DNA of 64,000 nucleotides from Longimicrobiales bacterium (GTDB lineage Bacteria; Gemmatimonadota; Gemmatimonadetes; Longimicrobiales; Gaopeijiaceae). Under the pieces are notes generated by a model. The model did no database searches. It worked only from the letters and a program-made list of their open reading frames with translations, and was not told the DNA's origin. The position numbers and the translations under genes were made by a program. This document shows, one piece after another, positions 1 to 64,000 of this stretch. The stretch is taken from NCBI GenBank assembly GCA_965197725.1, contig CBDANQ010000059.1, positions 106,005 to 170,004 on the forward strand, in the 5' to 3' direction. The first letter of the stretch is position 1. Every line of letters starts with the position of its first letter.

Positions 1-63
1 AAGTACCACGGCCGGGTGAAAGCCTTCGCCGACGGCGCACGAGAGGGAGGTCTGGAGTTCTGA
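1..63 (+). CDS. rplR: 50S ribosomal protein L18, 3' end only (partial)
   Basis: Frame 1 reads [20 protein letters not shown], the canonical L18 C-terminus; TGA overlaps the rpsE ATG. Confidence 0.95.
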
Positions 64-599
64 TGGCTGGAGGAGAACAGAAGAAAAAGAAGAAGCAGGG
101 GCGCGGTCGGGAGACCGATCTCGTCGAGAACGTCATCTTCATCAACCGCGTCGCCAAGGTCGTGAAGGGTGGACGGCGGTTCTCGTTCTCGGCCCTTGTG
201 TCCGTGGGTGATCAGAAGGGGAACGTCGGCATCGCGCTGGCCAAAGCGAACGAGGTCGCCGAAGCGATTCGGAAGTCTTTCGAGCAGGCCCGCAAGAACA
301 TGGTGAAGGTGCCGATCCGGAATGGAACGCTTCCCCACGACATCGTGGGTCGGTGGGGCGCCGGCCGCGTGTTGCTCCGCCCCGCCGCCCCCGGTACCGG
401 TGTGGTCGCAGGTGGTCCCGTGCGCGCCGTGCTCGAGGCAGCGGGTGTGAAGGATGTGCTCACGAAGAGTCTGGGTACGAACAACCCGATCAACGTCGTG
501 CGCGCTACCATGAACGGCCTGACGGAGCTCGTCACCGCCGAGCGAGCGGCCGAAGAGCGCGGCGTGACGGTGGAAGCATTGGGAGTGCATAGTGGCTAA
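63..599 (+). CDS. rpsE: 30S ribosomal protein S5
   Basis: [16 protein letters not shown] and [12 protein letters not shown] motifs; spc operon position. Confidence 0.99.
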
Positions 600-795
600 G
601 AGGAAGAAGCCCAAGATGATCAAGATCACCCAGACGCGGAGCGGAATCGGCCGACTCACCAAGCACCGCCGCACGCTTCGGGCGCTGGGAATAAAGCGTC
701 ACCAGCAGAGCGTGATCCATGAGGATAGCGCGGCCATTAGGGGGATGATCAACCAAGTCTCCTATATGGTGGACGTGGCTGAAGTAGAGGGCTGA
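592..795 (+). CDS. rpmD: 50S ribosomal protein L30
   Basis: [11 protein letters not shown]...TLRALGI...IRGMINQV; lies between rpsE and rplO. Confidence 0.97.
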
Positions 796-912
796 CCGCT
801 GAAATCGGCGCTGAACGTCGTTAGGCTCCGGTCGTCGACCTGCGAAGTAGCGTTGCTACTCCTCGGTACGCCGATCCTCGCCTGCCTAGTTTAGCATCCA
901 ATTTGAGCGGTC
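794..912. repeat. ~120 bp palindromic MITE/REP-like element in the rpmD-rplO spacer
   Basis: Imperfect terminal inverted repeats GACCGCTGAAATCGGCGCTGAAC / GTTTAGCATCCAATTTGAGCGGTC, with a central GTAGC-GTT-GCTAC hairpin. Confidence 0.65.
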
Positions 913-940
913 TTGGTAACAACTAACGAGAGTTTGTGAC

Positions 941-1402
941 ATGGCAGAACTACACGATCTGAGCCCCCCCGCCGGCTCCCGCCGCAAAGGCAAGCGCGTC
1001 GGTCGCGGACCAGGCTCCGGCCTGGGTAAGACCGCGGGGCGGGGACAGGACGGTCAGAAGTCGCGCTCGGGCGGACGCATCCGCCGGGACTTCGAGGGTG
1101 GCCAGATGCCGCTCATGCGCCGGGTTCCGAAGCGCGGCTTCAAGAACATCAACCGCGTCGAGTATCAAGTGGTCAACGTGCGGGACCTGGGCCGGTGTGA
1201 CGGTGACGTGGGCCCGGACGAGCTCAAGGCGGCCGGGCTCATCCCGTCGCTTCGCAAGCCCGTGAAGATTCTCGGGGAAGGCGATATGGAGAAATCGCTT
1301 GATGTGAGCGCACACAGGTTCAGCAAGAGCGCTCAGGAGAAGATCGAGGCGGCAGGGGGATCGGTGACGGTCATGGGCGCCACGGCCGAGGACGCTTCGT
1401 AG
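941..1402 (+). CDS. rplO: 50S ribosomal protein L15
   Basis: RVGRGPGSGLGKTAGRG, FEGGQMPLMRRVPKRGF. Confidence 0.99.
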   Translation: MAELHDLSPPAGSRRKGKRVGRGPGSGLGKTAGRGQDGQKSRSGGRIRRDFEGGQMPLMRRVPKRGFKNINRVEYQVVNVRDLGRCDGDVGPDELKAAGLIPSLRKPVKILGEGDMEKSLDVSAHRFSKSAQEKIEAAGGSVTVMGATAEDAS

Positions 1403-1403
1403 C

Positions 1404-2717
1404 ATGTCGAATCCCGTACAAAACCTCTTCCGGGTTCCGGAACTCAAAGAGAAGGTCCTCTTCACCTTGTTCATCCTGCTCATCTACCGAGCGGGATCGC
1501 ACATCACGGTGCCGAGCCTGGACGTGGGCGCACTTCGTGAGCAGTTCGGTCAACTCCAGGGGACCTTCTTCGGCATCTACGACATGTTCGTGGGTGGAGG
1601 GCTGTCTCGCGCCACTATCCTGGCGCTGGGCATCATGCCCTACATCTCCGCGAGCATCATGTTTCAACTGCTCGCCGCGGTCTTCCCAACGATCGAAAAG
1701 CTGCAAAAGGAAGGTGAGGAGGGCCGTAAGAAGCTGACCCAGTGGACGCGTTATACCACGATCGGGTTGTCGGCCGCCCAGGCCTACGGGTACGCGTCGT
1801 TCCTGCAGGCGATTCCCGGCGCGGTCAGCACGCCCGGCGTGCTGTTCACGTTCACGACGGTCATCACGCTCACCGTGGGCGCTATCTTCGTCATGTGGCT
1901 CGGTGAGCAGATCACGGAGCACGGCATCGGCAACGGCATGTCGCTCATGATCTTCTTCTCGATCATCCAGGGGTTCCCGGCCGCGGTCGTGCGCACCTAC
2001 GAGTCGTTCCGGCTCGGTGAGCTCGGGGCGTTCGATATGGCTGCGCTGCTCTTCGTGGTGGTCGGCGTCACCGCGGCGGTGGTCGCGATGACCATGGCGG
2101 CCCGCAAGATCCCGGTTCAGATCCCACGCAAGGTCGTCGGCCGCGGCCGAATCCGAGAGGGCCAGAAGAGCTTCATTCCGCTGCGCATCAACTCCGCGGG
2201 CGTCATGCCGATCATCTTTGCGCAGTCGTTCATCGTCGTACCCGGCACCGCCGCCGCGTTCATCGACGTCCCGCTGCTCAACACCATCAACGAGATCTTC
2301 CAGCCGCAGGGCTGGCCCTACTACATCACGTATGGCCTCCTGATCGTGTTCTTCACGTACTTCTACACGGCGATCATTTTCAACCCGATCGACCTCGCAG
2401 AGAACCTGAAGAAGCAGGGTGGTTTCATCCCGGGTGTAAAACCGGGAGCGCGCACGGCGGAATACATCGACCGCGTTCTGACACGTGTGACCCTACCCGG
2501 CTCGATCTATCTGGCTATCGTAGCGCTCGTGCCGTTCTGGATCTTCGACTTCTTCCAGATCAACACCTTTTTCTTCGGTGGCACGAGTCTGCTGATCGTC
2601 GTGGGCGTGGGTTTGGACACCGTGCAGCAGGCGCAACAGCTGCTCATGCTCCGTCACTATGACGGTTTCATGAAGAAGGGTCGCGTGAAGATGCGGGGCC
2701 GCTCGCGGTACATGTAG
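1404..2717 (+). CDS. secY: Preprotein translocase subunit SecY
   Basis: Multi-TM protein with ALGIMPYISASI, GIGNGMSL, GGFIPGVKPG and GGTSLLIVVGV motifs. Confidence 0.99.
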   Translation: MSNPVQNLFRVPELKEKVLFTLFILLIYRAGSHITVPSLDVGALREQFGQLQGTFFGIYDMFVGGGLSRATILALGIMPYISASIMFQLLAAVFPTIEKLQKEGEEGRKKLTQWTRYTTIGLSAAQAYGYASFLQAIPGAVSTPGVLFTFTTVITLTVGAIFVMWLGEQITEHGIGNGMSLMIFFSIIQGFPAAVVRTYESFRLGELGAFDMAALLFVVVGVTAAVVAMTMAARKIPVQIPRKVVGRGRIREGQKSFIPLRINSAGVMPIIFAQSFIVVPGTAAAFIDVPLLNTINEIFQPQGWPYYITYGLLIVFFTYFYTAIIFNPIDLAENLKKQGGFIPGVKPGARTAEYIDRVLTRVTLPGSIYLAIVALVPFWIFDFFQINTFFFGGTSLLIVVGVGLDTVQQAQQLLMLRHYDGFMKKGRVKMRGRSRYM

Positions 2718-3371
2718 GTGTCGACGGTCGTCATCCTTCTCGGTCCGCCGGGTGTCGGAAAAGGCTCGCAGGCCGTGCGTCTCGCTGCTGCGATCGGTGG
2801 CGAGCACATCTCTACGGGAGATCTGCTTCGCGCGGCCCGCCGTGACGGCACCGAGCTCGGCCAGCAGGCTCAGGGCTATATGGATGCCGGAGAGCTCGTT
2901 CCCGACGCGCTGATCCTGGACCTCGTTCGCGACCACCTAGGGGGCGTGGCGAGCGAGGCGAGCCTCCTGTTCGACGGCTTCCCACGCACGACCGCTCAGG
3001 CGGACGGACTCGATGCGGTGCTGTCCGATGTGGGTCGGCAGGTCGACCGGATCGTGCTCCTGGAGGCTTCCGACGAGACGCTTCTCAAGCGGCTGAGCGG
3101 GCGGCGGAGCTGCATGGACTGTGGGGCGATCTTCAACGTCCACTTGAACGCCTCGGAGATCGATGGGATCTGCGACCGCTGCAGCGGTCCGCTCATCCAC
3201 AGGATCGATGACGAGCCGGATACGGTGCTCCATCGCCTGAAGGTGTATCAAGAGCAAACGGCACCGCTCGTGGCCCACTACGAAGCGCGTGACGCAGGCC
3301 TGGTTCGGGTCCAGGCCGAACGGGGTATGGAGGACGTGCACGCGGACGTGCGAACCGCTGTTGGCGTGTGA
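2718..3371 (+). CDS. adk: Adenylate kinase (Zn-lid type)
   Basis: GPPGVGKGSQ P-loop, HISTGDLLR, DGFPRT, and CxxC...CxxC lid. Confidence 0.98.
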   Translation: MSTVVILLGPPGVGKGSQAVRLAAAIGGEHISTGDLLRAARRDGTELGQQAQGYMDAGELVPDALILDLVRDHLGGVASEASLLFDGFPRTTAQADGLDAVLSDVGRQVDRIVLLEASDETLLKRLSGRRSCMDCGAIFNVHLNASEIDGICDRCSGPLIHRIDDEPDTVLHRLKVYQEQTAPLVAHYEARDAGLVRVQAERGMEDVHADVRTAVGV

Positions 3372-3377
3372 GTCGCG

Positions 3378-4172
3378 ATGATCCATCTACGGACCCCCGA
3401 GGAGATGAACGCGGTCGGTCGCGGCGGCGCGATCATCGCCGGACTGCTCAGCGAGCTCCACGAGCGAGTTGTTCCGGGCGTCTCGACCCAGGACCTCGAC
3501 AGCGTCTGCGATGAGTACATTGTCTCACACCACGGTGCCGTGCCGGCATTCAAGGGCCTGTATGGATTCCCTGGAAGCGTGTGCACCTCGGTGAACGAGG
3601 AGGTCGTTCACGGCATTCCGAGTGCGAAGCGCGTGCTGCGCGAGGGCGACGTCATTTCAGTCGACGTAGGTGTGAAGGTCGACGGATGGTGCTCCGATTC
3701 GGCTTGGACATTTCGCGTCGGCGAGGTGAGCGACGAGGTGCAGCGATTGCTAGACGTGACCGAGCGGTCCCTGTGGGCCGCGATCGAGGCTTCCATCTCC
3801 GGGAATCACGTGGGGGACATCGGTGCGGCGGTCATGCGTACTGTGGACGGAACGAGCTTCGGCATCATCAGGGACCTCGTGGGACACGGCGTGGGACGCG
3901 ACGTGCACGAGGAGCCCCAGGTGCCTAACCACGGACGGGGCGGACACGGTCCGTTGCTGAGGGAGGGGATGGTTTTGGCCATCGAGCCGATGCTCTCGGC
4001 GGGTTCACCGAACATCAGAACCCTCGATGACGGATGGACGGTCGTTACCGCCGACCGAACGACGTCGGCACACTTCGAGCATACCGTCGGAATCACCGCG
4101 GACGGCCCAAGGGTTCTGACTGTGTCCGGAGCCCCGGTTCATGCGGGTTCTGGCACCCCGAATGGCGCTTGA
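3378..4172 (+). CDS. map: Type I methionine aminopeptidase
   Basis: SVNEEVVHGIP, GHGVG..HEEP, AIEPM, SAHFEHT. Confidence 0.98.
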   Translation: MIHLRTPEEMNAVGRGGAIIAGLLSELHERVVPGVSTQDLDSVCDEYIVSHHGAVPAFKGLYGFPGSVCTSVNEEVVHGIPSAKRVLREGDVISVDVGVKVDGWCSDSAWTFRVGEVSDEVQRLLDVTERSLWAAIEASISGNHVGDIGAAVMRTVDGTSFGIIRDLVGHGVGRDVHEEPQVPNHGRGGHGPLLREGMVLAIEPMLSAGSPNIRTLDDGWTVVTADRTTSAHFEHTVGITADGPRVLTVSGAPVHAGSGTPNGA

Positions 4173-4197
4173 AGCCGCACCAGCGCTTGGTTACATT
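4169..4197 (+). promoter_or_regulatory. Putative sigma70 promoter for the rpmJ-rpsM-rpsK-rpsD-rpoA-rplQ unit
   Basis: TTGAAG-N17-TACATT directly upstream of rpmJ. Confidence 0.55.
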
Positions 4198-4247
4198 ATA
4201 AAGCTCTGCAACAAACGAACGTGGAGATGTTGAGTGGAGATGTTGAA

Positions 4248-4364
4248 GTGAAGGTTCGAAGCAGCGTAAAGCCGATCTGCGAGCACTGCAAAGTGATCCG
4301 CCGGAAGGGTGTCGTGCGCGTTATTTGCTCGCGGGATCCTAAGCATAAACAGCGCCAAGGATGA
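4248..4364 (+). CDS. rpmJ: 50S ribosomal protein L36 (not in the ORF track)
   Basis: GTG start; [38 protein letters not shown]. Confidence 0.97.
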
Positions 4365-4406
4365 TGAGCGACGTGAAATCGCGAGAAAAGAGGCAAAGCG
4401 TAGAAC

Positions 4407-4786
4407 GTGGCACGTATCGCCGGCGTTGACCTTCCGCGTGGGAAGAGAATCGAAGTCGCCCTGACGTACATCTACGGGATCGGCGCGATGCGCGCGAAGG
4501 AGATCATCCGGGAGTGTGGCGTCGACGCGGACCGGCGCACCCAGGACCTCGACGACGATGATGTGAACCGCCTCCGTCGGCAGATCGAGGGGAACTACAA
4601 GGTCGAGGGCACGCTGCGCACCGAGACCTCCATGAACATCAAGCGTCTCATGGACATCGGTTGCTACCGGGGACTCCGGCACCGGCGCGGTTTACCCGTG
4701 AGGGGTCAGCGGACGCATACCAACGCGCGCACGCACAAGGGCTCCAAAGATCCATAGCGGGAAAGAAAAAGCCGCCGAAGAAGTAA
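4407..4786 (+). CDS. rpsM: 30S ribosomal protein S13, with an apparent 1-nt frameshift at ~4748 that is likely an assembly error
   Basis: [10 protein letters not shown]...[11 protein letters not shown]; the expected tail [12 protein letters not shown] continues in the adjacent frame after the A-run CCAAAGA. Confidence 0.95.
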
Positions 4787-4852
4787 GCGGCCCGACAGGC
4801 TCGCTGAGCCGGCGTATCACTCGATGCGGCGTCACCCGAGGCACCAACTAAC

Positions 4853-5242
4853 GTGGCAAATCCAAAGACCCGTACCAAGCGCTCGAAGAAGGTCGTAGAA
4901 GCTGAAGGTGTCGCTCACATCAAAGCGACCTTCAACAACACGATCATCACAATCGCCGACAACCAAGGGAACGTCATCGTGTGGGCCAGCGCCGGAAAGG
5001 CCGGCTTCAAGGGCTCCAAGAAGTCGACCCCGTTTGCTGCCACCGTAGCTGCCGAACAGGTGGGACGTGAGGCCGTCGGCATGGGCGTGAAGCGCCTCGA
5101 CGTGCGTGTCCAGGGCCCCGGCTCCGGCCGTGAGTCCGCAATCCAGGCGCTCGCCGCCGTGGGTCTCCAGATCAAGTCCATCCAAGACGTGACGCCGCTG
5201 CCGCACAACGGGTGTCGGCCGCCGAAGAAGCGTCGCGTCTAG
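4853..5242 (+). CDS. rpsK: 30S ribosomal protein S11
   Basis: [33 protein letters not shown]. Confidence 0.99.
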
Positions 5243-5271
5243 TCGTGTCCGAGAGGGAATACCACTAGGCC

Positions 5272-5907
5272 ATGGCTCGTAATACCGGTCCGATTTGTAA
5301 GCTTTGCCGCCGAGAAGGCCAGAAGCTCTTCTTGAAGGGGCAGAAGTGTTACACCGAAAAGTGCCCCGTCGAGCGGCGCCAGTACCCGCCGGGTCAGCAC
5401 GGCCCCGCGCAGGCTCGCCGACGCAAGCAGTCCGACTACGCTGTTCAGCTCCGAGAGAAGCAGAAGGTGAAGCGGATCTATGGGCTGCATGAGAAGCAGT
5501 TCCGCGCGCTCTTCGAGCGCGCTGCTCATGTCCCGGGCATCACCGGCGCGAACCTCATCGTTTCGCTCGAGACGCGCCTCGACAACATCGTCTTCCGCAT
5601 GGGCTTCGCGGTCAGTCGTAGCGCGGCACGGCAGCTCGTGCGGCACCGTCATGTAGAGGTGAACGGCCGCATCGTCGACGTCCCGAGCTTCCACGTGAAG
5701 GCGGGCGACGAGATCGCGGTGAAGGCCAAGTCGAAAGACATCGTGCCCGTGCAGGGGGCTCTCGAGGCGCGGACGCGTCCGGCGCTGGCAGATTGGCTCG
5801 CGCTCGACGAGAGGGCGCGTGTGGGCCGCTTGGTTCGCGAACCGACCCGCGCGGACATCCCGCTGGCGGCGTGGGAACAGCTCATCGTCGAGCTCTACTC
5901 GAAATGA
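5272..5907 (+). CDS. rpsD: 30S ribosomal protein S4
   Basis: CKLCRREG, QLREKQK, LETRLDN, IVELYSK. Confidence 0.99.
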   Translation: MARNTGPICKLCRREGQKLFLKGQKCYTEKCPVERRQYPPGQHGPAQARRRKQSDYAVQLREKQKVKRIYGLHEKQFRALFERAAHVPGITGANLIVSLETRLDNIVFRMGFAVSRSAARQLVRHRHVEVNGRIVDVPSFHVKAGDEIAVKAKSKDIVPVQGALEARTRPALADWLALDERARVGRLVREPTRADIPLAAWEQLIVELYSK

Positions 5908-5965
5908 CCCGATCGCGGGGATTCGTTCGGCGGATCCTGGCGTCCTAGGCTAAGCAGGAGGCAAC

Positions 5966-7009
5966 GTGGAATTAGATCTCACCGGACTGGTACTCCCCGA
6001 GCGCATCGAGAGCATCGGGGATCCGGGCGACACCCGTAATGCCCGCTTCGTGATCGAGCCGCTCGAGCGCGGCTTCGGCCATACGCTGGGCAACTCCATG
6101 CGTCGTGTACTGCTGTCGTCACTGCGCGGTTCAGCGGTGTGGGGCTTCCGCCTCGACAGCGTGGTACATGAGCACCAGACGCTCGCAGGCGTGGTCGAAG
6201 ACGTTCATCAGGTCATCCAGAACCTGAAGGCGCTCGCCGTCACGCTGGACGACGACGTCGACGATGCGGTTCTCCACATCCGCGTCAGTAAGACGGGTCC
6301 CGTCACGGCTAGTGACATTCAGCCAACGGCCGGAGCGACGATCATGGAGCCGGATCACCATCTGTTCACGCTCCAGGAGAAGCGCGAGGTCAACCTGGAG
6401 ATGCACGTGAACAAGGGTCGCGGCTTCGTGCTCGCGGATGCGCACCCCATTCCGCGGGGCGCCCCAGTGGACCTCGTACGTATCGACTCGATCTACAACC
6501 CGGTCCGCCGCGCGAACTTCACGGTCGAGGAGACCCGCGTGGGTCAGCGCACCGATTTCGATCGTCTGACCCTTCATATCGAGACCGATGGCTCGGTCGA
6601 TCCGGAGCGTGCGGTGGCGTACGCCGCCGAGCTCGTTCGCAAGCACCTCGAGTACATGCTCTACTTCGGTGAGGGTGGCATTCCCGAGGTCGCGCCTCCC
6701 GGAGCGGTCGCGGTTTCCGATCGCCTGCAGAACCTGTTCGAGCGGCCCATCGAGGATCTTGCGGAACTGTCCGTGCGCTCGCGAAACTCGCTGCAGAAGG
6801 AGAACATCCAGACGCTGGGTGATCTCGTGCAGCGCTCGGAGGACGACATGTTGCAGATCGAAAACTTCGGCAAGAAATCGCTCAAGGAGATCTCCGACTT
6901 CTTGGAGGAGCATACGCTCCGCTTTGGCATGCAGCTCGAGGAGGGCGAGGACGGACGCCTTTTCTTCGTGGAGGAGGAAGCCGAGGCCGCAGCGGCCGGG
7001 GAGCAGTAG
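5966..7009 (+). CDS. rpoA: RNA polymerase alpha subunit
   Basis: [33 protein letters not shown]...NFGKKSL. Confidence 0.99.
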
Positions 7010-7011
7010 CC

Positions 7012-7365
7012 GTGCGGCATCGCAAGAAGGGGAGGAAGCTCTCCCGTACCCCAAGCCACAAGAGGGCGACCATGCGCAACATGGCCACGTCGCTGTTTCG
7101 TCACGAGAGAATCGAGACGACCACAGCCAAGGCCAAGGAACTCCGTCCGTACGCCGAGCGTCTCATCACGCTCGCGCGCCGTGGGGACCTGCATGCACGT
7201 CGCCTTGCCGCGACTAAGATCCAAGATCGTGAAGTACTAGGGAAGCTGTTCGGCGATATCGCTCCGCGTTTCGCGGAGCATCCGGGTGGCTATACACGCA
7301 TCCTGAAGCTGGGCCATCGGAAGGGTGACGCGGCGGAGATGTCGCTCATCGAGCTCGTCAGCTAG
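7012..7365 (+). CDS. rplQ: 50S ribosomal protein L17
   Basis: [30 protein letters not shown]. Confidence 0.99.
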
Positions 7366-7415
7366 TTTGTCGAGTGTTTCCGGCGGACAAACTCAAACTG
7401 GACAGGATTTCGGAC

Positions 7416-7976
7416 ATGCTGGACAACGCTTCCCGACGCGGCGCTGCCGAGCTGAGCACTCTACTGATGTTCATGGCGTTCGCGGCCATCGGTGGTTTCA
7501 TGTTTTGGCTCATGGGTGAGTCGGACGCGCAGCGCGAGCTCCGACTCGTGGAAGACACCACCGAGGTCGCCACCGACGATCTCGGTACGGCGACCACGGT
7601 CGCCGCGGTGGACCTTCAGACGGATCCCACGCCGTTCGAGGGTCAGAACATCCGCATAGCGGGGCTTAGCGTGGCGGGCACGCTCGGGTCACAGGGCTTC
7701 TGGCTTCAACTGCCCAACCGCAATCCGTTCCTCGTCTCGATGTCTGAGCAGGTGATGGCCGAGGGGCTGGATCTTTCAGTGGGCAGGCCCGCCACGGTGA
7801 TCGGCGTCGTGTACGCGGTGGGTGACTCAGCTCTGACCGCCTGGGCTGAGGCGGGGACGATCAGCGAGGGCGACCGGCTCGCGGCCGAGTTCGCCACCCA
7901 CTTCGTGGAAGCGAATCAGGTCGTGGTCGCGGCCGGGTCCGGCGGCGACGGCAACGCGCCTGGCGACGGTAACTAG
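7416..7976 (+). CDS. Hypothetical membrane-anchored protein (N-terminal TM, acidic beta-rich periplasmic domain)
   Basis: Open frame with host-like codon usage between rplQ and rpmB; hydrophobic helix [18 protein letters not shown]; start uncertain. Confidence 0.75.
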
Positions 7977-8041
7977 AGGTTCTGTTTATCAGTGGGTGGA
8001 TGCATCGCCGCCCCGGCTGGGGAAAATCAAGGAAGCTTCAG

Positions 8042-8251
8042 ATGGCTAGAGTTTGCTACGTGTGTAACAAAGGCCCGGCAACGGGCAACAACGTGAGTCA
8101 CGCGCACAACAAAACGCGGCGCCGCTGGCTTCCGAACCTTCAGACGTTCAAGATCGTCGACGAGAAGGGCGTGCGCCGTCGCGTGCGGGTGTGCACGCGG
8201 TGCATCTCGGCGGGGAAGGTTACGAAGGCTCCGGCGGTGGTGGGGGGGTAG
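8042..8251 (+). CDS. rpmB: 50S ribosomal protein L28
   Basis: MARVCYVC...[20 protein letters not shown]...VCTRC. Confidence 0.97.
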
Positions 8252-8256
8252 GGGGG

Positions 8257-9309
8257 CTACTGGCGGTTGCTGCTTGGTTGTGAGAGAGCCTCCCTGGTAG
8301 GTTGCTGGGGAGGCTCTTGGTTTGCCCCTCGACTACGGGTGCTATCAGCTCTTCGGGAGAGGCAGTGCCAGAAGGGTGCGTACTCCGAGAAACGCACGCG
8401 TTCCATCCCTGCGGCGGCCAGCATGTCGGCGATCTCCACCTTTTTGAAGCGCTGCTCGAGGGGGGTGCCGAACCGATCCAAGGCATCGTTGCGGATGATG
8501 CGGAGGCTCTTGTTACGGTAATAGCCGAGCGGGAGTCGCGCGGCAAGCGGGGCGTTGACCTTGGCGACCATGCGTGCCACCGACACCAAGGGTAGGTAGA
8601 CACTCATCGCCAACACGTCGGCTGCGCATCGCTTTGCCGGGGCTGGCAGTCCCGAAACGAAGCGCCTGACGAGGTCTGTAACGGCGAACATGGCTCTGTA
8701 TCCGGCGCCGCGGTTGTCGAGCGAGTAGTAGAGGTAGAGGAGAAGGTGGCCGCCCGGTCGGATCTTTCGTGTCAGAGCGCGTAGGGCTCCGGCCGTATCG
8801 GGAACGTGATGAAGGACGCCGAGGCAGATCACCACGTCGAACGTCTCATCGTGGAACGGGATGATATCGATCGCGGCCTGTGTAAACCGGACATTCGACA
8901 GGCCTCGATGTTGGTCTGCGGCGACGAAGACTGCGCTGCTAGGGTCGATCGCCTCCACCCGCCCGACACGCGGTGCCAAGAATCGACTCCAGCGGCCGGA
9001 GCCACAACCGGCGTCGAGTACCGTGGTCTCCCGGGTGAGAAGTTCCGGCGGCACTACGTCGAAGTACTCCTTGCCGGCGCCCTCGATCTCGTCGTCGCTG
9101 AACTCGCGGAACTTGCTCCACTCGGCACCGAAAGAAGCCACAGTGCTCGGGTCCACGTTCGTCGCCCCCGTGAAGCAGGCGACCGTGACCCCGCCCGCTT
9201 CATGGACACGGTCGGGCTCGGTCGAGTATGCGATCACTCCTCGAGCCAAAACGGCGGCATGTCTGGTCCTCCGTGCCAACTGGTTCCGCCCAGCGTTCAC
9301 TGTCCGCAC
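8257..9309 (-). CDS. Class I SAM-dependent methyltransferase (type common in polysaccharide loci); start uncertain
   Basis: VLDAGCGSGRW motif I, FDVVICLGVLHH, RPGGHLL. Confidence 0.85.
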   Translation of the reverse strand: MRTVNAGRNQLARRTRHAAVLARGVIAYSTEPDRVHEAGGVTVACFTGATNVDPSTVASFGAEWSKFREFSDDEIEGAGKEYFDVVPPELLTRETTVLDAGCGSGRWSRFLAPRVGRVEAIDPSSAVFVAADQHRGLSNVRFTQAAIDIIPFHDETFDVVICLGVLHHVPDTAGALRALTRKIRPGGHLLLYLYYSLDNRGAGYRAMFAVTDLVRRFVSGLPAPAKRCAADVLAMSVYLPLVSVARMVAKVNAPLAARLPLGYYRNKSLRIIRNDALDRFGTPLEQRFKKVEIADMLAAAGMERVRFSEYAPFWHCLSRRADSTRSRGANQEPPQQPTREALSQPSSNRQ

Positions 9310-9580
9310 CGATGTCCAGCATCCCTACAGTAGCCGGGACGTCATGCGGCACAAGCTGGTCCGTACCGTCAGGCTTCCCTAACCGTCGCCACGGTCGACT
9401 CGATCCCGGGTCGGTAGCAGGGCTGAGCGTGGCGAGCACGCGAGCCCCACTTGTCCGAAAGATTCTGAAGCTCAACAGTTCTAACTTGATGGCATTGCCG
9501 AACAACCGCACAAGAAACCGTTTTCAGTCCGCGAGCGATCGAAGGAGATGATTAAAGGCCCGGTTTTCAATCCGCTTCTT

Positions 9581-10852
9581 TGACCTGACCCCCTGAAACG
9601 AGACCAGGTGCAATGTTAGGATCGAGCTGGTCTGAAGCTTTTCAGCGAGGAGGTCAGGATGGGAAGGAAGCGACACACTCCGGAGCAGATCATCACTGCA
9701 CTGCGGGAGGCAGAGGTCGGTCTGGCCCGCGGCAAATCCGTGAAGCTGATCAGCCGGGAGCTCGGCATCACCGAGCAGACGTACTACCGGTGGAGGCGGG
9801 AGTACGGCGGGATGAAGGTGAGCCAGGCACGGCGCCTGAAGGAGCTCGAGCGCGAGAACGGGCGCCTGAAGCGAGCAGTGGCGGACTTGACACTGGACAA
9901 GCTGATCCTGGAGGAAGCAGCCGAGGGAAACTTCTGAGCCCCGAGCGCCGACGACGTTGTGTGGTGCGTGTACGTCAGCAGCTCGGGGCGTCGGAGAGGA
10001 GAGCGTGCCGGGTGCTCGGGCAGCCACGCACGACCCAGCGCCGGGCGAGGAAAGTGGCGAGTGACGAGGGGGCGCTCCGAGGTGATATCGTGCGACTCGC
10101 GAGTCGATTTCGGCCGCTACGGCTACCGACGCGTCACGGACATGCTCCGCATCGAGGGCTGGGGGGTGAACCACAAGCGGGTGGAGCGGATCTGGAGGCA
10201 GGAGGGGCTGAAGGTCCCGCAGCGGCAGCCGAAGCGAGGTCGGCTGTGGCTCAACGACGGATCGTGCATCCGGCTGAGGCCGCTGTATCGGGGCCACGTC
10301 TGGTCGTACGACTTCGTGGCCTCGAGGACGCACGACGGGCGTGCGCTGAAGCTGCTGACAGTGCTGGACGAGCACACGAGGGAGTGCCTGGCGATCGTGG
10401 TGGCTCGCAAGATCCGCTCGCACGACGTGCTCGAGGTGCTGGCCGATCTGTTCGTCCGACACGGGCCTCCCGAGTATCTGAGGTCGGACAACGGAGCGGA
10501 GTTCACCGCGAAGCTCGTGCGGCGGTGGTGGGGGCGCGTGGGCGTCGAGACGCTCTTTATCGAGCCGGGCAGCCCGTGGGAGAACGGCTACAACGAGAGC
10601 TTCAACGGCAAGCTCAGGGACGAGCTGTTGAACGGGGAGATCTTCTACTCGTTGGCGGAGGCGGCCGTGCTGGTCGAGCAATGGAGGCGCGAGTACAATA
10701 CCGTCCGACCCCACAGCGCCTGCGGCGGCTTTCCCCCGGCCCCTGAGGCGATTAAGCCGTCGCCCTGGTTCTTGAGGATGCCCGTCCTTCACGGCCCTCC
10801 ACAGGTGCTGGGACTAACATAGGATGTGGTACCCGCTCTTGGGGGCAGGTCA
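9581..10852 (+). mobile_element. IS3-family element, copy A1 (orfA 9659-9937; orfB to 10822 with a 1-nt frameshift at ~10110)
   Basis: TGACCTG..CAGGTCA inverted repeats; HTH orfA; GGGAAAC -1 slippery site at 9925-9931; DDE motifs WSYDF/SDNG/ESFNGK; no target duplication. Confidence 0.97.
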
Positions 10853-10980
10853 AAGCATGCGGGGTCGGCGCTCGCGGGCGCCGCTGTTTGCTTTGTGTGC
10901 CTATGGTGTGCCGGGATCTTGATGGTCTCGGTCACGGCGCTGTCCTAGTCTAGCGATTCAAAAGTCTCATTGCACGACGG

Positions 10981-11638
10981 CGTCCTGTTCCAATACTCGA
11001 TCGACCGGTCAAGCAGCTTCTCGGTAGTAATGGCTGGCATGTGCGGCAACCGCTCCGGCGCGGGCCCAATCCCACACTCCTTCAGAAGCCGCCGAACCGT
11101 CGATCGCGAAACCCTGTGGCCCAGCTTCGACAATTCACCAACGATCCGCGTGTAGCCCCAGCTCTCGTTCTCGCTCGCCATGCGTGCCGTGAGCGAGCGG
11201 ATCTCGGCAGCTACCGGTGGCCGACCGGGGCCACGAAGGGCGCTTCCGTCAAATTTCCGTGCGCTCAACTCCCTGTGCCATCGCAGAATCGTGTCCGGCG
11301 TCACGACACAGTCGAGATCCCTCAGCGCACTTCGCCCGAGTGCCCTCCCCTTCCTGGCGAGCCTCCTCCGCTGATCATCCGTGAACCGCAACCGTTTCTT
11401 GCCGTGCAGTTCACGCAGCACGCGGTTCTCTTCCGTCAGGTATGCACTAATGATTCGCTGCTGTTCGTTCATCCGACCAACAAGCGTCACCAGCAGCATC
11501 TGCCAAGGCGCGTTCAACGTCCCTCAACTCATCAGGTCCAAAAAAAGTTCAATGTCGACCGAGAATGACATGGCAGAGGTCAACCTAACCCCCTGTAAAC
11601 TCATCGTTTAACGATCGGCTGAGTTTTGGAACAGGACG
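10981..11638 (-). mobile_element. Internally deleted IS (integrase-core type transposase, N-terminal half only) with both terminal inverted repeats
   Basis: CGTCCTGTTCCAATACTCGATCGA / TCGGCTGAGTTTTGGAACAGGACG; ORF has VTPDTILRWHR, GPGRPP and WGYTRIVGEL but no DDE domain. Confidence 0.8.
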
Positions 11639-11757
11639 GGGTTAAACGCTCAACCTACCGCCGACGATCACCACGCCTTCCACGAAGACGCAAAGCCAGG
11701 GGATGTGAGGTTTCAATTTCCCATTCCGCTGGCGAAGCTCGCGAGGCGCGCCATCAA

Positions 11758-13131
11758 CTACAGCCCCCGTAGCCACAAAATCACGAACGCGCCGTAGAAG
11801 AGCGACGTGGCCACCAGGCACGCTCGCCGCCACGTTGGCGGCCGCAGGGCCTCGGGCAACAGTCGCGTATTGATGTAGAGCAGGTGCAGGGACGACACCA
11901 CGAAGACAATGCCCGCCATGTTCGCGCCCAACTGAAGGAGCACGATCGGCTGAGCGAGCCGTAGAGCGGTGATGCCCCAGAGCGTGATCGCGACCAGCAC
12001 GCTGTAGTAGACCACCCTGACGTCGCCACCCCTCCAAGCACGGACGCGCCTGCTCCCCGTCCAGAGTAGGTCCGTAACAGCCCGTGTCATGCCGTCGAGG
12101 ACATCGAGCTGCGTCTTGAACAACACCCAGACGGCCAACAGCGCGATGACGCCACCGTAGGCCGCCCCGGCCCGGGTTGCCATGGCGTCCGCCAGGGCGG
12201 CCGCCACCGACAGCCCTCGGATGTCGGTTCCGAACTCGATGAACGTGACGTAGAGCAGCGCAGGAAGCAGCATTCCGAGTATCGAGCCGACGAAGTATAT
12301 GCCCCACTGGTCGGCCCTCACGATGCGCCACCAACCGCGCCACCGCTGCATCGCCTCGGGAGTTACGGCGAAGGTGTATCCCGTATGGGCGAGCTCGACC
12401 TTCTTCCCGCCGACTACGGCCGGGATGTAGCCCACGAGGCTGCCCATGCCGTACCCCTTGTCCCGGGCCCAGTTGGACAGCGTGAGGTTCGTGACGCCGC
12501 CGGCACCGGAATAGGCCGCGAACGCTCCGATCAGGAAGTAGTCTGCACCGCTCGGCATCAGGCGGAAGCTCGTGGTGGCCGGGTCGTAGCCGACCAGTCC
12601 GGTGACCCCTGCGATCCACGTGTCGGGCGATACGAACATCACGGCCAGCACGAAGAAGCTGCCCAGGATGATCGCGACGAGGATCCAGTTCAGAATCTCG
12701 AGCGTGCGCTCGATACGTCTCCCGAACAGAAGGATCGCGACGCACACGACGAACGTGCCTACCCCGAGCCAGTACACCACGCTCGCGTGCTCCGGCCCCG
12801 CCAGATCCCGGGCGAAGAGGAAGAAGACCGCGCCCGCCGCGGCCCCGGCCCAGCCGGGCCACCCGAGCTGGAGAAAGTAGAGGCCGGCGTAGAACCACCC
12901 CCAGAAGGGGGCCGACGGCTTCGTGCGCATGAAGCCGATGCACACGGGCTCTCCGGTCGCGATCGTCCACCGCATCAGCTCGGTGTTCAGGACGGTCTGC
13001 AGGAAGGCCGCGACCAGCGTCACCCAGAGAAGGGTCAGGCCGTACTGCACGAACGCGGCCGGTCCGAGCAGGAACTCGCCACTCCCGATGGACGAACCCA
13101 GGACGATGACGCCCGGGCCTACCACCCCCAT
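11758..13131 (-). CDS. Nramp/APC-superfamily membrane transporter (true start probably ~13257, across a G-run indel)
   Basis: GPGVIVLGSSIGSGEFLLGP N-terminal motif and ~11 TM helices. Confidence 0.85.
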   Translation of the reverse strand: MGVVGPGVIVLGSSIGSGEFLLGPAAFVQYGLTLLWVTLVAAFLQTVLNTELMRWTIATGEPVCIGFMRTKPSAPFWGWFYAGLYFLQLGWPGWAGAAAGAVFFLFARDLAGPEHASVVYWLGVGTFVVCVAILLFGRRIERTLEILNWILVAIILGSFFVLAVMFVSPDTWIAGVTGLVGYDPATTSFRLMPSGADYFLIGAFAAYSGAGGVTNLTLSNWARDKGYGMGSLVGYIPAVVGGKKVELAHTGYTFAVTPEAMQRWRGWWRIVRADQWGIYFVGSILGMLLPALLYVTFIEFGTDIRGLSVAAALADAMATRAGAAYGGVIALLAVWVLFKTQLDVLDGMTRAVTDLLWTGSRRVRAWRGGDVRVVYYSVLVAITLWGITALRLAQPIVLLQLGANMAGIVFVVSSLHLLYINTRLLPEALRPPTWRRACLVATSLFYGAFVILWLRGL

Positions 13132-13298
13132 CCAGGCCAGGCCCTTCGGGCGAGGCGGGGCGGGAAGCTCCCCCTCCTGCCAGGGGTCGAGTCCCGAGCG
13201 GGCCTCGAGGGGGATCGAGACTTCAGTACCCCCGCTGTAGGTCGACCACGTTCAACATCCTCTCGCCCAGAACATACCGGCGGAGGTTCTCGCGGCAG

Positions 13299-13388
13299 GA
13301 CCTCGAGGCCGAAGATGCCCGAGAACCCCAGCGTTTCCTGGTCGTCGTGAACTGGTTCGAGGAGCTTCGGCAGCGGATGGGCAATTGA
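13299..13388 (+). pseudogene. C-terminal remnant of a Ser/Thr kinase-beta-propeller protein
   Basis: FLVVVNWFEELRQRMGN*, the characteristic terminal motif of that family, with no upstream body. Confidence 0.7.
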
Positions 13389-13412
13389 GCAGTGCCGTGA
13401 CGGGTGATCTCC

Positions 13413-15842
13413 TCACCTCACGAAGATCTCCATGATCTCCACCGGCACGGAGCTGCTGTTGTGGAACCCGTGTTGAGTGCCTGCCTCCATGAAATAGGGG
13501 TGCCAGGGTTGCACGTCCACGGACTGCCCTCCGTCCAGGTTCAGCTCCATCGGGCCCGAGATCGGAACGAACAAATGGAATTGGACCCCCGTGTGCGCGT
13601 GTATCACGCGTGTACCGCTGGGGTCCACGACGACGCGCAGGGCACGAACCTCAGGTTGATTGCGAAGCACGGCATTGCTGATTCCCACGTTGCCTTCGCT
13701 CGAGAGCGGGCGTAGTGGCGAGGAGCGATCGCCGATGATCGGCGGTGTCTGTGCCACCGGGGCCACGTCGGTTGGATTACCTAGCCGTCGAAGCACATCG
13801 CTCGCCTCGGCCTCGGCAATGATAGTCGCAGCATCCTCGGGAAGGAGATATCTCTCCGCAACCAGCTTCTCTGCCGCCGCCCGCACCGCAGCCATATATC
13901 CCGCATGATTCTTGTAACGCTCCTCGAGCGACAGGCGCGGATCGCCGGTTGCGAGCCGTTCCGCACGGGTCTTCGGGAACGGACTGATAATGCCTCGGTT
14001 GTCGCAGAAGCCGCCCTCCGAGTAGCCCGCCGCCCTTTCGTTGAAACCGGTATAGGTGGCGGTCGGCGCCAGCAACAGGTTGGACCGAATGCCTCCCAGA
14101 TCGTTACCGTCGGCGTCTACCTGCGGGACCAGGATCGGATACTCGCGAGAGATCCGGCGCGGCGGGTTTTCCGTGATGATGCCGGACACATCCTCGTGCC
14201 GGAAGTGGGGCCCGAAATCCAGGAGCTCGAACCGATTCACGAGCCCGGTATAGGTGATGCCCGGAATCGCCGGCCAGTCGACCTGCCCGAACGGCGAGTC
14301 GACCTGCGGAGAAACGAGCGTCCCATCGCGCAGCGTGGGCGTTTTGCTTGGGGGCGGCAGAATATTCTGCGTCACCCACTTGTGAAGCGCGTCGAAAGCG
14401 GCTCGCTGTGCATACCGCGAGTCATTGGGATTACCCGGGTACTTGCACTGCGGCGGCCCGCCACCGCTCCCGTGGGGCGTGCCCGCGACGAAGTACATGC
14501 GGACGTTCTCGGGCAACGGTAGATCCTTGGTCGCCAGTGCATCCGTCATGCTGGCGGACATCCGATGGTTGTAGAACTCGGATGACGTGAAGGTCGACAC
14601 GATTTTCGGGCAGGTATCCGACTTCATGCAGCGCGCGAGAATCCCACCCGTGCGACCCGTCAGAGGGTCGAATGTTGGCATCCAGGAAAGCGGGGCCTGA
14701 TAACGCGGAAATAGATGCTGCGTGTGCTCGAACGGGGCGCGGCCCGGCTGCCCAAACCGCACGCTGAGCGGCTGTACGCCGGCCGCTTTCCTCACATGCG
14801 CGCCGTCCGCCACCCGTCGTCCGTTTAGGTCCTCGTTGAAACCCAGGTGGATGAACGCCCGCAGGGCGGCCCCGGTTTGTGACGACCCCCAGATCTCGAC
14901 GTTCTGGATCTGCCCGGCGAGCGGGTTCCGCGTGCCGGAGCCATCCGCCGCCTCCCGCCGGAAGAACGCGAGGAGGTCGCGAATCGCGGCGTATCCCAGC
15001 CCGAGTACGGTCGGGTTCTTGGCCGTGTAGATCAGCTCGTAGATGTGGTTGGTATCGAAACCGTCCTTCGGACAGATCATCGTGGTGCTGGGACGGCCGG
15101 GGAAGGGTACGTCTCTGCAGTCGGCGAACGCCCAGTCGGAATTTGGGATGAGTTGCCGCGCGTCGCCCTCACGGACTCGCTTGGTTAGCGTCGCAGTAGT
15201 GTTGTCCAGACTCACGGTCTCGTAGGGCCTTGTTCCCCTGGTGTAGGGCGCCTCGCTCAACGGAAGAGACTTGGCTGGCTCAGACTGAACGTACTCGGTT
15301 CGCACCTCGCCCGTGATTTCCGAGCCGTCGGGGTTTCTTGCCACCGGAACGTCGATGCTCAGCCGCCCATTGGTGCGCAGTATGTCGCCTTGCCAGGCGC
15401 TCCATAGAATGGCAAACCCCCTCTTCTCGAGGAACCCATCGCCCGGGCCGGTCGGCTCGTTGCGGCCCTCAACGCCGATGTTCCATTGGCCTTTGTTGCC
15501 CCGGTTGATCACGTTGTGGACGAGCGTGTGGTTGCCCTTGCTCATATCGACCGGTTTGATCAAGTAAAAATCCGTCACATACTCGACCCGCCCGCGCGCG
15601 TTCTTCGGCGCGAGCTCGATGTCCTGGATTCCGGCGTTCAGCGGATGCGAGGGGTCCACCTCGCCAAACGCGCGGCCTACCAGCTTTTCGTATTGGCCGA
15701 CGTCGCCCAGTCTCTGCCCACCGTAGGTCGGAGACTCCACTCGATCGATCACGATCCGTGTAATCTGTGCCACCGCAACGACTGGCATCGCGAACAGAGC
15801 GGCCACTATCCAACAGATCAGTTTTGCTCGAATCGTTCGCAT
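13413..15842 (-). CDS. Secreted alpha/beta-hydrolase-domain protein with a C-terminal cupin domain
   Basis: Signal peptide; NRGNK; GLGYAAIRD; GSSQTG nucleophile elbow; VDADGNDLGGIR; DPRLSLEERY; then cupin HAH...H motifs; AGGAGG RBS. Confidence 0.85.
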   Translation of the reverse strand: MRTIRAKLICWIVAALFAMPVVAVAQITRIVIDRVESPTYGGQRLGDVGQYEKLVGRAFGEVDPSHPLNAGIQDIELAPKNARGRVEYVTDFYLIKPVDMSKGNHTLVHNVINRGNKGQWNIGVEGRNEPTGPGDGFLEKRGFAILWSAWQGDILRTNGRLSIDVPVARNPDGSEITGEVRTEYVQSEPAKSLPLSEAPYTRGTRPYETVSLDNTTATLTKRVREGDARQLIPNSDWAFADCRDVPFPGRPSTTMICPKDGFDTNHIYELIYTAKNPTVLGLGYAAIRDLLAFFRREAADGSGTRNPLAGQIQNVEIWGSSQTGAALRAFIHLGFNEDLNGRRVADGAHVRKAAGVQPLSVRFGQPGRAPFEHTQHLFPRYQAPLSWMPTFDPLTGRTGGILARCMKSDTCPKIVSTFTSSEFYNHRMSASMTDALATKDLPLPENVRMYFVAGTPHGSGGGPPQCKYPGNPNDSRYAQRAAFDALHKWVTQNILPPPSKTPTLRDGTLVSPQVDSPFGQVDWPAIPGITYTGLVNRFELLDFGPHFRHEDVSGIITENPPRRISREYPILVPQVDADGNDLGGIRSNLLLAPTATYTGFNERAAGYSEGGFCDNRGIISPFPKTRAERLATGDPRLSLEERYKNHAGYMAAVRAAAEKLVAERYLLPEDAATIIAEAEASDVLRRLGNPTDVAPVAQTPPIIGDRSSPLRPLSSEGNVGISNAVLRNQPEVRALRVVVDPSGTRVIHAHTGVQFHLFVPISGPMELNLDGGQSVDVQPWHPYFMEAGTQHGFHNSSSVPVEIMEIFVR

Positions 15843-16063
15843 CGGATTGCCTCCTAAAGTAGTGTCCGGTTACGCGATCGGTGTCTCCTCGCAAATCATA
15901 GTAGGACATGATTCCTGCACCACAACCCAGAGAGCAACACGCCTGGGCACGCAGGATCAGGGCAACGAGGGTTGAGGGTGTGTACAGCGCCTGTCGGCCC
16001 GCCGGGTGTGGACCGAAGCGTACGAAACGGCCTATGAAACCTGGGAAAACAGCCCTTCAGTGA

Positions 16064-16091
16064 CTCGCCTATGATCATTATTATGTTACCT
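16064..16091 (+). other. dif-like (XerCD) site candidate
   Basis: CTCGCCTATGA-TCATTA-TTATGTTACCT fits the 11-6-11 layout with a XerD-like arm TTATGTTA. Confidence 0.45.
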
Positions 16092-16300
16092 TGAACCCCG
16101 AAGAGAACCCGCTCCCCTTTGGAAATGCCATCCCTAGGACGGCGGGTCCGCCGGCTGTGTCGCACTGGGATGCTGCGATTGCCGAGTGTCAGAATACCTG
16201 GTAGTATGCGCCTTCAGAGGCTATCCACCGGGCTCGAACACTACGTGGAACAAACGCAGAATGGGGAACTCGGCAGCAAGGGGAGCCCGATCGCCGTGAC

Positions 16301-17757
16301 GAAGGTGTCCCCGGCTCAGTTGAAGGTGGTGACTCCGAGGCTTTCGTGATTAACCTGCCATCTTCATTTCGGCAACCGGCTCGCGGTCATCGAGGTGAGC
16401 TTTGAGCATCCAGAGTTGGTCGAAGCCGACGATGCGTCGGTAGTTCTTCTCGGTCTCGACGAAGGAGGCAGCGGCCCATCTCAGTGCCATCGCTCCGTTC
16501 TTCCAGTTCGTCACCCTATAGGTCTTCTGCCTCACGCCTGCGTGGGTGCTGTCGATCAGGTTCGTGGTGCCGAGGCACTTCCTCAGCCGAGGCGGTAGCC
16601 CAAGCCGGTTGATTGTGAACATCTCACCCAGCCCCTCCCTCAGGCTCGCTGCGGCCGACGGCTGATCTCGTTCAAGCCACCGCGCGAGCTGCTCGAGTTT
16701 CTGCACGCCGTCCCTCGCATCGAGCTTCCATGCTGCGCGGATCGCGGCCTTCACCTGCGGGTGCTGATCCTTCGGTAGGTGAGCGAGCACGTTTCTGAGC
16801 TTGTGATTTCGGCATCTCTGGACCGAGTGGCCCGCGCCGAACACCTGAACAATCGCCTTCCGTAACGCCTTCGAGCCATCGATCACGAACAGGCGTCGAC
16901 GCTCGGGGTCCAGACCCCGCTCGACCAGATCCTGCAGCAGGGCCGTCGTCACTTCGGTGTTCTCACTCGCTCCCTGCCGCATCCCCAGCACGTGCTTCTT
17001 GCCGTCCGTGTCCACGCCCACAGCCGCAAGTACATGGTGCGCACCGAGTTGGATACCGTCCAGGTAGATCACCAACAGATCCCATGCGTCCAGCCGCCGC
17101 TCCATCAGCTCCTTCAGCACGCGCTCCGACGCTTCGATCGTCTCGCGGCTCACCGACGACTTGCTCACCCCCACCGTGTCGGCCATCTCGCCGATCACCT
17201 GGCCGTATTTCCGGGTGCTCACACCTGCCATCAGGATCTCCAACATTCGGTCCGCCATGGCGCCCGGCCTGCGCATCGCCTCGTACGCTGGCACCTCGAC
17301 CTCGCCGCCCTGGCCGCCAGTCCGCTCACGCAGCCGAGGCCGCTGGATACGGACCTTTCGGTCCGACAGGTAGACCTGACCGCCCTGGCGGCCGTACCAG
17401 ACCGTCGCCCCCTCCTCGCGTGCCTTGCCCGATTGCTTCGGGCCCGCCACACCTTCGGCGCTCATCTCGAGTACCGCCTCGATCGTCGCTCGGCCCATCA
17501 CCTGGACGACTTCGTCGATCGCGAGCTCCGTGTGCTCTACGAGCTCGACCATCGGCAGCAGGAACTGGCCTTCTCGCTTCACGAACTCAGCCATCGCACG
17601 CCTGTCCGTGTCACTCGCTACTTCGTACGTTCTCTTCATCGTGGTGGCTCCGTTTTTGGGTTTTTAGCGCACCCGATCCTATCGGATCGGGCACCCTCGG
17701 AGCCACCACTTTTCTTTTCCCTCTTCAGGGACCTTCAACTACGGCTGGGTCAGCTTC
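16301..17757 (-). mobile_element. IS256-family element (transposase 16350-17639)
   Basis: GVSTRK, YLDG, VIDG..L, QRC..HK, TTN.I motifs; inverted repeats GAAGGTGTCCCCGGCTCAGTTGAAGG / GAAGCTGACCCAGCCGTAGTTGAAGG; 8-bp flanks GCCGTGAC/GACGTGAC. Confidence 0.96.
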
Positions 17758-17920
17758 GACGTGACCACGTAGCCCCATTCGACCACTTAGACCTATCTGA
17801 ATCGCGAAACCCTGCTCTCAGAATGCCGGGAGACACCGTGGAAGCGAAAAGGGCAACGACTTAGGAGGCGGGGGCCAATGGAAGAGAAACAAAGAGGCGG
17901 GGCCAAGCAAACAGAAACGC

Positions 17921-18361
17921 GTGCAGGATCCGAAGGCCCATGCCGGCGCCGTCGCAACGGCCAACTTGGTGGCGGTTTGGGCGAGACTATTCGATCGCAA
18001 TCCAGGGGCGGTCGCAGTCATCCATTCCCAGATCGATGAGCGAATGAAGGGAAGAAGGCTCCCCGCGGGTGACGGGGAGCTATTGGCTCTGATCGCCGAG
18101 CTCCTGCCGGCTCTTCAGGAGTCCGAGGAAGTCCAAAAGGCACTTAAGAAGCTGGATTCTGACTATCATGTGCTCGCCGGCACCGACCCAGGGTCGCTGG
18201 AACGACGTCCGGAGGAGGAGAGGATCGTCGGCGACCCCCAGTTCCATCGCGTTGGTGCGGCCATCGCAATAGGTGGTACGGCGGGGGTGGTGCTCATGCT
18301 AGCGCTCGGCGGCTACCTTCTGTACAGGGAGTTCAAGGAATCCTACGGTGACTCGGGCTGA
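17921..18361 (+). CDS. Hypothetical protein with a C-terminal Gly-rich TM helix
   Basis: Open frame; helical acidic body then VGAAIAIGGTAGVVLMLALGGYLLY; start uncertain. Confidence 0.6.
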   Translation: MQDPKAHAGAVATANLVAVWARLFDRNPGAVAVIHSQIDERMKGRRLPAGDGELLALIAELLPALQESEEVQKALKKLDSDYHVLAGTDPGSLERRPEEERIVGDPQFHRVGAAIAIGGTAGVVLMLALGGYLLYREFKESYGDSG

Positions 18362-18368
18362 CCCCTCG

Positions 18369-18962
18369 CTATCGCATCTCCACTGCGGGGCGGAGGTACC
18401 GAACCGCCTCATCGCTGAAACGTAGCGGCAGTTTGGAGTAGTACGTCGTGTCACCCACGCGACGCGAATACTCGATACTGAAGTGTCCGGCGAGACGATA
18501 GTCACGAATCCGACCTTCCAGAACGTCGCGTTGGCGATTCGGTGAAAGCAGTTTCGTCGTGGTCACGATCGAGTCGGCGGGAAGATCGACGATCTCGAGG
18601 GTAGGTCCGGCCTCCCTGAAGCACGGGTCGACGACGCAAATCGGAACCATCGTCTCGAGACCATAGAGCCGGCAGAACCACAGAGCGTCCTCGATGGTTC
18701 GGTCGCGTGGCCGCTCCGGGCCTCGGGGCGAAAGGACCACATCGACATCTGACGTCTCGCGGTTGGCTTCAAGCCGCGATCCGACCAGCCAGATCCTGAA
18801 ACCCGCAAGCTCACGTGCCTCTCGAAACTTCTCGAGCATCTGCCGCACAGCGGTGTCGGTAACTGCGGTGGCACCGCGCGCGCGGGGCCCGAACAAGATC
18901 TGGTTCATCCGGCGAATCTCCAGCGTCATCGGGACGCCGTCGACAACGGAGTCCATATTCAT
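18369..18962 (-). CDS. Putative Pol-beta-superfamily nucleotidyltransferase-domain protein
   Basis: IWLVGS-x9-DVDVVL matches hG[GS]x9-13DhDh; possible third Asp in VVDPCF. Confidence 0.6.
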   Translation of the reverse strand: MNMDSVVDGVPMTLEIRRMNQILFGPRARGATAVTDTAVRQMLEKFREARELAGFRIWLVGSRLEANRETSDVDVVLSPRGPERPRDRTIEDALWFCRLYGLETMVPICVVDPCFREAGPTLEIVDLPADSIVTTTKLLSPNRQRDVLEGRIRDYRLAGHFSIEYSRRVGDTTYYSKLPLRFSDEAVRYLRPAVEMR

Positions 18963-18994
18963 CCGGAGAGAGCACCGGGGCCCGCCAGCCACCG

Positions 18995-19024
18995 TTGACA
19001 GGCAATCAATGCCTCGGCTAGCTT
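18995..19024 (+). promoter_or_regulatory. Sigma70-type promoter for a candidate sRNA
   Basis: TTGACA-N18-TAGCTT. Confidence 0.55.
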
Positions 19025-19030
19025 CGAACT

Positions 19031-19105
19031 GTGGTATTGAGGCGGCCAGCGCGTCGTTCTCAAAGTTCGGGGTGCGGGCTGATCTCCCGCCCCCCGCTTT
19101 TTTTT
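19031..19105 (+). ncRNA. Candidate ~75 nt small RNA
   Basis: Bounded by the promoter above and an intrinsic terminator; no ORF. Confidence 0.45.
19068..19105 (+). terminator. Rho-independent terminator
   Basis: CGGGGTGCGGG-ctgatct-CCCGCCCCCCG hairpin followed by T8. Confidence 0.75.
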
Positions 19106-19266
19106 GCCCATGGCTCATCGCCTTCCCTCACCGCACCTCACATCGATCTCGGCAGACGACCCCAGATCGTGTCGAAATCAGCGAGGAAAAGGCCGGCCAA
19201 TTTGGGGTTCTCCCTGACGAGAATGCGCTGCTCGGAATGTCGGGCGGTCGCATCCACGGACATGTT

Positions 19267-20537
19267 TGACCTGCCCCCAAGAGCGGGTACCACATCCTAT
19301 GTTAGTCCCAGCACCTGTGGAGGGCCGTGAAGGACGGGCATCCTCAAGAACCAGGGCGACGGCTTAATCGCCTCAGGGGCCGGGGGAAAGCCGCCGCAGG
19401 CGCTGTGGGGTCGGACGGTATTGTACTCGCGCCTCCATTGCTCGACCAGCACGGCCGCCTCCGCCAACGAGTAGAAGATCTCCCCGTTCAACAGCTCGTC
19501 CCTGAGCTTGCCGTTGAAGCTCTCGTTGTAGCCGTTCTCCCACGGGCTGCCCGGCTCGATAAAGAGCGTCTCGACGCCCACGCGCCCCAACCACCGCCGC
19601 ACGAGCTTCGCGCTGAACTCCGCTCCGTTGTCCGACCTCAGATACTCGGGAGGCCCGTGTCGGACGAACAGATCGGCCAGCACCTCGAGCACGTCGTGCG
19701 AGCGGATCTTGCGAGCCACCACGATCGCCAGGCACTCCCTCGTGTGCTCGTCCAGCACTGTCAGCAGCTTCAGCGCACGCCCGTCGTGCGTCCTCGAGGC
19801 CACGAAGTCGTACGACCAGACGTGGCCCCGATACAGCGGCCTCAGCCGGATGCACGATCCGTCGTTGAGCCACAGCCGACCTCGCTTCGGCTGCCGCTGC
19901 GGGACCTTCAGCCCCTCCTGCCTCCAGATCCGCTCCACCCGCTTGTGGTGCACCCCCCAGCCCTCGATGCGGAGCATGTCCGTGACGCGTCGGTAGCCGT
20001 AGCGGCCGAATCGACTCGCGAGTCGCACGATATCACCTCGGAGCGCCCCCTCGTCACTCGCCACTTTCCTCGCCCGGCGCTGGGTCGTGCGTGGCTGCCC
20101 GAGCACCCGGCACGCTCTCCTCTCCGACGCCCCGAGCTGCTGACGTACACGCACCACACAACGTCGTCGGCGCTCGGGGCTCAGAAGTTTCCCTCGGCTG
20201 CTTCCTCCAGGATCAGCTTGTCCAGTGTCAAGTCCGCCACTGCTCGCTTCAGGCGCCCGTTCTCGCGCTCGAGCTCCTTCAGGCGCCGTGCCTGGCTCAC
20301 CTTCATCCCGCCGTACTCCCGCCTCCACCGGTAGTACGTCTGCTCGGTGATGCCGAGCTCCCGGCTGATCAGCTTCACGGATTTGCCGCGGGCCAGACCG
20401 ACCTCTGCCTCCCGCAGTGCAGTGATGATCTGCTCCGGAGTGGGTCGCTTCCTTCCCATCCTGACCTCCTCGCTGAAAAGCTTCAGACCAGCTCGATCCT
20501 AACATTGCACCTGGTCTCGTTTCAGCGGGTCAGGTCA
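19267..20537 (-). mobile_element. IS3-family element, copy A2 (orfA 20181-20459; orfB ends 19297), apparently intact
   Basis: Near-identical to A1 in reverse orientation; same inverted repeats. Confidence 0.97.
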
Positions 20538-21064
20538 TCGGCGGTCCTCCCACTCACGTCGCTGCGCAGGACGTTTCACCACTCCTCGTTGGTGAGCGAG
20601 TACGTGCCCGCACTCTCGAAGGTGCCACGCACGATGGCCTCGTGCGCACGATTGACGCGACCGAGTTGGGGCTCCAGATCGGCCAGGACGGGGGCGAACT
20701 GCTTCTTCTCCCGCTCACGTCACTCGAAACGCTCGAAGTGCACGGACGGACAAGTGCAGTGTGGAAGGGTGCCCGCATCGGAGCCTTGGTCGGCGGAGGT
20801 CTGGGAGCGATAGTCGCGGGGGTAATCATCGGTGAGGGTTGTGAAATCTCAACCAATTTCAGCACGGGTCAGCTCAGTTTTCCACATGACGAATCGTGCG
20901 AGGGCGAGGAGGTGGTCGTCCTTGTCGTCGGAGCCGCGATAGTGGCCCTCGCCTTTGGGGTCGTCGGTGCGGTCGTCGGGGCTCCGTTCAGGACCGACAA
21001 GTGGGAAGAGCTGCCCCTGTCACCCCGACCGGACGTGCGGCTGAGGCGAAGCGGGCGACTTTGA
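20538..21064 (+). pseudogene. Hypothetical membrane protein, 5'-truncated by IS3
   Basis: Frame with KGARIGALVGGGLG and a second TM; begins at the IS boundary. Confidence 0.55.
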
Positions 21065-21147
21065 ATGGTCCGTATCGCTCGCTGTTGGGCACTAGCACCG
21101 GGGATCTCGAAGTGAATAAGCCTGCCACACTACACCGCTACCGCCCG

Positions 21148-21525
21148 ATGGTCCTCCTGATGCTGGTACTGCATCTCGCTGGATGTCACTCATGGCGCAC
21201 CACGACGATCAGTCCAGCACAGCTCATTGCTGACGAGCAGCCGTCCACTGTGCGGGTCACGCTGACGGACGGCACGCAGGTGCGCCTGGATGGTCCGACT
21301 ATCCGCAACGACTCCATCGTCGGAACAGCAGCGGTCCGTTCACCGGTGGTGATCTCTGATGTCAGCACCCTCGAAGTCCGGCACTTCAGTGTAGGGAAAA
21401 CAATTGGGGCGTCTTTTGGGGGTTGGTGGGCATTGCCGTTGCCGCTGCCGCGATCTGCCTCACATATGACGATTGCGGGCCCCAAAATTGAAGGCTCAGA
21501 TCCCCTGGCTTCGCGTCTTCGTTGA
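21148..21525 (+). CDS. Hypothetical lipoprotein (3' end possibly frameshifted)
   Basis: MVLLMLVLHLAGC lipobox followed by HSWR...VRVTLTDG. Confidence 0.6.
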   Translation: MVLLMLVLHLAGCHSWRTTTISPAQLIADEQPSTVRVTLTDGTQVRLDGPTIRNDSIVGTAAVRSPVVISDVSTLEVRHFSVGKTIGASFGGWWALPLPLPRSASHMTIAGPKIEGSDPLASRLR

Positions 21526-21989
21526 AGGCGTGGTGATCGGCCAGCCTCCCACGCGTACCCGGCCTCTTCTGCCTGAGGAACATCGCGTCCGCTCTAGGTA
21601 GCGCGTGTAAGCTGCACTTTTGTCCGGCCCTGTGGTGTGGGAGCGAGCCGGAGACCTTCCCAAGCGCCGCAGGCGCGCCAGCCCTCACGTGGAGGGGGAC
21701 ATATGGGACCCGTGGGGCGTGCATTGATACCGATCCCGCCCCGGTTTCGCTTGACTGCCCCCCGAGCTTGCGGATGAGTACCGGAAAGAGGAAGAAGCGG
21801 TAGCCTGCCGGGCCTGACACCACATCGGCCCGCCCTCGCGGAGATTGCCTCCGCACGCTCGCACCACTAAAGGACTGTTAATTAGGACGGCTTCCATTCG
21901 AGAGTCGGCCCTACCGGCGTGTGCCTTCGAGCCCGCCGCGCTCGCCTCCCCCGGTCTTCTACCCCACCCACTTTGAAGGAGGAAGACCT

Positions 21990-22322
21990 ATGAGTACGCC
22001 CGCGACGTTTATCGACTGGCTCCAGGAGACGCTCGACGCCGATCAGCTTGCCGACTTGGCGCGCTACGGAGCCGACACCGGCTGGCCCGGCCTGACCTAC
22101 ACGACGGACTGCGTGGAACTGTACGACCGCCACGCTGACGAAATCCGCGAGGCCCTGAACGAGGACACTGAGTCGTTCGGGTATGATTGCCCGGATGCGT
22201 TCGTGGCCACCTTCAACCGCTCCGACATGCTTTGGACCGAGGACGGGAGGAAGAACCTCCTCGTCTGGTACCTGGCGGAGAGAACGGCAAGGGAGATCAC
22301 TGACGCCTCTAGGACGCCCTGA
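21990..22322 (+). CDS. Small acidic phage/plasmid-type hypothetical protein
   Basis: AAGGAGG RBS; 110 aa with about 23 D/E vs about 9 K/R; motif LARYGADTGWPGLTYTTDCVELYDRH...KNLLVWYLAE. Confidence 0.75.
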   Translation: MSTPATFIDWLQETLDADQLADLARYGADTGWPGLTYTTDCVELYDRHADEIREALNEDTESFGYDCPDAFVATFNRSDMLWTEDGRKNLLVWYLAERTAREITDASRTP

Positions 22323-22629
22323 AGGGCCACGAGAGGCCCACGAGCCCGCAACACCCTTCCCCCCCCCGGCGAGAACGCCGAGGGCTTTTCAATCCCATTC
22401 GAGACGCAGGGAGATAGAGAGATGAGCCGATCAAAGAAGCTGCCGAAGGTCCTGAGCCAGGAGGAGCAGGCCTCCTCCTGCGCACCGTCCAGATAGGTTT
22501 CAGGGAATCCCATAAGACAAGTGAAGTGGTTGTTAGGACATTACTTATGTTATACTGCCGTGTCAGGACGTTCGCCTTGTTCCACTACTGAAAGGGTGAT
22601 CACCGGGGTGATCGCGAAAGGGTGATCAG

Positions 22630-23060
22630 ATGGGCCGACACGGCAAGAAGCTCACCGCCGCCTTCGTGCGAAGCGTCCATAAACCGGGCCTGTACTGGGA
22701 CGAGCACGGACTCGTGCTCCGGGTCAAGCCGTCCGGATACAAGCAGTGGATCCAGCGGTTGTTCATCCACGGCAAGCGCCGGGAGTTGGGGCTCGGTCCC
22801 GTGCGGCTCGTCACGCTGGCCGAGGCCCGGGACGCGGCGCTGGCCAACCGCAAGGTGGCCCGTGCGGGTGGCGACCCCCGGGCGAAACAGCGTAGCGGCT
22901 TCCGTTCCAGCTTTCGCGACTGGGCGGCCGAGCGCACGGACGCGCCGCACGCGGTCATGGAGGCGGCGTTGGCGCACGCGGTCCGCAACAGGGTGGAGGC
23001 GGCCTACGCCCGCTCGGACCTGTTCGAGCGGCGGCGCGTGCTGATGGAGCAGTGGGCGCC
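22630..23060 (+). pseudogene. P4-like integrase with an in-frame central deletion (Arm-binding domain fused to the C-terminal tail)
   Basis: KLTAAFVR..KPGLY.D..GL.LRV...GKRRELGLG..VTLAEAR...GGDP joined directly to GFRSSFRDWAAE...ALAH...EAAYARSDLFERRRVLMEQW. Confidence 0.9.
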
Positions 23061-23633
23061 CCTTCGATCCCCCAGCTTCCCGTGCCGCTGCCGGGGCAGC
23101 GGTCGCGCGGCCGGTGCGGCCCCCCGAAACCCGCCGCCGGTGCGCCGATGGCTGACCCACCGCACCGCCATGGTCGCCGCTCGCGCCACGTCGGCCGAGC
23201 TCGCCAGCGGGCGGGCCAAGGCCGTGGCCATCGATAGCCGCATGATTGAGATGGCCGCGATCTTGCTGTTCACCGGGATTGGGACGAAGTCCGCCAACCT
23301 GTAAGAGGCCGCGGGCGATATCGCCGACGTTGGACTGCCGGCGCCCGCACCGCTCGTGCGACGTGCCCGTCACCGTCAGCCAATTGAAGGCGCGGCTGCG
23401 GGTCACCTCGATGTCACGCCGGACGGCGAGGAGCCGGCCAAGCGTATGGGCCGAAGCCGGGGAGGCCCCGACCGACCGGCAGCCCGGCCCTCGACGCCTG
23501 GCATGAGGGAAGTTCGCTGGGCAGAGGTGGTGGGATCCGAACCGGCGGTTTAACGTTAGTGATGCGCGGCTGTCCACGCCGGTGGATAGACCGTCACCCC
23601 ACGACACATGACAGAAAAGAAGGAGTCGGTCTC

Positions 23634-24941
23634 ATGCGAAAGCGCATCGTTTTTTCCGTCGCGGCGCTGATCGCCGTTCTTGCGACGCCGGGATGCAAAG
23701 AAAGTCCAACCACACCAAGTCCAACCACACCAAGTCCAACCACACCAAGTACAACCACACCGCCGGAATTCGAGCCCGGGCCGCTGGGTGCGGTCACTTT
23801 GGAGGCAGGCGAGGCCGTGCGGATCCGCATGCTGCTTTCGGTCACGGTCACGCCGTCGCTGGGGGCCGTGTCCCGGCACGGGGCCGAGTTCGCCGTCGAG
23901 GACATGGGTCCCGTTCACGGGCGTCAGGTCGACCTGGGCGATCCGGTTGACACCAGTTGTTCGCCGGAAGGCGGCCGCGAAGGTGCGCTTGGAATCATCG
24001 GGGACCCGCAGGTGGCCGGCGTCATCGGAACAATCTGCTCGGCCGCGGCCGTGGCGGCGTCGCCCGTCATCAGCGACGCGGGCTTGGTCATGATTTCGCC
24101 GGGCAACACCTCGCCGCGGCTCACCTCCGACCTGGCCGGCAACGCGAACCCCGACTATCACGCCGGTTACTTTCGCGTGTCGTCCAACGACCTCCACCAG
24201 GCACGCGCCCTCTCGGACTTCGTCTACAACCAGCTGGAGCTGCGGAGCGTGGCCACCGTTCACGACGGCGACCCCTACACGTCCGCCCTCGTGGCGGCGT
24301 TCGCCGACGCGTTTTCGGCCCTCGGGGGCAAAGTGCCGGCCCGGGCAGAAATCGAGAAGGGTGACACCGACATGACGGAGGTTCTGGAGCAGTTCGCGGT
24401 CGCCGGCCCGGACGCCATCTTCTTCCCGCTGTTCATCACGGAGGGATCCGCCTTTGCCGCGCAGGCCCGGGCCTTACACGGGCTTGAAGGGACGACCCTG
24501 ATTTCAGCGGCCGGGCTGCTGGTCTCCGCGTTCCTGGAAACGCCGCAGTCGGAGGGGATCTACTTCGCGGGGCCGGAATCGGACTTTCGCTCAAACGTCA
24601 ACGAGGTGACAGGACGGAGCGGGGAGCAGGTTCTCGCCGCGTTCGAGGCCAGGCACGGCGGGTTCCCCGAGTCACCCTATTGGGCGCACGCCTACGATGC
24701 GACCAGCATCCTCCTCTCGGCCATCGAGGCCGTTGCCGTGGAGGACGGTGACAGGCTGCACATAGACCGGGCGGCACTGCGCGAGCAGGTGGGGGCAACC
24801 GCTATGAGCGGCCTGCTCGGGACGCTATCCTGCGACCGGTTCGGCGACTGCGGCACGGGACGGATGAACATCTACCACCACACGGACAGGAGCGTCACCG
24901 ACGTTTCCAAGCTGCCGGTGGTCTACGTATACAGCCCCTGA
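23634..24941 (+). CDS. Branched-chain amino acid ABC-type substrate-binding lipoprotein (Peripla_BP type 1), orphan
   Basis: Lipobox TPGC; GVIGTICS, MISPGNTSPRLT, YFRV, AHAYDA. Confidence 0.9.
   Translation: MRKRIVFSVAALIAVLATPGCKESPTTPSPTTPSPTTPSTTTPPEFEPGPLGAVTLEAGEAVRIRMLLSVTVTPSLGAVSRHGAEFAVEDMGPVHGRQVDLGDPVDTSCSPEGGREGALGIIGDPQVAGVIGTICSAAAVAASPVISDAGLVMISPGNTSPRLTSDLAGNANPDYHAGYFRVSSNDLHQARALSDFVYNQLELRSVATVHDGDPYTSALVAAFADAFSALGGKVPARAEIEKGDTDMTEVLEQFAVAGPDAIFFPLFITEGSAFAAQARALHGLEGTTLISAAGLLVSAFLETPQSEGIYFAGPESDFRSNVNEVTGRSGEQVLAAFEARHGGFPESPYWAHAYDATSILLSAIEAVAVEDGDRLHIDRAALREQVGATAMSGLLGTLSCDRFGDCGTGRMNIYHHTDRSVTDVSKLPVVYVYSP
23702..23761 (+). repeat. 4 x 15 bp tandem repeat encoding an SPTTP linker
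   Basis: AAGTCCAACCACACC x3 plus one variant copy. Confidence 0.95.
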
Positions 24942-25745
24942 GCCGGTAGGCGGGCCGGTTTCCGGTCACCCGGAACTTGAAGTTCTTGTCGGGGCAGACC
25001 TTGGGCAGCGAACTCAGCTTGAGCCGGTAGTTTTCGGGCGCCAGTTCAAGCTCCAGGTGTTCGGGGGTTTTGGGGGGATTCCGCAACCCGAAGCGTAAAG
25101 GGTGATCACAGGGGTGACGGAGGACGTTTTATGGAATACGTAACGTACAGTATATCATAGATTTACAGCTTATATGACGGCGGACTGGGCCGCTATTACT
25201 GTCACAGTTCAACACGCGGTACGCGAGCCCGATGAGGAATCTGCTCATGTGTCGCCTCATGCTGGAGGCGGGTCTCCGCGTCGGGGAGGTCGTGGCGCTC
25301 AGGCCCAAGCATTTGGACATGACGACCTGCCGTTTGCTAGTCAGGAAAGGCAAGGGTGCGAAGGACCGAGTTCTGTGGATTCGTGACGAGTTGCGGGACC
25401 TAATCGGCGAGTGGCTCGGGAGGCGGCCTGAGTCGCTGTGGCTCTTTCCGACCCGAAAGGGAGGGCAGGTCTCCACCCGCTACATGCGCGAGATGGTGAA
25501 GAGGATGGCTCGGCGGGCGCGTGTCGCGGAGTGGGAGCGTCTCGCCCCGCATAGCCTGCGGCACACGTTCGCGACGGATCTCTCCCGAGAGACAACCAAC
25601 CTTAGGCTCGTCCAGAAGGCCCTCGGTCACGCCGACCTGAGCAGCACGATGGTCTATACGCACGTCCACTACGGGGAGCTGGAAGTGGCTCTGAGGAGAG
25701 CATCGTGAGCGCCCCCGAAAACTCGGTCAGCGGCGGCCATTGATA

Positions 25746-25823
25746 GCGATTTAGCTGCGATGTAGCACCGATTTAGCAGCCGTACTCCTACATAGTATAC
25801 GCGTATATATACGCGCGTATATA
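25746..25823. repeat. Three 11-bp tandem repeats plus a 29-bp alternating purine-pyrimidine tract containing an 18-bp perfect palindrome
   Basis: GCGATTTAGCT/GCGATGTAGCA/CCGATTTAGCA; TATATACGCGCGTATATA at 25806-25823. Confidence 0.85.
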
Positions 25824-26025
25824 GGGCTCTTGGGGGCTCTCGGTCCTCTCGGGACCCGCTCTTGACACCACGGGCCTCCAGAGAGGGTTAGGCTCCTCCT
25901 GAAATCACCAGCCGGTCTTTTGACGCTCGCGCCCGGACGGCGCGGACGGCATGGACGGCAGATTCCAGGAGTCTCGCAGATGCCACTCTGTAGGACGAAG
26001 ATTCTCGAAGGGAGGGCACGCCTAG

Positions 26026-27520
26026 CAGACCGTGGATAAAGTCCGGTCATCGCTGTTGTGTTAAATCAGGAGGACACGAGGGTTTTTGCAGCGAGGACGG
26101 CGATGGCGGTAGGCAAGCGGCCCGAGGCTCGGCAGGGCGAGATGTTCGTGGTGGCGAGCGAGATTCGGGCCTTGGACAACCCGTTCTACTGGGCCTTGAA
26201 CGAGCTTCTGGCGAAAAGCGGGTTTGACGAGTTCGCGGAAGAGGCATGCCGTGAGTGCTACGCGGACAATCGGGGTCGGCCGGGGATTGCTCCCGGGGTG
26301 TATTTCCGAATGATGATGGTGGGCTACCTGGAAGGGATCGGCTCGGAGCGGGGCATTGCCTGGCGGTGTGGGGACTCGTTGTCGTTGCGTGAGTTTCTGG
26401 GATACGGGTGGGCGAAGAACCCGCCGGAGCATTCGACCCTGTCGAAGACGCGCAAGCGCCTGAGCGTGGAAGCGCACGCGGCGGTGTTCGGGCGGGTGCT
26501 GGAGCTGCTGAAGGGGTCGGGGTTGCTGAGCGGCAAGACGCTGGGCGTCGACTCGACGACGCTGGAGGCGAATGCGGCGATGCGCACGATCGTGCGGCGC
26601 GACGACGGGTTGGGCTACGATGAATGGCTGGAGCAGGTGGCCCGGGCGTCGGGGATCGAGACGCCGACGCGCAAGGATCTGACGACGCTGGACCGGAAGC
26701 GTCCGAAGAAGGGCTCGAACAAGGACTGGGTGCATCCGCACGACCCGGAGGCGCGGATCACGAAGATGAAGGACGGCAGGACGCGCCTGGCGCACAAGTT
26801 GGAGCAGGCGGTCGACATGGAGACCGGTGCGCTTGTGGCGGTGACGGTGCAGACGATGGACGGGGGAGATGTGGCGTCGCTGCCCAACACGCTGGACGAG
26901 GCAGAGCGGCAGCTGGAAGTAGTGCAGGTAGAGCCCGAGGAAGTGGTGGCCGACAAAGGCTACCACTCGAACAAGACCATGACGGGCGTGAAGGAGCGGG
27001 AGCTGCGCAGCTATGTGAGCGAGCCCAACCGCGGGCGCCGGAAATGGAAGAACAACCGGGACGCGCAGACGCCGACCTACGACAACCGCCGCCGGATCCG
27101 CGGCAACCGGGGGATGCGGCTGCTGCGCCAGCGCGGCGAGAAGGTGGAGCGGGGGTTTGCGCACTTGCTTGTGACCGGAGGGCTGCGTCGCGTCCACATA
27201 CGGGGCCAGGAGGAGATTCGAAAACGGATGTTGATCCACGCGGCGGCCTTCAACCTCGGCCTTCTCATGCGCAAGCGGTTCGGGGTTGGAACCCCCCGTG
27301 CGTTACAGGGCCTCGCTACCGTACAAGCTGCGCTCGCAACTCAGGTTACAACCCGCGTCTCGCGCTTTTTCCGCCGTATTCGGCGCTATTTCGCCTTCCT
27401 TGGGCCGAATATCGCCTCGTCAGACCCCAAAACCCGCTTCTTGCACAACAACACAGCCCCCGCGTGTCTGCCTTCTCTCCCACCCATCATCCGCTGGGAA
27501 CCTATTTCTTCCACGGACTG
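26026..27520 (+). mobile_element. IS1182/IS5-like element, copy B1 (transposase ORF 26058-27524)
   Basis: Inverted repeats CAGACCGTGGATAAA / TTTCTTCCACGGACTG; CTAG on both flanks; DUF772-like GRP..P...SER...P.HSTLS and DDE motifs VDST, ADKGY, VER.F. Confidence 0.95.
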
Positions 27521-27772
27521 CTAGGTGCAGCGCTCAGCGACCCGTTCTGCTGCCTCGAAGATAAGGCGCCCCCGGTACGGGGCTGGTTCACTTTCCTAGC
27601 TCGGGATCTTCCGCTCGCCACATTCCAAACACTTATCAGGCCCCCGGAGTCAAGAGCGCGCATGTCCCCCGGCGCGTCGCGGAGCGGCGCGTAATGAAGT
27701 GAGCGTCGGTCGTCGAGTCCTCTGACTTGGTTTCCGTCAACAGGTGCGAGCACTTCCGAGCTCTGCACCAAA

Positions 27773-29229
27773 CACTTATCGAGGTTCAACCGCCGGGTGC
27801 CCTTCGAGGCGAGCTCGAAGGAGCGGCGGAGCAGGAGCCTGCTGTGGGCTCCTACGACCTAGAAATTCATCTGTGCCCTCGTGCCGTCCGACTCCATTCA
27901 AGGTGAGCAGGCTCGGGCCGTGAGGCGCCGGACCAGTTAGCTCCGGGCTCGGGTGAGGGGCAGAGTCCTGAGTTAGACCGCCTTCGATGTGTGGGGAGCG
28001 GGAGGAGGCGTCCAATCAAGCGAGGCGGCTGTCAGGCATCCGGTGCCCGCTCGAGTTAGAAATCGGGGCTCGCGACCTCCCCTCCCCGTCAGGTGCGTGT
28101 ATAGAAGCGTTCGGTGTGGAATGCCTCCCCGTTCTTGAGCATGAAGTAGGTGGCGCGACCGATGCGAGCCGCGAGGATGCTGAGCGCCTTGCCCTTGCCG
28201 TGGCGGCGCGCGAGCCTCTTGAGATGGCCCTGGGCCGCGGACGTTGTCGCGTAGGAAGAGGACGGCAGCCTCGCTGAACGCCCACTTGAGGTGTGCGTTA
28301 CCGATCTTGGCTCCTCCGCTGCCGACCCGCTTGCCTGCACTGCGGTGCTCGGGCTTGGCGAGTCGACAGTAGGAGCTGAAGCGCTGCACTGTGCTGAAGC
28401 GAGCGATGTCGTGGATCTCATAGAGCAGCGTGAGCGCCAGGATCCGACCGATGCCGGGGATGGTTCGGAGCCGCTCCAGCGTGTCGGAGTCGTGGACACG
28501 GGCTTCTTCTTCGACCGTACGCTCGAGTTCTCGGATCACGGGGTCGTAGCGATCGGCCAGGGCGAGGTCCGCCTCAATGGTCCTCTGGATCATGGGATCG
28601 TCGAACGCCTGGGCCAGTCCCTCTCGGTTCTTCTTGTAGAGGAGCTGACCCGGGGGCCGAGGCAGGTTGTACTGATGAAAGGTGTTGCGGACGTGGGCGA
28701 GGAGCTCGCCGCGCTTGCGCACGAAGTAGAGTCGGCGCCGGAGCACATCGCGCGTGGCTCGCATCTGGGGAGGATAGACGTAGGCCACCGGGAACGCACC
28801 ACCACGCAGCAAGACCGCCGTCTTGTGCGAGTCGATGTGGTCGTTCTTGGCCTTGGCCCCGTGGATCGCCTTCATGTAGAGCGCATGGCCGAGCACGAAG
28901 TGGATCTGCTCACGAGCACATAGATCGGCGAGCCAGTACCAGCAGAAGATGCACTCGCTGCCCACCACGAGGTCCAAACGGTAGGGCTCGAGGGCGCGAA
29001 GCAGTGCCTCGCGCTCACAGCGTAGCCTCTTGTGCAGTCGTATCTTGCCCTGGCCGTCCAGAACGCAGAGGTAGAGCGTGCGAGCGTGAAGGTCGATGCC
29101 ACAGTAGTATCGATGCTGGCCGGTGTAGAAGCGCATGGTTCCCCTCCTGGGTTGGATGGATCGAGCGTCGCGCTCTGATCATTCCGTCCTCTCTGTGAGA
29201 GGTCCAGGAGGGGGCCTGCATGAGTATCA
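27773..29229 (-). mobile_element. IS110-family element (DEDD recombinase 28089-29136, 1-nt frameshift at ~28235) with a ~310 nt 3' non-coding end
   Basis: YCGIDLH, ECIFCW, KNDHIDS, TIPGIG, SAG, GNAHLKWAF; no IRs or TSD; shared CA core at both junctions; empty site is a GCACCAAA...TTTGGTGC hairpin. Confidence 0.9.
27775..28088 (-). ncRNA. Candidate IS110 bridge/seek RNA region
   Basis: Long non-coding end downstream of the recombinase; contains TCGCTTG, the reverse complement of the insertion-site flank CAAGCGA. Confidence 0.55.
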
Positions 29230-29282
29230 AGCGATTTGGTGCGCATCTCCACGTGGGCCCCGAAGCCGGACTATCAAAAACA

Positions 29283-29745
29283 TCAGCCAGCCGCTGCCGA
29301 CTCGTTGGGGATGTCGAGGCCGGCCTCACGAAGAAGGTTGAAATACGTGGCGAAGAACGTACGGTCCGTATTTGGCCAAACTCGCTCGAAGAACTCAGGG
29401 GAGAAATCCGGCTGCATCTCTAACAATGTGCTCACTGCCGCCCGCGCTTCTTCGAATCTCCCCTGCCCGGACAACGCCGCGGCCAAATTCGCGTAGGCCC
29501 AAAAGCTGGCTCTCGGGTGATGTGACGCTAGCCGAGCACATTCCTCGGCCTGTTGAAACCGCCCCAACACGCTGAGGACCCCAGCTCGAACGGCCTGGAA
29601 CACCGGAAGATACGGGTCGTGCGGGCTTAGTTGCTCGGCCAACTCAAACTCAGGTACGGCTGCTTCCGGACGGCCCATGAACGCGAGACACAACGCAAGG
29701 CCGTAGTGCGCGAGCGCAAAGCTGGGCTTGGGGTCAGCACCGGTC
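29283..29745 (-). pseudogene. C-terminal TPR remnant (adenylate-cyclase/TolB-TPR type)
   Basis: PSFALAHY, LSPHDP, LAAAL...GRFEEARAAV..LL..QPDFS...LREAGL; no N-terminus. Confidence 0.75.
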
Positions 29746-30127
29746 CATTCTGGTCGGCACTATTTGCGGACTGTGTCCTCCTCCTGATCGTCATTACTTA
29801 TCGTTGTCTCCCGAACTGCTCCGGTCCGCATCCCCCCTCGCCCCGATTCGGAGGACGAAGCCGACCACCAAGCGGAAGTACCGCACAGGTTCGCCCCGGT
29901 CTTTCGCAGGCGCGTCGAGCACTGGGCACCGGCGCACGATCCGCCACCCGTGGTGCGGGTGGACGGCCCTTCCTCCACAAGTGGCCGTGTGACCGGCCTT
30001 CGGCGAGCCCTACAGCCGTCTCGATACCCAGACGACGCGACCTACGACACGGATCTCGTCGGCGGGGCGTTCGTAGCTGTCGTACTCGGCGTTGGCAGAC
30101 TTGAGCACGACTCTGGGTGGAGCGGGA

Positions 30128-30640
30128 CTACGGCAGTGCGTCAACGTGTGACTGGAGGGCTTCCCGCAGAGCGCCGAGGCGCTCTATAGCCCACGCTCGG
30201 AGGTCCGGCCAGCGGTCACGCTCCTCGACACCAATGTCGTCCTGATAGTAGCTGGCTATCCGGCTCGCCCGACGTGACTCCAGGCGCTCCCATTCTAGAT
30301 TCTCGCCGAACTGGTCTTCGATCTCTTCGCGCCGCCCCGTCAAGGCATCAAAGCGCCGAGTTGCTTGGTCCTGATCGTCGGCATCCACATAAAGCTCGAT
30401 GCGGAATCTCCTCGGAAGGCAAAAGCCCGCTGAGTAGGACAAGCCAGTCAGCGCGTCGAATAACTCAGCGTCAAGGTGCCGCCACTCGTCCGGATTCTGG
30501 AGGTGGGCAGTGTGCCTTCCGTCACCGGCGGGTCCAGCGTTGGGATGCAGGTACCAAGCGACACCGAGACGCTTCGTTCCTCGGATCGCCCTCAGGAGTG
30601 CGTACTTCACGAAATCTCCCACGTCTCCGACGTAACGAAG
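30128..30640 (-). pseudogene. Chimeric remnant: N-terminus of an RYVGDxGDFxKY-family hypothetical fused to a DUF4268-like C-terminus
   Basis: RYVGDVGDFVKYALLR...LGVAWYL...DGRH joined to RIELYVD...FDAL..RREEIE..FG..LEWERL..RRASRI. Confidence 0.65.
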
Positions 30641-30958
30641 GAAGAGCTCGTAGGTGCGGATCTCCAGAGCGCAATTTCCGATGAGCAGCCGACGCCGTAT
30701 GGGCGCAACACTCGGCGTGCGGCAATCCAAGGACGGTCGTTTCCGTGATGCTTGGCTTGGAGTTTCTAGTCCCGACGGCGTGCCGGTCTTTGCCGCGCGC
30801 ATGTGCCGCAGGTTGGCCACGCAGTAGAATGTGGGAGGTTAGAGTCGCATCTTCAGTTGACGACTTCGCGAACGGGGAAGAGTTTCACGATGGTACCGGC
30901 CTTCTTCGGACCCGACGGCCGATCTCAATCCCGCGCGGTCTGAGAACAGGAAGTAGAT

Positions 30959-33030
30959 GTGCTGAGTGCTGAAGTGCCCATCCGCGAAGGACAGGTCCTC
31001 ACCGGAACCCTGTTCAGTGAGCCCATGCAGGTGGAGACGGTTCGCGCCAACGGTCCCGGCGTTTGGGTGGCAGGCCTTGTGGGCCAGCGTTCAGAGCGGT
31101 TCCGGCGAGTCACACTCACCTCGGCTGACATTGCGAAGCTAAGCATCGCCGACTCTGCTCTATCCTACGATGGCGATGGGCGGCTACTGCGGATCGGCCT
31201 CCAGGCCTATTCGCTGGGCATTGCCTGGGAGTTCGATCCCTATTTCGGACTTTCCATCTCTCGTGTGGACCCGCTGCCGCACCAGCTTGAAGCCGTCTAC
31301 GAACACCTTCTGAAGCTGCCCAGCGTGCGTTTCCTGCTTGCGGACGATGCGGGTGCAGGCAAGACCATCATGGCAGGCCTCCTCGTCCGTGAACTGAAGC
31401 TGCGGGGCCTTATTGAACGGGTGCTCGTGGTCTGTCCCGCGAACCTGTCGTTTCAGTGGCAGCGGGAGCTGAAGGAAAAATTCGACGAGAAGTTCGTCGT
31501 GCTGAAGGGCAGCGACATCCGCGATCAGTTCGGGGTCAACCAGTGGATGGAGCAGAAACAGATCATCACGTCGCTCGACCTCGCCAAGCGCACGGAGATC
31601 TTGCCTGGCGTACAGCAGGTACACTGGGATCTGGTGATCGTCGACGAGGCACACCGCATGTCGGCACGTGACGAGAGCCATAAGAGCCAGCGCTACAGGC
31701 TTGGGGAAATGCTGCGCGACAGCACCGATCACTTGCTGCTGTTGACCGCCACCCCGCACAAGGGCGACCCAGAGAACTTCACGCTGTTCCTGCAGCTGCT
31801 TGACCGGGACGCCTACGCCGATGTGAAGTCGATCCACGAAGCCATGGATCGGAGGCGGGCACCCTTCTACCTGCGACGCACCAAGGAGGCGATGGTCTAT
31901 TTTCCGGAGCGCCAAGCTGACGGCGTGTGGACCGCAAGGCCGATATTCACCAAGCGCATCGCTCGTACAGCTGCCTTCGCCATCGATGGTCCGGAGTTCG
32001 AACTCTACCAGAAGATCACCCGGTTCGTGAAACGACAGAGCGCCCGTGCCGCAGCGGACGGCGACAATCCACGGGCCCGGGCGGTCGGTTTCTTGATGTC
32101 GCTATATCAGCGGCGCCTGGCTTCAAGTACCTACGCCATGCGGCGGTCGCTAGAAAACCGAGCAAGGCGACTGAAGGAGGGTCTCAAGCGCGCTCAGGAG
32201 CTGGTGCGGACGGCGCCGCCGGACCTACCCGACTGGGAAGAGCTCGAGGAGTTCGAGGAAGCCGAGCGTGAGCGCCTGGAGCGAATGCTGGAAGCGGTCA
32301 CGCTAGCCGGCAATGCGGACCAGGTACGTGAGGAGGTGGCCGAACTGCTAGAGCTGGCCGAAGAGGCGAAAGCCGTCGAGGGCTCGGCCAAGGAGGCGAA
32401 ACTCGGACATCTTCGCGAGATCATGCGGGATGAGGGATTCTTCGACCGCCCGGACCAGCGACTGCTGCTCTTCACCGAGTTCAAGGATACCCTCGACCAT
32501 TTGATGGAGCAGTTGAAGGCGTGGGGCTTCAGCGTGGGCTGCATCCACGGCAGCATGAAGCCTGGCTCACGCGACGAACCGGGGAGCCGGATCTACACGG
32601 AACAGCAGTTCCGCGAAGGTGCCATCCAGGTGCTAGTAGCGACCGAGGCGGCCGGTGAAGGCATCAACCTTCAGTGCTGTCACATCCTGTTCAACTACGA
32701 CATCCCATGGAATCCGAATCGGCTCGAACAGCGCATGGGCCGCATCCACCGCTACGGACAACAGCACGACTGCCTGATCTTCAACTTCGTTGCGACCAAC
32801 ACGATCGAGGGGCGGGTGCTGCAACGCCTCCTGGACAAACTCCAGGAGATCCGCGATGCCCTCGATGACGATGCAGTGTTCAACGTCGTGGGCGAGATCT
32901 TGCCCTCCGCTCACCTGGAGCGTGTGCTGCGGGACTATTACGCAGGCAAGCTAGGTGACGCCGACCTCGAGGAGCGGCTACTCGAGGATGTGGATGAGGG
33001 TCATTTCCGAGCCATTTGTCAGACAGCGCT
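30959..33030 (+). pseudogene. SNF2-family helicase of a DUF499/DUF1156-type defence locus, C-terminally truncated
   Basis: DPLPHQ, LLADDAGAGKT, DEAH, LTATPH, TEAAGEGINLQ, PWNPNRLEQRMGRIHRYGQ; homology stops at ~AICQTAL. Confidence 0.9.
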
Positions 33031-34559
33031 GGATCGACGCCGACCTGGCTGGTCCGATGGCGCATGCGAAAGCCCTGGATGTGGACGCCCAGGGTGTTCT
33101 GCGCGACATCCACCGCCGCGTGGGCACGACTATCCTATTCGAGTCCTCCGGAGGACAAGTAGACAAGGTGGCTCATTGGCCCGAACTGCGCTTCGCGCTT
33201 GGTGAGCCAGAGGTTGATACCACCACCATCGACAACGCTGCGGCAGCCCTGGAGACATCCGGGTTCTTCATTCGCAAGGTCGGGACGGACGGCTACTGCA
33301 TCCACCACCAGGCGACATTGAAGAAGGTCGTCAGCGACAGGCGTGCTTCGCTGGACGAAGAAACGGAGATCAAGCCGGCAGTCCGCAAGCTCGTCGAGAG
33401 CGAGTTCAAGCGTGGTGCAACCCTGCCCGTCGTCGTCTTCCCGGAGGACAGTGCCGCAGTCCAGGACTCGCCGCGCCTCGCGTTGATCGTCGTCGACCCG
33501 GAGACGGAATGGAAGGACGGCGACCAGGTAGTCGAGCGGATCGGCGAATGGACGAAGGAACGGGGCAAGTCCCCACGGCTCTACCCTGGCTCGTTGGTCT
33601 GGTGCGCCAGGAAACCAGGACGGGAACTTCGCGAGAAGGTTGAGTTGTGGCTTGCTTGGCAGCGTGTGGCGCGCGAGGTGGCGGAGGGTGTCCTAGGTGC
33701 CGAGTTCGACCGTGCTGACCGTGTCGAAGTCCAGCTCAAGGTCAGCGACGCGGAGGAAGCTTCCAAGGACGCAGTGTGGGCCAGCTATCGCTTCGTGGCA
33801 CTGTCCGATTCAGAGGCGCAGTACGGTCTCAAACGCATCGACCTCGGCGCTGGCCACGCTAGCGCGAGCGAAACACTCTGTGGCCGTGTCATCGGAGCGT
33901 TGAAATCCGAGGCCCTGCTGAACGAGAGCGTAGGCGCCGGTTACATTGACCGTCACTGGCCGCCCACGTTCCAGAGCACCGGGGCATGGCCGCTCACGAG
34001 CTTGCGACAGAGCTTCCTCGACGGCTCGCTAACACGGTTGATCGACCCTGATGCGATCCTCCGTAGGCAGATCACAGCGTTCGTGGAGAACGGAGACTTC
34101 GGCTTGGCATCCGGTGCCGAGAACGATGGCACCTACAGTCGGCTGTGGTATGCCGAGCTGATCCGCCAAGAAGAGGTCGCCTTTGAATCGGGTGTCTTCC
34201 TGTTGACTAAGGCCAGAGCCGAAGAACTCAAGACCATGCCTGCAGGGGATGAGCACCCACAACCCGGACCCCCACCAGGCCCGGGCCCGGAACCCGAGCC
34301 TGAACCGAAACCTGATCCAGAGCCAACTCCGGTTGCTGAGAAGACAATCCTTCGCCTTGCCGGTACCGTGCCCCCCGAACTCTGGAACCGGCTCGGAACC
34401 AAAGTCTTGCCTAAGCTCCGGTCGGGAGACGACCTCAGGGTAGGCGTCGAGTTCTCCGTGAGTGTCAGCTCGCAGTTTGCACGGAACATGGAGACCGAGC
34501 TGCAGCAGACTCTGGACGAGCTCGGGCTGAGCAACACGATCCGCGTTCAAAGGTTGTAG
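33030..34559 (+). pseudogene. DUF499-type ATPase, C-terminal half only
   Basis: IHRRVGTTILFESSGGQ..KVAH.PELRFALGEP, SPRLYPG, Pro-rich linker, G.VPPELWNRLGTKVLPKLR; no ATPase N-terminus. Confidence 0.75.
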
Positions 34560-34584
34560 TGACGAGGAGCTTACGAAGGGCGCT

Positions 34585-34710
34585 TGAACCAGTCCCGATT
34601 TACTGGACAAGAGCGCGGCTTAATCATGCCGCCTTACGGGTGAGCTCCTCGCGGACCTGGAACGGAGTCCGGTATCCATGGCGCCCTGGGAGCCACCCGC
34701 GGTTGTAGCT
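34585..34710 (-). mobile_element. Diverged 3'-end remnant of an IS3 related to the element at 40202-41558
   Basis: TGAACCAGTCCCGATTTACTGGACAAG...CCGCGGTTGTA aligns with 40202-40325. Confidence 0.75.
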
Positions 34711-35307
34711 ATCGATACGCGCAAGCGACCGGAACGCCGAATTGATCGCTGAGAGCCTGTAGCCCCTTGTTTAGCAATGGAAGCGTCGGATCCGGACCGG
34801 CGGGGACGTGATCAAACGGCGGCGCCGTCGAATTGTCGTTGAGCTGGTGAGAAAGACCTAGACCCGCGGAGCCAGGCGATCCCTAAACTACGGAATTCGA
34901 GGTCCTGCACGAACGAACCAGCGTAAGGAAGACCCGGCGTGTCGGCTTGTCGCGAGCGAGGCCGGCCGCACGTTTCGCGCGCTCCTACGGGAGCTAGAGC
35001 GAGGCCGGGCGATCCTCGGAGGCTGGGCCGGGGCCTCCGGGCCGGAGGCCCCGGACGCCGGGGTTTCTGAAGAGGCCGCCCGCATTGAGCGGGCGATCCT
35101 TCATGGCGACGAGCGGGCACTCGGGGAGTACGGCGCGGTCTGCAGGCCGCCAAGAAGCGAAGCGTCGTGCTGAGGAAGCGCGCGCGCCAAGGGCCGACGG
35201 CAACGGTGCGCCTCTCCGGGCGCACTTCCGATTACCCGCTATGTGTCATCCTCAGCCCGCACTCTTCTCTTAGAGCGTAGGGTAAAGACAGATGCACCAG
35301 CGCCCTG

Positions 35308-35681
35308 CGTCGGCGCTCGGGGCTCAGAAGTTTCCCTTGGCCGCTTCCTCCAGGATCAGCTTGTCCAGTGTCAAGTCCGCCACTGCTCGCTTCAGGCGCC
35401 CGTTCTCGCGCTCGAGCTCCTTCAGGCGCCGTGCCTGGCTCACCTTCATCCCGCCGTACTCCCGCCTCCACCGGTAGTACGTCTGCTCGGTGATGCCCAG
35501 CTACCGGCTGATCAGCTTTCACGGATTTGCCGCGGGCCAGACCCACCTCTGCCTCCCGCAGTGCAGTGATGATCTGCTCCGGAGTGTGTCGCTTCCTTCC
35601 CATCCTGACCTCCTCGCTGAAAAACTTCAGACCAGGTCGATCCTAACATTGCACCTGGTCTCGTTTCAGGGGGTCAGGTCA
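35308..35681 (-). mobile_element. Truncated IS3 copy A4 (left end plus orfA only)
   Basis: Matches the A1-A3 IRL and orfA with a few differences; stops just after the frameshift site. Confidence 0.92.
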
Positions 35682-35972
35682 TTAGCCGGGAGTGACCCCG
35701 GAGTGACCCCCCGGCGGATGGTGACATGGGCGCGCACACGGAAATGGGCGCCGTTTACCGATGAACACGCTGCAACAGCCAGCGTGAGGAACTCAACTCA
35801 AGGCGGGTTGCTGACGTGGGATCTGATACGACCCGGGAGTCCCGCCATTTGGTGGCGTTTTTCCGCTGTTTCAGTACGGTGGAGTCAGATATCGTCGAAC
35901 GGCAAGTGCGGCAGATCGTGCAGTCCTAGTTTAACTTAGACGATTCTTGCCGTGATTCACATCATCTGTACT

Positions 35973-36355
35973 CTGCCGGTCAGCCAGACCGGCGCCATGC
36001 TCTTCTTCCCACTCATCAACCGGCGCTATGAGCGCGCATCCACTGTGCTGACCTCCAATAAAGGCTTCGAGGAGTGGGGCCAGATCTTGGGCGACGAGGT
36101 CATGGCCGCTGCGCTCATCGATCGCCTGCTGCATCCCTGCCATATCGTCAACATCCGCGGCAGCAGCTACCGGATGCGCAAGCACACCGACCTCTCCAAG
36201 ATCCTCCACTCGCCTCCTGCGGAGTCGAGCCCTTCACCCCCGAAGAGAAAGAGAGCAAGAGCAAAGGAGAAAACGACGAACTAGAGGCTCGTCACCTCCG
36301 CCAAGTGTGCAATTTTCGATGGCCAGACCTGTGCAGCTTTCGATGGCCGTTGACA
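35973..36355 (+). mobile_element. IS21 remnant (istB 3' part plus right end)
   Basis: Near-identical to 48727-49037 plus 50537-50607; shows the empty CTAG site. Confidence 0.93.
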
Positions 36356-36676
36356 ATCTTTGCCGGGAAGGACGGCGCGTGTAGATCGCGCCACACGTGT
36401 CAGACGTGGCTCAGGCGAGCGAAGGCATGTTGGCTGGCTAAGGTGCCGGAGGCGGAACGAGAGGGGCTCAGTGAGCGTCTCAGGGGCGTCGGGTTCCACG
36501 CCGAGAAACGATCCGGTGTGAGGAATCCACAGTTCCGGCGGCTGTCGCCAGGAGTACAGGAGGCGATCAGCGGCACACGATACGATACGCTACGAGGCGT
36601 GTACGACGAGATTGGACCGGAGGACATCCGAGCAGAATTGAGGGCGGTGTCCGGTGGTCCTGACAGCAGTAATTGA
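36356..36676 (+). pseudogene. C-terminal remnant of a tyrosine integrase pointing at the tRNA 3' end
   Basis: GVGFHAEKR (HxxR box) and ISGTRYDTLRGVY (nucleophile Tyr region); followed by TGACAGCAG x2 arm-like repeats; cut by IS21. Confidence 0.6.
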
Positions 36677-36699
36677 CAGCAGAGGTGATCGTGAACAGG

Positions 36700-36737
36700 A
36701 AACACGAAACCCCCACCGCACCGAAGTGCAACGGGGG
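36700..36737 (-). terminator. Intrinsic terminator downstream of tRNA-Ile
   Basis: CCCCCGTTGCAC-TTCG-GTGCGGTGGGGG then TTTCGTGTTT on the minus strand. Confidence 0.7.
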
Positions 36738-36753
36738 CAACGATCCGTACCAG

Positions 36754-36830
<77 letters not shown>

Positions 36831-36838
36831 GGCCAGAA

Positions 36839-36867
36839 AAGCTAATGACCACGGGTACTCTCCTCAA
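36839..36867 (-). promoter_or_regulatory. Putative sigma70 promoter of tRNA-Ile
   Basis: TTGAGG-N17-TAGCTT, 11 nt upstream of the tRNA. Confidence 0.6.
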
Positions 36868-36898
36868 CCGCGCTCTTCTCCTCTCCCTCCTCCGGGGG

Positions 36899-37143
36899 GC
36901 CCTGGTGCATGGCTCCGGGCTTCGCCACATGATTGTGGTGATAGGCCCCCGACCCGGAGTCACCACCGATGAAGTACCCGAAGCGTAGCCAGTACAAGTA
37001 CGCGAAGTCCCGGTATCGAGTTCGCAATTGGGCTGAGTACGAGGGGGGCCTGCGGAGACGAGGCGACCTTACTGTCTGGCTTTCCAATGATGCCCTCGAC
37101 TCCTGGCGAGCGCCGCCCAGCGGCAAACCCAGCGGCCAGCGCC
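36899..37143 (+). mobile_element. IS5-family (IS903-like) 5' fragment
   Basis: YRVRNWAEYEGGLRRRGDLTVW N-terminal motif from 36969; end resembles GGCCCTGGTGCAT. Confidence 0.8.
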
Positions 37144-37167
37144 ACCCGCATCGTGTGCGTGGGTCGC

Positions 37168-38097
37168 TCAGGTCCTGCACACGGCGAGCTCCATCAGCGC
37201 GCGAATCGCCGCGCCGGCAACCGCTGCAGCGAAGTCATAGTCCAAGGTCTCGGGAGTGTCCTCGGGTTGGTGGTAGTGGCCATTCCGGAAGTTGGCGGTG
37301 TCGGTGATCATCACGGCCGGGTATCCCTGGGACCAGAAGGGGGCGTGGTCGCTGCGATAGAAGTCGGGGATCAGCCGGGCGACCCCGGAGACCTCCACCG
37401 GCACGAAGGGGAGGTTCACTTCCCGGGCGGCTCGGGCGATGGCATCCTGCAGATGCACGGCGTCGGGGCGCCCGACAGACGCGATGAAGTCGCCGCGCCG
37501 GCCGCGGGCTTCGACCCATCGCATGGCGTCCGGGAACACAAGCGAGAAGCCCCGCGGGAAGCGCTGGCTCTGTGGTTGGCGGCGACACAGGCCGATCATC
37601 TCAAGGGCCAGCACCCCGCCGATATCCCGCCCGTCGCGTCGCGCCGCCTGGGCCATGGCGCGGCTCCCCAGCCGCGATCCGGCGCGCAGGGACTGCCACT
37701 CCTCCAGATCCCAGGCCACTAGCTCCACGCTCTCCTCGAAGCGGCACTCCGAGAGCAGCGCCGCCGCCTCCAGCACGGCGGCCACCGCGATGCCGTTGTC
37801 GTCGGCGCCCGGGGAGCCCACCACCGTGTCGTAGTGGGCTCCGAGGATCCAGGTCCGGCCAGGGCGGCGTTCGCCGCTGCGCGTGGCCACGATATTCGCG
37901 CCGCGGCCGTAGGGTCCAAGCACGGGCTCACGGCGAACCTCGAATCCGGCCGCCCCGAGGCGCTCCTCGATGTACGCGGCAGTGGCCGCGTGGTGACCCG
38001 GGGAGGTGCGGATGTGACGCTCCCCCACGAACTTCTCCAGGTGCTCCCGGAGGCGATCCGGAAAGGAGGTTGGGGGCGCTGGCGTTGCCAAATCCAT
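37168..38097 (-). CDS. M28-family metallopeptidase
   Basis: GAHYDT, GADDN, DLEE, LEMIG, SDHAPF, YHQPEDT. Confidence 0.92.
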   Translation of the reverse strand: MDLATPAPPTSFPDRLREHLEKFVGERHIRTSPGHHAATAAYIEERLGAAGFEVRREPVLGPYGRGANIVATRSGERRPGRTWILGAHYDTVVGSPGADDNGIAVAAVLEAAALLSECRFEESVELVAWDLEEWQSLRAGSRLGSRAMAQAARRDGRDIGGVLALEMIGLCRRQPQSQRFPRGFSLVFPDAMRWVEARGRRGDFIASVGRPDAVHLQDAIARAAREVNLPFVPVEVSGVARLIPDFYRSDHAPFWSQGYPAVMITDTANFRNGHYHQPEDTPETLDYDFAAAVAGAAIRALMELAVCRT

Positions 38098-38191
38098 GGG
38101 CTATACTCGCTCGCTCCGTGCAGGCGCGCTGAAGGCAACGTATGGACCTATCAATCAAGTTCTCGCTCGTCGTACCTTGCTACAACTCTAG

Positions 38192-39687
38192 CAGTCCGTG
38201 GAAGAAATAGGTTCCCAGCGGATGATGGGTGGGAGAGAAGGCAGACACGCGGGGGCTGTGTTGTTGTGCAAGAAGCGGGTTTTGGGGTCTGACGAGGCGA
38301 TATTCGGCCCAAGGAAGGCGAAATAGCGCCGAATACGGCGGAAAAAGCGCGAGACGCGGGTTGTAACCTGAGTTGCGAGCGCAGCTTGTACGGTAGCGAG
38401 GCCCTGTAACGCACGGGGGGTTCCAACCCCGAACCGCTTGCGCATGAGAAGGGCCGAGGTTGAAGGCCGCCGCGTGGATCAACATCCGTTTTCGAATCTC
38501 CTCCTGGCCCCGTATGTGGACGCGACGCAGCCCTCCGGTCACAAGCAAGTGCGCAAACCCCCGCTCCACCTTCTCGCCGCGCTGGCGCAGCAGCCGCATC
38601 CCCCGGTTGCCGCGGATCCGGCGGCGGTTGTCGTAGGTCGGCGTCTGCGCGTCCCGGTTGTTCTTCCATTTCCGGCGCCCGCGGTTGGGCTCGCTCACAT
38701 AGCTGCGCAGCTCCCGCTCCTTCACGCCCGTCATGGTCTTGTTCGAGTGGTAGCCTTTGTCGGCCACCACTTCCTCGGGCTCTACCTGCACTACTTCCAG
38801 CTGCCGCTCTGCCTCGTCCAGCGTGTTGGGCAGCGACGCCACATCTCCCCCGTCCATCGTCTGCACCGTCACCGCCACAAGCGCACCGGTCTCCATGTCG
38901 ACCGCCTGCTCCAACTTGTGCGCCAGGCGCGTCCTGCCGTCCTTCATCTTCGTGATCCGCGCCTCCGGGTCGTGCGGATGCACCCAGTCCTTGTTCGAGC
39001 CCTTCTTCGGACGCTTCCGGTCCAGCGTCGTCAGATCCTTGCGCGTCGGCGTCTCGATCCCCGACGCCCGGGCCACCTGCTCCAGCCATTCATCGTAGCC
39101 CAACCCGTCGTCGCGCCGCACGATCGTGCGCATCGCCGCATTCGCCTCCAGCGTCGTCGAGTCGACGCCCAGCGTCTTGCCGCTCAGCAACCCCGACCCC
39201 TTCAGCAGCTCCAGCACCCGCCCGAACACCGCCGCGTGCGCTTCCACGCTCAGGCGCTTGCGCGTCTTCGACAGGGTCGAATGCTCCGGCGGGTTCTTCG
39301 CCCACCCGTATCCCAGAAACTCACGCAACGACAACGAGTCCCCACACCGCCAGGCAATGCCCCGCTCCGAGCCGATCCCTTCCAGGTAGCCCACCATCAT
39401 CATTCGGAAATACACCCCGGGAGCAATCCCCGGCCGACCCCGATTGTCCGCGTAGAACTCACGGCATGCCTCTTCCGCGAACTCGTCAAACCCGCTTTTC
39501 GCCAGAAGCTCGTTCAAGGCCCGGTAGAACGGGTTGTCCAAGGCCCGAATCTCGCTCGCCACCACGAACATCTCGCCCTGCCGAGCCTCGGGCCGCTTGC
39601 CTACCGCCATCGCCGTCCTCGCTGCAAAAACCCTCGTGTCCTCCTGATTTAACACAACAGCGATGACCGGACTTTATCCACGGTCTG
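38192..39687 (-). mobile_element. IS1182/IS5-like element, copy B2 (late 1-nt frameshift)
   Basis: Near-identical to B1; CTAG flanks at 38188-38191 and 39688-39691. Confidence 0.95.
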
Positions 39688-39734
39688 CTAGGAGCCCACG
39701 CTCGAGAGTTCCCTCTCCCTCAGAGCCAGCGCTC

Positions 39735-39920
39735 TCAAAAAAGCCCCTTCGCCACAGTCCAGAGAGAGATCTGCTTGCCGCCATCGGTCGTCTGTAGCCG
39801 AGCGGTGGCGTAGGTGTGGCGGAACTTGGTGAGTCGAGGCATCTCCATCCCTGCCTCAGCAACCATTGTCCCGAGAGATTTCCGCAGATCGGTGATCATC
39901 TCGCCCGTTTGGGTGGGCCA
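39735..39920 (-). pseudogene. Tyrosine integrase internal remnant (not in the ORF track)
   Basis: Reads WPTQTGEMITDLRKSLGTMVAEAGMEMPRLTKFRHTYATARLQTTDGGKQISLWTVAKGLF* (RHT box II). Confidence 0.7.
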
Positions 39921-39942
39921 CCTCCTTATTTATTGTTGAGTA

Positions 39943-41942
39943 TCAGGGGTTCCAGATTAGGCCGATCCAAGGCATCAACTCTTGGTCGTTGTTGTTCCAG
40001 GTGGCAGCCGCAGAAAGGCTTAGGTTGTCGCGTAGGGCACGGGTATAGGTTATGCCTGGGAGCTCGTTTGGGGGCTCATCTAGAAAGTCGAGCATGTGAA
40101 AGCTCAGCTGTAGATCGCCGAAACTCATCCATATACCACCAAACTGTCCTTGGAAAACGCCCTCGAGGTTTTCTACCCCGTCGTTTTCTGTCTTCCAGTC
40201 TTGAACCGGTCCCGGTTTCCTGGACAAGTGGGCGGCGTAATCAGGCCGCCATGCGGGTGAGCTGCTCGCGGACCTCGGCCGGGGTCTTGTGGCCGTGCCG
40301 CTCGATGAGCCAACCGCGGTTGTAACGCTCGATGAAACCTCCGATCACCGTCCTCGCCTCCTCCAGGCTCTCAAAGTCGTGCAGGTAGAGGCACTCTTCC
40401 TTCAACGTCCTGATGAACCGCTCGATCACGCCGTTGCACTCGGGCTCGCCGACGTAGGAGGCCGTCGAGCGGATGCCGAGCCAGGCGAGTTCGCCCTGGA
40501 ACTGGTGTGCGGTGTACTGGGGACCCCAGTCGTGTCGTAGCCCGAGGCCGAGCGCGATCTTCGGAGCGTAGCCGTCCATGTAGGTCCTCACACCCTGACG
40601 GATCGGCTCGAGCGCCGCCCACCGGTCACCCTTCTTCGCGACGTGCCAGCCGACGACATCGCTCACGCAGTGGTCGACGGCCCCGAAGAACCAGCACCAG
40701 CCGTCGGCCTTCGTATAGAATCTGGTCGCATCCGTGCCCCACAGCTCGTTGGGCGTGTCCGTCGTGATTCGGCCGCTGTGGCTGCGGTCGCCCCGGGGAT
40801 GCCTTCCCTTACGCACCGGCGCCAGGAGTCGGTTCTCTCGCATGAGCCTCAGCACCCTGTTCTTGCCCACCCAGATCCCCTTGGGCCGCAGCCGTACCCT
40901 CACCTTCCGGTGCCCCTCGCCGAGGAAGTCGCTCTCCTCGAGTACCTGCCGGATCTCTTCCACCAAGGCCTCGTCGCTCAGCTCCGTTTTGGGGCCCCGC
41001 TTCTTCGGCTCCCTCGACTCATCGTTGCCTCGCTCCTCAGCCTGGTAGACCGTCGAGCGAGCGATGCTCCAGACCTCGCAGATCATCGTCAGCGGGTAGC
41101 GCCGTCCCGTCGCCGGACTCATTCGCTGCCGCGCTTCAAGAGCTTCTTCAGGTCGTCCCCGTAGCCCCTTTTTTCGAGGAGCTCGCTCGCGAGCTCCATC
41201 CGCATCGTCACCTCGCCCAGCTTTGCCCGGGTCCGGATCAGCTCACGTTCCCCGGGATCGCGGCTACGGCGTTTCAGACCTTGCTGACCTCCCTCCAGGA
41301 ACACGCGCCGCCATTCCTCGAGCTCCGCAGGCGAGACCTGGACCTCACGGCTCACTTCGCCCAGGTCCTCCCCGCGTAGCAGTCGCAGCACCACCTCCGT
41401 CTTCTGCCCCGCGCTCCAACGCTTGGGCAGCTCCGCCCTTCCTTCACGACCTTCGGTCGCTTTCGACTCCCCAGGCTTGGGAGACATCAAAACACCCCCT
41501 CTCTCTGGACCCCATCGTCGCTGCCAATCTACTGTCCAGAGAAATCGGGGGCGCTAAAGTCTCTGGGTTCTCCCCAGAAAAAGAAGCCCGGCCAGTATAT
41601 GGCACCAAGGCGAATGTTTTGCGACAGGCGACCATTTGTCGCGAGTAATGGGGCGACAAAAGGAGCGTTTTGTAACAGTCCCGCAGTAGCCCCTATTGTA
41701 AAGGCAAGGTCGTCGTCGCCAAAGTATTGTCCGTAGATAAAGCGTTGCTGCTCTCTTTCGAGAGTAGCTTCTACCATCCGCCCGTTTTTGTTTCTGATCC
41801 TAATGGTGCCAGAAGTGCCACTGGTGATTGGACTTGAACCACGAGACAAGATTGTTTGTTGGATTTGCCACCCGCCCTGTGCTTGTGTGGCACTAGGCAC
41901 GAAGACAAAGGCCGAGGCAAAGAGAAAAAAGATCTTTTTCAT
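39943..41942 (-). pseudogene. Low-GC secreted/outer-membrane hypothetical protein (~210 aa) split by IS3
   Basis: Signal peptide MKKIFFLFASAFVFVPSATQA; removing the IS and one GTCT joins GEPRD to WKTEND in frame; ends WIGLIWNP. Confidence 0.75.
40202..41558 (-). mobile_element. Second IS3-family element (orfA 41119-41490, orfB 40241-41122)
   Basis: Inverted repeats TGAACCGGTCCCGGTTTCCTGGACA / TGTCCAGAGAAATCGGGGGCGCTAAA; 4-bp TSD GTCT; DDE motifs WGTD, RHDWG, ERFIRTLKEE; ATGA coupling. Confidence 0.95.
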
Positions 41943-42383
41943 CCTCTCCTTTTAGTTTTTATCTTCGTCTCGATGACACATAACGGTTCAACGGTGCGCT
42001 CGCGACCGGTGCTCGGCCCGTTTTCTGCATGTCCATGCATCGAACGGGACAGCGCCGCTCCGCTCGATGGGCTTCGTGAGCGTGATCATCGCGTCGGGGA
42101 TCTTCGCGTTGGGCTGCCGCTGGTGCTGCTATAGGGGGGCTGGCTTGATGGAGCTGTCATCCTACCGCATACTGACCGCAATATCTCCCCAAGCTGGCGG
42201 GCGAGTATGAGCGAAGACTGCTCGTTCTTTTCAGGGCTAAGGCCCAGGAAGGCCCACCAGACTGGGGCAGCGTACGTAGTAGCTGCACTTGCGCTCTGGC
42301 GGGCTGTGGACTTCGCTTGCGGTCGCCGCCGTGTGATCCTCGGCAGATGGAGGGCACCAGATGGGCGACCCCGGCGGCCCGAG

Positions 42384-43990
42384 CATGAATCCTAGCAGCG
42401 AGCCTCGCGGCGTCGATGCAGGCAACGGTTGGGCTTGGCTGCGGGATGCGTTCGGCTGACCTGCCCCCAAGAGCGGGTACCACATCCTATGTTAGTCCCA
42501 GCACCTGTGGAGGGCCGTGAAGGACGGGCATCCTCAAGAACCAGGGCGACGGCTTAATCGCCTCAGGGGCCGGGGGAAAGCCGCCGCAGGCGCTGTGGGG
42601 TCGGACGGTATTGTACTCGCGCCTCCATTGCTCGACCAGCACGGCCGCCTCCGCCAACGAGTAGAAGATCTCCCCGTTCAACAGCTCGTCCCTGAGCTTG
42701 CCGTTGAAGCTCTCGTTGTAGCCGTTCTCCCACGGGCTGCCCGGCTCGATAAAGAGCGTCTCGACGCCCACGCGCCCCAACCACCGCCGCACGAGCTTCG
42801 CGGTGAACTCCGCTCCGTTGTCCGACCTCAGATACTCGGGAGGCCCGTGTCGGACGAACAGATCGGCCAGCACCTCGAGCACGTCGTGCGAGCGGATCTT
42901 GCGAGCCACCACGATCGCCAGGCACTCCCTCGTGTGCTCGTCCAGCACTGTCAGCAGCTTCAGCGCACGCCCGTCGTGCGTCCTCGAGGCCACGAAAGTC
43001 GTACGACCAGACGTGCCCCGATACAGCGGCCTCAGCCGGATGCACGATCCGTCGTTGAGCCACAGCCGACCTCGCTTCGGCTGCCGCTGCGGGACCTTCA
43101 GCCCCTCCTGCCTCCAGATCCGCTCCACCCGCTTGTGGTGCACCCCCCAGCCCTCGATGCGGAGCATGTCCGTGACGCGTCGGTAGCCGTAGCGGCCGAA
43201 TCGACTCGCGAGTCGCACGATATCACCTCGGAGCGCCCCCTCGTCACTCGCCACTTTCCTCGCCCGGCGCTGGGTCGTGCGTGGCTGCCCGAGCACCCGG
43301 CACGCTCTCCTCTCCGACGCCCCGAGCTGCTGACGTACACGCACCACACAACGTCGTCGGCGCTCGGGGCTCAGAAGTTTCCCTCGGCTGCTTCCTCCAG
43401 GATCAGCTTGTCCAGTGTCAAGTCCGCCACTGCTCGCTTCAGGCGCCCGTTCTCGCGCTCGAGCTCCTTCAGGCGCCGTGCCTGGCTCACCTTCATCCCG
43501 CCGTACTCCCGCCTCCACCGGTAGTACGTCTGCTCGGTGATGCCGAGCTCCCGGCTGATCAGCTTCACGGATTTGCCGCGGGCCAGACCGACCTCTGCCT
43601 CCCGCAGTGCAGTGATGATCTGCTCCGGAGTGGGTCGCTTCCTTCCCATCCTGACCTCCTCGCTGAAAAGCTTCAGACCAGCTCGATCCTAACATTGCAC
43701 CTGGTCTCGTTTCAGGGGGTCAGGTCAGTCATGGGCCTCTCAGTGCCGCTCTCCATGGCCATCTGGTTTGCCCCGGCGCTCGTGGTCCTCCAGGATCGCA
43801 AACCCGTTGATGCCCTGAAGACCAGCTTCACAGCATGCCTCAAGAACGTCGTGCCGTTTCTGGTGTTCGGCATCGCATCGCTCTTGATCGCCATCTTGTG
43901 CACCATTCCGCTCGGTCTCGGGCTGCTGATTTTCATGCCTGCAATGTTCGCATCGCAATATACGAGCTTCGCTGATATTTTCGCGCTACG
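42384..43990 (+). pseudogene. BPSS1780-like membrane protein, disrupted by IS3 with the middle deleted
   Basis: MNPSSEPRGVDAGNGWAWLRDAFG before the IS; MAIWFAPALVV...ACLKN..PFLVFG...IPLGLGLL...ADIF after it. Confidence 0.7.
42457..43727 (-). mobile_element. IS3-family element, copy A3
   Basis: Near-identical to A2; compensating indels near 42995-43020; no TSD. Confidence 0.97.
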
Positions 43991-44241
43991 TGATCGAGCG
44001 TGAGCTAGGCGAAGGCGGCATGGCGACGGTCTACCTGGCCGACGACATCAAGCACGAGCGCAAAGTCGCGCTCAAGGTCCTGAAGCCGGAACTAGCAGCC
44101 GTCGTGGGTGCCGAGAGGTTCCTGGCCGAGATCAAGACCACGGCGAACCTGAGTCACCCCCACATTCTGCCGCTGCACGACTCGGGTGAGGCCGACGGCT
44201 TCCTGTTCTACGTGATGCCGCATGTAGAGGGAGAGAGCCTT
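43984..44241 (+). pseudogene. Ser/Thr protein kinase N-lobe fragment
   Basis: RYVIERELGEGGMATVYLA...VALKVLKPE...HPHILPLHDSG...VMPHVEGESL, then homology stops. Confidence 0.9.
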
Positions 44242-44399
44242 CTCTCATTCCGATCGTCGCGCCGCTTGCTATTACGGAAGAGTCGCGCACCTGAAGAGCA
44301 GCTTTCCGAAACGCCTTGAGTGATGTCAGCTCGTCGGCATTCAGGCCCATCGCGGGTGACCCCGGCTGGTGGCTCTTGGTCGGGTTTCAGTGAACACGC

Positions 44400-44583
44400 G
44401 ATCCACAAGTCCTCGCAGCTCCCCAGGCTCGATCACGGCGAAGACTGCGTTCCACTTCCGAGACCTAAGGGGATGCACCAGGCAACGTACCAGCGATTGT
44501 GGAGGGAGGAGCGGATGCTACGGGACCGCTCACTTCTGGTTTTCGCAGCTGACCACGGCTTGCTCCAAGACTTCCTGTTCTGA
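44400..44583 (+). pseudogene. Remnant of a prophage/island hypothetical (RPKGMHxxTY motif)
   Basis: PLPRPKGMHQATYQRL C-terminal motif. Confidence 0.5.
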
Positions 44584-44615
44584 AGCCAGGTTCCCACATA
44601 CGGTGAGCGGCCAAG

Positions 44616-44958
44616 TTGAACACGACGAGTGACTCTGGCGATCTGCCTTCACGTGAAGAAGCGATCGAGATCCTCCAGGGGGGCTTCGGGCGAGAGATCA
44701 ACAAGGTCGCCGCGCAATACGTGGCGCCGATATTCGGGGGACACCCAACCTCGACGGACGACGATAGCGTCCTGGGCAACGGGTCTGTCTTCTTCCTCCA
44801 GTGCGGTGGGCCCGTGCTAGGTGTGACCTGTGATCATGTGATCGAGGGCTGGCTGCGTGCCAAAGAGGCGCGTCCCGACATCGCGTGTCAGGTCCTCGAC
44901 CTGGTTATGGACCCCACCTCGCGGGTCATCGCCAGAGACGCAAGTCGGGACCTGTCGC
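44616..44958 (+). pseudogene. Trypsin-like serine protease N-terminal fragment
   Basis: NGSVFF...GVTCDHVI (catalytic His) ... RDL (Asp); breaks at a G14 run. Confidence 0.55.
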
Positions 44959-45019
44959 GGGGGGGGGGGGGGCGTGCAGGTCTTCAGGAAGGGTACGGGT
45001 GAGCTAACCTCAGTCTCGT

Positions 45020-45083
45020 AGAGGCCAACCTAACCCGCAGAAGACTCACGACTTCACGCTAGACTGAGTTTTGGAACAAAACG
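45020..45083 (-). mobile_element. Solo terminal fragment related to the element at 10981-11638
   Basis: AGAGGCCAACCTAACCC...CTGAGTTTTGGAACAAAACG aligns with 11575-11638. Confidence 0.7.
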
Positions 45084-45126
45084 GGCGAGGGCGCTTTGCC
45101 GACCGCGCGGGTTCGCCATACTTCGC

Positions 45127-45648
45127 TCAGCGTATCGCTTCGGGAACTCGGCGAAGGATAGCCCCCAACCCCCACGCCAACGCCGCACCGACGGCAAAGT
45201 CCACAATGCCCCGCCACGGATCCGGCAGGGTTCTCACGATCAGGACCGCGCCGAGGATCGCCGTCGTGAGGAGCCACCCACGGATGAGATCGTCCCTGCC
45301 AGCCCCCACCAGAGACAGGCCGTACAGCGGAGCCAATAATCGCACGAAAAGCCTCGGGTCGTCCCGCAGGAGCAGCGCCCGTTCGACCAGCCTGGGGACC
45401 CAGCGCCGATCCAGCGCCCGGAACCCCTCACCGTACACGAAGGCGACTGTAAGCAGCACCAGCACCGACCACTCTCCCCACCCGAGCCCTGCCTGGATCG
45501 TCGCGAATCCTCGTGTACCGAGCCGGTAGATCGCCAATGCAAACAGGGCCGCGACACCGATGAGCGTCCACGCGGACACCACGGCTCGAAGTCGACGGTC
45601 GATCATCGTGCTTGTCCACCCCGGAGATCGGTCCCTGCCATCAGCCAC
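45127..45648 (-). CDS. Hypothetical membrane protein (about 4 TM)
   Basis: YGEGFRAL..RW.PR...LLAPLY...LPDPWRGIVD.AV; start uncertain. Confidence 0.75.
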   Translation of the reverse strand: MADGRDRSPGWTSTMIDRRLRAVVSAWTLIGVAALFALAIYRLGTRGFATIQAGLGWGEWSVLVLLTVAFVYGEGFRALDRRWVPRLVERALLLRDDPRLFVRLLAPLYGLSLVGAGRDDLIRGWLLTTAILGAVLIVRTLPDPWRGIVDFAVGAALAWGLGAILRRVPEAIR

Positions 45649-45983
45649 TCTCGCATGGCGCGGGCTCCCACCACGCCTGTATCCCGAACCCCAGCAGGAT
45701 AGACCCGACGATCACCATGCCGGCCTCGCCTAGTTCACGCTCGATGCGGTAGCAGCCCTCTAGGGCGGCGTTTAGGCGGGTGATGGGGTCGGAAGTGTTC
45801 ACGCGCTCAAGATGCGGCGCAGGTCACCAAACCGCGAGCAGATTCCGCTACAGCAACACCAACGGCGCCGCCCTGGCCCGCCCGTGCCAGGCTTACCGCC
45901 GCCGATCCGTGTTAGAGCCCCATCTCGCAGGGGTCATCGGCGAGCTCCACCTTGCCACCCTCCCTGCGAACAGTACGCCATCG

Positions 45984-46291
45984 CTACGCGTGAGGGTCGA
46001 GGAACTCCCTGGCCAATCCAGGATCGATCTCGAGTCCGTCACAAAGCCGCTCAAGCAACAGACCTTCCTCAGGGCTGATTCCATCGGACTGGGCAAGGCC
46101 CACGGCCGCCCGGAAAGGCTCTGCCCTGAGCTCCCGAGGAATTGCTTCGCATATGAGTCCCAGGAGGTCGGAAACTCCTTCGTCCGTCATACGGCTCCCG
46201 TCGTGCGGGAACGAAGACCACACCCATTCGATCGCGTCCGCCATCAGCTCCGCCACCCGCGTCTCATCTAGTTCATCGAACATGGGCAGGG
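45984..46291 (-). pseudogene. TerB-like protein, 5'-truncated by IS256
   Basis: RAEPFRAAVGLAQSDGISPEEGLLLERLCDGLEI motif. Confidence 0.6.
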
Positions 46292-46664
46292 GAAGCTGAC
46301 CCAGCCGTAGTTGAAGGTCCCTGAAGAGGGAAAAGAAAAGTGGTGGCTCCGAGGGTGCCCGATCCGATAGGATCGGGTGCGCTAAAAACCCAAAAACGGA
46401 GCCACCACGATGAAGAGAACGTACGAAGTAGCGAGTGACACGGACAGGCGTGCGATGGCTGAGTTCGTGAAGCGAGAAGGCCAGTTCCTGCTGCCGATGG
46501 TCGAGCTCGTAGAGCACACGGAGCTCGCGATCGACGAAGTCGTCCAGGTGATGGGCCGAGCGACGATCGAGGCGGTACTCGAGATGAGCGCCGAAGGTGT
46601 GGCGGGCCCGAAGCAATCGGGCAAGGCACGCGAGGAGGGGGCGACGGTCTGGTACGGCCGCCAG
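46292..46664 (+). mobile_element. Truncated IS256 (left end plus about 85 codons)
   Basis: Identical to the reverse complement of 17385-17757. Confidence 0.95.
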
Positions 46665-46940
46665 CGTCTTGACATCACCTCACGGTGGTGCGCTGAAGGT
46701 CAACGGAGAACTGGTGCCGGGAACCAACCTTGTGCCCGCATATAACCCGAAGATCGGGGCCACTCCGGTGCCTCGTCGCACGTTCTCGCACTACGTCTCG
46801 CGACTCATCGCATCGGGTTTCTTCGTCATGCCTACCACCTGACCGTCGCTGCTCCCTTGTTCTACGGGCTGGGTCTGGAGGGGATGTTCGGCCCGGGTCA
46901 CGAGCCCCCGCTCCCGCACGCCGCGAGAGGAGGCCCTTTA

Positions 46941-46985
<45 letters not shown>

Positions 46986-47169
46986 ACAACATCTATCGGC
47001 TGCGGTGTGCTGTTAGCGGCCTTCCAATATTGCACACATGTGGCCATCGAAAATTGCACACTTGGCGCTTTGACCTAGCGGGCGGGAGAGTGGGGATGTA
47101 GGCACCACCCCGAGCGATCTTCCGGCCGATCCACTCACTTGGCGCCTCCACCGAGAACGTGGAGGTGCA

Positions 47170-48198
47170 ATGATCGGAAGGGAGAAGCGCGTGCTGCTCC
47201 GTCATTACCTCGAGCAGGGGATGAACAAGGCGGTGATCGCCCGGGATCTGGGGGTCAGTCGCCGTACCGTGTACCACTGGATAGAGACCGGTCAACTGGA
47301 CCGGGAGTTGGACGAAGAGCGTGTCGGGTACGGTCCGAGATGTCTGATGCCGTCGAAGCTGGATCCGTACAAGCCGTTGATCGACACGCGTCTCAAGGAG
47401 TACCCGAAGCTCACGGCTGTACGGCTCTTCAAGGAGGTCCGGGCCGCTGGCTACCCGGGCAGTTACAACCAAGTGAAGCGCTATGTACGCAAGGTCCGGC
47501 CTCGACCCCCAGAGGAGCCGGTCGTGCGCTTCGAGACGGCGCCTGGGCGTCAGGGCCAGGTGGACTTCGCCCACTTCCGGCTACCGTGGGGCAAGCGTTA
47601 CGCACTAATCGTCGTGCTGGGCTACTCGAGGCTGCTGTGGGTTCAGTTCTACACCCGGCAGACCATGAAGGCCCTGATGCATGGCCTGGAGTCTTCGTTT
47701 TCCTACTTCGGCGGCGTGCCCTCAGAGCTTCTGTTCGACCAAATGAAGGCGGTCGTCATCGAGGACGGTCGATACGACGATGGTGCCCTCGTCGAGAACC
47801 CGGAGTTCATGCGCTACGCCTACCACTGGAACTTCAGGATCCGAGCGTGCCGACCCTATCGGGCTCAGACCAAGGGCAAGGTGGAGCGGCCGATCCGCTA
47901 CCTCAGGGAGAGCTTCTTCTACGGGCGCACCTTCACGTCGGACGACGATCTCAACGCGCAGGCCCTTCATTGGCTTGAGACGGAAGCCAATGTGCGCAGC
48001 CACGGAACGCTGAAGGAGCGGCCCCTCGATCGCTTCGAGCGTGAACGACTGCTCCTCGAGCCCTTGGCGACTCGCCCGTATCACCCCCTCGTCCTGCCTC
48101 CGGATCGCTCCTCACCCGGCACGACGTCCTTGCCGGCCATCCACGTCGAGCGACGTCCCCTCACGGCCTATGCCCAGATCGCGGGAGGGGACCGATGA
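47170..48198 (+). CDS. istA: IS21 transposase
   Basis: RFETAPGRQGQVDF, FDQMK, TKGKVER. Confidence 0.97.
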   Translation: MIGREKRVLLRHYLEQGMNKAVIARDLGVSRRTVYHWIETGQLDRELDEERVGYGPRCLMPSKLDPYKPLIDTRLKEYPKLTAVRLFKEVRAAGYPGSYNQVKRYVRKVRPRPPEEPVVRFETAPGRQGQVDFAHFRLPWGKRYALIVVLGYSRLLWVQFYTRQTMKALMHGLESSFSYFGGVPSELLFDQMKAVVIEDGRYDDGALVENPEFMRYAYHWNFRIRACRPYRAQTKGKVERPIRYLRESFFYGRTFTSDDDLNAQALHWLETEANVRSHGTLKERPLDRFERERLLLEPLATRPYHPLVLPPDRSSPGTTSLPAIHVERRPLTAYAQIAGGDR

Positions 48199-49037
48199 AG
48201 GCTGCCGCTCGCTCTCGCCGTGACCGGATCCGAGCCCAGCTCGCCGATCTCAAGATGCCCGGTGCGCTGGAGGCCATCGACGACGTCCTCACCGGGGTCG
48301 ATGGCGGAGGCGTGACGGCCTCGGAGGCCATCGAGCAACTCCTCGGTGCCCAGATCACGCTGCGCAACAACCGCCGCCTTCAGGCTGCGATGCGCTCGAG
48401 CCGGCTACCGGGCATCAAGACCCTCGACGACTTCGACTTCAGCTTCCAGCCCTCGATCAAGCGCGAGCAGATCGACTCGCTCCACGAGCTCGGCTTCTTG
48501 GAGCGTAAGGAGAACGTGATCTTCCTCGGCCCTCCGGGCGTCGGCAAGACGCATCTCGCGATCAGCCTCGCCATTGCCGCGGCTCAGAGCGGGCGCAGAG
48601 TCTACTACGGCGCTCTGGCCGACCTCATCACCTCGCTCGAAGAAGCCAAGACCACCGGCCAGCTGGGACGCCGCCTCAAGATCCTCACCTATCCTTCGCT
48701 CCTGGTCATCGACGAGATCGGCTACCTGCCGGTCAGCCAGACCGGCGCAATGCTCTTCTTCCAACTCATCAACCGGCGCTATGAGCGCGCATCCACTGTG
48801 CTGACCTCCAATAAAGGCTTCGAGGAGTGGGGCCAGATCTTGGGCGACGAGGTCATGGCCGCTGCGCTCATCGATCGCCTGCTGCATCACTGCCATATCG
48901 TCAACATCCGCGGCAGCAGCTACCGGATGCGCAAGCACACCGACCTCTCCAAGATCCTCCACTCGCCTCCTGCGGAGTCGAGCCCTTCACCCCCGAAGAG
49001 AAAGAGAGCAAGAGCAAAGGAGAAAACGACGAACTAG
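48195..49037 (+). CDS. istB: IS21 helper ATPase
   Basis: GPPGVGKT, LLVIDEIGY, LIDRLLHH, GSSYRM. Confidence 0.97.
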   Translation: MKAAARSRRDRIRAQLADLKMPGALEAIDDVLTGVDGGGVTASEAIEQLLGAQITLRNNRRLQAAMRSSRLPGIKTLDDFDFSFQPSIKREQIDSLHELGFLERKENVIFLGPPGVGKTHLAISLAIAAAQSGRRVYYGALADLITSLEEAKTTGQLGRRLKILTYPSLLVIDEIGYLPVSQTGAMLFFQLINRRYERASTVLTSNKGFEEWGQILGDEVMAAALIDRLLHHCHIVNIRGSSYRMRKHTDLSKILHSPPAESSPSPPKRKRARAKEKTTN

Positions 49038-50532
49038 CAGACCGTGGATAAAGTCCGGTCATCGCTGTTGTGTTAAATCAGGAGGACACGAGGGTTTTTG
49101 CAGCGAGGACGGCGATGGCGGTAGGCAAGCGGCCCGAGGCTCGGCAGGGCGAGATGTTCGTGGTGGCGAGCGAGATTCGGGCCTTGGACAACCCGTTCTA
49201 CTGGGCCTTGAACGAGCTTCTGGCGAAAAGCGGGTTTGACGAGTTCGCGGAAGAGGCATGCCGTGAGTTCTACGCGGACAATCGGGGTCGGCCGGGGATT
49301 GCTCCCGGGGTGTATTTCCGAATGATGATGGTGGGCTACCTCGAAGGGATCGGCTCGGAGCGGGGCATTGCCTGGCGGTGTGGGGACTCGTTGTCGTTGC
49401 GTGAGTTTCTGGGATACGGGTGGGCGAAGAACCCGCCGGAGCATTCGACCCTGTCGAAGACGCGCAAGCGCCTGAGCGTGGAAGCGCACGCGGCGGTGTT
49501 CGGGCGGGTGCTGGAGCTGCTGAAGGGGTCGGGGTTGCTGAGCGGCAAGACGCTGGGCGTCGACTCGACGACGCTGGAGGCGAATGCGGCGATGCGCACG
49601 ATCGTGCGGCGCGACGACGGGTTGGGCTACGATGAATGGCTGGAGCAGGTGGCCCGGGCGTCGGGGATCGAGACGCCGACGCGCAAGGATCTGACGACGC
49701 TGGACCGGAAGCGTCCGAAGAAGGGCTCGAACAAGGACTGGGTGCATCCGCACGACCCGGAGGCGCGGATCACGAAGATGAAGGACGGCAGGACGCGCCT
49801 GGCGCACAAGTTGGAGCAGGCGGTCGACATGGAGACCGGTGCGCTTGTGGCGGTGACGGTGCAGACGATGGACGGGGGAGATGTGGCGTCGCTGCCCAAC
49901 ACGCTGGACGAGGCAGAGCGGCAGCTGGAAGTAGTGCAGGTAGAGCCCGAGGAAGTGGTGGCCGACAAAGGCTACCACTCGAACAAGACCATGACGGGCG
50001 TGAAGGAGCGGGAGCTGCGCAGCTATGTGAGCGAGCCCAACCGCGGGCGCCGGAAATGGAAGAACAACCGGGACGCGCAGACGCCGACCTACGACAACCG
50101 CCGCCGGATCCGCGGCAACCGGGGGATGCGGCTGCTGCGCCAGCGCGGCGAGAAGGTGGAGCGGGGGTTTGCGCACTTGCTTGTGACCGGAGGGCTGCGT
50201 CGCGTCCACATACGGGGCCAGGAGGAGATTCGAAAACGGATGTTGATCCACGCGGCGGCCTTCAACCTCGGCCTTCTCATGCGCAAGCGGTTCGGGGTTG
50301 GAACCCCCCGTGCGTTACAGGGCCTCGCTACCGTACAAGCTGCGCTCGCAACTCAGGTTACAACCCGCGTCTCGCGCTTTTTCCGCCGTATTCGGCGCTA
50401 TTTCGCCTTCCTTGGGCCGAATATCGCCTCGTCAGACCCCAAAACCCGCTTCTTGCACAACAACACAGCCCCCGCGTGTCTGCCTTCTCTCCCACCCATC
50501 ATCCGCTGGGAACCTATTTCTTCCACGGACTG
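49038..50532 (+). mobile_element. IS1182/IS5-like element, copy B3, inserted at the istB stop codon
   Basis: CTAG at 49034-49037 and 50533-50536; near-identical to B1. Confidence 0.96.
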
Positions 50533-50994
50533 CTAGAGGCTCGTCACCTCCGCCAAGTGTGCAATTTTCGATGGCCAGACCTGTGCAGCTTTCGATGGCC
50601 GTTGACAGTGTGCAATGTTTTGTGCAAGAATGCCTTGTTCATGCCTGCTTCTCCCTCAACTCACCGCCGCTTAGAACGACAGATAAGATAGTCTCGGCAT
50701 CTGTCCGTTGGTAGGCGCGTTTGAGGCTCATAGGGTCCTTCCAGCCACCTGCTGCAGAAGTGACACCTGGACCCGCCCGGCTGAGACTGAGGGGTAGCGT
50801 CTGGGCGGTATCCAGGATGTTGAAGTGGATGCGACAGGAGGCTGCGCTGCGGGATGCGGATAGGCAATGAGGGGGCTATGCGGTTCTCTACAGCCCTGAC
50901 CAGGTTGCATAGGTCACGCGGGCATGAACATATTCTCCCGCCTCACCGACGGCCATCGGCTATCTCATTTCACCCGACCTCAGGAGAACCGGCC

Positions 50995-51426
50995 ATGCGG
51001 CGACGAGGCGGACTCACGCTAGCTCTCACCGCGTTCCTCATGACGGGATGCTTTCACCAGGTCGTCCATACGGGAGCGACACCGGCACCGGGGAACGCTG
51101 TGGTACAGAAAACCGCCGACCTCTAATTCTTCGGACTGGTCGGTGCGGAGGTCAACACCACCGCGGATTGCCCGAGCGGTGTGGCGATCATCGAGACCCA
51201 ACAGACCTTCCTAGACGGACTGGTCGGTGTGGTTACGCTGGGCATCTACACCCCGCAAACGGTCACAATCACGTGCGCCGCGGGAGGAGAGGACTCGGTG
51301 CCGGACGCACCGGTCGTCACCATCGCCACCGACGCGAGCACCGAGGAAGCGGAGACGGCCGCCCGGAGAGCTTTCGAGCTTGCGAGGCGCAGCCATGAGC
51401 CGGTGATTCTTCGCTATCTGAACTGA
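50995..51426 (+). pseudogene. Bor/Iss-family lipoprotein with an in-frame TAA at 51124-51126
   Basis: Lipobox MTGC; FFGLV, CPSGVA.IETQQTFLDGLV..VTLGIYTP..VTITC continue in the same frame after the stop. Confidence 0.75.
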
Positions 51427-51467
51427 ACGTGAGTCCTAATTTTCCAAGCTGTTTTCGGAGGGTAAGA

Positions 51468-51883
51468 ATGCGCCGTAGAATGCGGGCGATCTGCGCCGCC
51501 GTAGTCGTGATGTCCGGGTGCTACCACGTCACCGTCTTTGCCGGCGCGCCGGAATCATCGACACGGTTTAACGAGGCGTTTCAGATGTCTTTCGTCTCTG
51601 GCCTTGTTCCCCCTCCCGAAATCCAGGCCGACCAGGAGGGGTGCACCGATGGCGTCGCGAAGGTTGAGACGTGGCGCAGCTTCGTGAACATATTGGTCGG
51701 CGCCCTCAGCTCCTCACTCGTTACGCCCATTTCTGTGACCGTGACGTGCGCCGCGAGCATGCCGGTCCCCGACGCCGCGACCCCGACCGAGGATGGTGAG
51801 CCATCGCCTCCCGAGCCCGAGTCGGGTGCGACCGAGGACCAAGCGACGGTCCAGGATGCCAGGGGGGGGCGACCGAAGGCTAG
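51468..51883 (+). CDS. Second Bor-like lipoprotein with an acidic Pro-rich tail (3' end uncertain, G-run)
   Basis: MSGCYH, FVSGLVPP, CTDGVAKVET..SFVN.LV...TPISVTVTC. Confidence 0.7.
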
Positions 51884-51960
51884 TCGGTCCCCCGCGGTGT
51901 CGCACGCAACGCGTCGATTGAACTTCGCGCAGCTGCTGGCCGGGGGCTACGCTCGCTCGG

Positions 51961-52383
51961 CTAGTTGTCCTTGGCGCCCTCCGCGATCCACGTGCGGATC
52001 ACCTCGATGTCCTCGGGGGACAGCGGACCACCTTCCTCCGGCATGTCGCCATCCTGGATGAGCGTGATCATCATGCTGTCGTCCGGGTTGCCGGGCTCGA
52101 CAACGCTGCCGTACTCGGAACCGGCCATGACGGTCTCGTAGCTCGTCAGATTGAGACCGGCCTCAAGAATCACGTCGCCGTCGTCCGGCGGGCCCCCGTG
52201 GCACTTGATGCAGTTCGCGTTGAGGATCGGAGCCACCTCATCAGCGAAGCTCACGTCCAGGACCCGAGCGGTCACGTGGTCGGGGGCCACGGGCTCCGCC
52301 GTGCCGAGTCCGCCTTGCAGCGTGAGTCCCATCCCCAGCGGGAATGCGATGACCGAGAGAAAGCCGTAACGCGTGATGAGCAC
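51961..52383 (-). CDS. Small c-type cytochrome (planctomycete cytochrome C-like domain)
   Basis: Signal/TM, VSFADEVAPIL..NCIKCHG, L.L.SY, V.PG.P..S, MP, IRTWIAEGA. Confidence 0.88.
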   Translation of the reverse strand: MLITRYGFLSVIAFPLGMGLTLQGGLGTAEPVAPDHVTARVLDVSFADEVAPILNANCIKCHGGPPDDGDVILEAGLNLTSYETVMAGSEYGSVVEPGNPDDSMMITLIQDGDMPEEGGPLSPEDIEVIRTWIAEGAKDN

Positions 52384-52540
52384 CGTCGTTTCCTTTTCGC
52401 TGTGCGGGAGGGTCCGCGCCGTTTTCGGAATTGCTCCTTCCCGGGGCGGTGGCCCGGGTGGATGGAGACCCATCAAAAATCGCAGCACCACTCCATTCTG
52501 TCGAGAGGCAGGCAGCCCGTACTGGACCACCGCTGAACCC

Positions 52541-53630
52541 TCAGGCCTTCGACTTCGGCTGCACGTCGTGGAATCGAATGTCTTCAGCCTGGCTCTCACT
52601 GCGCTGCAGCGCCCACTTGTTGTCGAACAGGATCATAGGAAGGCCATCCACGTCCGCGACCAATCGACGGCCGTGCATCGAGCCGAGCCGTTTCATCTGC
52701 GACTCGTCGCCCGTCACCCAGCGTGCGCAGTGGAAGGGCAGGGTCTCGAGGCGAATCGAGACGCCGTACTCCCTCTCGAGACGATCGACGAGTACGTCGA
52801 ACTGGAGGCGACCAACCGCCCCCAACGATGGGTACCGGGCCAGTCAGTGAAGGCGCGAAGAGAAGCAGGATCGTGCCTTCCTCGGCCAGGTGGCTCAGCC
52901 CTTGGTCGAGCTGCTTGCGCCGCAGCACTTTGTCGAGCCGCACCTGCGCGAAGTGCTCAGGCGAGAAACGTGGGGACGCCTGGATACTCGAAGCTGCCCG
53001 CAACCGCCACGGTGTCGCCCACTCGCAGGCTGCCACGATCGTGCAGACCCACGACGTCGCCGGCGACCACGTCCTACACGCCGATTAGCCGCCCGTCCTT
53101 TCGAACCGGCCAGGTCGCGGCGAACGCTCGGATGCCCAACTCCGTGTGCACGTCGTCGATGATGCCGAGGCGGGTCCTCACCGACTCGGTCGCACTTGTT
53201 CACGAGGGTGAAGATCGGGAGTTGGCGGCGTTGGCAGACATTGAACAGCTTGCGCGTTTGGCTCTCCACGCCCTTCCGGTTGTCGATAAGCATGATTGCG
53301 CTGTCGGCGGCGGTCAGCGCCCGGTACTTGTCCTTCGAGAAAGTCTTGGTGGCCGGGCGTGTCGAGCAGATTGATGCGGAAGCCCGCATAGTCGAAGTGC
53401 AGCACGCTCGCGGTGATCGAGATGCCGCGTTCCTGCTCCATGTCCAGCCAGTCCGACGTCGCGTGACGCAGGGCGCGCCGCGCCTTCACCAACCCCGCCA
53501 GATGGATCGCGCCACTGAAGAGTAGCAGCTTCTCGGTTAGGGTCGTCTTCCCCGCATCGGGATGGCTGATGATGGCGAAAGTGCGTCGCCTGCCGATCTC
53601 TTGCTCGAGGGATGCCGTCGTGCTCATCAA
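52541..53630 (-). pseudogene. prfC: Peptide chain release factor 3, frameshifted and internally deleted
   Basis: [50 protein letters not shown] spread over several frames; only ~1.1 kb, with the middle region missing. Confidence 0.9.
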
Positions 53631-53714
53631 GTCGTTTTGGTCGGTTTGAAGCGTGTCGCGGACGGCCAGGACGTTAACGGCGCGCCCACATCGCGAGAAG
53701 CAACACCCGTCCGG

Positions 53715-53972
53715 CTACGACCTCCGGCGCAGGACGGTCACCCGCGTCTCCCCCTCGAAGTCGTACGACGAAGTCGACGTAGCGCGCGCCGCGCGACAGC
53801 GCTTCCAGGCCGATCGCCCCACAGCCCGCGAACAGATCCAAGACTCGTGCTCCTGTGAGATCTGCCTCGACGAGATCGAGCCACCGGTCACGAACACCCT
53901 CCGACGTGGGGCGCACGTTTCTGCCGGGGAGGTCAAATGGCGGCCCGCGAACTTCCCGCTGACGATTCGCAT
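53715..53972 (-). pseudogene. rsmD: 16S rRNA m2G966 methyltransferase remnant
   Basis: [34 protein letters not shown]; frameshift; DPPY region absent. Confidence 0.8.
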
Positions 53973-54056
53973 CGTGAAACATCGCAAAACGCCCCGGCCA
54001 GGAGCATCCCTGGCCGGGGCGATGCGCGATCTGGTATCGCGCTGGCGTCCGTCGTG

Positions 54057-56759
54057 CTACAACTCGTACTGCAACTTGAGCATAGCGATGCGGCCGATCT
54101 CAGGTGCACCGATGAACTCCTGGTGCAGGTTCCCGAATGCGTTGTTCAGCGTAAGCGACACGACGAATCCGGAGTAGCCGGGAACTCGGTAGCCCATGTT
54201 CAGGTCGACTACCCGGAAGCCCTCTACCTCGCCCACGTAGACGCCGGAGTTCATCGGGAAGCCATCACTGAGCCGCACCCGGCCGCCGATGTAGGCACCC
54301 ACCACTTTGTTGTCGAATAGGATGCCGATCGAACCCTTGTTGGCCGGTGCGTTCAGCGCGACGTCTCGGCTGCTGCCGCAGACGCCGTCCTCGTCGAAGT
54401 CGAAGCACTCCTTGCTCATGTGCGAGTAGGATCCGGTGAACGTGGTCCGTGACGAAGCGTGCCACTCGAAGCCGACGTCGGCCCCAACGAAGTCCACGTC
54501 ACCGAAGTTGCGGTACGTCAGAACCAGGTCGGAGCCGGTCCTCTGGTCGGGCGCGACCGTTCCGAGGGGAACGCTCGCCGCGGTGGGCGCGATTCCCGCG
54601 GCGATCTGACTCGCGAAGGCCACTGGAATGCCCACGCCCGTGAGCCGCCCGACGAGGAAGGACGCGACCGATGCGCCATCCAGGAACACACTCGGCGTTT
54701 CGACTCTCAAAGGTCCGACGAAGTCATTGATCTTCGTATAGTAGCCGGAGGCCGCGATACGGAGGTTGCCGCCGATCAGGCCGTTGTAGCCTACCTCGTA
54801 TGTATTCGTAATCGTCGGCTTGAGCCGCAGCACCTGCGACGCACCTGGATCCGGCAGGAAGGGGATCTCCGGATTCTCCGAGTTGAACCGCAGCAAAGTC
54901 GAGCTGAGGTCGCCGGCTCCGGGACTGCCCACGATCGTCGCGAACGACTCGGGGGTCAGACCGAGCAGCGGCAACGTTGCCAGCAGCGTAGGATCAGTCA
55001 GGGCAAGAGGAACGACCACGGCGTCCCAGAGAGCCGCCCCCGTTGCCGGGAGCTGTACGCCGGGCGCGAACGGCGAGTACATGCAGTGGTTGTTCACCCC
55101 CCCCGGGCAGGTGTTGTCGAACGTGAAGCCCGACCTGGGCACGCCCAGCGTACGCACGTCGTAGCTGACGGTCGGCGTGAGCGGTACGCGACCTGCCACG
55201 AGGTCCAAGAACAGGTTGTTCGTGGTCGGCGTACCAAAAGCGCGATTGTAAGTCGTGCGCAGGCTGTGGCCGTCCGCTGGAGTGAAGACGAGTGCGGCAC
55301 GCGGCGAGAAGACCGCGTCCTCCAGGTGCTCGTGGTCGTCCACCCGTAGCGCGGCCACGAAGTTCACCCGGTCGCTGAGCCGCGTGGTGGTATGCAGATA
55401 AGCACCCATCTCGGTCGTCTGGTCCATGTCCTCGTTCAGGCCCGTGATCGTGCCCAGCGTCACCGGATTCGTCTTGGTGTAGTCGTAGCCCACGACCCCG
55501 TCGATCCGACTGCCCAGCGTCAGGTTGTATTGGATTTGCGCGGCAAGGACGGTGGACTCGTCCACGATCGACTGGCCTGTCCGCAGCAGGTAGGTGTCAC
55601 CCGAGTCGCTGCCATTGAAGAAGACCTGAGCGAAGAGAGCGCCCCTGCGCAGCTGGGCCTGGCCGAACTGGTACTTCCAGTTCCGGACCTGACCCGCTCC
55701 GATACCGGTCAACTCGACCGAACTGACGAGCTGGTTGAGCCCGTAGGTGAGGATGATCTCGTCGTCCTCGCTGTCCCAGGGCCGGAAGTCCGCCCGGGCC
55801 TCGATGCTGTACCGCTCCGAGTCATAGTTCCGGTTCCCGATGAGGGTATCACCCGGGTTGTCTTCTCTGGCGGCAACCTCGACAGGGTCGACGTAGGTGA
55901 AGTCGTCACCACGGAAGTATTGCCCGGAGATTTTGAAGCCGACATTCCGCTCCTGGTTCGCCCACGACTGTCGGAAGACACCCTGGACGAGGCTGCGGCT
56001 GCCACCGGCCATGCTCAAGGAGGTTCCCGGGTCGTCGATCGGGGACTTCGTGATGATATGCATGACGCCATTGGCGGAGTTCGGCCCGTATAGCGCGGCA
56101 GCCGGGCCGAGCACGACCTCCACGCGTTCCACGTCGAGCGGCGTCGCCGCCACCATGTTGTATGCGTTGAGGTTGATCGACGGCACCCTGGCGTATCGGT
56201 TGTCCGTCAGGACCAGCAACGCGCCCGAGAACACGTTGTTGAAGCCGCGCGCCACGGTGTTGCTCTGGAAGATGCCTGTCTGGATCGCGTCCACTCCCGG
56301 CTCAGCCCTGATGTAGTCGACCACCGTTGTCACGCTCAGCTTCTCGATCCTCTCGGCGTCCACGGTGACGACATGGGCAGGCGCGAGGTCCGTGCGCTCC
56401 TTGCGTCCGCGGCTCACCGTGACGTTGACGCCACGCAACCTGACCGCGGTCGATATCAGTTCGACCGTGACGGATTCGCCCGCCTGCACGCGCCCGATTC
56501 GCTGCGTCTCGAATCCGATCAACGAGACCACGATGGAGTAAGCGCCGCTCGGTACGTCGATGCTGAAGTTGCCTCGGGCATCGGTCAGGGAGCCGCTCGT
56601 GCGGCCGACCACCGTCACTTCCGCTCCCGCTGTCGGCTGGCCGTTCGCGGCATCGACGACTTGCCCGGAGATGGTCTGCTGCGCCGCGGCCGGCGCTGCG
56701 AGGGCCAGGAATGCCGCGAGCGAGAGCCCGAAGAAACGGGTCACTCTTGAGCACGTCAT
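54057..56759 (-). CDS. TonB-dependent receptor with an N-terminal carboxypeptidase-regulatory-like domain
   Basis: Signal peptide; [10 protein letters not shown]; plug [20 protein letters not shown]; beta-barrel ending LQYEL. Confidence 0.95.
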
Positions 56760-57023
56760 GCGCCTAACTCCTTGGTTCGGATAAGCGACTGAAGTACAGG
56801 GGCGAAATTACATCGGATTCCTGGGGGGCGCCAAGGAAATGTTACGTAGGTTGGGTTGGGCTGTGACGTAGGTGGTCGATACATCGTTTGCTGGCGCGTT
56901 GGCGGTCCAGACGTGGCGGTGGGCTCGCGGAGCGGTCGTTCGTAACTATCTTGCAGGTCTACCTTCCCTGGAAGCGGGTGTATGTAGTCGTCTGACTGCG
57001 TCGCCCGTAGACACCACTCCACG

Positions 57024-58487
57024 ATGAGCTCCTCTTTGCGGCCCCGCCCCCCGCTACTACTCGCGCACTCGTACTACCTCGCGTACGACGAGAAGCAGAC
57101 GCGGAAGATGAAGCCGTACGCCCCGCTCGGGACGCTCGTCACGGCCGCGCTGGTGAGAGAACGCGGCCACGAAGTCGAGTTGTTCGACTCGATGTTGGCT
57201 CCGGGGGTCGAGGCGTTCGAGCAGATGCTGGACGACGTCCGCCCGGACGTCGTGGCCATCCTCGAGGACAACTTCAACTTCCTCACCAAGATGTGCACGC
57301 TGCGCATGCGACGCGCGGCGCTGGAGATGATCGAGGCCGCGCGGTCTCGTGGCTGCACGGTCGTCTTGAACGGCTCGGACGCGACGGACCGCCCGGAGTT
57401 GTACCTCGATGCTGGGGCGCACGCAGTGATTCTCGACGAGGTGGAGGAGACGTTCGCTGAGCTCGTCGATGTGTTGACGGCGGATCCGGGAGCGGACCTC
57501 GGACATGTGGCGGGACTGGTGCTCCTTTCTGCATCCGGCGCCGGATCGAACGGTACTGCACCAACCCCCGTCCGTACTCGTCTGCGGACGCGGCTGACCA
57601 ACCTGGACGCGCTGCCCTTCCCGGCCTGGGATCTGGTCGACGTGGAGCGCTACAGGGCGGCATGGACCGGTGCACATGACCGCCTGTCGTGGAACATGGC
57701 GACCTCGCGTGGCTGTCCTTATGGGTGCAACTGGTGCGCAAAGCCTGTCTTCGGTCGGCAGTATGCTCAGCGTAGCGCCGCCAACGCCGCCGAGGAGCTG
57801 AGCCACTTGCGTGAGCAGGTGGCGCCCGACCACGTGTGGTTTGCCGACGACATCTTCGGGCTCACGGCAGGCTGGATCGAAGAGTTCGCGGAAGAGGTCA
57901 CGAAACGAAGCGCACGGACGCCGTTCACGATCCAATCGCGAGTCAACCTGATGACCTCGCGTTCGGTCGCGGCGCTCGACGAGGCCGGCGCCGAAGAGGT
58001 ATGGCTTGGCGTCGAGTCCGGGTCGCAGCGGGTCCTCGACTCGATGGAGAAGGGGACCCGCATCGAACAGATCCGCACGGCGACGCGTTTGCTCAAGGCT
58101 CAGGGCATCCGGAGCTGCTGGTTTATCCAGCTTGGCTACCTCGGTGAGACGCGAGCGGACATCGAAGCCACGCGGGCACTGATCTTGGACGAACAGCCGG
58201 ACGAGATCGGCGTGTCAGTGTCGTATCCGCTCCCGGGCACGCCCTTCTACGATACCGTACGGGCCCAGGTGGGTCGCAAACAGAATTGGGAGCACACCGA
58301 CGACCTCGACATGCTCTTCCACGGCACGTATACCGCCGACTTCTACCGCCGCGTGCGCGACCTGCTGCACGGCGACGTGGATGCATACGGGGGCGGCAAC
58401 CAAGTCTTGGACGCGCGGTGGAACCAGTTGTGGGCTCGTGAGACGGAATTCCTGAACCCGGTCGAGGTTGTGGAGTCGCGGAGCTAG
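57024..58487 (+). CDS. B12-binding domain radical SAM protein
   Basis: N-terminal PLG...FD B12-binding region; SRGCPYGCNWC; FADDIF; GVESGSQ; YPLPGT. Confidence 0.93.
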   Translation: MSSSLRPRPPLLLAHSYYLAYDEKQTRKMKPYAPLGTLVTAALVRERGHEVELFDSMLAPGVEAFEQMLDDVRPDVVAILEDNFNFLTKMCTLRMRRAALEMIEAARSRGCTVVLNGSDATDRPELYLDAGAHAVILDEVEETFAELVDVLTADPGADLGHVAGLVLLSASGAGSNGTAPTPVRTRLRTRLTNLDALPFPAWDLVDVERYRAAWTGAHDRLSWNMATSRGCPYGCNWCAKPVFGRQYAQRSAANAAEELSHLREQVAPDHVWFADDIFGLTAGWIEEFAEEVTKRSARTPFTIQSRVNLMTSRSVAALDEAGAEEVWLGVESGSQRVLDSMEKGTRIEQIRTATRLLKAQGIRSCWFIQLGYLGETRADIEATRALILDEQPDEIGVSVSYPLPGTPFYDTVRAQVGRKQNWEHTDDLDMLFHGTYTADFYRRVRDLLHGDVDAYGGGNQVLDARWNQLWARETEFLNPVEVVESRS

Positions 58488-59581
58488 CCGCGACGCTCGA
58501 AGATCACCTTCCGATGCCCGTCGATCCGATGCACGAGGGGTAGTGCCCGCTCGAGGACCGATTCCGCGGTGAGCCCCTTCAGGCACGGCGGTGAGCCCTT
58601 CCGGCAAGACCCGTCCATGCACGTGCCGTCCGAGCGTTGGCAGACGTCGATGCATTCGGAGTAGTTCCCGTGAGGGCTCGCCCACACCGCACGACTTGCG
58701 CCGAACAGACCCAGCGTCGGCACGCCGGCGACCCACGCCATGTGCATCAGGCCGGAGTCCTCGGAGAGCACCAGCCGAGCACGCGATACCACCGCGAACG
58801 CCTCGGCGGCCGTGGTCTTCCCAACCAGGTGCAGGAGTCTGTCACCCAGGCGCGCCTTCAGCGTGTCCGCCTTGGCGGCGAGTGACCGCAATCCGAGCAC
58901 GACGAACTGAGAATCGGGTTGGGCTCGGGCAGCCCACATGTTTGCGAATTCCGCACACGAATCGAGCGGCCAGCCCCGGTCCTCGAACGCGCCCGCAGGG
59001 TTGAGGACCACCAAGTCGGTCTCGCCGTCCCAGCCCACGTCGCGGAGCGCGGCCAGGCCGGCGTCGGGGTCGGCTAACTCGAGGTCCGGGTAGACGTCGA
59101 GCGGGCCCAGGCCGACTGCTTCGATCGTCTTTCGTGTACGCTCCCCCGCGAGTTGGGGCGAGAAGCGATCGAACTCGCTCCACGCCACCGGCCGGAGGAC
59201 CGAGCGGACGAGCCGGCTCACACGGTTCCGCTGGAGGTCGAGTACCACGTCGTACCTCTGCCGACGTAGCTTGGGCAGAAGCATGAGAGCGCTGAGAAAC
59301 TGCAAGCGTGTGTTTCGGCCCCCGCCGATCTCAAACACTTCGTCGAAGAGCGTCACGCACTTCGGGACGTCGGCGACCTCCTCTCTCGTGAGGAAGTCGA
59401 GGGTGGCACCCAGCGGCTGCGCGCGCCGGAGCGCGCGCAGATAGGGCAGGGTCAGCACCGTGTCTCCCATCGCCTGCAAGCGAATGGCGAGGATGCTGGA
59501 CGGCGCCTCGGTTCCGACCCACTCTTCGGCTCGGATCGCCTCCGCGGCCGGGGCGTTGGATCGCTGATCCGGACCGCTCAA
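58484..59581 (-). CDS. Glycosyltransferase family 9 (heptosyltransferase-like)
   Basis: IRLQAMGD, YDVVLDLQ, LNPAG...W, EDSGLMHMA, LFG. Confidence 0.9.
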   Translation of the reverse strand: MSGPDQRSNAPAAEAIRAEEWVGTEAPSSILAIRLQAMGDTVLTLPYLRALRRAQPLGATLDFLTREEVADVPKCVTLFDEVFEIGGGRNTRLQFLSALMLLPKLRRQRYDVVLDLQRNRVSRLVRSVLRPVAWSEFDRFSPQLAGERTRKTIEAVGLGPLDVYPDLELADPDAGLAALRDVGWDGETDLVVLNPAGAFEDRGWPLDSCAEFANMWAARAQPDSQFVVLGLRSLAAKADTLKARLGDRLLHLVGKTTAAEAFAVVSRARLVLSEDSGLMHMAWVAGVPTLGLFGASRAVWASPHGNYSECIDVCQRSDGTCMDGSCRKGSPPCLKGLTAESVLERALPLVHRIDGHRKVIFERRG

Positions 59582-60555
59582 GGTGCTCGTTCCAGCTGGT
59601 CGAACATCTGCTGCAGGAAGGGGATGAGGTCGTGAGGTGTGCCGGCTACGGCCAGGCCCCAAGCGCCGCGTTGTGCGACACGGATGATCCGGTCGCGCAG
59701 CGTGGCGGCGTAAAGGTCGTAGCCCTGTTCCGGTCGGGACGTCACGTCGTCAGCGGCCTGAGCGGGAGTGAGTTGGGCGAGCTCCGGCGTTGCTCCCTCG
59801 CCTCTCCGGAGCAGGCATAGCCCTACGCGGTCCGCGTGCCTGTGGGCTGGATCCCCCGCTTCCACGAGGATCTTCGTCTTCCCGTTCGGTAGCGTAGTAG
59901 CCTGGAGACCGCCCAACTCGGGGAAATGAGCGCGGGCCCCCGGAGAGGGCCGGATCGGCGAGGTCCGGCACCAGACGCGCAGATCGGGCTCCATCTGTAC
60001 GTACACGGGCTCGTCGCCCAGCACCATGAACCCGTGTCGCTGGGCCGCGTACGTGAGGGTCGTTTTCCCCACTCCACTCGGGCCAGCGAGCACGAGCGCG
60101 ATGTCGCCGCGCTGGATCGCGGCCCCATGAACCGGTTGGCGGTCGAGGGCGCCCAGCAGAAACAAGGTCAGCGGCTCGAGCACGCCCTCAATCAATGCCG
60201 CGGGGCGGGCCACGAGCGAGGCATCAACGTAGGCGATCGACTGAAGGCGGATCGTGTCGGCAACGCCGAAGCTGGAGGGCGCAGACACCATGAGCCGCGT
60301 CGGGTCGGGCACTCGGTAGGTGAATCCACGAGCGTCACTGTCGCCTCCGCGCCCCTCCTGGAGAACAATCTTCACCTCCGCGGCGGAAGGAGACACGAGG
60401 TCGGAACTGTCTGCGATCGCTCGCCAAGCTCCGTAGCACTGTTCGATCGCGGCCAGGACCCCAGGGGCATTCGTGGAAAAGAGCGTCTCGACTCCAAGGA
60501 CCGGCAACGTCACGGTGTGAGGGCATGGCACGTCTCGATAGAGCTCATCGGTCAT
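59578..60555 (-). CDS. HPr-kinase-like P-loop protein
   Basis: VHGAAI...LAGPSGVGKTTL...LGDE. Confidence 0.8.
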   Translation of the reverse strand: MTDELYRDVPCPHTVTLPVLGVETLFSTNAPGVLAAIEQCYGAWRAIADSSDLVSPSAAEVKIVLQEGRGGDSDARGFTYRVPDPTRLMVSAPSSFGVADTIRLQSIAYVDASLVARPAALIEGVLEPLTLFLLGALDRQPVHGAAIQRGDIALVLAGPSGVGKTTLTYAAQRHGFMVLGDEPVYVQMEPDLRVWCRTSPIRPSPGARAHFPELGGLQATTLPNGKTKILVEAGDPAHRHADRVGLCLLRRGEGATPELAQLTPAQAADDVTSRPEQGYDLYAATLRDRIIRVAQRGAWGLAVAGTPHDLIPFLQQMFDQLERAP

Positions 60556-60668
60556 GCGTGCCTCGGGCGTGAATGGCCACCGCGCGCTTGCGTTCCTGCG
60601 GAGTGCCGTCAAGATGGACCATCTGACGGCCACTCACTAGCCGGACGTTCTCACCTCCGACCAGGACG

Positions 60669-61781
60669 ATGACGGAAGTCACAGACGCGGACATGCGAAC
60701 CGGCGCGCGGGTCGGGATGACGATCACCGCGGTGATTCCGACGCGAAACCGCCGAGAGAGTCTCAAGCGCGCCATACGCGCGCTCGCCCGCCAAACTCGT
60801 CCGCCGGATGAGGTGATCATCGTCGATTCGAGTGACGAGCCCGAGGACGAGCCATGCGACGAGGCGGAGCTCCCGAGTCTCGCTCGCGGAATGCGCGTCG
60901 CGTACGTGCGCACCGAGCCGGGCGTCTGCGGCCAGCGGAACATCGGGATACGCGTCGCCAAGGGATCGCACGTCTTCCTCTGCGACGATGACATCGAGGC
61001 GGGCCCCGAGTACCTGGTGGCGATGGCTCGGTACCTCGAGCAGCATCCCGATAGGGGCGCGGTGACCGGAATCCTCGATGAGCCGGGTGCTCCCAGCGTG
61101 GCGGGCGGCGCGTTTCCGGTGCCATCGGTCCGGCATCTGCTCTTCTCGTTGGTCTTCCAACTCGACGTGAGCGCGGACGTGGAGGCCGCGCAGCCGACGC
61201 GGATGACGGCGCTGCCGTTAGCTGGAATCAAGAGGTGGTATCGTCGCCGAGGGAATGGCTGGTCGCTCGCAGGATGGCCTCTGCTCACACAAGTCAGCGG
61301 ATCCTCCCGCACGAGCGGATCTGCGGTGTCGGTGGCGATCTACGGGCTGGGCGCAGCCCTCGTGAGGCGTGACTGGTTGCTCGCTTCCCCCTACGACGAA
61401 CGACTCGGCCCGCACGGCATCGGCGACAACTACGGGGTCGCGATCGGCTTCCCTGGTCCGTTTCCGGTGTCGCTGCTCCCGGATCTTCCCGTGCTTCATC
61501 ACAGGGAGTCCGAGAACAGGCTCGACCACGCCGAAGCGTACTTCCAGCGAGTGCTCGCGCTCGACTACTTCGTGCGCACGAGCGACCGATTCGGGCGCTG
61601 GACGCCGGCTTGGCTGGCGTGGTCGCTGCTGGGAAACGCGGCGCTCTTCTCTCTCCGGGGTCGAGCCGACCTGGCGCGTCGCAGTCTCCACGCACTGAAG
61701 CTGATGGTGACGTCGCGCAATCCGTTGCTCCAGCCCGCTCCGACCGTACCGGAAGCAGTGGCGAGTCACCCAGCGCCGTGA
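60669..61781 (+). CDS. Glycosyltransferase family 2
   Basis: VIPTRNR, IIVDSS, RNIG, LCDDD. Confidence 0.92.
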   Translation: MTEVTDADMRTGARVGMTITAVIPTRNRRESLKRAIRALARQTRPPDEVIIVDSSDEPEDEPCDEAELPSLARGMRVAYVRTEPGVCGQRNIGIRVAKGSHVFLCDDDIEAGPEYLVAMARYLEQHPDRGAVTGILDEPGAPSVAGGAFPVPSVRHLLFSLVFQLDVSADVEAAQPTRMTALPLAGIKRWYRRRGNGWSLAGWPLLTQVSGSSRTSGSAVSVAIYGLGAALVRRDWLLASPYDERLGPHGIGDNYGVAIGFPGPFPVSLLPDLPVLHHRESENRLDHAEAYFQRVLALDYFVRTSDRFGRWTPAWLAWSLLGNAALFSLRGRADLARRSLHALKLMVTSRNPLLQPAPTVPEAVASHPAP

Positions 61782-63298
61782 GAATCGGTCTCGTCGTTCC
61801 CGGCGGTGTCGATCGCGGTGGGCAGCACCGCGTCATCCCGGCGGTCTTGTGGTTGATCGAGCGACTCGCGCGTAGCCACGACGTCCAGGTGATCGTGCCC
61901 CGTCAGGAGAACGAGCCAGGGGTGTGGGACCTGCTGGGTGCGCGAGTACACAACATCGGCGTCGGCTCGAACCGGTGGCGGCTTGGCGCGGTGGGGACGC
62001 TGCTGCGGCTTCATCGCCAAAAGCCGTTCGACGTCTTCCACGCGCTGTGGGCGAGAGGTCCTGGGGAGGTCGCCTTGGCCGCCGCCGAGCTGTGCCGTCG
62101 GCCGCTCTTGGTCCACGTAAACGGCGGGGAATTGGTCGGGCTGCCCGACGTCGACTTCGGCACACGGCGGGCTTGGGTCCGGTCGCTGGCGCGCTTCGTC
62201 TTGAGACGAGCCGACGTCGTGACGGTGCCGAGCGACGCCATGCGCGAGCTCGTTTTGGGCGCAGGCGTCTCGGCGAAGCGCGTGCCGATGGGCGTCGACA
62301 CGACCTGCTGGACTCCGGAGCCACCTCGTCCTAGGGACCGAAATCGTCCCGCGCGTCTCGTGCATGTGGGGAGCCTCACGCCGGTCAAGGATCACAACAC
62401 GCTGCTCCGGGCGGTGGCGTTACTCGCGGAGGAGGGTGTGGCGATCCACGCCGATCTGATCGGCCTCGACGCGCTGGAGGGTGCTGTGGAACGCACCGTG
62501 CAGGAGCTCGGTCTGGAGACACATGTGACGGTACACGGCTTCCTCCCACAGAACGAAGCGATGCCTGTGGTGCGGGCGGCGGACCTCATGGTTGTGGCCT
62601 CGCTTCATGAAGCGGGCCCGGTCGTGATCTTCGAGGCAGCGGCGGTCGGAGTGCCGACCGTGGGGACACCGGTTGGATTCGTTCGAGACTGGGCGCCGGA
62701 ACGTGCCGTGAGCGTCCCGGTGGCTGACCCGCGAGCTTTGGCGGACGCGATTGGCGACTTGCTGGAGGACGAGCCCCGCAGGCTCGCCATCGCGGAGCGG
62801 GCTCAGGCGGCGGCGCTGCGGGAGGACGCGGACTGGACGTGCGGGCGCTTCGAAGAGCTCTACGCGCGAGTGGTCCACGATGTCCGCTACGTCGCGACCG
62901 GGGCGCCCGTTCTCTTCGGGGCGGTACGGTCCAAGTCGGGCCTCCGCTTGACCGAACAGGACGCCGCGGCGTTCCGTCACGGTGTCGAGCACGCGGGAGC
63001 GGACGGCGTGGTCACGGTGGCGTCGGTGTCCGGCGGCACCGACCCCGGGGGCGTCATCGAGGCGCTGACAGACCTCGGGGTCACGCTCGAGATGCACGAC
63101 GCCTCATTGCATGCCTTCGGTGCCGCGGTCGGAGCCGCCGCCCGGGGAGGCGTCGTTGTACTTGTGATTCGAGCCGGCCATAGTACGAGATCGCACACCG
63201 CACGGGCGGCGCGACTCATCGAGGAGGCCGGAGGCCGGGTAGCGGGTACGATCGTGGTGGCGGACTCGAGTCCCCGGCTGGAGGCGCTATGGGCGTAG
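61778..63298 (+). CDS. Glycosyltransferase family 4 with a C-terminal degenerate CpsD/CapB(Wzc)-like extension
   Basis: VGSL..VK, SLHEAGPVVIFEAAAVGVP.V; tail GAPVL..., VVLVIRAG.STR.......IEEAGG.V.G. Confidence 0.85.
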   Translation: MRIGLVVPGGVDRGGQHRVIPAVLWLIERLARSHDVQVIVPRQENEPGVWDLLGARVHNIGVGSNRWRLGAVGTLLRLHRQKPFDVFHALWARGPGEVALAAAELCRRPLLVHVNGGELVGLPDVDFGTRRAWVRSLARFVLRRADVVTVPSDAMRELVLGAGVSAKRVPMGVDTTCWTPEPPRPRDRNRPARLVHVGSLTPVKDHNTLLRAVALLAEEGVAIHADLIGLDALEGAVERTVQELGLETHVTVHGFLPQNEAMPVVRAADLMVVASLHEAGPVVIFEAAAVGVPTVGTPVGFVRDWAPERAVSVPVADPRALADAIGDLLEDEPRRLAIAERAQAAALREDADWTCGRFEELYARVVHDVRYVATGAPVLFGAVRSKSGLRLTEQDAAAFRHGVEHAGADGVVTVASVSGGTDPGGVIEALTDLGVTLEMHDASLHAFGAAVGAAARGGVVVLVIRAGHSTRSHTARAARLIEEAGGRVAGTIVVADSSPRLEALWA

Positions 63299-63960
63299 CG
63301 GATGTCAGGGAAGTACCGAAGGAGGGTGTGTGGGAGGTGATCAGGCGACTCTGGGACGTCGTCGCGGCCGCCGGGCTTTTGCTCGTGGCTCTGCCAATCC
63401 TGATTCCCGCAGCCGTGCTCTTGCTCGTATCGGATGGGCGCCCGGTCTTCTTCGGTCACCGGCGGATCGGTCGCGGAGGCAAGGCCTTCAGGTGCTGGAA
63501 GCTGCGCACGATGTCAGTGGACGCGGAGGAACGACTCCGGGGAGACATCGAACTGGACCGACTCCACCGCGAGAACGGGTTCAAGCTTCCGGCGGAGCGC
63601 GATCCTCGCATCACGCCCGTCGGTCGGTGGCTCCGTCGTCGGTACATCGACGAGATCCCGCAGCTCGTCAACGTCATTGGGGGAGACCTGTCCCTCGTCG
63701 GGCCGCGCCCCGTGGTGGAGGAGGAGCTCGCACTCTTCGGCGACGGGGTCGGGGAGCTGCTCCAGATTCGGCCCGGCATTTTCGGTGCGTGGAACTCGCT
63801 CGGGACTGACCGTCCTGCGTATCCCGAGCGAGCGCAGGTCGAGCTTGACTACGTACGCAATCGAGGGATATCGACGGACATCGAGATCCTCGTGCGCTCG
63901 GTTCGGTCGGTCCTTCAGGGCGAACCGACTCCGTGCACTCCTCGTCGCCGTCCGGAGTGA
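63289..63960 (+). CDS. Priming sugar transferase (undecaprenyl-phosphate glycosylphosphotransferase domain)
   Basis: RRLWDV, F.CWKLRTM, DPRITPVG, DEIPQL.NV..GD.SLVGPRP, RPGI.G. Confidence 0.93.
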   Translation: MGVADVREVPKEGVWEVIRRLWDVVAAAGLLLVALPILIPAAVLLLVSDGRPVFFGHRRIGRGGKAFRCWKLRTMSVDAEERLRGDIELDRLHRENGFKLPAERDPRITPVGRWLRRRYIDEIPQLVNVIGGDLSLVGPRPVVEEELALFGDGVGELLQIRPGIFGAWNSLGTDRPAYPERAQVELDYVRNRGISTDIEILVRSVRSVLQGEPTPCTPRRRPE

Positions 63961-64000
63961 TCGACAGTCCGGGGGTCCAGGACGATGCACGCACGCTCCG

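Follow-up and report, generated by a model that had tools for sequence, protein, structure and literature searches.

Downstream of an IS110/IS1111-type recombinase gene in the window (the whole 64-kb stretch of DNA that was analysed), two similarly built units follow one another, and the question raised by this locus is whether both of them direct the element to DNA targets. The preliminary description had taken the two units for a candidate small guide array within a guide RNA encoded 3' of the recombinase gene, with unit 1 matching the element's own insertion site and unit 2 serving as a second target loop. Their likeness was borne out: the motif CTAACT-N25-35-CTTGAWTGG had exactly two matches on the minus strand of the 64 kb (28059-28012 and 27940-27894) and a match in 0 of 100 dinucleotide shuffles, and the plus-strand positions given for its parts were exact (AGTTAG at 28054-59 and 27935-40, CAAGCGA at 28017-23 and CAAGGTG at 27899-905). 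Both units were conserved in a large IS1111-type family; the further CTAACT at 27975-70 was not kept in relatives.

Borders and class of the element

Judged by its copies in the same genome, the whole IS1111-type element lies on the minus strand at 27630-29229, an interval that counts the 2-nt core (TG in the recombinase sense, CA on the plus strand) at both junctions, one core copy being the target's. Three full copies (contigs C52, C29 and C60), with identities of 99.6-99.9%, shared the sequence from 27625/27628 to 29231-33 and were joined to their surroundings as flank-CA-CTTATCAGGCCCCC ... CATGAGTAT-CA-flank. The four independent junction pairs of this genome (C59, C52, C29 and C60) read flank-TG-IS-TG-flank, as did those of relatives, and insertion is thus site-specific, with a 2-nt core and without target duplication. 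About 100 relatives and the same-genome copies had common sequence down to 27630, the relatives' non-coding region was alignable down to 27628, and the real element end is ...CCTGATAAG-TG, with the plus-strand core CA at 27630-31. Because the core lies there, the non-coding region downstream of the recombinase gene is 459 nt long (28088 to 27630); that upstream of the gene is 93 nt long. The preliminary description had this region stop at 27775, after about 310 nt, and the copies and relatives run 146 nt further. The empty site that it reconstructed was right in sequence by coincidence, because 27769-75 repeats the real junction CCAAA-CA-CTTATC at 27625-37: CAAGCGA is indeed core plus right flank, as seen at 29228-29234, and the segment read as the left flank (ACCAAA-CA, 27769-75) is internal to the element.

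The DEDD recombinase gene (28089-29136, minus strand) was identified from two overlapping frames by the IS110/IS1111 domains PF01548 (E = 5.4e-9, 36.4 bits with a cut-off of 29) and PF02371 (E = 2.4e-19, 70 bits with a cut-off of 21.3). In the present copy, the GGG run at 28232-34 contains an additional G that breaks the frame and that was absent from all four other copies in the genome and from one contig of run X1. The short left end (29137-29229, minus strand), whose start was aligned in 39 relatives, is composed of the core TG, ATACTCATG and a subterminal inverted repeat (plus-strand GGGGGCCTG, 29210-18). The right end (27632-27653, minus strand), conserved across 29 aligned relatives, is composed of TTGACT (27653-48), the subterminal repeat GGGGGCCTG (27645-37) and GATAAG. 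This inverted repeat, CAGGCCCCC, is set back from the right and left ends by 5 and 9 nt, respectively, and both it and the combination of a long downstream non-coding region with a short left end are features of the IS1111 group. The spacing between TTGACT and the GATACT of the left end over the circle junction is 17 nt, and the two are candidate -35 and -10 boxes, respectively, of a putative circle-junction promoter. In two collections, 498 of 568 and 560 of 602 of the candidate stretches encoded relatives, and the family is widespread in environmental bacteria.

Seek and bridge RNAs of the IS1111 group are represented by ISEc11 and ISPa11 in Siddiquee et al. 2024 (PMC11187229) and Durrant et al. 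2024 (PMC11208160). The present element is like them in its DEDD recombinase, long downstream non-coding region, subterminal inverted repeats and 2-nt core without duplication. Unlike that of ISEc11, which covers bases 1170-1374, its non-coding region is 459 nt long, and its recombinase shares only ~27-34% identity with the relatives found on plasmids of E. coli, Klebsiella and Pseudomonas, the nearest enterobacterial plasmid relatives being at ~27% identity.

Unit 1 and its attC-like targets

The region 27000-29800 had 0 matches in Rfam 15 at E up to 1, and folding 27745-28092 as a single sequence was uninformative in this GC-rich DNA (z = -1.06; 15 of 100 shuffles folded equally well). Among 24 sequencing runs, those labelled as RNA contained 0.05-0.19 of the sampled words, in pieces 90-99% alike; the four runs that were mapped consist of assembled contigs, which carry no starts, ends, strand or level. 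A high summed depth at 27748-27995 in run X15 was rejected as a sign of expression because it coincides with family-conserved blocks. The bridge/seek RNA would be the product of a predicted gene, and its architecture was derived from the family alignment.

In that alignment, folded with RNAalifold, unit 1 (27993-28087, minus strand) forms the target-binding loop with an outer stem GGGGAGGGGAGG/CCTCCTCCCGCTCCCC. The right-target guide T1, GATTTCTAAC (28055-28064, minus strand), is complementary to the top strand over the core G and the right flank, and the left-target guide B1, GCCTCGCT plus the core TG (28017-28026, minus strand), has the same sense as the left flank. Fuzzy sequence anchors were used to extract the guides, yielding T1 in 75 and B1 in 79 of 125 elements. 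T1 covaried with the right flank (n = 64 unique pairs, z = 5.1, 0 of 5000 permutations), the signal being located at flank positions 5-8, and B1 covaried with the left flank at positions -1 to -5 (n = 59, z = 6.1, 0 of 5000; z = 7.3 for Watson-Crick pairs only). The proposal that unit 1 is a target loop was in this way supported in homologues, its CTAAC-containing and TCGCTTG segments following the right and left flanks, respectively; that of an IS110/IS1111-type element with a guide RNA 3' of the recombinase gene was supported too. At its own insertion site, unit 1 scored 11.24 compared with 9.61 for other elements' guides (n = 42), and every insertion site in the element's own genome fits T1/B1. 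T1 (28064-55) lies 5' of B1 (28026-17), as in ISEc11 and ISPa11 and in agreement with the IS1111 rule, given in PMC11187229, that the top-strand target match stands 5' of the bottom-strand match in the RNA.

The flanks resemble the R' ends of integron attC sites, reading ...T-TG-TTAGGC, with insertion at the first base of R'. The attC consensus is GTTRRRY/RYYYAAC, and the right-flank consensus together with the core G, GTTAGGC (n = 94), fits GTTRRRY. An inverse 7-mer with at most one mismatch was found 31-170 nt upstream of 17 of 50 sites, compared with 8 of 50 on the downstream side and with 5 of 50 when the 7-mer was taken from another element, and full R''-L''...L'-R' layouts were readable, for example in L152, L170 and L013. 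An ungapped search for inverted 22-mers gave no excess (12.04 on the left and 11.61 on the right vs 12.13 in shuffled sequence), overlooking the layout visible to the eye because attC arms are bulged. The sites thus support the attC-like nature of the targets as assumed at the outset, and the target is probably an integron attC-like site entered at its R' end. Two complete genomes carrying relatives (L010 and L011) were rejected as a source of extra sites, since each holds one full copy and hence no further insertion sites.

In probably targeting one end of an integron attC-like site with a guide that matches the GTTAG region, the family is like ISKpn4, ISPst6 and ISPa25 of the IS1111-attC group. 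According to PMC13604230, ISKpn4 inserts at AA*CG in CGGCTTGAACGAATTGTTAG, ~10 nt before GTTAG, whereas the present family inserts at T-TG-TTAGGC. Both the recombinase lineage and the insertion point differ from those of ISKpn4 and ISPst6, ISKpn4 being set apart by its description and not by its sequence, and the present family may represent a second attC-targeting lineage.

Donor guides within a three-way junction

Two donor guides that the preliminary description had missed were found in the same RNA. The right-donor guide (RDG), CAGATGAATTTC (27862-27873, minus strand), is complementary to the core G and the start of the left end, ATACTCAT, and the left-donor guide (LDG), GATAAG plus the core TG (27773-27780, minus strand), is sense-identical to the element's right end; it was LDG that had been mistaken for the element end at 27775. 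Both covaried with the ends of the element, as expected of a bridge/seek RNA, RDG with the left end (n = 57, z = 6.4, 0 of 5000) and LDG with the right end (n = 39 unique pairs, z = 4.9, 0 of 5000), these z-values being inflated by phylogenetic relatedness. At position 6 of the left end, RDG pairing was 0.82 observed vs 0.40 expected, and in 76 of 101 elements the last 7 nt of LDG matched exactly the right end of the same element, with the variant ATAGGTG matched in 20.

The donor guides sit in a three-way junction that is supported by covariation. The 5' strand of its closing helix (..GGACTCTGC, 27960-27968, minus strand) pairs with 27766-27758, where the family alignment places the 3' strand (GCAGAGCTC) next to a TTTGGT linker (together 27758-27772, minus strand); TGTTTGGTGCAG is nearly invariant within the family. 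Both sides of the closing-helix column pair 12:276 were changed in 23 of 84 sequences, and longer compensated extensions were seen in a listing of 51 sequences. These extensions favour GCAGAG as the partner of the 5' flank of unit 2, and the pairing with TCAGAG (27725-20) chosen by RNAalifold is less likely. Covariation also supports the distal arm (27782-27861, minus strand), a helix (T)AGGT/ACCT around two hairpins. The 4 pairs of this helix were 96.1% paired, and both partners of pair 153:253 had changed in 28 of the 84 sequences. Over the 84 sequences of the junction model, 89.8% of cells were paired vs 32-51% with slid partners, and 119 cells were altered on both sides vs 45.9 in shuffles (0 of 500). 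Donor-binding bases within a multi-loop are likewise a feature of the described IS1111 RNAs.

Since the block 27787-27762, which includes LDG, resembles a right-end/target junction (GATAAG-TG-TTTGG), it could instead be read as an alternative DNA end of a modular element, with 27630-27775 as a hitch-hiking module. ISPpu9/MITEPpu9 offers a model, having such modules with an internal end-like copy and tandem downstream copies according to PMC12288879, and on contig C52 the segment 27628-27775 is indeed doubled in tandem. We consider such a modular end highly improbable, because the segment is single in all 104 relatives with a defined right end, the -35 and the subterminal repeat stand only at the outer end in those relatives, and no solo modules were found in the own genome. 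The block also falls within a single-stranded strand of the covariation-supported junction, opposite RDG, and, unlike in ISPpu9, the end-like sequence is a conserved guide in a structured RNA and the segment is present in every family member.

Unit 2 and its place in the guide RNA

Unit 2 (27876-27959, minus strand) is an extra arm built like a target loop, with conserved or compensated stems, that is nested inside the donor junction as its third arm and adjoins RDG. It consists of an outer stem CCCTC/GAGGG, a second stem CCG..CC/GG.CGG, an internal loop and an inner hairpin. Across 84 sequences, pairing of the outer stems reached 100% and 99.8%, 15 sequences carried compensatory changes at 21:127, and the scaffold supplied about half of the alignment's invariant columns; the inner hairpin was without covariation support because its stretch aligned poorly. 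The guide-equivalent 5' strand T2, CGGAGCTAAC (27936-27945, minus strand), in which TAACTGG is at least 90% conserved, was found by its anchor in 99 of 125 elements, and the guide-equivalent 3' strand B2, GCTCACCTTG (27899-27908, minus strand), in 106.

Neither strand could be assigned a DNA partner by the tests that identified the four guides. T2 did not covary with the right flank (n = 82, z = 1.3, 552 of 5000), nor did B2 with the left flank (n = 76, z = -0.5). Unit 2 was also rejected as a donor loop, with z = -0.8 for T2 and the left end (n = 61) and z = -1.7 for B2 and the right end (n = 73), in line with the earlier remark that unit 2 and the donor junction do not match. Unit 2 scored 9.25 of 15 at its own insertion site vs 9.18 for other elements (n = 52). 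A second unit-2 site near the insertion, for example on the other attC arm, was rejected as well, the best scores within 250 nt being 11.31 with own guides and 11.48 with those of other elements (n = 52). At one mismatch or fewer, the predicted site was absent as a 13-mer from the own genome and as a 16-mer from three genomes (the own and two complete related ones), in which 16-mer counts at up to 3 mismatches were no higher than those of a reversed-pattern control. A global scan of RNA columns against DNA columns recovered the known guide columns and was set aside for discovery, in which clade-defining columns swamp the signal (n ~40).

The reading of unit 2 as a true second target loop for another attC-type site, which would make a small guide array with a wider target range, is therefore unsupported, since T2 and B2 track neither flanks nor ends and the predicted site is absent. 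What speaks for it is that unit 2 has the formal features of unit 1 (GAGCC...N-TAAC, a hairpin and N-TTG-A.T.GGAC), with its bases in an internal loop, and that B2 keeps pace with true guides, with 0.27 changes per site across 17 close pairs. T2, moreover, pairs 5/5 with the right flank in the clade of L020, L028 and L030, a total of 3 of 82 elements vs 0.8 expected; in L028 and L030, T1 fits that flank about equally well, and 5/5 pairing of B2 occurred in 4 of 76 elements vs 2.8 expected. T2 and B2 were identical in four relatives (94-96% protein identity) that differ in T1, the insertion sites of the own genome all fit unit 1, and the nesting of unit 2 within the donor junction also counts against a second target loop, which we regard as unlikely. 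Because each element is known from the one site at which it was observed, these tests would miss any infrequent use of unit 2.

A different contact with DNA was considered, in which the conserved TAAC and TTG-A of unit 2 pair with the invariant target centre T-TG-TTA as an enlarged donor-side 'handshake' that would assist in synapsis, in strand exchange or in excision. Complementarity to this centre resides in the conserved bases of T2 and B2 (pairing of 0.83-0.99 over right-flank positions 1-4, 0.87 at left-flank position -1), unit 2 adjoins RDG, and handshake guides are known from IS621, as dinucleotides (PMC13626964). The same conserved bases also occur in unit 1 and may therefore be protein contacts, recognition by 4-6 base pairs would be weak, and a third DNA-contacting loop is without structural precedent in the literature searched, so that we hold this pairing to be doubtful. 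If unit 2 were a decaying duplicate of the target loop, functionless now, the want of a detectable partner for its guide-equivalent bases and the drift of B2 would be accounted for. This is quite improbable, given that its scaffold is among the best-conserved non-coding parts down to ~56% protein identity, its stems stay paired through compensatory changes and the B2 anchor persists in 106 of the 125 elements.

With moderate confidence, we favour a guide RNA of ~330 nt in which unit 1 is the target loop, the donor guides occupy the three-way junction and unit 2 is a pseudo-target-loop that serves as a scaffold for docking the recombinase. The stretch would then be part of a bridge/seek RNA gene in a 1.6-kb IS1111-type element. 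On the target, T1 would pair with the right flank (top strand) and B1 with the left flank (bottom strand), and the long-range helix (27968-60 with 27766-58) would close the donor-binding junction, in whose single-stranded strands RDG (27873-62) would read the left end and LDG (27780-73) the right end. Unit 2, as a copy-like target-loop fold with a near-invariant scaffold and guide-equivalent bases that have no findable DNA partner, would most likely be a donor-side docking platform for the recombinase and not a second programmable target loop. Against this docking role stand the pairing of T2 with the flank in L020, L028 and L030 and the fast change of B2, which is also expected of a retargeted guide.

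Like the bridge RNA of IS621, the present RNA has two-guide DNA-binding loops that read opposite strands around a 2-nt core, with target and donor loops similarly built. In IS621, however, the RNA lies upstream of the gene, its guide order is reversed, its donor loop is a simple internal loop and it is without a third loop-like arm. The module inside the donor junction also sets the present RNA apart from the described IS1111 RNAs: the papers searched did not describe a third loop, and the terms 'multi-loop', 'third loop' and 'multiple targets' were absent from the 2026 review (PMC13604230), while Extended Data Fig. 10c of Durrant et al. and Supplementary Figs 6-7 of Siddiquee et al. may show similar arms.

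The described bridge/seek RNAs, which are being engineered as programmable recombination tools, have two DNA-binding loops, and the present family keeps a third, target-loop-like module nested in its donor junction. If this is a docking platform, it shows how the donor domain of IS1111-type RNAs is built and which RNA features the recombinase recognises. Should unit 2 read DNA, the RNA would represent a multi-guide design that occurs in nature. A third loop that functions in reading DNA, giving two target-type loops and a donor junction, is improbable on the present evidence; were it true, one recombinase RNP could select one of two attC classes or keep a third DNA segment in place during synapsis, a natural precedent for multiplexed or three-way RNA-guided recombination. 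The probable insertion point of the family, directly at the integrase crossover box, is relevant to how insertion sequences inactivate or remodel arrays of integron cassettes.

The element, its copies and its relatives

The recombinase gene of the IS1111-type element extends on the minus strand from an ATG at 29136 to a stop at 28089–28091 and carries PF01548 and PF02371. Its frame is broken in the window copy by an extra G in the run at 28232–28234 (GGG for GG), which is missing at the equivalent position in four of four other own-genome copies and in one contig of sequencing run X1; the frameshifted copy is either dead or a homopolymer assembly error. The same genome also has full copies in three other contigs (C52, C29 and C60), and contigs C40 and C32 each carry a partial one. 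The C40 copy ends at window-equivalent 28126 and then runs into unrelated sequence, as an assembly split or as a truncated second copy, and identical flanks adjoin the IS right end at C40:20219–20717 and C60:66543.

All full own-genome copies share the region from 27625/27628 to 29231–29233, with plus-strand junctions of the form flank-CA-CTTATCAGGCCCCC ... CATGAGTAT-CA-flank. From this common extent and the junction reads, the element was placed at 27630–29229, giving a 3' non-coding region of 459 nt and a subterminal inverted repeat, CAGGCCCCC, at both ends. The preliminary description had ended the element at 27775, with a non-coding region of ~310 nt, but that position is internal, as the own-genome copies run on to 27625/27628. 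Because the 13-mer CCAAACACTTATC occurs both at 27769–27781 inside the element and at 27625–27637 at the true junction, the end was misplaced and yet yielded a plausible reconstructed site. Judged from sequence, TTGACT and GATACT, 17 nt apart and spanning the circle junction, would form a candidate promoter.

Two collection scans found relatives encoded in 498 of 568 and 560 of 602 candidate stretches, and 80 loci were taken from each. Among the loci listed, the closest (94–96% protein identity) were from Longimicrobiales MAGs and further ones (55–77%) from many phyla. The closest plasmid relatives were from Candidatus Manganitrophus (61%) and from Pseudoalteromonas, Vibrio campbellii and Alteromonas (53–57%), while E. 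coli and Klebsiella elements reached ~27% at most. The conserved block GTGTTTGGTGCAG was present in 125 of 164 sequences (160 loci and 4 own copies); within those 125, anchored extraction recovered the right- and left-target guides of unit 1 (T1, 75; B1, 79), the equivalent strands of unit 2 (T2, 99; B2, 106), the right-donor guide (RDG, 97), and right (104) and left (103) ends. The C52 row and all duplicate guide/flank pairs were left out of the covariation tests.

Directly upstream of a neighbouring IS1182-type element lies a C-terminal fragment of an XerA/XerC-like tyrosine recombinase (25232–25708), with weaker matches to integron integrase models, all matches being below cut-off. The IS1182/IS5-type transposase at 26058–27524 matched NCBIfam NF033551 (E 1.2e-54, below cut-off) and Pfam DUF772 and DDE_Tnp_1; its last ~225 nt (27300–27524) are present in ~50 copies across the genome (3.0 Mb), an IS load that is unusually high.

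Target and donor guides

The motif CTAACT-N-CTTGAWTGG occurs on the minus strand at 28059–28012 (unit 1) and 27940–27894 (unit 2), twice in the window against none in 100 shuffles, and the hexamer and heptamer coordinates reported for it earlier were correct on a sequence check. A third CTAACT (27975–27970) was not conserved among relatives.

Unit 1 was proposed in the preliminary description to programme an attC-type target, and its guides do covary with the flanks. T1 (10 nt ending in TAAC), compared with G plus the right flank at positions 5–10, scored 3.56 against 2.97 when permuted (64 unique pairs, z = 5.1), and B1 (8 nt up to and including the core TG) scored 3.83 against 3.09 with the left flank (n = 59, z = 6.1), neither value being reached in 5000 permutations. 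The signal lay at right-flank positions 5–8 and left-flank positions −1 to −5. T1 preceding B1 is the order that a seekRNA study (PMC11187229) reports for IS1111 seekRNAs, in which the match to the top strand comes first and that to the bottom strand follows on its 3' side. Unit 1 also fits every own-genome insertion site: the reverse complement of T1, GTTAGAAATC, stands against right flanks GTTAGGCATC, GTTAGATAGC, GTTAGATGGC and GTTTGGAATG, and TCGCT-TG of B1 against left flanks AATCGCT, AAGCGCT, CAGGCT and AGCCCT, with AATCGCT again in C32. A 152-nt X1 contig joins the right flank of the window (29228–29330) to ...TTATTGCCCTAA, which matches neither the left flank of the window nor the end of the IS. 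The resulting site, GCCCTAA-CA-AGCGATTTGG, is a better fit to T1/B1, so the present left flank of the window, TTTGGAATG (recombinase sense), may not have been the original neighbour; this suggests a rearrangement between IS copies.

The insertion-site consensus was ..GtC.gcTgcA..c.cT-TG-TTAGgc (90 left and 94 right flanks), in which the right flank with the core G reads GTTAGGC and matches the attC R' core, whose consensus is GTTRRRY. The whole attC layout was readable in many left flanks, with the inverse core 41–158 nt upstream (L152, L170, L013 and other relatives' loci). The inverse 7-mer was found with at most one mismatch upstream of 17 of 50 sites, compared with 8 downstream and 5 upstream when another element's 7-mer was used; an ungapped 22-mer test for an inverted copy of the site gave no signal. 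Table 1 of a 2026 review (PMC13604230) lists ISKpn4, a known attC-targeting IS, as inserting ~10 nt earlier, at AA*CG, and the present lineage is therefore distinct from it, with an insertion point of its own.

The donor guides lie outside unit 2. The block CCTCGATAAGTGTTTGGTGCAG (27787–27762) was 92–100% identical in relatives aligned there by BLAST, and its ATAAGTG part changes jointly with the right end of the same element. Of 101 elements, 76 had a left-donor guide (LDG) that was the same as the element's own right end at all 7 positions compared (ATAAGTG in 53 identical pairs, ATAGGTG in 20 and ATACGTG in 2; permutation z = 4.9). The RDG (27873–27862, ending TTTC) was complementary to the core G and the start of the left end (n = 57, z = 6.4), pairing at the most variable left-end position at 0.82 against 0.40 expected. 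With T1, B1, RDG and LDG, all four bridge RNA guides are thus present and none of the donor guides falls in unit 2. In the C52 copy, a 146-bp segment lying between the LDG-encoding block and the right end stands twice in tandem (C52:19507–19662, corresponding to window 27628–27784), comparable to the tandem modules of ISPpu9/MITEPpu9 (PMC12288879); because the LDG-encoding DNA resembles the right-end/target junction, the recombinase may at times use it as a pseudo-site. One relative has a tandem repeat of its final 29 nt, a stretch that starts with the −35 box and includes the right end (L049:4633–4662), giving two successive right ends.

Unit 2 and the donor junction

Unit 2 shares the design of unit 1, in which a hairpin separates GAGCC..N-TAAC from N-TTG-A.T.GGAC, and about half of the invariant alignment columns sit in its scaffold. 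It is not an ordinary donor loop: z was −0.8 for T2 tested with the left end and −1.7 for B2 tested with the right end, and the preliminary description had likewise seen no match to the donor junction. The second target loop proposed there was not supported, since neither T2 on the right (n = 82, z = 1.3, 552 of 5000 permutations) nor B2 on the left (n = 76, z = −0.5) covaried with the flank. When scored at the true insertion site, unit 2 reached 9.25 of 15 with own guides and 9.18 with those of other elements (n = 52), compared with 11.24 and 9.61 for unit 1 (n = 42). No better unit 2 site was found within 250 nt on either strand; its predicted 13-mer had no match with at most one mismatch in the own genome, and the predicted 16-mer had none in three genomes (two complete), with no excess over control. 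That unit 2 programmes a second, rarely used target is improbable. Two results point towards it. T2 pairs 5/5 with the flank in 3 of 82 elements against 0.8 expected; these three belong to one clade, and T1 resembles T2 in two of them. B2, with 0.27 changes per site over 17 independent close pairs, keeps pace with T1 and B1, compared with 0.14 for T2 and 0.156 for the entire region.

Structure was assessed by RNAalifold and a pair count on 84 aligned sequences. These were the window copy together with 83 relatives, kept from 99 unique ones after 16 had been removed by hand as near-duplicates or for odd length. Four helices were supported: a long-range closing helix (27968–27960 with 27766–27758, minus strand), with both sides of pair 12:276 changed in 23 sequences and with further compensated pairs that lengthen the helix (for example CATGT/ACATG, GATC/GATC and GACTTG/CAAGTT) in a 51-sequence listing; the outer stem of unit 2 (CCCTC/GAGGG, 100% paired); a second stem (CCG..CC/GG.CGG, 99.8%); and a distal helix (AGGT/ACCT, 96.1%), one pair of which had changed on both sides in 28 sequences. 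Across all helices, 89.8% of cells were paired, a share that fell to 32–51% once partners were slid; both sides had changed in 119 cells, compared with 45.9 in shuffled data (0 of 500). The block GAAACCAAGTCAGAG (27720–27734), which lies downstream of the closing helix, is conserved in nearly all relatives; its CAGAG is a possible competitor of GCAGAG for CTCTG.

Given these four helices, the donor domain is a three-way junction, with the predicted order of closing helix, unit 2 arm, RDG strand, two-hairpin distal arm, LDG-TG-TTTGGT strand and closing helix. Durrant et al. (PMC11208160) likewise place donor-binding bases in a multi-loop in many IS1111 orthologues. Within the donor junction, unit 2 forms a conserved arm with the build of a target loop. 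We lean slightly towards its serving as a platform on which the recombinase docks; its conserved TAAC and TTG-A may be contacts for the protein or for the site's invariant centre.
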